Notes under the pieces: generated by a model
The model's database searches: none
Told to the model about the DNA's origin: nothing
What the model saw: the letters and a program-made list of their open reading frames with translations, nothing else
Shown here: in pieces, positions 1 through 4,281 of the stretch
How positions within the stretch are numbered: position 1 is the first letter of the stretch
Layout of the letters: every line of letters begins with the position of its first letter
Source: a virus
Taxonomy: Duplodnaviria > Heunggongvirae > Uroviricota > Caudoviricetes
IMG/VR virus record: IMGVR_UViG_3300029190_000076
Reading direction: 5' to 3' (one strand)
DNA: 4,281 nucleotides
Made by a program: the position numbers and the translations under genes

Positions 1-334
1 GAAAGGCTGGGCCATACTCCTCCGGCAGAAGCAGAAAAAGCTTATTATGCTTCCATCGGAAACGATGATCTGGCAGCCTGAGTTCACAGATAAAACACTC
101 TCCAGGAAACCCGGGGCGGTTCACTACGACTTGGGAAGACGCTTCATACCAAAGTCTATAAAGTTTTTCTTCTTCGTTTGGGTTATTAGGCTCACCACGT
201 TTTAATTTTTCAGTATATAAAATTGTTGAATAAATCGCAGGAGTTAATCCAGTGATTGCCCTCTGCCGCAGATCGGATTTGTTTGTTATCCACCCCAACA
301 GACGATCTCCCATCCATGTGATAATTGTATCCAT
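1..334 (-). CDS. Hypothetical protein, partial: first 111 codons in window, ORF continues past the left edge with no stop seen
   Basis: Hand translation of minus strand from ATG at 334-332: MDTIITWMGDRLLGWITNKSDLRQRAITGLTPAIYSTILYTEKLKRGEPNNPNEEEKLYRLWYEASSQVVVNRPGFPGECFICELRLPDHRFRWKHNKLFLLLPEEYGPAF, open down to position 2. In-frame TAA at 340-338 just upstream of the ATG. AAGGG Shine-Dalgarno-like motif at 346-342, 7 nt before the ATG. Absent from the supplied ORF track, presumably because it has no stop inside the window. No family recognised from memory. Confidence 0.55.
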   Translation of the reverse strand, partial: MDTIITWMGDRLLGWITNKSDLRQRAITGLTPAIYSTILYTEKLKRGEPNNPNEEEKLYRLWYEASSQVVVNRPGFPGECFICELRLPDHRFRWKHNKLFLLLPEEYGPAF

Positions 335-795
335 GCTTTAGCCCTTCTTAGTAAATAGTGTGTAGGGCGACTGAAGGACCGAGTTTATGCTTTTTCGCAT
401 TGCTTTCAGTTAGTACACCGGTATCGCACCGGAAACAATCCTACGGCAAATTGGTTGTCTGACCTCTCGGTTTTTCGTGCATTAACCGATACCCACTACA
501 GTCTCGGCGAAAGCTGCACACCCCCAGGGTGTACTGGTAGCACTCGGCACAGCCTAGCACGCCACTTTCTTCTCACTATCCAGTCTAATTTTATCCCCTA
601 GTCAGACACTCAGATGTAGTGCTCCGCAGCGGCATGCGGGGGAATACAAAAACTCGGACAAAATTGGGCCCTCCTTTTTGAATCACTCGCGGGGATGTAG
701 TTATTAATACATGGAAAAAGATCTGTTTTCAAATCCAACATTATATGGTTTCAATACCACGGGGTGGCTATGTGTTTCTCATTGTTAATTGGAAT
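335..795 (-). other. 461-bp ORF-free spacer between two same-strand ORFs; candidate structured non-coding RNA or long 5' leader, function unknown
   Basis: After the TAG at 798-796 all three minus-strand frames hit stops within 15 codons, and stops recur throughout. The supplied track has no ORF on either strand between 335 and 763. Inverted repeats read directly on the + strand: 412-419 agtacacc with 528-535 ggtgtact (8 bp, about 108 nt apart); 378-383 accgag with 466-471 ctcggt; 370-375 actgaa with 405-410 ttcagt, enclosing 387-390 atgc with 397-400 gcat; local hairpin 518-523 acaccc with 527-532 gggtgt (3-nt loop). GC is visibly higher than in the adjacent recombinase gene. Confidence 0.3.
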
Positions 796-1119
796 CTACT
801 GTAATCGATCCGAACGTAAATGCGGCAAAACTCGACTCCACTTATCATCCTGCCACGGCCGGAATTTTACATGTGCCGTTTCTCTGGCAAGGATTGCCTG
901 TGCCTTATTGAGTATCTGGGGATATTCTTGCTCGATAGAAGTGAAGCGACCAGCTTCACGATGCTCCGCAACCTGAAGAAGAGGAGTAACGTTCTGGTAG
1001 GTAATTAACATCACATTCCCTGCTCGCCATAACCAGGCGAGTGTGCAAAGTTCGTTATCAGTGAATTGTTTTGTGATTGGGTATTGTTGAACTGCTAGAA
1101 CGAGAACGCCAGCATCCAT
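796..1119 (-). CDS. Hypothetical 107-aa protein (orphan ORF immediately downstream of the recombinase gene)
   Basis: ORF from the supplied track: MDAGVLVLAVQQYPITKQFTDNELCTLAWLWRAGNVMLITYQNVTPLLQVAEHREAGRFTSIEQEYPQILNKAQAILARETAHVKFRPWQDDKWSRVLPHLRSDRLQ. Bounded by an in-frame TAG three codons upstream of the ATG at 1119-1117, so it is not a frameshifted tail of a longer gene. Composition is protein-like, not low-complexity. Weaknesses: only a weak GAGA-type SD upstream, no recognised motif, and it overlaps spurious + strand ORFs. Confidence 0.4.
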   Translation of the reverse strand: MDAGVLVLAVQQYPITKQFTDNELCTLAWLWRAGNVMLITYQNVTPLLQVAEHREAGRFTSIEQEYPQILNKAQAILARETAHVKFRPWQDDKWSRVLPHLRSDRLQ

Positions 1120-1230
1120 TGGCAGTCTCTATAGTAAAACCATAGCTCAGGACGCTTCGTTCAGGATAGATAATTTTATTGTACTTACCTAACTTTCTTA
1201 CTATAGCACGGTTGAAAAAGTGATTATTAC

Positions 1231-2757
1231 TCAAAAATAAACCTCACCATCAACCATATATTTGAGAGTACTTATCGCCTGCTGGGCGGATATTGTTTTC
1301 ATTAAAGGATAGTGTTTAAAAACAATGCCATTCATAAAATAGATATCACAGGTTTTATTATCTGTATTGATTATGATTTTTTCGAATGTTTTATAGGCAA
1401 GTGTACGACATAGCTCTCGCCCATTTTTACTGGTTAAGTCAATAGCATGAAAATCACCAAGTGAACTCACCGCTTTACTCTTCAAAGTTTTTAATGATAC
1501 AGAAGCCCTTCGTAATTCCTTATCTAATACTCTGATTTTTTCTGCTATAGCGGTAACTTCAGGCGCAACAGATAATGCAGCAATTAAATTATTAATTTTC
1601 ATCTGGAGCTCAATAATTTTCAACTCTAAAGTTTCATTAGCATCTTTCTTGTTTTCAACTGGTTGGATTTTACTACAATTAAAAAGCAACTCATTAATGA
1701 TATTATAATCAACCAAATCTCTCTTTATTGATGGCCTGTCACATCGATGCAGTCTTCTCATCGGACAAACATAATAGCCATGCAAACTTCCAGATACCGC
1801 ATGAACAATCATGGTATTACCACAAGCCTCGCACTTCATAACTGTTCGAAGTAGATTTATCAACATAGGATTTTTGCTACTATTGCTAATACCAAAAGGT
1901 GCCAACCGAATTTCCTGTACAGCGTAAAACAAATCATCTGATATGACTCTGGGATAATAGCCAGCGATTTCACTTATTCCTTTACCTCTTGCACGATATG
2001 AAGGTACGCATATACCTATCAGAGCTTTATTCGCTAATAATTTTTCAATTACAGAAGGTCCCCATGCACTTTCTTTTCCTGAGAAATTCTTTACAGCATG
2101 ATCATTTAAATACTTGGCTATTGCATTCAATGAGCGCCTTTCCATCCTGAGTTTAAAAATTAGCTCAATAGTTTTCACCCTGTCGGGGTCTGGAACAAAA
2201 GCCGTTCTTTTGTCATCTAAGGAGAGCCATCTCGGACAAGACGCCGTCATAATCGTACCTGATTCCAGTGCATCCTGCCGTTTTTTCTTCCATGATAATT
2301 TAACCCGACTTGACTTTATCTCGCTTTCTTCATTTGCCCTTTGTGCTATAAGTATGGCTTTTATTAATGAATATGGCTCATTCAAAGAGTCAATATTATA
2401 GACTGTATTGTCGCAAAGAGTTATAACATCAATACCGTGATTCAAAATCAATTTCAGACGTTCAATCGCTTCACCGACTTTTTCTCTTGAAAGTCTGTCC
2501 AGACTTTCAACTAACAATGTAGTTCCTGGCAATATATAACCATGCTCTATAGCATCTAAAAATTCCGAAAAAGCTCCTGATTGTGCATGCTTTCCTTTGA
2601 ATGCACTTAATCCTAAATCTTCATATGTTATGGTATCAAGATAATAATCACTATTTACCTTTAACCATTCAGCAATAAGTCTTCTCTGTCGGTTTAATGA
2701 GTCGCCAGACATCTGACCTGGTGATGAAAATCGCATATATGCTATGGCTTTTTTCAT
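1231..2757 (-). CDS. ybcK: Large serine recombinase (resolvase/invertase-type catalytic domain + recombinase domain + zinc ribbon + coiled coil), 508 aa; YbcK-like
   Basis: N-terminus MKKAIAYMRFSSPGQ carries the Y-x-R-x-S catalytic motif, with Ser11 as predicted nucleophile. DSLNRQ and LLVESLDRLSR motifs are typical of the serine-recombinase catalytic domain. A Cys4 zinc-ribbon pattern follows (CEAC ... YYVC ... HRC), then a predicted C-terminal coiled coil (ETLELKIIELQMKINNLIAALS...). AGGTG SD at 2767-2763, 5 nt before the ATG at 2757-2755. Length 508 aa and position just downstream of emrE match my recollection of ybcK in the E. coli K-12 DLP12 prophage. Very AT-rich, about 30% GC on a hand-counted sample line. 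Confidence 0.9.
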   Translation of the reverse strand: MKKAIAYMRFSSPGQMSGDSLNRQRRLIAEWLKVNSDYYLDTITYEDLGLSAFKGKHAQSGAFSEFLDAIEHGYILPGTTLLVESLDRLSREKVGEAIERLKLILNHGIDVITLCDNTVYNIDSLNEPYSLIKAILIAQRANEESEIKSSRVKLSWKKKRQDALESGTIMTASCPRWLSLDDKRTAFVPDPDRVKTIELIFKLRMERRSLNAIAKYLNDHAVKNFSGKESAWGPSVIEKLLANKALIGICVPSYRARGKGISEIAGYYPRVISDDLFYAVQEIRLAPFGISNSSKNPMLINLLRTVMKCEACGNTMIVHAVSGSLHGYYVCPMRRLHRCDRPSIKRDLVDYNIINELLFNCSKIQPVENKKDANETLELKIIELQMKINNLIAALSVAPEVTAIAEKIRVLDKELRRASVSLKTLKSKAVSSLGDFHAIDLTSKNGRELCRTLAYKTFEKIIINTDNKTCDIYFMNGIVFKHYPLMKTISAQQAISTLKYMVDGEVYF

Positions 2758-2940
2758 GGTGACACCTGCTAACGTATGCTTTTATAAACCTTAGTGGTGG
2801 GATATAATTTTTGTTTAATTTTTATTTAAAAAGACAATTAAGGTCACATTATCTTGAATATACAACAATAATCGTATTGCAATTTTCTTACGCCATAATC
2901 TTGAAAGCACAAAAGAATACATAAAAAAATAAAGACATTA
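2758..2940 (-). promoter_or_regulatory. AT-rich spacer upstream of the recombinase gene containing its RBS and presumably its promoter; exact -35/-10 not assigned
   Basis: Extremely AT-rich (for example 2801-2860 atataatttttgtttaatttttatttaaaaagacaattaaggtcacattatcttgaatat). Lies between the emrE terminator and the recombinase start. Several TATAAT-like hexamers are present, but none could be singled out by eye. Confidence 0.3.
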
Positions 2941-2982
2941 ACAAAAAGCATAAAACGAGGCTCATATAAATATAAGAGCCTC
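2941..2982 (-). terminator. Putative rho-independent terminator downstream of emrE
   Basis: On the minus strand, about 31 nt after the emrE stop: 7-bp stem GAGGCTC/GAGCCTC (+ strand 2957-2963 and 2976-2982) with a 12-nt loop, followed by the U-rich run GUUUUAUGCUUUUUGU (reverse complement of + 2941-2956). The loop is larger than ideal, hence moderate confidence. Confidence 0.45.
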
Positions 2983-3013
2983 CATATTTTAGTCGTTTAG
3001 AAACAAATTATTT

Positions 3014-3346
3014 TTAATGTGGTGTGCTTCGTGACAATAAATTAATAACCAACACACCGGCACAAATCAACATCATGCCTATAATGGCTGGCAGGTCCAG
3101 CCGTTGGCCGAAAAGTCCCCATGACAGTAAGCTAATCAGGACAATACCGACTCCTGACCAGATAGCATAAGCAATCCCTGTAGGAATATAAGCCAGCGTC
3201 TGAGCTAATAACCAGAATGATGCACAATAACAAATAATTGTACCAACAGATGGCCATAACCGTGTAAAACCTTCTGAAAACTTCATTAAGGTTGTACCAA
3301 TGACCTCTGCAAGTATTGCACCACCAAGATAAATATAAGGGTTCAT
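3014..3346 (-). CDS. emrE: SMR-family multidrug efflux transporter EmrE (110 aa)
   Basis: Product MNPYIYLGGAILAEVIGTTLMKFSEGFTRLWPSVGTIICYCASFWLLAQTLAYIPTGIAYAIWSGVGIVLISLLSWGLFGQRLDLPAIIGMMLICAGVLVINLLSRSTPH matches E. coli EmrE nearly residue-for-residue from memory. The membrane-embedded Glu14 essential for proton/drug coupling is present, with four hydrophobic segments. Start placed at ATG 3346-3344 rather than the track's 3400: this gives the canonical 110-aa length and has AGGAAAG at 3361-3355 upstream. Stop TAA at 3016-3014. Confidence 0.95.
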   Translation of the reverse strand: MNPYIYLGGAILAEVIGTTLMKFSEGFTRLWPSVGTIICYCASFWLLAQTLAYIPTGIAYAIWSGVGIVLISLLSWGLFGQRLDLPAIIGMMLICAGVLVINLLSRSTPH

Positions 3347-3361
3347 AGAATATTCTTTCCT

Positions 3362-3396
3362 GTTCAAACTGGAGAGAATTGTACTACAGTTTGAAC
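3362..3396. repeat. Perfect 10-bp inverted repeat (gttcaaactg / cagtttgaac) with 15-bp spacer, between ren stop and emrE RBS
   Basis: Read directly: + strand 3362-3371 gttcaaactg is the exact reverse complement of 3387-3396 cagtttgaac. The 15-nt spacer is gagagaattgtacta. The arm at 3362 abuts the emrE SD at 3361. No U-tract follows on the minus strand, so it is not a canonical intrinsic terminator. Confidence 0.6.
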
Positions 3397-3413
3397 TCAA
3401 CTCACCTGTTTCA

Positions 3414-3716
3414 TCATTGTGTACCCATTGATGTTCTTTTATATACCCTCAATACCCGTTTCATCGCGGCACTCTGGCGACACTCCTTAAAAATCAGATT
3501 CGTGCTCACCTTTCCTTCCCGTTCTTCTCTGGTAGCAAACCGGTAATACACCGTTCGCCAGACCTTACCTTCGATAGCCAGAAGACCTGCCCGTGCCATT
3601 TTAGCCGCAGCCTGATTTATGCTGGTTACCGTTGCGCCTGTTACCGCGGCAACGTCCTGCGCACAGAATTTCTTATGAGTCCCCAGGTAATGAATAATTG
3701 CCTCTTTGCCCGTCAT
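3414..3716 (-). CDS. ren: Lambda Ren-like protein (100 aa)
   Basis: Product MTGKEAIIHYLGTHKKFCAQDVAAVTGATVTSINQAAAKMARAGLLAIEGKVWRTVYYRFATREEREGKVSTNLIFKECRQSAAMKRVLRVYKRTSMGTQ resembles lambda Ren from memory. The start ATG at 3716-3714 overlaps the stop TGA of the upstream P-like gene at 3715-3713 (ATGA), as I recall for the P/ren junction in lambda. Confidence 0.8.
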   Translation of the reverse strand: MTGKEAIIHYLGTHKKFCAQDVAAVTGATVTSINQAAAKMARAGLLAIEGKVWRTVYYRFATREEREGKVSTNLIFKECRQSAAMKRVLRVYKRTSMGTQ

Positions 3717-4281
3717 ACCCTTGCTCCTTTCAGCCCAAACTTAGCTTTGATTTCTGCGATCTTCGCCAGAGCCTGTGCACGATTTAGAGGTCTACCGCCC
3801 ATGACAGGAAGTTGTTTTACTGGTTCAGGTATAGCCTCACCACGGTTAATTCGTGCGGTCATACAGGACAGTTCATCGGCAGCCTTGCGCCGTAATTCCG
3901 CGTCAGTCAACGCATTGGCCCGCATGTTCTGATACAGGTTGGTAACCAGCCAGTAGTGCGCGTTTGATTTCCACGGATAAGACTCTGCATCCGGATACAG
4001 CCCGCGCTTCCGGCAATACTCGTAAACCATATCAACCAGCTCGCTGGCGTTTGGCAGCCCGGCGGTAACGGATGCTTCTTCCCGGCACCAGGCGACAAAC
4101 TGCCCGGGTGATGGCAGGAATGGTCGATTCTGCCGACGGGCTACGCGCATTCCAGCGTTAACCTGTTCCATTGTGGTGATCCCGTTTTCCCGAAAAGCCA
4201 GCACCCACTGGCGGCGGATTTCGTTCAGTTCATTCTGGTCACGGTTAGCCAGGCTCGCCGGGAAAGTTGCCAGTAACTGGC
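3713..4281 (-). CDS. P: Lambda-type replication protein P (DnaB helicase loader), C-terminal portion; 5' end lies beyond the right window edge
   Basis: Track ORF 3713..4204 begins at an internal GTG. Hand translation of 4205-4279 stays open in the same frame (QLLATFPASLANRDQNELNEIRRQW, then VLAFRENGITTMEQVNAGMRVARRQNRPFLPSPGQFVAWCREE...KAKFGLKGARV), so the gene continues upstream of the window. Sequence matches lambda P closely from memory. GC is about 53% on a hand-counted sample line. Confidence 0.85.
   Translation of the reverse strand, partial: QLLATFPASLANRDQNELNEIRRQWVLAFRENGITTMEQVNAGMRVARRQNRPFLPSPGQFVAWCREEASVTAGLPNASELVDMVYEYCRKRGLYPDAESYPWKSNAHYWLVTNLYQNMRANALTDAELRRKAADELSCMTARINRGEAIPEPVKQLPVMGGRPLNRAQALAKIAEIKAKFGLKGARV

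What the first reader, a model, noticed from the sequence alone, without database searches (positions are those of the whole stretch)
1..1230. Content downstream of the recombinase differs from what I recall of the K-12 DLP12 arrangement
From memory, E. coli K-12 has ybcL (a periplasmic PEBP-family protein with a signal peptide) and ybcM (AraC-type regulator) after ybcK. Here the next two ORFs show neither a signal peptide nor PEBP-type motifs (no DPDxP, no GxHR), and a 461-bp non-coding stretch lies between them. This suggests a variable cargo slot next to the recombinase. I cannot exclude that ORF 1-334 is the N-terminal domain of a regulator whose DNA-binding domain lies beyond the window.
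Basis: partly seen in the sequence, partly recalled or inferred. Interest (0 to 1): 0.5.

Follow-up and report, generated by a model that had tools for sequence, protein, structure and literature searches.

The report
Prophage cargo slot hiding structured RNA
The stretch after the ybcK recombinase really is a swapped-in cargo module of a DLP12-like prophage, and its supposedly empty 461-bp gap holds an unannotated, conserved 331-nt RNA with a knotted fold that matches no family in the Rfam library.

Summary
K-12 homology stops 41 bp after the ybcK stop codon (window 1192) and resumes about 85 bp before ylcH. K-12's 1.8-kb ybcL-ybcM segment is replaced by a 1.2-kb module. Among 5,426 complete E. 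coli genomes the slot has at least five states: ybcL-ybcM (674), empty (307), an alpha/beta hydrolase (174), rha remnant plus the BstA defence gene (106), and this one (92).

The module has three parts. ORF 796-1119 is the C-terminal remnant of a Rha/antirepressor gene. The 'ORF 1-334' is not a regulator. It is the first 70 codons of a 118-aa four-helix protein, cut by an IS629-like element (window 1-123, CTA target duplication).

The 461-bp 'non-coding' gap carries a 331-nt RNA on the minus strand (696-366). This RNA is the main result. It occurs in 159 E. coli genomes and in about 100 phage or metagenome loci. Its length is 329-331 nt in every complete copy. I modelled 17 helices, including a kissing loop and a pseudoknot. 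97% of cells pair, against 35-43% in slid controls. 22 pairs carry compensatory changes. It shows no coding signal and has no Rfam match. Its function is unknown. I favour a free-standing, trans-acting phage RNA.

The parts
1..123 (+). Right end of a 1310-bp IS629-like (IS3 family) insertion sequence. It contains the 3' end of the transposase ORF (to position 81) and the terminal inverted repeat ending ...GGGGCGGTTCA.
   Evidence: Positions 1-123 match IS3/IS629 transposase ends in thousands of E. coli records. In the source genome the IS spans L001:6814-8123, with inverted ends TGAACCGCCCCGGG....
124..126 (.). CTA, one copy of the 3-bp target-site duplication made by the IS insertion.
   Evidence: The uninterrupted allele reads AAAGTCTACGACTT. 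The interrupted one reads AAAGTCTA|IS|CTACGACTT.
124..334 (-). The first 70 codons of a 118-aa protein gene (WP_000379700.1 family, PHROG 12412), truncated by the IS.
   Evidence: Intact in 89 genomes and in phage Turner. No Pfam or PADLOC hit. PHROG 12412 has unknown function. The AlphaFold model is a four-helix bundle (pLDDT 80) with no significant PDB match.
335..365 (-). Spacer between the RNA and the 118-aa ORF. It contains a purine-rich Shine-Dalgarno-like run (AAGAAGGG) and has no terminator.
   Evidence: Sequence reading. Downstream comparison of lineages.
366..696 (-). Conserved 331-nt structured RNA element. I modelled 17 helices. They include a kissing-loop helix (window 621-616 with 499-494) and a pseudoknot helix (607-600 with 464-457).
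   Evidence: nhmmer places it at 696-366. Covariation tests are, the strand test, and the no-coding-signal test. No Rfam match.
703..732 (-). Conserved promoter-like hexamers just upstream of the RNA: TTGAAA (732-727) and TATTAAT (709-703). The spacer is variable in sequence but constant in length.
   Evidence: Invariant columns T3, G5, T28, A31 and T32 in alignment A3, with a divergent spacer. The simple sigma-70 scan does not call it in the window, so it remains putative.
796..1119 (-). 107-aa ORF. It is the C-terminal remnant (P22AR_C domain) of a Rha/antirepressor-type gene.
   Evidence: Pfam PF10548, E=1e-15. 82% identical to residues 152-249 of the 249-aa Rha of phage PhiR5_1. PHROG matches to the C-termini of Ant proteins.
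1120..1191 (-). The rest of the non-K-12 segment upstream of the Rha-remnant ORF. The left mosaic junction lies at 1191/1192.
   Evidence: K-12 homology begins at window 1192. Window 948-1188 is shared at 80% with Lambda_4C10/4A7-type phages.
1192..1230 (-). Conserved 3' flank of ybcK, shared with K-12.
1231..2757 (-). ybcK, an intact large serine recombinase of 508 aa. It forms the upstream border of the slot.
   Evidence: Pfam Resolvase, Recombinase and Zn_ribbon_recom domains. Annotation.

Best explanation
Window 1-1191 is one allele of a hypervariable cargo position in DLP12-type lambdoid prophages, between the replication/ren genes and ninB (ybcN). Recombination between related phages replaced the ybcL-ybcM module seen in K-12 with a 1.2-kb module. 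That module has three parts: (i) a decayed Rha/antirepressor gene of which only the C-terminal domain ORF is left, (ii) a 331-nt structured non-coding RNA on the minus strand, and (iii) a 118-aa four-helix protein gene. In this strain an IS629-like element later inserted into codon 70 of that gene. All of this is shown directly by the comparisons.

The next steps are inferred. The RNA is an independent genetic module, not a partner of any one neighbouring protein. It is probably transcribed leftward from a conserved promoter-like element and starts near window 696. In most phage lineages it ends at its own intrinsic terminator. In the window's lineage the terminator is missing, so the transcript probably runs on into the 118-aa ORF. 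I think it most likely acts in trans as a folded RNA that binds a protein or another ligand during lysogeny or early lytic growth, about 50-60% given that it is a real RNA. A cis-acting leader that gates transcription into the downstream cargo and nin genes is the main alternative, about 20-25%. Its biochemical role is unknown.
For: Replacement and junctions.

Slot states and counts: 674 ybcL type, 346 with the rha remnant next to ybcK, 92 with the full window type, 106 BstA type, 174 hydrolase type, 307 empty.

IS insertion and target duplication. Rha remnant.

RNA:
- Present in 159 of 5,426 E. coli genomes and never annotated.
- Present in two E. coli and two Klebsiella phages, 70+ IMG/VR contigs, 29 metagenome loci, and Enterobacter, Escherichia sp. 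and Obesumbacterium genomes.
- Constant length of 329-331 nt across the 39 aligned sequences, which are 71-100% identical to the window.
- RNAalifold finds 17 compensatory pairs.
- For my 87-pair model with pseudoknots, 97.4% of cells pair, against 35-43% in slid controls. 22 pairs carry double changes (1-8 in slid controls), 217 cells (31 or fewer in slid controls), and 0 of 500 shuffles reach the observed values.
- The kissing helix shows four pair sets: CACTAC/GTAGTG, CACCAC/GTGGTG, CGCAAC/GTTGCG and CATCAC/GTGATG.
- A held-out sequence, 66% identical, keeps 73 of 86 pairs with 11 double changes. Two of these are new double changes in the pseudoknot.
- G-U pairs make the minus strand 97% canonical against 86% for the plus strand.
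- Only 15-20% of codon changes are synonymous in any of the six frames.

Independence from neighbours: the same RNA subgroup occurs with different downstream ORFs and the reverse. In one lineage (L046) no cargo ORF at all lies between the RNA and the ninB-like gene. A 51%-identical homologue of the 118-aa protein has no RNA upstream.

Stand-alone unit: canonical terminators lie 5-10 nt after the RNA in most lineages.
Against: I have no expression data, so transcription, the RNA ends and the promoter are all inferred. The promoter-like hexamers fail the simple sigma-70 consensus scan in the window. The single-sequence folding energy is not unusual (z = -1.26). The aligned sequences fall into only about eight lineages, and I derived most helices from the same alignment on which I counted them. 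The held-out test mitigates this only partly. In several lineages the downstream ORF starts so close to the terminator that it may depend on read-through, which fits a cis-regulatory role. Literature searches were limited to open-access text, so an earlier description cannot be excluded.
Confidence: 0.8

Rival explanations
1. The RNA is a cis-acting leader, riboswitch- or attenuator-like. Its fold decides whether transcription passes the terminator that follows it, or whether translation of the ORF that follows it starts. It would thereby control potentially toxic cargo genes and the nin/Q genes beyond.
For: The order promoter-like element, RNA, terminator, ORF is seen in most lineages. Only about 20-45 nt separate the terminator from the start codon, which leaves little room for a separate promoter. 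A gene always follows on the same strand. In the window's lineage the ORF starts 31 nt after the RNA.
Against: The downstream genes belong to at least five unrelated families, and in one lineage (L046) there is no cargo ORF at all. Terminator stem sequences (CCGCC or CCACC) do not covary with the RNA's 3' tail (GUCGCC or GUCGAC), so I found no antiterminator pairing. 331 nt is larger than riboswitch aptamers, which to my knowledge are usually about 50-250 nt.
Confidence: 0.22
2. The 461-bp stretch is decaying junk: a pseudogene remnant or ordinary intergenic DNA left by recombination, with no function of its own.
For: It lies between a gene remnant and an IS-disrupted gene in a mosaic region. 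It is unannotated in every genome record. The single-sequence folding energy is unremarkable.
Against: It is conserved from 100% down to 66% identity across Escherichia, Klebsiella, Enterobacter and Obesumbacterium phages while its flanks are unrelated. Its length is fixed at 329-331 nt in the complete aligned copies. Paired positions change together and keep pairing.
Confidence: 0.04
3. The stretch encodes small proteins, as annotated in phage Turner (two hypothetical ORFs). Another candidate is the 19-codon ORF behind the conserved AAGGAGG.
For: Phage Turner's record calls two small CDSs inside it. A strong Shine-Dalgarno-like AAGGAGG followed by TTG is conserved. Stop-free stretches of about 70 codons exist on the antisense strand in some lineages.
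Against: No frame shows an excess of synonymous change; all six give 15-20%. Single-base indels break the 19-codon ORF in two lineages and shift the other frames. The open stretches differ between lineages.
Confidence: 0.04
4. The cargo is exchanged by the YbcK serine recombinase acting on specific sites next to its gene, as an integron- or cassette-like slot.
For: The variable content begins within about 40-220 bp of the ybcK stop codon in all variants.
Against: The junction positions differ among variants (window 1192, 1165, 1013). No direct or inverted repeats of att type flank the cargo; there are only three chance-level 14-15-nt pairs. The RNA-plus-ORF module occupies the same position relative to ninB in phages without ybcK.
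Confidence: 0.05
5. ORF 1-334 is the N-terminal domain of a longer regulator that continues beyond the window.
For: The frame stays open to the window edge.
Against: From position 123 leftward the sequence is the end of an IS3-family element. The uninterrupted gene in 89 genomes encodes only 118 aa and has no DNA-binding domain hit.
Confidence: 0.01

Closest known systems
E. coli K-12 DLP12 interval ybcK-ybcL-ybcM-ylcH-ybcN
   Same: Same prophage backbone: P, ren, emrE, ylcJ and ybcK upstream, and ylcH, ybcN, ninE, ybcO, rusA, ylcG and Q downstream, at 96-97% identity.
   Different: The 1,813 bp holding ybcL and ybcM are replaced by an unrelated 1,218 bp. In this strain the insert is further split by an IS.
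Mosaic 'moron'/defence hot spots of lambdoid prophages, for example the cI-N region carrying rexAB or bstA (PMC8585504)
   Same: A fixed position in the phage map whose content differs between close relatives and includes an abortive-infection gene. BstA occupies this very slot in 106 E. coli genomes.
   Different: This hot spot lies in the early-right operon between ren and ninB, not next to the repressor. No defence activity has been shown for any part of the window's allele.
GOLLD and ROOL, large ornate non-coding RNAs often found in prophages (PMC5737381)
   Same: A free-standing, complex-folded RNA with pseudoknots, carried by temperate phages, with no known function.
   Different: No sequence or structure match to either family in Rfam. 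It is smaller (331 nt, against about 580 nt for ROOL, PMC5737381). It is not next to tRNA genes. Every host I could name belongs to the Enterobacterales; the IMG/VR and metagenome contigs carry no host label.
RNA-terminator-toxin operons: type III toxin-antitoxin systems (ToxIN, from my own knowledge) and the AbiF/RCd22 system (bioRxiv 10.1101/2025.04.15.648962)
   Same: The order promoter, structured RNA, intrinsic terminator, small protein gene is seen in most relatives.
   Different: The RNA has no tandem repeats. The downstream protein is not a fixed partner but varies among at least five families or is absent. No toxicity has been tested.
Rha / P22 antirepressor family proteins
   Same: ORF 796-1119 carries the P22AR C-terminal domain and is 82% identical to the C-terminus of a 249-aa Rha.
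   Different: It lacks the N-terminal two thirds of the protein, so it is a remnant and not a full family member.
IS629 (IS3 family)
   Same: 1,310 bp, terminal inverted repeats, a two-part transposase with programmed frameshift, and a 3-bp target duplication. Window 1-124 is 100% identical to an element annotated as IS629 family.
   Different: Nothing unusual. This insertion site is shared by only 3 of the 92 genomes that carry the module.

Membership tests
K-12-type ybcK-ybcL-ybcM arrangement | Sequence downstream of ybcK is collinear with and near-identical to K-12 570429-572367 | tested here: not met
   blastn aligns only window 1192-4024 to K-12.
YbcL (PEBP) / YbcM (AraC-type) proteins | Pfam PEBP domain or AraC-type HTH domain in the ORFs downstream of ybcK | tested here: not met
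   ORF 796-1119 hits only P22_AR_C. The 118-aa ORF hits no Pfam family at E<=0.1.
Rha/antirepressor proteins | C-terminal P22AR_C domain | tested here: met
   PF10548, E=1.1e-15, residues 15-85.
Rha/antirepressor proteins | N-terminal Rha/Ant DNA-binding or regulatory domain, giving a full length of about 210-320 aa | tested here: not met
   Only residues 152-249 of a 249-aa Rha are represented. The PHROG matches are to the C-terminal ends of profiles 213-319 positions long.
IS3 family / IS629 | Terminal inverted repeats, length of about 1.3 kb, transposase with programmed frameshift, 3-bp target duplication | tested here: met
   IS at L001:6814-8123 (1310 bp) with ends TGAACCGCCCCGGG.../...CCCGGGGCGGTTCA and CTA duplicated. 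The transposase is annotated with a programmed frameshift.
Any Rfam 15 RNA family | Covariance-model match at E<=1 | tested here: not met
   No match in the window. No match at the element in five divergent homologues; the only hits are elsewhere in those loci.
Structured non-coding RNA (general) | Base pairs maintained by compensatory changes well above controls, on one strand | tested here: met
   with the strand test.
Structured non-coding RNA (general) | Absence of a protein-coding substitution pattern | tested here: met
   15-20% synonymous codon changes in all six frames. Frame-breaking indels are present.
Structured non-coding RNA (general) | A transcript of the predicted size and ends is made | not testable with these tools
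   No expression data are available. The promoter-like hexamers are conserved but are not called by the consensus scan.
Riboswitch / cis-regulatory leader | A consistent class of downstream genes | tested here: not met
   The downstream ORFs fall into at least five unrelated families, or none is present.
Riboswitch / cis-regulatory leader | An expression platform (terminator or RBS) that can pair alternatively with the aptamer | tested here: inconclusive
   A terminator abuts the RNA in most lineages. I found no covariation between the terminator stem and the RNA tail.
Type III toxin-antitoxin (ToxIN-like) | Antitoxin RNA made of tandem repeats, with a cognate conserved toxin | tested here: not met
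   No direct repeats in the RNA. The downstream protein is not conserved.
Serine-recombinase cassette site | Conserved recombination sites or repeats at the cargo boundaries | tested here: not met
   Junctions differ between variants. No flanking repeats beyond chance.
Known anti-phage defence systems (PADLOC) | A profile match for proteins of the window's allele | tested here: not met
   The 118-aa protein and YbcK have no PADLOC hit. Only the alternative allele in strain E67 carries BstA.

The most novel reading that the evidence does not exclude
The 331-nt element is a previously undescribed class of large, pseudoknotted non-coding RNA carried by temperate lambdoid phages of Enterobacterales, including E. 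coli and Klebsiella. It would have a biochemical job of its own, for example as the RNA part of a phage-host or phage-phage conflict system, a protein-sequestering RNA or a ribozyme, and would not be a simple regulatory leader.
Probability: 0.4. Interest if true: 0.8.

Novelty: new member of a known kind. Interest (0 to 1): 0.6.

Why it matters
The cargo slot itself is ordinary prophage mosaicism. It is still useful to know that the ren-to-ninB position of DLP12-type prophages cycles through at least five contents, one of which is the BstA abortive-infection gene.

The RNA is the part that matters. Large, complex-folded bacterial RNAs are rare and have often turned out to be ribozymes or to have other unusual functions (PMC5737381). 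This one sits in E. coli and Klebsiella phages, which can be grown and engineered, for example phage Turner and lysogens of sequenced clinical strains. That makes its function directly testable. It is currently unannotated, or mis-annotated as two tiny proteins.

Tried and rejected
- Rfam at E<=1 on the window and on five divergent homologues gave nothing at the element.
- tRNA/tmRNA search gave nothing.
- The element has no match in plasmids.
- The sigma-70 consensus scan does not call the conserved promoter-like hexamers in the window. The terminator scan also missed the clear hairpin-plus-U-tract in the Klebsiella phage, which I then confirmed by folding.
- The single-sequence folding z-score is not significant on either strand.
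- Small-ORF hypotheses were rejected.
- The 118-aa protein has no Pfam or PADLOC match, and its PHROG has unknown function. The AlphaFold model is a generic four-helix bundle with no significant PDB fold match (best E = 0.4). A few HEPN toxins appear at E of about 1, and I do not count these.
- att-like repeats for YbcK: none.
- I looked for alternative pairing between the RNA tail and the terminator and found no covariation.
- Literature searches for a described RNA at this locus, and for ybcK/ybcL variation, found nothing relevant.
- I did not build a covariance model, because a 331-position model exceeds the tool's time limit. I used an nhmmer profile instead.
Full report
**Where the window comes from**

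The 4,281 bases are identical to E. coli WP5-S18-ESBL-08 chromosome NZ_AP022161.1 3739050-3743330. They lie inside a DLP12-like lambdoid prophage integrated next to intD. All genes in the window are on the minus strand. In order they are replication protein P (partial), a ren-like 100-aa ORF, emrE, a frameshifted ylcJ, ybcK (1231-2757), a 107-aa ORF (796-1119), a gap, and an open frame running from 334 to the window edge.

**Checking the observation**

blastn of the window against that K-12 locus aligns only 1192-4024, so homology ends 41 bp after the ybcK stop codon. I compared a strain that has the same arrangement without the insertion sequence (FDAARGOS_497, locus L002). There, homology to K-12 resumes about 85 bp upstream of ylcH. 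The 1,813 bp of K-12 that hold ybcL and ybcM correspond to an unrelated 1,218 bp here. Neither ORF resembles YbcL or YbcM. The 461-bp gap (335-795) is real and has no annotated gene in any genome record.

**What the two ORFs are**

The 107-aa ORF has only a P22 antirepressor C-terminal domain (Pfam PF10548, E=1e-15). It is 82% identical to residues 152-249 of the 249-aa Rha protein of phage PhiR5_1. It is therefore the tail of a once-longer rha-type gene.

The 'ORF 1-334' is a chimera. Positions 1-123 are the right end of an IS3-family element, matched in thousands of E. coli records. In the source genome the element is 1,310 bp long. It has inverted ends and a transposase with programmed frameshift, and it is flanked by a duplicated CTA. 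This fits IS629. It interrupts, after codon 70, a 118-aa gene that is intact in 89 other genomes and in phage Turner. That protein belongs to a small family found in Enterobacterales. It has no Pfam or defence-profile match and falls in a PHROG of unknown function. It is predicted to be a four-helix bundle with no significant structural relative.

**Is it a variable cargo slot?**

Yes. Diagnostic junction queries against 5,426 complete E. coli genomes, counting places that cover at least 80% of the query, give these states:

| Slot content between ybcK and ylcH/ybcN | Genomes |
|---|---|
| ybcL-ybcM (K-12 type) | 674 |
| Nothing between ybcK and the ylcH-like ORF (O157:H7 type) | 307 |
| Alpha/beta hydrolase on the opposite strand | 174 |
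| rha remnant followed by a 309-aa BstA (PADLOC E=4e-121) | 106 |
| The window's arrangement | 92, of which 3 have the IS |

The rha remnant lies next to ybcK in 346 genomes in all, so further states exist. BstA is a prophage-encoded abortive-infection protein (PMC8585504).

The slot is not tied to the recombinase. The junction positions differ among variants. No att-like repeats flank the cargo. In Klebsiella and other phages without ybcK, the same module sits just upstream of ninB. The variable region is the lambdoid ren-to-ninB segment, and emrE-ybcK is itself part of the cargo. Phage PhiR5_1, for example, has other genes there.

**The gap is not empty**

A distant DNA search showed that window 368-722 is 78% identical to two Klebsiella phages while everything around it is unrelated. 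The conservation comes in blocks separated by variable patches. I collected homologues from several sources:
- 159 E. coli genomes, never annotated
- no plasmids
- about 70 IMG/VR viral contigs
- 29 metagenome loci
- species-representative genomes of Enterobacter pasteurii and Escherichia sp. ESNIH1
- Obesumbacterium proteus

An nhmmer profile places the element at window 696-366 on the minus strand. Its length is 329-331 nt in all 39 distinct aligned sequences, which are 71-100% identical to the window. The most divergent copy, L079 from Escherichia sp. ESNIH1, spans 342 nt in its locus.

**Evidence that it is a structured RNA**

RNAalifold on 24 sequences gave 84 pairs, 17 of them with compensatory double changes. 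The plus strand folded much worse. A scan of all column pairs revealed long-range helices that a nested prediction cannot show:
- A six-pair helix between two hairpin loops (RNA positions 114-119 with 236-241). It appears as CACTAC/GTAGTG, CACCAC/GTGGTG, CGCAAC/GTTGCG and CATCAC/GTGATG in different lineages.
- An eight-pair helix (128-135 with 271-278) that crosses it, which makes a pseudoknot.

I wrote an 87-pair, 17-helix model and counted it on 39 distinct sequences:

| Measure | Model | Controls slid by 1-3 columns |
|---|---|---|
| Cells forming standard pairs | 97.4% | 35-43% |
| Pairs with changes on both sides | 22 | 1-8 |
| Cells with such changes | 217 | 31 or fewer |
| Covariation score | 0.233 | 0.06 or less |

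None of 500 shuffles reached the observed values.

Because I derived helices from this same alignment, I also tested a sequence I had not used. The Escherichia sp. ESNIH1 copy is 66% identical to the window. It keeps 73 of 86 pairs, with 11 double changes relative to the window. Two of these are new ones in the pseudoknot (GUCCGGCU/GGCCGGAC).

G-U pairs make up 11.5% of cells. The model is therefore 97% canonical on the minus strand but only 86% on the plus strand, which fixes the transcribed strand.

No reading frame shows a coding pattern; 15-20% of codon changes are synonymous in all six frames. Single-base indels break the small ORFs, including the 19-codon ORF behind a conserved AAGGAGG. 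The two small CDSs annotated across this stretch in phage Turner are therefore very likely spurious.

The element matches no Rfam 15 family at E<=1, either in the window or in five divergent homologues. It is not a tRNA or tmRNA.

There are weak points. The single-sequence folding energy is not exceptional (z = -1.26). The sequences represent only about eight lineages. I have no expression data.

**Transcription signals**

Just upstream of the first conserved RNA base there are two conserved hexamers, TTGAAA and T(T/A)(A/T)AAT-like. They are separated by a spacer of constant length (one base longer in the window's lineage) but free sequence, which is the usual signature of a promoter. The second hexamer is non-canonical, and the simple consensus scan does not call it in the window. 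I therefore treat it as putative.

Downstream, most lineages have a textbook intrinsic terminator 5-10 nt after the last helix: a 7-11-bp G+C-rich stem followed by seven or eight U. The lineages linked to the 118-aa gene, including the window, have no terminator. There the ORF starts 30-36 nt after the RNA.

**Neighbours**

The gene that follows the RNA varies:
- the 118-aa family
- a 176-183-aa protein with an Rx4H motif that looks HEPN-like by eye (not tested)
- a 178-aa protein with hydrophobic segments at both ends, membrane-like by eye (not tested)
- a 177-aa protein
- a 95-aa protein
- nothing before ninB

The same RNA subgroup occurs with different proteins, and the same protein with different RNA subgroups. 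A 51%-identical relative of the 118-aa protein has no RNA upstream. The RNA is therefore an independent module and not a cognate partner of any one protein.

**How it most likely works**

Shown: recombination among lambdoid phages put a remnant-RNA-ORF module where K-12 has ybcL-ybcM, and IS629 later cut the ORF.

Inferred: the RNA is made from its own promoter and is normally a terminated, free-standing transcript of about 350 nt. Its constant length, many invariant unpaired bases and knotted fold point to a specific three-dimensional shape that binds something. I favour a trans-acting role (about 50-60%) over a cis-acting gate on transcription into the cargo and nin genes (about 20-25%). The reasons are that the downstream genes are unrelated or absent, and that I found no alternative pairing between the RNA and the terminator. 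The short distance from the terminator to the next start codon keeps the cis model alive. What the RNA does biochemically is unknown. Its position in a slot that elsewhere carries BstA makes a role in phage-phage or phage-host conflict a reasonable but untested guess.

**Comparison with known systems and novelty**

The slot is a further example of lambdoid moron or defence hot spots (PMC8585504). The RNA resembles GOLLD and ROOL in being a large, ornate, prophage-borne RNA of unknown function (PMC5737381). It shares no detectable sequence or structure with them, and it is smaller and not next to tRNA genes. Its promoter-RNA-terminator-protein layout recalls type III toxin-antitoxin loci and AbiF/RCd22 (bioRxiv 10.1101/2025.04.15.648962). 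It has no repeats and no fixed protein partner. I found no paper describing it, but the searchable library is incomplete.

I rate the slot as ordinary. I rate the RNA as a new family within a known kind, the orphan large structured RNAs of temperate phages.

Noticed in passing
L082:2355-3284 (E. coli E67, the allelic position to window 1-795): The same slot, after the same rha remnant, carries a 309-aa BstA abortive-infection protein (PADLOC E=3.6e-121) in 106 complete E. coli genomes. BstA is usually described next to the prophage repressor, not in the nin region.
   Followed up: partly
L005:3394-3945 (-), Klebsiella phage Kp4856-1; also L068 and L007: The ORF after the RNA's terminator encodes a 176-183-aa protein (PHROG 27260, unknown function) containing RLRHNLLH. 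By eye this is an Rx4H motif like that of HEPN RNases. It has no Pfam or PADLOC hit.
   Followed up: partly
L004:5468-5587 and 5637-5768 (phage Turner PP925837): Two 'hypothetical protein' CDSs are annotated inside the RNA element. The substitution pattern indicates that they are not coding.
   Followed up: yes
window 2815-2965 (-): ylcJ between emrE and ybcK is annotated as frameshifted here, whereas it is an intact 49-aa ORF in K-12.
   Followed up: no
window 3414-3716 (-): The 100-aa ORF at the ren position is annotated only as hypothetical in this genome but as 'protein ren' in relatives. In K-12 the ren gene is split by IS3.
   Followed up: no
L002:7821-7849 (-), just beyond window position 1 once the IS is removed; same sequence at L005:3369-3397: A promoter-like TTGATT-17-CATAAT lies in the conserved flank just upstream of ylcH/ybcN. 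It is shared by E. coli and Klebsiella phages and might drive the nin genes independently of the cargo.
   Followed up: no
L005:156-351 (-); L007:2253-2329 (-); L046:3314-3392 (+); L113:7437-7512 (+): Known prophage sRNAs (STnc100, isrJ) are detected by Rfam elsewhere in the same loci. This shows that the library does cover enterobacterial prophage RNAs, yet it lacks this one.
   Followed up: no
L113:2796-3637 (Obesumbacterium proteus prophage): About 840 bp between replication gene P and the RNA have no called gene.
   Followed up: no
window 948-1188: A shorter piece of the rha remnant (80% identity) persists next to ybcK in Lambda_4C10/4A7-type phages that carry the alpha/beta hydrolase allele. 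This suggests nested replacements from a common ancestor that had the rha fragment.
   Followed up: partly

What the first reader, a model, noticed from the sequence alone, without database searches (positions are those of the whole stretch)
335..795. 461-bp ORF-free, inverted-repeat-rich spacer between two same-strand ORFs: candidate structured RNA
Intergenic spacers inside enterobacterial operons are usually much shorter. Here 461 bp carry no ORF on either strand, have higher GC than the neighbouring recombinase gene, contain C5/G5 runs, and hold several inverted repeats able to form local and long-range pairings (412-419 with 528-535; 378-383 with 466-471; 370-375 with 405-410 enclosing 387-390 with 397-400; hairpin 518-532). 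The spacer lies directly upstream of an ORF with a usable RBS (start at 334). It could be a long riboregulatory leader, a stand-alone ncRNA partnering the flanking proteins, a decayed gene, or a DNA substrate for the adjacent serine recombinase. I recognised no known family: no tRNA cloverleaf, no tandem repeats of the type III antitoxin or CRISPR kind, and no reverse transcriptase nearby for a retron.
Basis: partly seen in the sequence, partly recalled or inferred. Interest (0 to 1): 0.65.

Follow-up and report, generated by a model that had tools for sequence, protein, structure and literature searches.

The report
Undescribed structured RNA in lambdoid prophages
The "empty" 461-bp spacer holds a roughly 330-nucleotide folded RNA on the minus strand, shared by lambda-like prophages of E. 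coli, Klebsiella, Enterobacter and relatives and matching no catalogued RNA family; what it does is unknown.

Summary
Window 335-795 has no credible gene and is richer in GC than the neighbouring recombinase gene. The window is the nin region of a DLP12-like prophage of E. coli, with every gene on the minus strand.

A 331-nt core (366-696, minus strand) recurs at 76-100% identity in 159 of 5,426 complete E. coli genomes, four phage genomes, and many viral and metagenomic contigs. Its flanking genes differ from place to place.

Across 16 representatives, 97 base pairs form in 97% of cases, against 33-46% when partners are shifted. Twenty pairs show changes on both sides. Substitutions show no codon periodicity, and Rfam 15 gives no match even at E<=10.

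Upstream lies a conserved promoter-like site: TTGAAA, 17 nt, then an A/T-rich hexamer. In 15 of 18 variants not followed by the 118-aa "MDT" gene, a canonical intrinsic terminator follows the core. All 24 MDT-linked variants, including this window, lack it, so the RNA here runs into that gene, which an IS element cuts in this window.

Best reading: an autonomous prophage RNA gene, here fused as a 5' leader. Its function is unknown. The serine recombinase is unrelated to it.

The parts
366..696 (-). Conserved core of the structured RNA, 331 nt. The predicted 5' end is near 696. The last conserved bases are CAGUCGCC at 373-366.
   Evidence: It is conserved at 76-100% identity in unrelated flanks. 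The consensus fold has 97 pairs, 97.0% of cells paired and 20 pairs changed on both sides. 12.3% of paired cells are G-U, and the same helices read on the other strand pair in only 85% of cells.
591..698 (-). 5' domain, helices H1-H5 (698-691/598-591; 690-683/643-636; 680-675/652-647; 671-668/659-656; 631-623/614-607). Its sequence is almost invariant. It contains AAGGAGG and a 48-nt block identical in most representatives (13 of the 16 in A3).
   Evidence: Alignments A2 and A3. The helices are compatible with pairing in 93-100% of cells but hardly vary, so covariation says little about them.
369..585 (-). 3' domain, helices H6-H18. It is closed by the long-range helix 585-580/374-369. Its sequence varies but its structure is kept.
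   Evidence: Most of the compensatory changes lie here: H8 569-564/514-509, H9 563-558/542-536, H12 508-500/493-485, H17 438-428/422-413 and H7 576-572/481-477.
727..732 (-). -35-like hexamer TTGAAA.
   Evidence: It is TTGAAA, TTGAAT, TTGTAT or TTGATA in nearly all variants, while the 17-nt spacer behind it is free to vary. The consensus scan does not flag the promoter. The assignment is an inference.
704..709 (-). -10-like hexamer TATTAA. Homologues have TTTAAT or TTAAAT.
   Evidence: It is a conserved A/T-rich island 17 nt after the -35-like hexamer and 7-8 nt before the first conserved RNA base. It is non-canonical at position 2 or 6, so the scan does not call it.
743..749 (-). ACCATAT box upstream of the -35. 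In many homologues it is one arm of an inverted repeat, CCATA-N5-TATGG.
   Evidence: Upstream sequences of the representatives. L160 has a different palindrome at the same place. Its function was not tested.
335..365 (-). Junction between the RNA core and the downstream ORF. It is the 5' UTR carrying the ribosome-binding site AAGAAGGG (342-349). There is no terminator.
   Evidence: Read from the sequence. All 24 distinct variants followed by this ORF family lack a terminator, whereas 15 of 18 others have one 7-10 nt after the core.
124..334 (-). 5' part, about 70 codons, of the 118-aa 'MDT' gene (WP_000379700). It is co-oriented with the RNA and probably co-transcribed. It is cut here by an insertion sequence.
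   Evidence: Intact in L002 and many other genomes. It belongs to PHROG 12412 of unknown function. The AlphaFold model is a four-helix bundle with no significant structural match.
1..123 (+). Right end of an IS3-family insertion sequence. It is not part of the RNA unit.
   Evidence: The annotation of the 100%-identical record shows the transposase ending at window 81. Genomes without the IS align only from position 124.

Best explanation
The spacer carries a gene for a roughly 330-nt highly structured RNA, read from the minus strand. It is a self-contained accessory module ('moron') of lambdoid prophages.

**Shown**
- The core 366-696 is conserved as a unit between unrelated neighbours.
- It folds into two domains: an almost invariant 5' domain of about 105 nt and a variable but structurally maintained 3' domain of about 220 nt.
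- It is not coding.
- In most lineages it ends in a canonical intrinsic terminator.

**Inferred**
- Transcription starts near 696, from the conserved TTGAAA-17 nt-TATTAA site.
- The unit can be expressed from the repressed prophage.
- In lineages with a terminator the product is a discrete RNA of about 345 nt.
- In this window's lineage the terminator is absent, so the same RNA forms the 5' leader of an RNA-MDT operon. The IS insertion has destroyed the MDT gene here but left the RNA intact.

**Mechanism (inferred, weakest step)**
The invariant 5' domain is the working part and recognises a conserved partner in the host or phage, either a protein or a nucleic acid. The 3' domain is a folding scaffold. 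The RNA would act in trans, as a ribonucleoprotein or decoy-type RNA rather than a short-seed base-pairing sRNA.
For: **Locus.** The window is identical to an E. coli DLP12-like prophage. The gene order on the minus strand is replication genes, emrE, ybcK, a P22AR_C gene, the spacer, the MDT gene, then ybcN, rusA and Q.

**Distribution.** The spacer occurs in 159 of 5,426 complete E. coli genomes and in two isolated coliphages. The core alone occurs at 78-83% identity in an unrelated E. coli prophage and in Klebsiella phages. Further members come from IMG/VR, metagenomes, Obesumbacterium and Enterobacter.

**Modularity.** At least 7 unrelated downstream genes and at least 8 upstream genes flank it.

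**Structure.** There are 97 pairs, and 97.0% of cells are paired against 33-46% with slid partners. Twenty pairs changed on both sides against 2-6. The covariation score is 0.246 against about 0.05, and 0 of 500 shuffles reach it. Three loci not used to derive the fold form 92, 96 and 96 of the 97 pairs.

**Strand.** G-U pairs and the orientation of the terminators both point to the minus strand.

**Not coding.** Variable columns fall 48/46/54 by codon phase (p = 0.70). There are 1- and 2-nt indels. Pfam and PDB give no match.

**Terminators.** Fifteen of 18 non-MDT variants have one, and L056 has a different hairpin sequence with the same form.
Against: - There are no expression data of any kind.
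- The strict sigma-70 scan does not flag the promoter-like site in the window or in three homologues, because the -10 hexamer lacks the consensus A2 or T6.
- The family is narrow (76-100% identity, a handful of lineages), so covariation counts are inflated by shared ancestry.
- The 5' domain hardly varies, so its helices are unproven.
- The single-sequence folding energy is unremarkable (z = -1.26).
- In this window's lineage nothing guarantees a discrete RNA.
- No target or partner was found. There is no complementarity to neighbouring phage DNA and no constant neighbouring protein.
Confidence: 0.6

Rival explanations
1. It is a cis-acting regulatory leader, of the riboswitch, attenuator or thermosensor type. 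It would gate expression of whatever accessory gene lies downstream, and would not be a trans-acting RNA.
For: A same-strand gene always starts 30-110 nt after the element. In 24 of 24 MDT-linked variants, including the window, it is physically the 5' leader. The order promoter, RNA, terminator, gene is that of an attenuator.
Against: The downstream genes are unrelated to one another, unlike the regulon of a riboswitch. The terminators look constitutive. I found no upstream segment able to compete with the terminator arm that is kept across the three terminator types (sequences, by inspection). The terminator is absent exactly where co-expression occurs, which suggests that elsewhere it insulates rather than regulates.
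Confidence: 0.2
2. It is a segment of the long early (pR) transcript that acts during lytic growth. Examples would be a processing or stability element, or a put-like RNA that modifies RNA polymerase so it reads through the nin terminators. It would have no promoter of its own.
For: It lies where lambda has tR2, between the replication genes and ninB (lambda map from general knowledge). The promoter is not confirmed by the scan.
Against: Conservation extends about 55 nt upstream of the folded part in a promoter-like pattern: two conserved hexamers and a free 17-nt spacer. HK022 put RNAs are about 70 nt and sit just downstream of pL and pR (general knowledge). This element is five times larger and far from either promoter.
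Confidence: 0.08
3. It is a dual-function RNA, or an mRNA for a micro-protein. The invariant 5' domain carries AAGGAGG, then 8 nt, then UUG, opening a 19-codon frame.
For: The Shine-Dalgarno-like motif, the spacing and the frame are present in 15 of 16 representatives.
Against: About 35 nt of this frame are identical across lineages that differ by 20-30% elsewhere, with almost no synonymous change, which points to a constraint on the RNA rather than the protein. Where the frame does vary, non-synonymous changes outnumber synonymous ones. L073 has lost the motif and carries a frameshift yet keeps the fold. There is no codon periodicity overall.
Confidence: 0.05
4. It is a DNA-level feature: a recombination boundary between phage modules, a site for the neighbouring serine recombinase YbcK, or the remnant of a gene.
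For: It sits at a junction where accessory genes are swapped. A second conserved non-coding block nearby is duplicated around the RNA-plus-cargo unit.
Against: Compensatory changes and strand-specific G-U pairs are not expected of a DNA site. ybcK is absent from most other loci. No protein homology and no periodicity were found.
Confidence: 0.04

Closest known systems
IsrK of the Salmonella Gifsy-1 prophage (PMC4825925, abstract as listed)
   Same: It is a prophage-borne RNA with its own promoter and terminator. Read-through of the terminator makes a longer form that carries the downstream genes, so the RNA exists both as a free RNA and as a leader. The present family shows both states, in different lineages.
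   Different: No sequence or model match to Rfam isrK. IsrK is a short sRNA (about 77 nt, from my own recollection) with a specific downstream operon. This RNA is about 330 nt, has a two-domain fold, and is followed by unrelated genes.
Other prophage RNA 'morons': DicF (Qin), STnc6030 (BTP1; 10.1101/787010), Pas sRNAs
   Same: They are accessory, non-essential RNA genes carried by lambdoid prophages. They can be expressed in lysogens and act on host or phage RNAs.
   Different: Those act by base pairing, and STnc6030 is antisense to the structural genes it targets. No antisense partner or complementary phage sequence was found here. The extensive conserved fold is unlike a seed-type sRNA.
Large ornate bacterial RNAs often found in prophages: ROOL and GOLLD (PMC12286853, listed)
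   Same: They are large, intricately folded RNAs of unknown function, many of them prophage-borne, with stretches of invariant sequence between covarying helices.
   Different: No match to their Rfam models. They are about 580 and 800 nt and occur mainly in Firmicutes (general knowledge). This RNA is about 330 nt and restricted to Enterobacterales. Whether it forms multimers is unknown.
Type III toxin-antitoxin loci (ToxIN)
   Same: The gene order is a single promoter, an RNA gene, an intrinsic terminator, then a protein gene.
   Different: ToxI-type antitoxins are tandem repeats, and none is present here. The downstream proteins are unrelated to one another and match no defence or toxin model.

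Membership tests
Any Rfam 15 family (4,227 covariance models) | Score at or above the family's gathering threshold, or at least a weak match | tested here: not met
   There is no match at E<=10 in the spacer, whether searched within the whole window or alone as 411 nt with lax filters. Seven homologous loci give nothing on the element at E<=1.
tRNA / tmRNA | Cloverleaf or tmRNA architecture recognised by ARAGORN | tested here: not met
   ARAGORN finds 0 genes in the window.
Type III antitoxin RNA (ToxI-like) | Tandem direct repeats of about 34-36 nt upstream of an endoribonuclease toxin | tested here: not met
   Tandem Repeats Finder gives 0 rows for 300-850. The downstream proteins have no Pfam or PADLOC match.
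Retron / DRT non-coding RNA | Adjacent reverse transcriptase gene | tested here: not met
   No reverse transcriptase appears in the annotated +/-6 kb of four loci, nor among the flanking ORF clusters of all loci.
Riboswitch / attenuator leader | Same element upstream of functionally related genes | tested here: not met
   At least 7 unrelated downstream gene families, all of unknown function.
Riboswitch / attenuator leader | Conserved alternative pairing between the sensing domain and the terminator | tested here: inconclusive
   By inspection of the three terminator types, I found no competitor kept in all of them. No formal alternative-structure analysis was run.
Hfq-type base-pairing sRNA | Own promoter, intrinsic terminator with a U tail, 50-300 nt, short conserved single-stranded seed | tested here: inconclusive
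   A terminator with a U tail is present in 15 of 18 non-MDT variants but absent in the window. The length of 331 nt and the 105-nt invariant domain are atypical. Hfq binding cannot be tested here.
Protein-coding gene or pseudogene | Three-base periodicity of substitutions, intact or homologous reading frame | tested here: not met
   Variable columns fall 48/46/54 by phase (p = 0.70). Indels of 1 and 2 nt occur, and the longest frames differ between members. Pfam and PDB give no match. Only one 57-aa ORF call over the element exists among 5.8 billion proteins.
Recombination site of the large serine recombinase YbcK | Constant association with the recombinase gene | tested here: not met
   Homologues in L003, L004 and L006 and most other loci have other neighbours and no ybcK nearby.
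Sigma-70 promoter (for the upstream site) | Two hexamers close to TTGACA and TATAAT at 16-18 nt, with A at -11 and T at -7 | tested here: inconclusive
   The -35 hexamer (5 of 6) and the 17-nt spacing are conserved. The -10 hexamer fails the scan's A2/T6 rule in the window and in L106, L056 and L100.

The most novel reading that the evidence does not exclude
This is the first member of an undescribed class of large structured RNA carried by temperate phages of Enterobacterales. It would be made by the repressed prophage and would work through its invariant 105-nt domain as an RNA-only or ribonucleoprotein effector, for example blocking superinfecting phages or reprogramming a host machine. The 118-aa four-helix MDT protein, always co-transcribed with it when present, would be its optional protein partner.
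Probability: 0.3. Interest if true: 0.85.

Novelty: new variant of a known kind. Interest (0 to 1): 0.68.

Why it matters
E. coli and its lambdoid phages are among the most closely studied systems in biology. Even so, an RNA of this size and degree of structure, present in about 3% of complete E. coli genomes and in isolated phages, has no entry in Rfam 15. It also turned up in none of my literature searches.

Large RNAs with invariant blocks between covarying helices have usually turned out to be ribozymes, riboswitches or ribonucleoprotein cores. This one sits at a spot where prophages swap accessory genes, so it may take part in phage-host or phage-phage conflict.

It is readily testable. 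The hosts and at least two phages are culturable, and the transcript ends, helices and partner gene are all predicted here.

Tried and rejected
- **Known RNA families.** Three Rfam scans gave nothing, and ARAGORN found nothing.
- **Tandem repeats.** None.
- **Single-sequence folding.** The energy is not better than shuffles, and the minimum-energy fold differs from the consensus. I rely on comparative evidence instead.
- **Species-representative genomes.** A 20-base two-block pattern found only six chance hits in unrelated phyla. No GTDB representative genome carries that two-block motif exactly.
- **Plasmids.** No match.
- **Wider relatives through ORF calls.** Searching with the translated antisense frame gave one protein only.
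- **Antisense or trans targets in neighbouring phage DNA.** None recur.
- **Extra pairings or pseudoknots.** An all-against-all column scan was too noisy with so few lineages.
Perfect here but not kept elsewhere.
- **Function of the co-transcribed MDT protein.** Pfam, PADLOC and NCBI names give nothing. It falls in PHROG 12412 of unknown function. The model is a four-helix bundle and the best PDB match has E = 0.41. The weak HEPN-toxin hits are not backed by an Rx4-6H motif, judged by my own reading of the alignment.
- **Literature.** Searches by sequence strings and by topic found no description. Pas sRNAs, PreS/LPR1 and the UG27 and TwoAYGGAY RNAs are different things.
- **Covariance model.** I did not build one for the whole RNA, because it exceeds the practical size limit for calibration.

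Full report
**Where the window comes from**

The first 1,300 bases are 100% identical to the chromosome of E. coli WP5-S18-ESBL-08. The annotated neighbourhood is a DLP12-like lambdoid prophage.

- All genes in the window are on the minus strand. In order of transcription they are replication genes (3414-4281), emrE (3014-3346), the large serine recombinase ybcK (1231-2757) and a 107-aa protein at 796-1119. Then come the 461-bp spacer and a 118-aa hypothetical gene starting at 334.
- The 107-aa protein has only the C-terminal domain of the P22 antirepressor (PF10548).
- I call the 118-aa gene MDT, after its first residues.
- In this genome and two others, an IS3-family element (window 1-123) cuts MDT. 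Most genomes have MDT intact, followed by ybcN, ninE, ybcO, rusA and Q.
- The spacer therefore lies in the nin region, between the replication module and ybcN/ninB.

**Checking the observation**

The coordinates, the lack of any sizeable ORF, the higher GC and the C5/G5 runs are all as described. There are no tandem repeats and no tRNA or tmRNA. The case rests on comparison with relatives.

**Conservation as a unit**

- The spacer occurs in 159 of 5,426 complete E. coli genomes at 96-100% identity, and in the isolated coliphages Turner and IdasGreatGrand.
- A core, window 366-722, also occurs at 78-83% identity in a different E. coli prophage (L003) and in Klebsiella phage Kp4856-1 (L004). There the sequences on both sides are unrelated to the window.
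- Exact-pattern scans of viral and metagenomic contigs, and look-ups around MDT homologues, added many more copies. These include Obesumbacterium proteus and Enterobacter bugandensis.
- In all there are 136 fully flanked copies among the fetched loci (some contigs were fetched more than once), falling into 42 distinct variants.
- All lie within 76-100% identity of the window. A scan of one genome per species found only chance hits, and plasmids gave none. The family is real but narrow and sporadic.
- Flanking genes differ: at least 7 unrelated families downstream and at least 8 upstream. None has a known function, and none matches a defence-system model.
- ybcK is a neighbour only in one E. 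coli lineage, so the recombinase has nothing to do with the element.

**It is an RNA, read from the minus strand**

I aligned sixteen representatives in the sense of the window's minus strand (A3). RNAalifold gave a two-domain fold of 97 pairs. The pair counts on that alignment were:

| Measure | Predicted structure | Controls |
|---|---|---|
| Cells forming a standard pair | 97.0% | 33-46% with partners slid by 1-3 columns |
| Pairs changed on both sides | 20 | 2-6 with slid partners |
| Covariation score | 0.246 | about 0.05 with slid partners |
| Column shuffles reaching the observed value | - | 0 of 500 |

- The informative helices are in the 3' domain. In window coordinates they are H7 576-572/481-477, H8 569-564/514-509, H9 563-558/542-536, H12 508-500/493-485 and H17 438-428/422-413. 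H12 has up to five pair types at one position.
- The 5' domain (591-698) is almost invariant, so its helices are compatible with pairing but unproven.
- Three loci found later, and not used for the fold, form 92, 96 and 96 of the 97 pairs.
- 12.3% of paired cells are G-U. Read on the other strand, the same helices pair in only 85% of cells. Together with the orientation of the terminators, this fixes the strand.
- One caveat applies to all these counts. The sequences fall into a handful of lineages, so the counts overstate the number of independent events.

**It is not a gene or a gene remnant**

- Variable columns fall evenly over the three codon phases (48/46/54, p = 0.70).
- Members differ by 1- and 2-nt indels, and the longest stop-free frames differ from member to member.
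- The longest translations match nothing in Pfam or the PDB.
- Gene callers almost never call an ORF here: one 57-aa protein among 5.8 billion.
- The invariant 5' domain carries AAGGAGG, then 8 nt, then UUG, opening a 19-codon frame. The near absence of synonymous change, the excess of non-synonymous change where it does vary, and the loss of the motif plus a frameshift in L073 all argue against translation as the reason for conservation.

**Ends of the unit**

- Conservation begins about 55 nt upstream of the folded part and has the pattern of a promoter. There is TTGAAA (727-732), a 17-nt spacer that varies freely between lineages, an A/T-rich hexamer (TATTAA, 704-709; TTTAAT or TTAAAT elsewhere), and then the first conserved RNA bases 7-8 nt later.
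- Further upstream many members have an inverted repeat (CCATA-N5-TATGG; ACCATAT at 743-749 here).
- I infer a start near 696. However, the consensus scan flags no promoter in the window or in three homologues, because the -10 hexamer lacks the canonical A at position 2 or T at position 6. The promoter remains an inference.
- At the 3' end the split is clean. Of 18 distinct variants not followed by MDT, 15 have a canonical intrinsic terminator 7-10 nt after the last conserved base.
- That terminator is usually CCGCC-loop-GGCGG plus a T run. L056 has a different hairpin, GCCACC-GAAA-GGTGG plus T6. The scan confirms both types.
- All 24 variants followed by MDT, across several RNA subtypes and genera, have no terminator. 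The MDT start codon lies about 31-34 nt after the core.
- A distant MDT homologue (51% identity, L166) sits elsewhere in a prophage without the RNA.

**What it most likely is**

The simplest account is an autonomous RNA gene: promoter, structured RNA of about 330 nt, terminator. It moves between lambdoid prophages as a module of the kind phage biologists call a moron.

In one widespread arrangement, which is the one in this window, the terminator is missing. The RNA then forms the leader of a two-part operon with MDT. Here the IS has destroyed MDT and left the RNA whole. In 59 of 160 E. coli copies MDT is a 66-aa short form, while the RNA stays 96-98% identical. Both facts suggest the RNA is kept for its own sake.

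How the RNA works is not shown by anything here. I found no constant protein neighbour, no reverse transcriptase, no repeats, no complementary sequence in the surrounding phage DNA and no host paralogue.

The contrast between an invariant 105-nt domain and a covarying scaffold is what one sees in RNAs that recognise a conserved macromolecule or ligand. My working model is therefore a trans-acting ribonucleoprotein or decoy-type RNA made in the lysogen. I hold that step with low confidence.

The main rival is a cis-acting leader that gates the downstream accessory gene.
- For it: the gene order, and the MDT fusion.
- Against it: the unrelated downstream genes, terminators that appear constitutive, and the fact that a terminator is present exactly where the downstream gene is not MDT.

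**Comparison with known things**

- Rfam 15 gives no match at any threshold I could set.
- Literature searches by sequence strings and by topic found no description.
- In architecture the nearest case is IsrK of Gifsy-1, a prophage RNA that exists both as a terminated sRNA and as the leader of a read-through transcript (PMC4825925).
- In character, being large, ornate, prophage-borne and of unknown function, it recalls ROOL and GOLLD (PMC12286853). It matches neither model and is smaller.
- It shares the gene order of type III toxin-antitoxin loci but lacks their repeats.

I file it under no known family. I rate it a new variant of a known kind, namely prophage-borne non-coding RNA genes, with about a 0.3 chance that it proves to be a new functional class.

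**The MDT protein**

MDT homologues occur in Escherichia, Obesumbacterium and Enterobacter. The AlphaFold model is a four-helix bundle (mean pLDDT 79.6). It has no significant match among solved structures: the best has E = 0.41, and the top matches are mostly designed helical bundles. It gives no clue to function.

**Verdict**

The feature is better defined as window 366-749 on the minus strand. It is an undescribed structured RNA family with a defined fold and defined boundaries, and its function is open.

Noticed in passing
window 1-123 (and the ORF at 124-334): This is the right end of an IS3-family insertion sequence, and its transposase reading frame ends at 81. It interrupts the 118-aa MDT gene after about 70 codons. 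Only three complete E. coli genomes carry this insertion.
   Followed up: partly
window 796-1119 (-): This 107-aa ORF consists only of the C-terminal domain of the P22 antirepressor (PF10548). It is either a truncated ant gene or a stand-alone domain protein.
   Followed up: partly
L073 3257-3432 and 4499-4674; L002 5630-5850; also L111 and L060 (outside the window): A second conserved non-coding block of about 176-215 nt lies directly upstream of ybcN/ninB. It begins with a promoter-like TTGATT-17 nt-CATAAT and has several hairpins, with 5 of 33 pairs changed on both sides. In some prophages it is duplicated as a 91%-identical direct repeat on both sides of the RNA-plus-cargo unit. That pattern suggests accessory genes are swapped by recombination within it.
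   Followed up: partly
window 743-749 (-); L064, L056 and L160 upstream regions: An inverted repeat sits just upstream of the -35-like hexamer of the RNA gene. It is CCATA-N5-TATGG in most members and ATCGAAAGA-N8-TCTTTCGAT in Obesumbacterium. It could be an operator for a regulator.
   Followed up: no
window 656-677 (-) and the 19-codon frame running 3' from it to about 604: The invariant AAGGAGG is followed 8 nt later by UUG and a 19-codon frame inside the RNA's 5' domain. It does not look coding, but translation cannot be excluded.
   Followed up: partly
E. coli genomes: 59 of the 160 E. coli genomes that carry MDT match it over only 66% of its length; where annotated (L006) this is a 66-aa short form (PHROG 8527). 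The RNA upstream stays 96-98% identical.
   Followed up: no
window about 2815-2965 (-): The identical RefSeq record annotates a frameshifted ylcJ pseudogene between emrE and ybcK.
   Followed up: no
window 1231-2757: ybcK is much poorer in GC (0.31-0.39) than everything around it, which suggests separate acquisition.
   Followed up: no
L070 and L099, upstream of the RNA: In two or three copies the sequence upstream of the -10-like hexamer has been replaced, which removes the -35-like TTGAAA.
   Followed up: no

What the first reader, a model, noticed from the sequence alone, without database searches (positions are those of the whole stretch)
1231..2757. Complete large serine recombinase embedded inside a lambdoid replication region with no identifiable target sites
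All hallmark domains of a large serine recombinase are intact, yet the gene sits internally between ren and further cargo rather than at a prophage end. Lambdoid prophages normally integrate with a tyrosine integrase. The substrate is therefore unknown: it could excise or invert the adjacent cargo, or it could be a remnant of an integrated element that delivered emrE. I could not find the 40-50-bp imperfect palindromic att-like sites expected for such enzymes by eye.
Basis: partly seen in the sequence, partly recalled or inferred. Interest (0 to 1): 0.5.

Follow-up and report, generated by a model that had tools for sequence, protein, structure and literature searches.

The report
ybcK: orphan serine integrase in lambdoid prophage
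The gene is ybcK, an already catalogued but functionally uncharacterised large serine recombinase that many E. coli lambda-like phages carry among their cargo genes; it is intact and kept by selection, but nothing at its own locus looks like a working target site and the locus is never seen rearranged.

Summary
Window 1231-2757 (- strand) is an intact 508-aa large serine recombinase with all domains and catalytic residues. It is ybcK (E. coli K-12 b0544, "putative recombinase"), here in a complete DLP12-like prophage at argU that has its own tyrosine integrase.

ybcK occurs in 1424 of 5426 complete E. coli genomes and in isolated lambdoid phages. It always lies in the order P-ren-emrE-ybcK-[variable cargo]-ybcN.

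The gene is not decaying. dN/dS is 0.05-0.16, 79 of 80 viral-contig copies are intact, and no catalytic or zinc residue varies.

emrE, ylcJ and ybcK form an AT-rich 2.33-kb block (window ~1107-3440). Its ends cut into ren and a rha-like gene, which points to illegitimate recombination rather than clean site-specific insertion.

I found no att-like sites above chance, and no inversion or permuted prophage.

Relatives at 38-60% identity are free-standing genes in accessory regions of other phages and plasmids. One paralogue sits at the end of a prophage inserted inside mdtG, with a reconstructable attP, so the family includes real integrases.

My best reading is an orphaned integrase, still under selection, left by an element that once inserted beside emrE. 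Its current substrate is unknown. It is a known gene of moderate interest.

The parts
1231..2757 (-). ybcK coding sequence, 508 aa, a large serine recombinase
   Evidence: RefSeq annotates it as ybcK.
2275..2748 (-). N-terminal resolvase-type catalytic domain (aa 4-161). It holds the nucleophile Ser11 together with R9, D87, R88 and R91.
   Evidence: Pfam PF00239. These residues are invariant across the family.
1906..2187 (-). Recombinase (RD) DNA-binding domain, aa 191-284
   Evidence: Pfam PF07508. The family profile aligns here to the A118 integrase.
1687..1854 (-). Zinc beta-ribbon domain, aa 302-357, with C309, C312, C331 and C339
   Evidence: Pfam PF13408. All four cysteines are invariant.
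1474..1656 (-). Predicted coiled-coil motif: two long helices, aa 368-395 and 401-428
   Evidence: AlphaFold2 secondary structure. The region aligns to the coiled-coil part of 4kis.
1237..1428 (-). C-terminal helix and beta subdomain, aa 444-507, which completes the zinc domain region
   Evidence: phrog_2371 covers aa 348-508.
2758..2888 (-). Conserved 130 bp upstream of ybcK (5' leader and likely promoter). Divergence between alleles is 0.8-5%, against 5-10% at ybcK third codon positions.
   Evidence: A Rho-dependent terminator was reported in the ybcK untranslated leader of K-12 (PMC4150792).
2815..2965 (-). ylcJ small ORF, frameshifted in this strain
   Evidence: RefSeq annotation of the identical genome. 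ylcJ is intact in K-12.
2954..2985 (-). Hairpin followed by a T-run downstream of emrE. Read by eye as the emrE terminator.
   Evidence: The palindrome was found; the sequence is. The terminator scan did not call it.
2995..3012 (-). Left end of the ybcK segment, AATAATTTGTTTCTAAAC. This is a candidate fossil attL half-site and is weakly supported.
   Evidence: Homology between K-12 and E. coli W breaks here. It matches 14 of 17 positions of the P' arm of the mdtG prophage attP. It is poorly conserved among alleles.
3014..3346 (-). emrE, a small multidrug resistance (SMR) efflux gene. It is part of the same AT-rich block.
   Evidence: Pfam PF00893. The module 3007-3423 is shared with the chromosomal emrE of E. 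coli W at 92% identity.
1107..3440 (.). The whole AT-rich foreign block, made up of emrE, ylcJ', ybcK and 124 bp of 3' flank
   Evidence: Homology to phages that lack ybcK stops at 1106 and resumes at 3441 or 3471. GC is 31-42% inside the block and 48-59% outside.
796..1119 (-). Truncated 3' part of a rha / P22 antirepressor-like gene, cut by the right end of the block
   Evidence: Pfam P22_AR_C. The full-length Rha gene of phage PhiR5_1 matches only window 814-1106.
3414..3716 (-). ren-like gene. Its last codons are replaced at the left end of the block.
   Evidence: phrog_142. Prophages with ren but no block diverge from the window at 3441.
3713..4281 (-). Replication protein P (3' part lies in the window)
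   Evidence: Pfam PF06992.

Best explanation
The gene is ybcK, an integrase-type large serine recombinase (LSR) that has become a fixed part of the cargo region of DLP12-type lambdoid phages. That region lies between the replication genes P/ren and the nin genes.

Shown: the protein has every feature of a working serine integrase and is kept by purifying selection. It is carried by plaque-forming phages that integrate with their own tyrosine integrase. Its locus is structurally invariant. The AT-rich emrE-ylcJ-ybcK block ends inside ren and inside a rha-like gene, so it reached this position by illegitimate recombination and then spread by homologous exchange between phages.

Inferred: ybcK descends from the integrase of a separate element, probably prophage-like, that once inserted immediately downstream of emrE. 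The comparison is the paralogue that sits at the end of a prophage inside mdtG. The body of that element and its att sites have decayed, leaving an orphan integrase.

Inferred from family knowledge: if it acts, a YbcK dimer binds each of two ~40-50-bp sites. The sites synapse through the coiled-coil motifs. Ser11 then cuts all four strands with a 2-bp stagger, and subunit rotation exchanges the partners.

Those sites are not recognisable in this window, so any present-day substrate lies elsewhere (in trans). In lysogens the gene is probably largely silent, because the K-12 leader carries a Rho-dependent terminator. It would be read through with the delayed-early PR transcript (inference).
For: Identity and intactness.

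Selection: pairwise dN/dS is 0.05-0.16 with dS up to 0.17. Among 80 viral contigs, 79 have intact ORFs, there are 48 alleles with 92 synonymous and 39 nonsynonymous variants, and no catalytic or zinc residue varies. ybcK is present in 1424 of 5426 complete E. coli genomes, and 1398 of these hold it essentially full-length.

Active phages with their own tyrosine Int and Xis.

Block boundaries inside ren and rha. AT-rich composition.

Invariant synteny.

The family includes a real integrase. In E. coli FDAARGOS_944, a 509-aa paralogue (38% identity over 486 aa) is the terminal gene of a ~15-kb degraded prophage that splits mdtG. No tyrosine integrase is annotated in that prophage. attB, attL and attR share a 7-bp overlap, and the reconstructed attP is a ~46-bp imperfect palindrome 36 bp upstream of the gene.

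Possible fossil site: relative to the emrE-ybcL arrangement of E. coli W, K-12 carries a ~2.07-kb ylcJ-ybcK segment flanked by AATAAT. Its emrE-proximal end resembles the P' arm of the mdtG attP.

Rho-dependent terminator in the ybcK leader: PMC4150792.
Against: Strong purifying selection is hard to reconcile with a purely orphan enzyme, so some function must persist and I could not identify it.

The fossil-attL resemblance is post hoc (14 of 17 positions). It rests on one comparator that is only 38% identical. It has no matching inverted half-site at the other end. It also lies in the least conserved part of the block.

The W-type locus is itself a decayed prophage remnant, with a quuD fragment. 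It may therefore be a deletion derivative between AATAAT microrepeats rather than an empty site.

Distant homologues (42-60% identity) also sit in the nin region of unrelated lambdoid phages (L018, L021, L040). That recurrence suggests a position-linked phage function rather than an accident.
Confidence: 0.45

Rival explanations
1. ybcK is simply a moron. The emrE-ylcJ-ybcK block was copied in one piece from an AT-rich donor by illegitimate recombination. It never had att sites here. The recombinase is an accessory phage gene whose product acts on DNA elsewhere, for example on the host chromosome, on competing phages or satellites, or on replication and packaging intermediates.
For: The block ends cut into ren and rha, and the composition is AT-rich.

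Homologues are free-standing, gene-sized modules. L007 and L018 share only the stretch from -68 bp to the stop codon of the LSR. These modules sit in accessory hot spots next to other cargo: SIR2, KGG and DinI; UmuD/UmuC; HumD-like, recognised by eye from the GFPSPA motif; NACHT and RelA/SpoT on a plasmid.

Homologues recur between the replication genes and Q in lambdoid prophages of Atlantibacter and Pantoea. In Pantoea dispersa a tyrosine integrase is visible in the same prophage.

Purifying selection.
Against: No substrate, partner gene or conserved flanking motif was found. PADLOC finds nothing. emrE exists without ybcK, so the two genes are separable modules. This rival overlaps with the best explanation and differs only on origin.
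Confidence: 0.3
2. YbcK currently excises, inverts or exchanges the adjacent cargo as a cassette system, or it serves as a second integration system for the phage.
For: The cargo immediately downstream of ybcK varies between phages: ybcL/ybcM, an alpha/beta hydrolase, or a rha fragment.

A K-12-only 50-bp palindrome with perfect 13-nt arms lies 199 bp downstream of ybcK.

In L018 a perfect 16-nt inverted repeat brackets the KGG gene, with one arm in the 3' end of the LSR ORF.
Against: Order and orientation are invariant in 80 of 80 loci. No class of genomes has breakpoints at the K-12 palindrome. The downstream junctions fall at many different positions, and about 70-100 bp after the stop codon is shared by all variants. 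No prophage is permuted at ybcK. The inverted repeats are not conserved between loci. Palindromes are not enriched in the window.
Confidence: 0.1
3. ybcK is a dead relic of a grounded element, on its way to becoming a pseudogene.
For: It sits in cryptic prophages such as DLP12 of K-12. It is lost from the fliE-adjacent remnant that keeps emrE, ybcL and ybcM. It is transcriptionally silenced in K-12.
Against: dN/dS is about 0.05-0.16. 79 of 80 ORFs are intact, and all catalytic and zinc residues are invariant across 48 alleles and across genera. The gene is retained in plaque-forming phages.
Confidence: 0.05

Closest known systems
YbcK of E. coli K-12 (b0544, UniProt P77698), DLP12 prophage 'putative recombinase'
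   Same: This is the same gene. It is 508 aa, with DNA about 97% identical across the ORF. It has the same neighbours, ren-emrE-ylcJ upstream, and the same RefSeq gene name.
   Different: In K-12 the gene is followed by 355 bp and then ybcL-ybcM. Here it is followed by a truncated rha-like gene. The first ~600 nt are identical to K-12 and the 3' part diverges, so the allele is a mosaic. In the papers I could search, no recombination activity or target has been reported for K-12 YbcK.
Phage serine integrases with solved structures (A118/LI integrase 4kis, Bxb1, PhiC31, and the integrase of entry 9dxd solved with its RDF)
   Same: The four-part architecture and the catalytic residues are the same. 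Profile and fold matches run over the full length.
   Different: Sequence identity is only 15-20%. Those enzymes sit next to their attP and are the sole integrase of their phage. YbcK sits in the nin region of a phage that has a tyrosine integrase, with no recognisable att site.
YbcK paralogue at the end of the mdtG-inserted prophage (E. coli FDAARGOS_944, WP_038339359.1; Shigella flexneri SFBU1023)
   Same: It is 509 aa, 38% identical over 486 aa, with the same domain order. The left-end motif GTTYCTAAAC preceded by ATAAT occurs in both.
   Different: It is the terminal gene of an element that splits a host ORF, with definable attL, attR, attB and a palindromic attP. ybcK is internal and lacks the partner half-site.
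Small serine invertases of K-12 cryptic prophages (PinQ, PinR, PinE)
   Same: They are serine recombinases encoded by cryptic lambdoid prophages. Recent work shows such 'leftover' recombinases can have host-level functions (PMC12529663).
   Different: Those are ~190-aa invertases with flanking inverted crossover sites next to tail-fibre genes. YbcK is a 508-aa integrase-type enzyme with no invertible segment.

Membership tests
Large serine recombinases (serine integrases) | N-terminal resolvase-type catalytic domain with a nucleophilic Ser and the conserved Arg/Asp residues | tested here: met
   PF00239, E=8e-19. R9, S11, D87, R88 and R91 are invariant.
Large serine recombinases (serine integrases) | Recombinase domain (RD) following the long E-helix | tested here: met
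   PF07508, E=2e-14. Model helix 128-166 is followed by the RD.
Large serine recombinases (serine integrases) | Zinc-ribbon domain with four Cys ligands | tested here: met
   PF13408, E=8e-8. C309, C312, C331 and C339 are invariant.
Large serine recombinases (serine integrases) | Coiled-coil motif inserted in the zinc domain | tested here: met
   Predicted helices 368-395 and 401-428. The region aligns to the coiled-coil part of A118 integrase. Full-length fold matches. This is a prediction, not an experiment.
Large serine recombinases (serine integrases) | Cognate ~40-50-bp imperfectly palindromic att sites, normally next to the gene | tested here: inconclusive
   No enrichment of palindromes and no conserved inverted repeats. 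There is only a weak half-site resemblance at window 2995-3012.
Large serine recombinases (serine integrases) | Gene located at the boundary of the element it integrates | tested here: not met
   The gene is internal, and the prophage ends carry intD at argU. The order P-ren-emrE-ybcK-cargo-ybcN holds in 80 of 80 loci. The feature is met by the mdtG paralogue.
Large serine recombinases (serine integrases) | Demonstrated recombination activity, and a recombination directionality factor | not testable with these tools
   No report was found in the searchable literature.
Small serine invertases/resolvases (Hin, Gin, Pin; Tn3 resolvase) | About 180-200 aa with a C-terminal helix-turn-helix, acting on nearby inverted or res sites | tested here: not met
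   The protein is 508 aa with RD and zinc domains instead of an HTH. No invertible segment is present.
XisF-type developmental excision recombinases | Match to the NCBIfam equivalog NF041201 above its cut-off | tested here: not met
   Score 47.9 bits against a cut-off of 375.
Phage morons / accessory cargo | Compositionally foreign block lying between conserved phage genes, present in some related phages and absent from others | tested here: met
   GC is 31-42% inside against 48-59% in the flanks. The block is absent from IdasGreatGrand, PhiR5_1 and ETEC1738, whose flanks are otherwise homologous.
Known anti-phage defence systems (PADLOC models) | Match to a PADLOC model | tested here: not met
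   No family matched at E<=0.01.

The most novel reading that the evidence does not exclude
YbcK-family recombinases would be a distinct class of accessory serine integrases of temperate phages and plasmids. They travel as gene-sized modules into cargo hot spots (the nin region, the tail-fibre end, plasmid accessory regions). They are kept by selection because they act in trans. One possibility is that they mobilise or capture small cargo cassettes (morons) between co-resident elements. Another is that they act on sites in the host or in rival elements during lytic growth. Either role differs from serving as the phage's own integrase.
Probability: 0.12. Interest if true: 0.6.

Novelty: already known. 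Interest (0 to 1): 0.3.

Why it matters
ybcK is one of the 16 site-specific recombinase genes of E. coli K-12 listed in PMC5426353, and I found no reported activity or target for it. This analysis shows that it is not junk. It is intact, under purifying selection, present in about a quarter of complete E. coli genomes, and carried by infectious lambdoid phages that do not need it for integration. That makes 'what does it recombine?' a well-posed experimental question, and the report gives concrete material to test: candidate sites, and a paralogue with a reconstructable attP/attB pair in mdtG. The practical value is modest. It could yield a new serine integrase/att pair for genome engineering, and it could show how cargo such as emrE moves among phages. 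It does not overturn anything known.

Tried and rejected
- Rfam scan of the window at E<=1 found nothing.
- PADLOC found no defence-family match.
- Direct and inverted repeats in the window were short, AT-rich and at chance level. The 15-16-nt repeat pairing the ybcK 5' coding region with the stop-codon flank is expected about 0.4 times by chance and would destroy the gene.
- An ungapped scan for palindromes (15-nt arms, 2-30-nt spacer) gave 5 hits against 2.7 +/- 2.6 in shuffles. The hits were the emrE hairpins and a coding palindrome. The scan also missed the positive-control attP because its arms contain indels, so it is insensitive.
- The K-12-only 50-bp palindrome downstream of ybcK is absent from this window, and no genome class breaks at it.
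- The L018 16-nt inverted repeat around KGG, and the 3'-end repeats in other loci, are not conserved between loci.
- I asked whether the variable downstream cargo reflects a fixed recombination point. It does not. All variants share ~70-100 bp after the stop codon, K-12 in a diverged form, and breakpoints then differ. The O157 form is a deletion between CTATC repeats.
- The partial gene duplications flanking the LSR in L018 (DUF1367, 181 nt at 86%) and in L040 (the P gene) are best read as scars of illegitimate mosaic recombination, not as att sites.
- Conserved non-coding motifs downstream of the LSR across genera gave only one 27-nt AT-rich similarity between the window and L007 (z=8.4). I did not pursue it.
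- I could not establish whether the homologues at the tail-fibre end (L007, L010, L012, L026, L027) are the sole integrases of their prophages, because only 10 kb of flank was available.
- Literature searches found no functional study of YbcK as a recombinase. I found only a sabinene-tolerance phenotype, use of the ybcK leader as a Rho terminator, and gene lists.
Full report
**1. What is at the coordinates**

Window 1231-2757 on the minus strand is a single 508-codon ORF. Pfam places three domains in the order expected of a large serine recombinase. These are Resolvase at aa 4-161, Recombinase at aa 191-284 and the recombinase zinc beta-ribbon at aa 302-357, all above the curated thresholds.

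I aligned YbcK with 14 relatives at 28-61% identity. The catalytic residues R9, S11, D87, R88 and R91, the E-helix residues E144, S145, K148 and R151, and the four cysteines C309, C312, C331 and C339 are all invariant. A profile of that alignment matches the recombinase, zinc and coiled-coil region of the A118 serine integrase (4kis, E=4e-15).

An AlphaFold2 model (mean pLDDT 79.6) shows two long helices at aa 368-428 where the coiled-coil motif is expected. Its best PDB matches are full-length serine integrases bound to att DNA, including Bxb1 and PhiC31.

**2. What it is called and where it lives**

The window is 100% identical to a stretch of the E. coli WP5-S18-ESBL-08 chromosome, where RefSeq annotates the ORF as ybcK. 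It is the orthologue of K-12 b0544, the 'putative recombinase YbcK' of cryptic prophage DLP12.

In the source genome the gene lies in a complete lambdoid prophage next to tRNA-Arg, with the tyrosine integrase intD at the prophage end. The window reads, all on the minus strand:
- P
- ren
- emrE
- ylcJ (frameshifted here)
- ybcK
- the 3' part of a rha / P22-antirepressor-like gene
- about 670 bp with only small ORFs
- the end of an IS3-family element at 1-123

The papers I could search list ybcK among the 16 K-12 site-specific recombinase genes (PMC5426353). They use its leader as a Rho-dependent terminator (PMC4150792) and report a sabinene-tolerance phenotype (PMC7181518). None reports a recombination activity or a target.

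**3. Distribution and selection**

ybcK is present in 1424 of 5426 complete E. coli genomes. In 1398 of these it is essentially full-length, at 95-100% identity. Twelve phage records in the collection also carry it, including Perceval, Turner, 4A7, D2, 1W and 3W. Perceval has its own tyrosine integrase and excisionase, so YbcK is not the phage's integrase.

Pairwise dN/dS among seven alleles is 0.05-0.16, with dS up to 0.17. In 80 IMG/VR contigs carrying ybcK, 79 ORFs are intact. There are 48 distinct alleles, with 92 synonymous and 39 nonsynonymous segregating codon variants. None of these touches a catalytic or zinc-binding residue. This is purifying selection, so the gene is not a decaying relic.

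**4. Anatomy of the block**

Phages that lack ybcK but share the flanks define the block:
- IdasGreatGrand matches window 124-1106 and 3471-4281.
- PhiR5_1 matches 814-1106, which is the 3' part of its full-length Rha gene, and 3441-4281.
- An ETEC prophage with ren followed directly by ninB matches from 3441.

The foreign block is therefore about window 1107-3440 (2.33 kb). It holds emrE, ylcJ and ybcK plus 124 bp of 3' flank. Its GC content is 31-42%, against 48-59% outside. It removes the last codons of ren and the 5' half of rha. In IdasGreatGrand a different 2.27-kb set of genes occupies the same place. That is the signature of illegitimate recombination followed by mosaic exchange, not of a clean site-specific insertion.

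**5. Is the locus ever rearranged?**

Across the sampled E. coli genomes, every ybcK copy has emrE and ren upstream in the same orientation.

In all 80 viral contigs the order is P-ren-emrE-ybcK-[rha fragment | 355 bp + ybcL | alpha/beta hydrolase]-ybcN. There are no inversions and no prophage is permuted at ybcK.

The cargo after ybcK does vary. All variants nevertheless share about 70-100 bp after the stop codon, K-12 in a diverged form. Breakpoints then fall at different places, and the O157 form is a deletion between CTATC repeats.

This argues against YbcK shuffling its neighbours.

**6. Search for sites**

- Repeats in the window are at chance level.
- Short-range palindromes are not enriched, with 5 observed against 2.7 +/- 2.6 in shuffles. 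That ungapped scan is insensitive, because it missed my positive control.
- A perfect 13-nt-arm, 50-bp palindrome lies 199 bp downstream of ybcK in K-12-type loci only. No class of genomes breaks there.
- The 130 bp just upstream of ybcK are better conserved than synonymous sites (0.8-5% against 5-10% at third codon positions). I read this as promoter and leader constraint.
- The 125 bp after emrE are the most variable part of the block, at 1-25% divergence.

**7. Relatives elsewhere**

Homologues of the same length at 38-61% identity occur across Enterobacterales. They fall into three kinds of context.

Nin region. Some sit between the replication genes and Q in unrelated lambdoid prophages:
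- Atlantibacter sp. RC6 (L024) and a similar metagenome contig (L018), next to SIR2, KGG and DinI.
- Pantoea dispersa (L021), where a tyrosine integrase is visible in the same prophage.
- Ca. Pantoea alvi (L040), in inverted orientation between a complete and a partial copy of P.

Tail-fibre end. Others lie next to UmuD/UmuC- or HumD-like genes at the tail-fibre end of prophages in Atlantibacter, Yersinia, Erwinia and Ewingella.

Plasmids. Others sit among cargo on large plasmids, one beside NACHT and RelA/SpoT genes.

Two related copies in different contexts (L007 and L018) share DNA only from 68 bp upstream of the start codon to the stop codon. In Ewingella a 3.9-kb umuD-umuC-LSR module is 93% identical between prophages whose tail genes are only ~65% identical. 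The family thus behaves as a gene-sized accessory module.

**8. One relative is clearly an integrase**

In E. coli FDAARGOS_944, and in Shigella flexneri where an IS600 interrupts it, a 509-aa paralogue is the first gene of a ~15-kb degraded prophage that splits the host gene mdtG. The paralogue is 38% identical to YbcK over 486 aa. No tyrosine integrase is annotated in that element.

Comparison with an intact mdtG gives the sites. attB shares a 7-bp overlap (TCAGCAT) with attL and attR. The reconstructed attP is an imperfect ~46-bp palindrome, AGTGTATTTAGGGAAC…GGTTCCTAAACACAT, lying 36 bp upstream of the gene. So the family includes real prophage integrases with classical serine-integrase sites.

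**9. A possible fossil site next to ybcK**

Thousands of E. coli genomes carry emrE-ybcL-ybcM next to fliE without ybcK, at ~92% identity. This locus is itself a decayed lambdoid remnant, because a fragment of quuD follows ybcM.

Relative to it, K-12 DLP12 has an extra ~2.07 kb (ylcJ, ybcK and ~300 bp) flanked by AATAAT. The emrE-proximal end of that segment is present in this window at 2995-3012. It reads AATAATTTGTTTCTAAAC and matches the P' arm of the mdtG attP (TATAATGGGTTCCTAAAC) at 14 of 17 positions, in the same orientation and at a similar offset. The motif occurs at only 0.078 per kb in the loci examined.

This suggests that an element encoding ybcK once integrated just downstream of emrE and then decayed to its integrase. 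The evidence is post hoc. The other end has no inverted partner. The region is poorly conserved. The fliE locus could equally be a microhomology deletion. I treat it as a lead.

**10. Conclusion**

The finding is real, but it is the known gene ybcK.

Best-supported reading (about 0.45): ybcK is an orphaned integrase-type serine recombinase that is still under selection. It is fixed in the cargo region of DLP12-type lambdoid phages, has no working substrate at its own locus, and acts, if it acts, in trans on unidentified sites.

Main rival (about 0.3): a plain accessory moron with an unknown trans function and no history of local att sites.

Active rearrangement of the neighbouring cargo (about 0.1) and a dead relic (about 0.05) are disfavoured by the population and selection data.

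What stays unexplained is why selection maintains the enzyme, and why distant homologues recur in the same nin-region position. That is the most interesting thread and it needs experiments.

Noticed in passing
window 1-123: This is the end of an IS3-family insertion sequence. Most other genomes and phages match the window only from position 124. The IS interrupts a ~118-aa hypothetical gene that is intact in phage IdasGreatGrand.
   Followed up: partly
window 3362-3396: A 35-bp near-perfect palindrome (GTTCAAACTGGAG-N9-CTACAGTTTGAAC) lies between the ren stop and the emrE start. It is inside the 418-bp emrE module that is shared with the chromosomal emrE copy. Its function is unknown; it could be an attenuator, a terminator or an operator.
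   Followed up: no
window 368-722: A GC-richer stretch (50-53%) with no convincing ORF and no Rfam match. It is 78% identical to unannotated DNA in the Klebsiella phages Kp4856-1 and Kp4862-1.
   Followed up: no
L005 (E. coli W, NC_017664.1 2154080-2166497): The widespread chromosomal emrE-ybcL-ybcM locus beside fliE is a decayed DLP12-like prophage remnant, with a quuD 3' fragment right after ybcM. It kept the three cargo genes but lacks ybcK.
   Followed up: partly
L106 20166-35352 (E. coli FDAARGOS_944) and L041 (Shigella flexneri): A degraded prophage is inserted inside mdtG, with a YbcK paralogue as its terminal gene. attB, attL and attR are definable, and a ~46-bp palindromic attP can be reconstructed. 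This is a candidate new integrase/att pair.
   Followed up: yes
L002 7628-7677 (K-12 MG1655, 570527-570576): A perfect 13-nt inverted repeat with a 24-nt spacer (AAAATACGTGACA…TGTCACGTATTTT) lies 199 bp downstream of ybcK. It occurs only in K-12-type loci. About 0.004 such repeats are expected by chance in that region. No population breakpoint falls there.
   Followed up: partly
L018 9671-9851 / 12651-12831; L040 9256-9693 / 12152-12859: In two unrelated lambdoid prophages the LSR-containing segment is bracketed by a partial duplicate of a phage gene. In L018 it is the 5' part of DUF1367 at 86% identity. In L040 it is a partial second copy of P. I read these as scars of mosaic recombination.
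   Followed up: partly
L026 8064-11935 and L027 8063-11934 (Ewingella): A umuD-umuC-LSR-small ORF module is 93% identical between two prophages whose tail genes are only 63-67% identical and whose downstream flanks are unrelated. This indicates recent horizontal exchange of the module.
   Followed up: partly
window 1231-2757 compared with L002 5903-7429: ybcK alleles are mosaics. The window and K-12 are identical over the first ~600 nt and then differ at 43 positions in the 3' part. emrE is nearly identical in all alleles (about 1% divergence), whereas ybcK third codon positions differ by 5-10%.
   Followed up: partly
L019 8145-9812 (Citrobacter koseri): A 49%-identical homologue lies divergently next to a 555-aa protein with a faint Shufflon_N hit. 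A TTCTTGTTTC tandem repeat sits in its upstream region, in a plasmid- or ICE-like context (TraD, MobA). I did not examine this for inversion.
   Followed up: no

What the first reader, a model, noticed from the sequence alone, without database searches (positions are those of the whole stretch)
3347..3413. Perfect 10-bp inverted repeat abutting the emrE ribosome-binding site
gttcaaactg (3362-3371) and cagtttgaac (3387-3396) are exact reverse complements with a 15-bp spacer. In the mRNA the 3' arm ends one nucleotide before the emrE SD. The element also sits exactly at the junction between the phage replication module (ren) and the emrE cargo. It could be an operator for a dimeric regulator, an mRNA stem-loop that tunes emrE translation or stabilises the ren transcript end, or a recombination scar from cargo insertion.
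Basis: seen in the sequence. Interest (0 to 1): 0.45.

Follow-up and report, generated by a model that had tools for sequence, protein, structure and literature searches.

The report
Palindrome over the emrE promoter
The perfect 10-bp inverted repeat is real, but it lies on top of the emrE gene's own promoter and transcription start, so the main emrE mRNA cannot form the proposed hairpin; this is an ordinary promoter region that happens to have two-fold symmetry.

Summary
The repeat is exactly as described: 3362-3371 and 3387-3396, 10/10 complementary, 15-bp spacer. It is the best inverted repeat in the window, but 7.6% of shuffled windows contain one as good.

All genes here are on the minus strand, in a DLP12/lambda-like prophage. 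A published Cappable-seq start site in E. coli K-12, whose promoter-to-SD stretch matches the window apart from one base between SD and ATG, maps to A3370. That is 24 nt before the emrE ATG and inside the SD-proximal arm. The "loop" holds the -10 hexamer TACAAT (3383-3378). The other arm is promoter spacer. The primary emrE mRNA therefore lacks one arm. The hairpin (-11.9 kcal/mol) can form only in read-through RNA from ren.

The element is not at the recombination junction. Homology to emrE-less lambdoid phages ends at 3441-3447, inside ren.

The repeat is perfect in prophage-borne copies. It carries an A·A mismatch in the more common chromosomal emrE island, and it decays further in other Escherichia species, while the -10 and SD stay conserved.

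It is not a terminator and matches no Rfam family. An operator, or a hairpin that keeps the SD open in read-through RNA, remains possible but unsupported.

Verdict: ordinary, low interest.

The parts
3362..3396 (.). The 35-bp dyad element: two perfect 10-bp arms and a 15-bp spacer
   Evidence: As RNA (minus-strand sense) the isolated hairpin has -11.9 kcal/mol.
3400..3405 (-). Weak -35-like hexamer GTGAGT (3 of 6 matches), 16 bp upstream of the -10
   Evidence: Read from the sequence relative to the mapped start. The GGTGA(G/A)TT block is conserved in all Escherichia emrE loci. Its role as the -35 is inferred, not shown.
3387..3396 (-). Upstream arm (GTTCAAACTG in mRNA sense), at promoter positions -26 to -17. 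It is not part of the primary transcript.
   Evidence: Position relative to the start site at 3370.
3378..3383 (-). -10 hexamer TACAAT, lying in the 'loop' of the repeat (positions -13 to -8)
   Evidence: It sits 7 nt upstream of the mapped start. TA(C/G)AAT is conserved in E. coli, E. whittamii, E. ruysiae, E. albertii and Citrobacter murliniae.
3370..3370 (-). Transcription start (+1, an A), 24 nt before the emrE ATG
   Evidence: Cappable-seq TSS at U00096.2 position 567514 (+), relative read score 12.9, log2 enrichment 3.77. This converts to NC_000913.3 position 568291. emrE starts at 568315. The +777 offset is checked by the C/A start configuration and by a second TSS. K-12 is identical to the window from -59 to +21.
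3362..3371 (-). SD-proximal arm (CAGTTTGAAC in mRNA sense), at positions -1 to +9. This is initially transcribed sequence.
   Evidence: It is the least conserved part of the element across Escherichia.
3355..3361 (-). Shine-Dalgarno region AGGAAAG of emrE
   Evidence: Read from the sequence. It is invariant in all Escherichia loci.
3014..3346 (-). emrE coding sequence (110 aa SMR transporter)
2943..2982 (-). emrE intrinsic terminator: hairpin GAGGCUCUUAUA-UU-UAUAUGAGCCUC followed by a U-rich run
   Evidence: Fold z-score -2.76. A hairpin plus T-run sits at the same place with different stem sequences in E. albertii and E. whittamii.
3441..3447 (-). ren / emrE-cassette junction: a 7-bp stretch GGTATAT shared by lambda-type ren, this window and the E. 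albertii emrE island
   Evidence: GC content drops from 51-57% to 31-41% here.
3414..3716 (-). ren, whose last 9 codons come from the cassette (C-terminus ...RVYKRTSMGTQ, against ...AVYGVKR in phage 434)

Best explanation
The 35-bp element is the core of emrE's own sigma-70 promoter.

- RNA polymerase uses a weak -35 (GTGAGT, 3405-3400) and the -10 hexamer TACAAT (3383-3378), which lies in the 'loop' of the repeat.
- Transcription starts at A3370, the second base of the SD-proximal arm.
- The resulting mRNA has a 24-nt leader (AGUUUGAACAGGAAAGAAUAUUCU-AUG) that carries the SD but not the upstream arm. The hairpin therefore does not exist in the primary emrE transcript.
- With the terminator at 2943-2982, this makes emrE a self-contained, AT-rich cargo unit (a 'moron') that is carried with about 95 bp of its own upstream DNA into several genomic contexts.
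- The two-fold symmetry itself is most likely incidental or only weakly selected. One arm is promoter spacer and the other is initially transcribed sequence.
- The hairpin can form only in longer RNAs that read through from ren (pR-driven during induction, or IS3-driven in K-12). There it would leave the SD open.

Shown: the repeat, the start site (in K-12, on near-identical sequence), the homology breakpoints, the conservation pattern and the terminator. Inferred: sigma-70 usage, the -35 assignment, transfer of the start site to this prophage, and the lack of a dedicated function for the dyad.
For: - Start site: the Cappable-seq TSS at U00096.2 567514(+) has RRS 12.9 against a cut-off of 1.5, and log2 enrichment 3.77, which marks a triphosphate 5' end. 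It converts to 24 nt upstream of the emrE ATG.
- Spacing: with this conversion the start is C|A and the -10 TACAAT lies 7 nt upstream. A second TSS in the same table shows the same spacing.
- Transferability: K-12 and the window are identical from -59 to +21.
- Conservation matches a promoter, not a stem. GGTGA, TAGTA(C/G)AAT and AGGAAAGAATA are kept across five Escherichia lineages. Positions -6 to +9, which include the SD-proximal arm, vary.
- The element travels with emrE. Window 3006-3423 is found next to fliE in the chromosomal island and next to folD in cryptic clades, and homology to the E. albertii integrase island runs upstream to 3447.
- A terminator lies downstream and the GC content shifts at about 3440.
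- The perfect repeat is not the general state. Of 3675 E. coli genomes with the 49-mer, 1276 are identical and 2396 are 95-99% identical, mostly the allele with an A·A mismatch.
- Paraquat-evolved strains acquired IS1, or a 9-bp target duplication at -39 (which is -15 relative to the start), in this region. One study measured higher emrE expression. This fits a weak native promoter.
Against: - The start site was mapped in K-12, where ren is interrupted by IS3. It was not mapped in this prophage, and I found it in one dataset only. Three other papers' supplements held nothing usable and a fourth had no supplementary files held.
- The -35 is poor (3/6). The consensus scanner did not call a promoter here. 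The RpoD genomic SELEX paper lists emrE only as the flanking gene of a site between emrE and ybcK (labelled renD-emrE) and lists none in front of emrE.
- Rooting with E. albertii suggests the perfect stem is derived. Three substitutions (+1, +4, +6) each raised complementarity. E. albertii also shows two double-sided changes that keep pairs. This hints at selection on the dyad. It is confounded, though, because the repeat was flagged precisely for being perfect.
- IS1 insertion between the arms would also fit loss of an operator.
Confidence: 0.6

Rival explanations
1. The repeat is a functional RNA stem-loop, but only in read-through transcripts, such as pR-O-P-ren-emrE RNA during prophage induction. 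The 10-bp stem ties up the sequence next to the pyrimidine-rich stretch UUCUCUCC. Otherwise that stretch pairs with the SD (GGAAAGAA). The hairpin thus keeps the SD accessible so that emrE is translated from the long phage RNA.
For: - There is no terminator between ren and emrE. In phage 434 an annotated terminator (lambda's tR2 position, from own knowledge) sits at that place.
- In a 166-nt read-through RNA, the predicted SD unpaired probability is 0.66 for the perfect allele. It is 0.31 for the fliE-island allele, where the minimum-energy fold pairs AUUCUCUCC with the SD.
- The hairpin energy is -11.9 kcal/mol for the perfect allele and -8.2 for the fliE-island allele.
- The perfect stem is tied to the ren-downstream context: 68 of 79 viral loci and 108 loci in a pattern scan.
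- A G·U wobble is tolerated at one pair in four lineages, plus a second pair in E. albertii, and E. albertii has two compensatory pairs.
Against: - The 91-nt fold is no better than shuffles (z = -0.14).
- There is no Rfam match.
- The stem is weak in other Escherichia (-2 to -5 kcal/mol).
- All covariation comes from one lineage, and 20 of 500 shuffles do as well.
- The link with the prophage context can be a single inherited event.
- The effect on the SD is a prediction only.
Confidence: 0.2
2. The repeat is an operator for a dimeric repressor that covers the -10 and the start site of emrE.
For: - The dyad is centred at about -9 and spans -26 to +9, a classic repressor position.
- Multidrug pump genes are often controlled this way (established knowledge, for example QacR at qacA).
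- IS1 insertions in this region raise emrE expression.
- The symmetry appears to have increased in E. coli alleles.
Against: - No regulator gene lies in the window. In the chromosomal island the neighbour ybcM is an AraC-type protein, and that family does not typically use such dyads.
- The half-sites are 25 bp apart centre to centre, about 2.4 helical turns, so they lie on different faces.
- The second half-site is not conserved.
- The motif occurs nowhere else in 2.9 million viral contigs apart from emrE leaders and one unrelated hit.
- The literature searches found no emrE regulator.
Confidence: 0.13
3. The repeat is a recombination scar or attachment-site remnant from insertion of the emrE cargo, or a site for the nearby YbcK serine recombinase.
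For: It lies in the spacer between a phage gene and a cargo gene. A large serine recombinase gene (ybcK) lies about 600 bp downstream of it.
Against: - Homology to emrE-less phages ends at 3441, and homology to other emrE islands begins at 3447 or 3423.
- The ybcK segment begins at 3006, on the far side of emrE.
- The repeat is present, with one mismatch, in islands that have neither ren nor ybcK.
Confidence: 0.02
4. The repeat is a terminator or 3' stabiliser for the ren transcript, replacing lambda tR2.
For: It occupies roughly the place where phage 434 has an annotated terminator after ren.
Against: - The stem is AT-rich, with 4 G-C pairs out of 10.
- The loop is 15 nt, or 9 nt with the extension.
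- It is followed by AGGAAAGAAUAUUCU, with no U-tract.
- The terminator scan finds nothing.
Confidence: 0.02

Closest known systems
Phage 'morons': independent cargo transcription units in lambdoid prophages, such as lambda bor and lom or the HK97/HK022 morons (Hendrix/Juhala concept; own knowledge)
   Same: emrE is an AT-rich cargo gene placed between conserved phage modules. It has its own promoter (mapped start at -24) and its own intrinsic terminator, so it can be expressed from the repressed prophage.
   Different: Nothing essential differs. The only special feature is that the promoter is embedded in a perfect 10-bp dyad. The cassette's left edge also overwrites the last 9 codons of ren.
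Repressor operators that overlap the -10 and +1 of drug-efflux genes, such as QacR on IR1 at qacA or TetR at tetA (own knowledge)
   Same: An inverted repeat covers the -10 and the transcription start of a multidrug transporter gene.
   Different: There is no cognate regulator gene nearby. The 10-bp arms are split by 15 bp. The second arm drifts among orthologous loci. No binding has been shown.
Lambda tR2 intrinsic terminator downstream of ren
   Same: It occupies the same relative position, immediately after ren.
   Different: tR2 is a GC-rich hairpin with a U-tract (annotated in phage 434). The present element has neither feature and is unrelated in sequence. tR2 has been displaced by the cassette.
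RNA leaders that regulate SMR transporter genes: guanidine-II (mini-ykkC) and guanidine-III riboswitches
   Same: They are structured RNAs directly upstream of an SMR gene's ribosome-binding site.
   Different: There is no Rfam match at E <= 1. The characteristic loop motifs and covariation are absent. The primary transcript starts inside the stem.

Membership tests
Sigma-70 promoter | -10 hexamer close to TATAAT, 6-8 nt upstream of the start | tested here: met
   TACAAT (5/6) lies at 3383-3378, 7 nt upstream of A3370. It is conserved as TA(C/G)AAT across Escherichia and in Citrobacter murliniae.
Sigma-70 promoter | Experimentally mapped triphosphate 5' end | tested here: met
   Cappable-seq TSS at 567514(+) in U00096.2, RRS 12.9, enrichment 3.77. 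It maps to -24 of emrE. It was measured in K-12, not in this prophage.
Sigma-70 promoter | -35 hexamer close to TTGACA at 16-18 bp | tested here: inconclusive
   The best candidate is GTGAGT (3/6) at 16 bp. The scanner's threshold was not reached. There is no extended -10 TG.
Phage moron | Own promoter and own terminator flanking a non-phage gene between phage modules, with a composition shift | tested here: met
   Promoter as above. Terminator hairpin plus T-run at 2943-2982 with z = -2.76. GC 31-41% against 51-57% in P/ren. Phages without emrE join ren directly to the nin region.
Intrinsic terminator | GC-rich stem, short loop, and a U-tract directly 3' of the stem | tested here: not met
   One search found 0 sites. 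The stem has 4 G-C pairs out of 10, the loop is 9-15 nt, and the tail is AGGAAAGAAUAUUCU.
Palindromic operator of a dimeric regulator | Both half-sites conserved in orthologous loci | tested here: not met
   The SD-proximal arm varies: CAGTTTGAAC, CAGTATGAAC, CGGTATTAAC, CGGAATTATC.
Palindromic operator of a dimeric regulator | Cognate regulator encoded nearby, or the motif recurring at other promoters | tested here: not met
   No regulator ORF lies in the window. The motif is unique to emrE leaders in viral contigs. Host-genome regulon sites could not be scanned.
Palindromic operator of a dimeric regulator | Demonstrated protein binding | not testable with these tools
   This needs EMSA, pull-down or ChIP.
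Conserved cis-regulatory RNA structure (riboswitch or leader) | Match to a curated family, or covariation that supports the stem | tested here: not met
   There is no Rfam hit at E <= 1. The 79 prophage copies show no compensatory change. The only two double-sided changes are both in E. albertii, and 20 of 500 shuffles equal the score.
Conserved cis-regulatory RNA structure (riboswitch or leader) | The whole structure lies within the gene's transcript | tested here: not met
   The primary start at 3370 excludes the upstream arm. Only read-through RNA contains both arms.
Recombination scar / att site | Homology breakpoints coincide with the element | tested here: not met
   The breakpoints are at 3441-3447, 3423 and 3006.

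The most novel reading that the evidence does not exclude
The element has two uses. As DNA it is the emrE promoter used in the lysogen. As RNA, in long pR-driven transcripts made on induction, the same bases form a hairpin that stops an upstream pyrimidine tract from masking the SD. Under this reading, the substitutions at +1, +4 and +6 that made the stem perfect were selected after the cassette came to lie downstream of co-directional genes (fliE, ren).
Probability: 0.12. Interest if true: 0.4.

Novelty: new member of a known kind. Interest (0 to 1): 0.2.

Why it matters
emrE is the textbook small multidrug transporter, yet the searches run here found no paper describing its promoter or a regulator.

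- Placing its start site inside this palindrome gives a concrete promoter map: -10, +1, a 24-nt leader and a terminator.
- The map helps explain why laboratory evolution under paraquat repeatedly hits this spot with IS1.
- It shows that emrE moves between prophages and chromosomal islands as a unit that carries its own promoter.
- Beyond that, the palindrome is not a new kind of element. If the dual promoter/hairpin reading were true, it would be a modest example of how a cargo gene adapts its leader to being read through by phage transcription.

Tried and rejected
- Rfam at E <= 1 over the whole window gave no hit.
- The terminator and promoter consensus scan found nothing on the minus strand at the element.
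- The 91-nt fold has an unremarkable z-score.
- I looked for the TSS in other datasets. The Adams 2021 eLife, ROSE and EDL933 Cappable-seq supplements had no usable entries. The Rend-seq annotation paper had no supplementary files held. Thomason 2015 is not held.
- Literature searches for an emrE promoter or regulator found none. PMC6805155 was a false lead.
- To get more lineages for covariation, I scanned metagenome and viral contigs with a pattern for clade-type leaders and got 0 hits. Seven EmrE protein variants of 86-94% identity all turned out to be the two known E. coli alleles.
- I checked by eye for sigma-E, sigma-28, extended -10, marbox, LexA, CRP, PurR and ArgR-like readings of the sequence. 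None fits the spacing or the mapped start.
- I considered an IS1 hybrid-promoter explanation for the ALE insertion, working from memory of the IS1 ends. No convincing -35 appears at the reported position, so I left it open.
- I considered the apparent directional 'perfecting' of the stem as proof of selection and discounted it. The repeat was chosen for being perfect, so changes on its own lineage must appear improving. The upstream segment also shows recombination or homoplasy.

Full report
**What the window is.** All genes are on the minus strand. In order they are replication gene P (3713-4204+), ren (3414-3716), emrE (3014-3346), a ylcJ remnant, the large serine recombinase ybcK (1231-2757) and a P22AR-C-domain ORF (796-1119). 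The P-ren-emrE stretch (3000-3760) is 100% identical to a DLP12-type prophage at the argU/fimZ site of E. coli FDAARGOS_497. It is 99.9% identical to phage Turner.

**The observation.** The repeat is exactly as described: gttcaaactg at 3362-3371 and cagtttgaac at 3387-3396, 10/10 complementary, 15 bp apart. It is the top inverted repeat in the window and extends to 13 nt at 92%.
- It lies in the 67-bp spacer between the ren stop (3416-3414) and the emrE ATG (3346).
- In mRNA sense the proximal arm ends at 3362 and AGGAAAG follows at 3361-3355.
- By chance alone it is not compelling. 7.6% of dinucleotide shuffles of the window contain a perfect 10-bp repeat with a 3-20 bp spacer, and the window has a second one inside ybcK.
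- The 91-nt RNA around it folds no better than shuffles (z = -0.14), although the hairpin is part of the minimum-energy fold.
- It matches no Rfam family and no terminator pattern.

**Where the cargo junction really is.** Complete E. coli genomes fall into three classes.
- P-ren-emrE, as in this window: about 1400 genomes.
- emrE-ybcL-ybcM next to fliE, with no phage genes. Here homology to the window runs only from 3006 to 3423 at about 92%.
- ren-P prophages without emrE, where homology starts at about 3441.

Base-by-base comparison shows that homology to phage 434 ren stops at 3441. Homology to the E. albertii emrE island starts at 3447. The 7 bp GGTATAT are shared. GC content falls from 51-57% to 31-41% at this point. 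The junction is therefore inside ren, whose last 9 codons come from the cassette. It lies 45-51 bp from the repeat. The repeat belongs to the emrE cassette and travels with it into three non-phage contexts: beside fliE in E. coli, beside folD in the cryptic clades, and beside an integrase in E. albertii. This rejects the 'scar' reading.

**The key result: a start site inside the repeat.** The Cappable-seq table for E. coli K-12 MG1655 (PMC4782308, supplementary file 1) lists a plus-strand TSS at U00096.2 position 567514.
- Its relative read score is 12.9 against a cut-off of 1.5.
- Its log2 enrichment is 3.77, which marks a triphosphate end.
- emrE starts at 568315 in NC_000913.3.
- The offset between the two genome versions at this locus is +777. 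This is from my own knowledge: a 776-bp IS1 plus 1 bp. The total length difference of 1977 bp fits.
- With that offset the start is an A preceded by C, with TACAAT 7 nt upstream. A second TSS in the same table, at 567166, then also sits 7 nt downstream of a TACAAT. Offsets of 776 or 778 fit less well.

The start is 24 nt before the ATG. It is the A of CAGTTTGAAC, which is window position 3370. K-12 and the window are identical from -59 to +21, so I transfer the start to this prophage by inference.

The resulting anatomy, in minus-strand sense:

| Feature | Window coordinates | Position relative to +1 |
|---|---|---|
| Weak -35, GTGAGT | 3405-3400 | -35 to -30 |
| Upstream arm (promoter spacer) | 3396-3387 | -26 to -17 |
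| -10, TACAAT (in the 'loop') | 3383-3378 | -13 to -8 |
| Start, A | 3370 | +1 |
| Proximal arm | 3371-3362 | -1 to +9 |
| SD, AGGAAAG | 3361-3355 | +10 to +16 |

The primary emrE mRNA lacks the upstream arm and cannot form the hairpin.

**A self-contained unit.** Downstream of emrE there is a hairpin plus U-run at 2943-2982 (z = -2.76). E. albertii and E. whittamii have a hairpin plus T-run at the same place with different stem sequences. Together these make emrE a self-contained unit, a classic prophage moron.

**Conservation.** In 79 prophage-borne copies from viral contigs the repeat is perfect in 68. It loses one pair in the other 11, never with compensation. A pattern scan found the perfect repeat 109 times: 108 are emrE leaders and one is unrelated.

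Among complete E. coli genomes, 3675 of 5426 carry the 49-mer 3355-3403. Of these, 1276 are identical and 2396 are 95-99% identical. The typical value of 95.9% equals the two mismatches of the fliE-island allele. One of those two puts an A·A mismatch in the middle of the stem.

| Lineage | Upstream arm | Proximal arm |
|---|---|---|
| Window prophage | GTTCAAACTG | CAGTTTGAAC |
| E. coli fliE island | GTTCAAACTG | CAGTATGAAC |
| E. whittamii, E. ruysiae, Escherichia sp. E1V33 | GTTCAAACTG | CGGTATTAAC |
| E. albertii | GACCAATTTG | CGGAATTATC |

Citrobacter murliniae has no repeat but keeps TAGTAGAAT. The features that stay constant are GGTGA, TAGTA(C/G)AAT and AGGAAAGAATA. That is the pattern expected of a promoter and SD, not of a stem.

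Isolated hairpin energies are -11.9 (window), -8.2 (fliE island), -2.3 to -4.9 (cryptic clades) and -2.1 kcal/mol (E. albertii).

Pair counting gives 85% of cells paired and two double-sided changes, both in E. albertii. 20 of 500 shuffles do as well.

**Is the dyad selected?** With E. albertii basal in the emrE gene tree, the imperfect state looks ancestral. The three changes at +1, +4 and +6 each raised complementarity. Two of them are shared by both E. coli alleles, in a small upstream segment whose phylogeny disagrees with the coding region. This could mean selection. However, the repeat was brought to attention because it is perfect, so every change on its own lineage must look improving. 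Recombination between co-resident alleles also explains the sharing. I treat this as a weak hint only.

**What the hairpin could do where it exists.** There is no terminator between ren and emrE, whereas phage 434 has an annotated one after ren. pR-driven RNA therefore runs into emrE. In a 166-nt read-through RNA, the perfect allele is predicted to keep the SD open (unpaired probability 0.66). In the fliE-island allele the tract AUUCUCUCC pairs with the SD instead (0.31). This is a prediction without experimental support.

**The operator idea.** The dyad spans -26 to +9, a good position for a repressor.
- Two laboratory-evolution studies under paraquat, an EmrE substrate, report hits in this region. 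One reports a 9-bp IS1-type insertion 39 bp upstream of emrE, which is -15 relative to the start and lies between the arms (bioRxiv 10.1101/2022.12.20.521246). The other reports IS1 insertions upstream of emrE in three lineages, with higher emrE expression (bioRxiv 10.64898/2026.03.03.709455).
- These results fit either a weak, perhaps H-NS-silenced, promoter (an H-NS mark is noted between emrE and ybcK in PMC3946193) or loss of an operator.
- Against an operator: there is no regulator gene nearby, the half-sites are 25 bp apart, the second half-site drifts, the motif does not recur, and the literature searched names no regulator.

| Reading | Confidence |
|---|---|
| Promoter, with the dyad itself incidental or weakly selected | about 0.6 |
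| Functional only as an RNA hairpin in read-through transcripts | about 0.2 |
| Operator | about 0.13 |
| Recombination scar | about 0.02 |
| Terminator | about 0.02 |

Confidence in the promoter and start-site anatomy alone is higher, about 0.85. It is a new, unremarkable member of a known kind, and interest is low.

Noticed in passing
window 361-696: About 336 bp without a sizeable ORF, lying between a hypothetical gene and the P22AR-C-domain ORF. It is 79.6% identical to two Klebsiella phages (OK490410 and OK490415), so it is a non-coding stretch conserved across host genera. There is no Rfam hit and no tRNA. The fold z-score is -0.5 on both strands.
   Followed up: partly
window 2943-2982 (minus strand): The emrE intrinsic terminator (hairpin plus U-run, z = -2.76). 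E. albertii and E. whittamii have a hairpin plus T-run at the same position with different, internally complementary stem sequences. In this strain it overlaps the annotated (frameshifted) small gene ylcJ.
   Followed up: partly
window 3347-3356: AGAATATTCT, directly between the SD and the ATG, is itself a perfect 10-bp palindrome in this allele. K-12 and most other copies have AGAATATGCT or ...GTT.
   Followed up: no
window 2487-2510: An 11-bp perfect inverted repeat (TTGAAAGTCTG / CAGACTTTCAA, 2-bp spacer) inside the ybcK coding sequence. It is as good as or better than the flagged repeat.
   Followed up: no
window 1231-3006: Homology to the chromosomal emrE-ybcL-ybcM island stops 8 nt after the emrE stop codon (3006). 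The ylcJ-ybcK (large serine recombinase) segment is therefore an insertion between emrE and ybcL. In this prophage ybcL and ybcM are absent altogether.
   Followed up: partly
L012-L019 (Citrobacter, Kluyvera, Erwinia, Pantoea emrE homologues), 64 nt upstream of the start codon: The 9-mer GTTCAAACT, the same as the upstream arm, recurs in front of emrE homologues of about 75% protein identity in the Citrobacter and Kluyvera loci; Erwinia and Pantoea have a diverged CTTCAGACA. There the TTCAAA sits 19 bp upstream of an extended -10 (TGnTAnnAT) and has no inverted partner. This suggests an old -35-like or regulator-contact element rather than a stem.
   Followed up: no
K-12 locus L166 (NC_000913.3 567943 and 568018): The Cappable-seq table also lists plus-strand starts inside the right end of IS3C (RRS 16.3 and 2.1). 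These point outward through the renD fragment towards emrE. In K-12, read-through RNA containing the whole hairpin may therefore come from IS3.
   Followed up: partly
window 3347-3400 (minus strand): The leader is open in the emrE frame from a TTG at 3400 (a 128-aa ORF). This explains the N-terminally extended EmrE annotations in databases (130-170 aa). The mapped start at -24 argues that these extensions are not made from the primary transcript.
   Followed up: no
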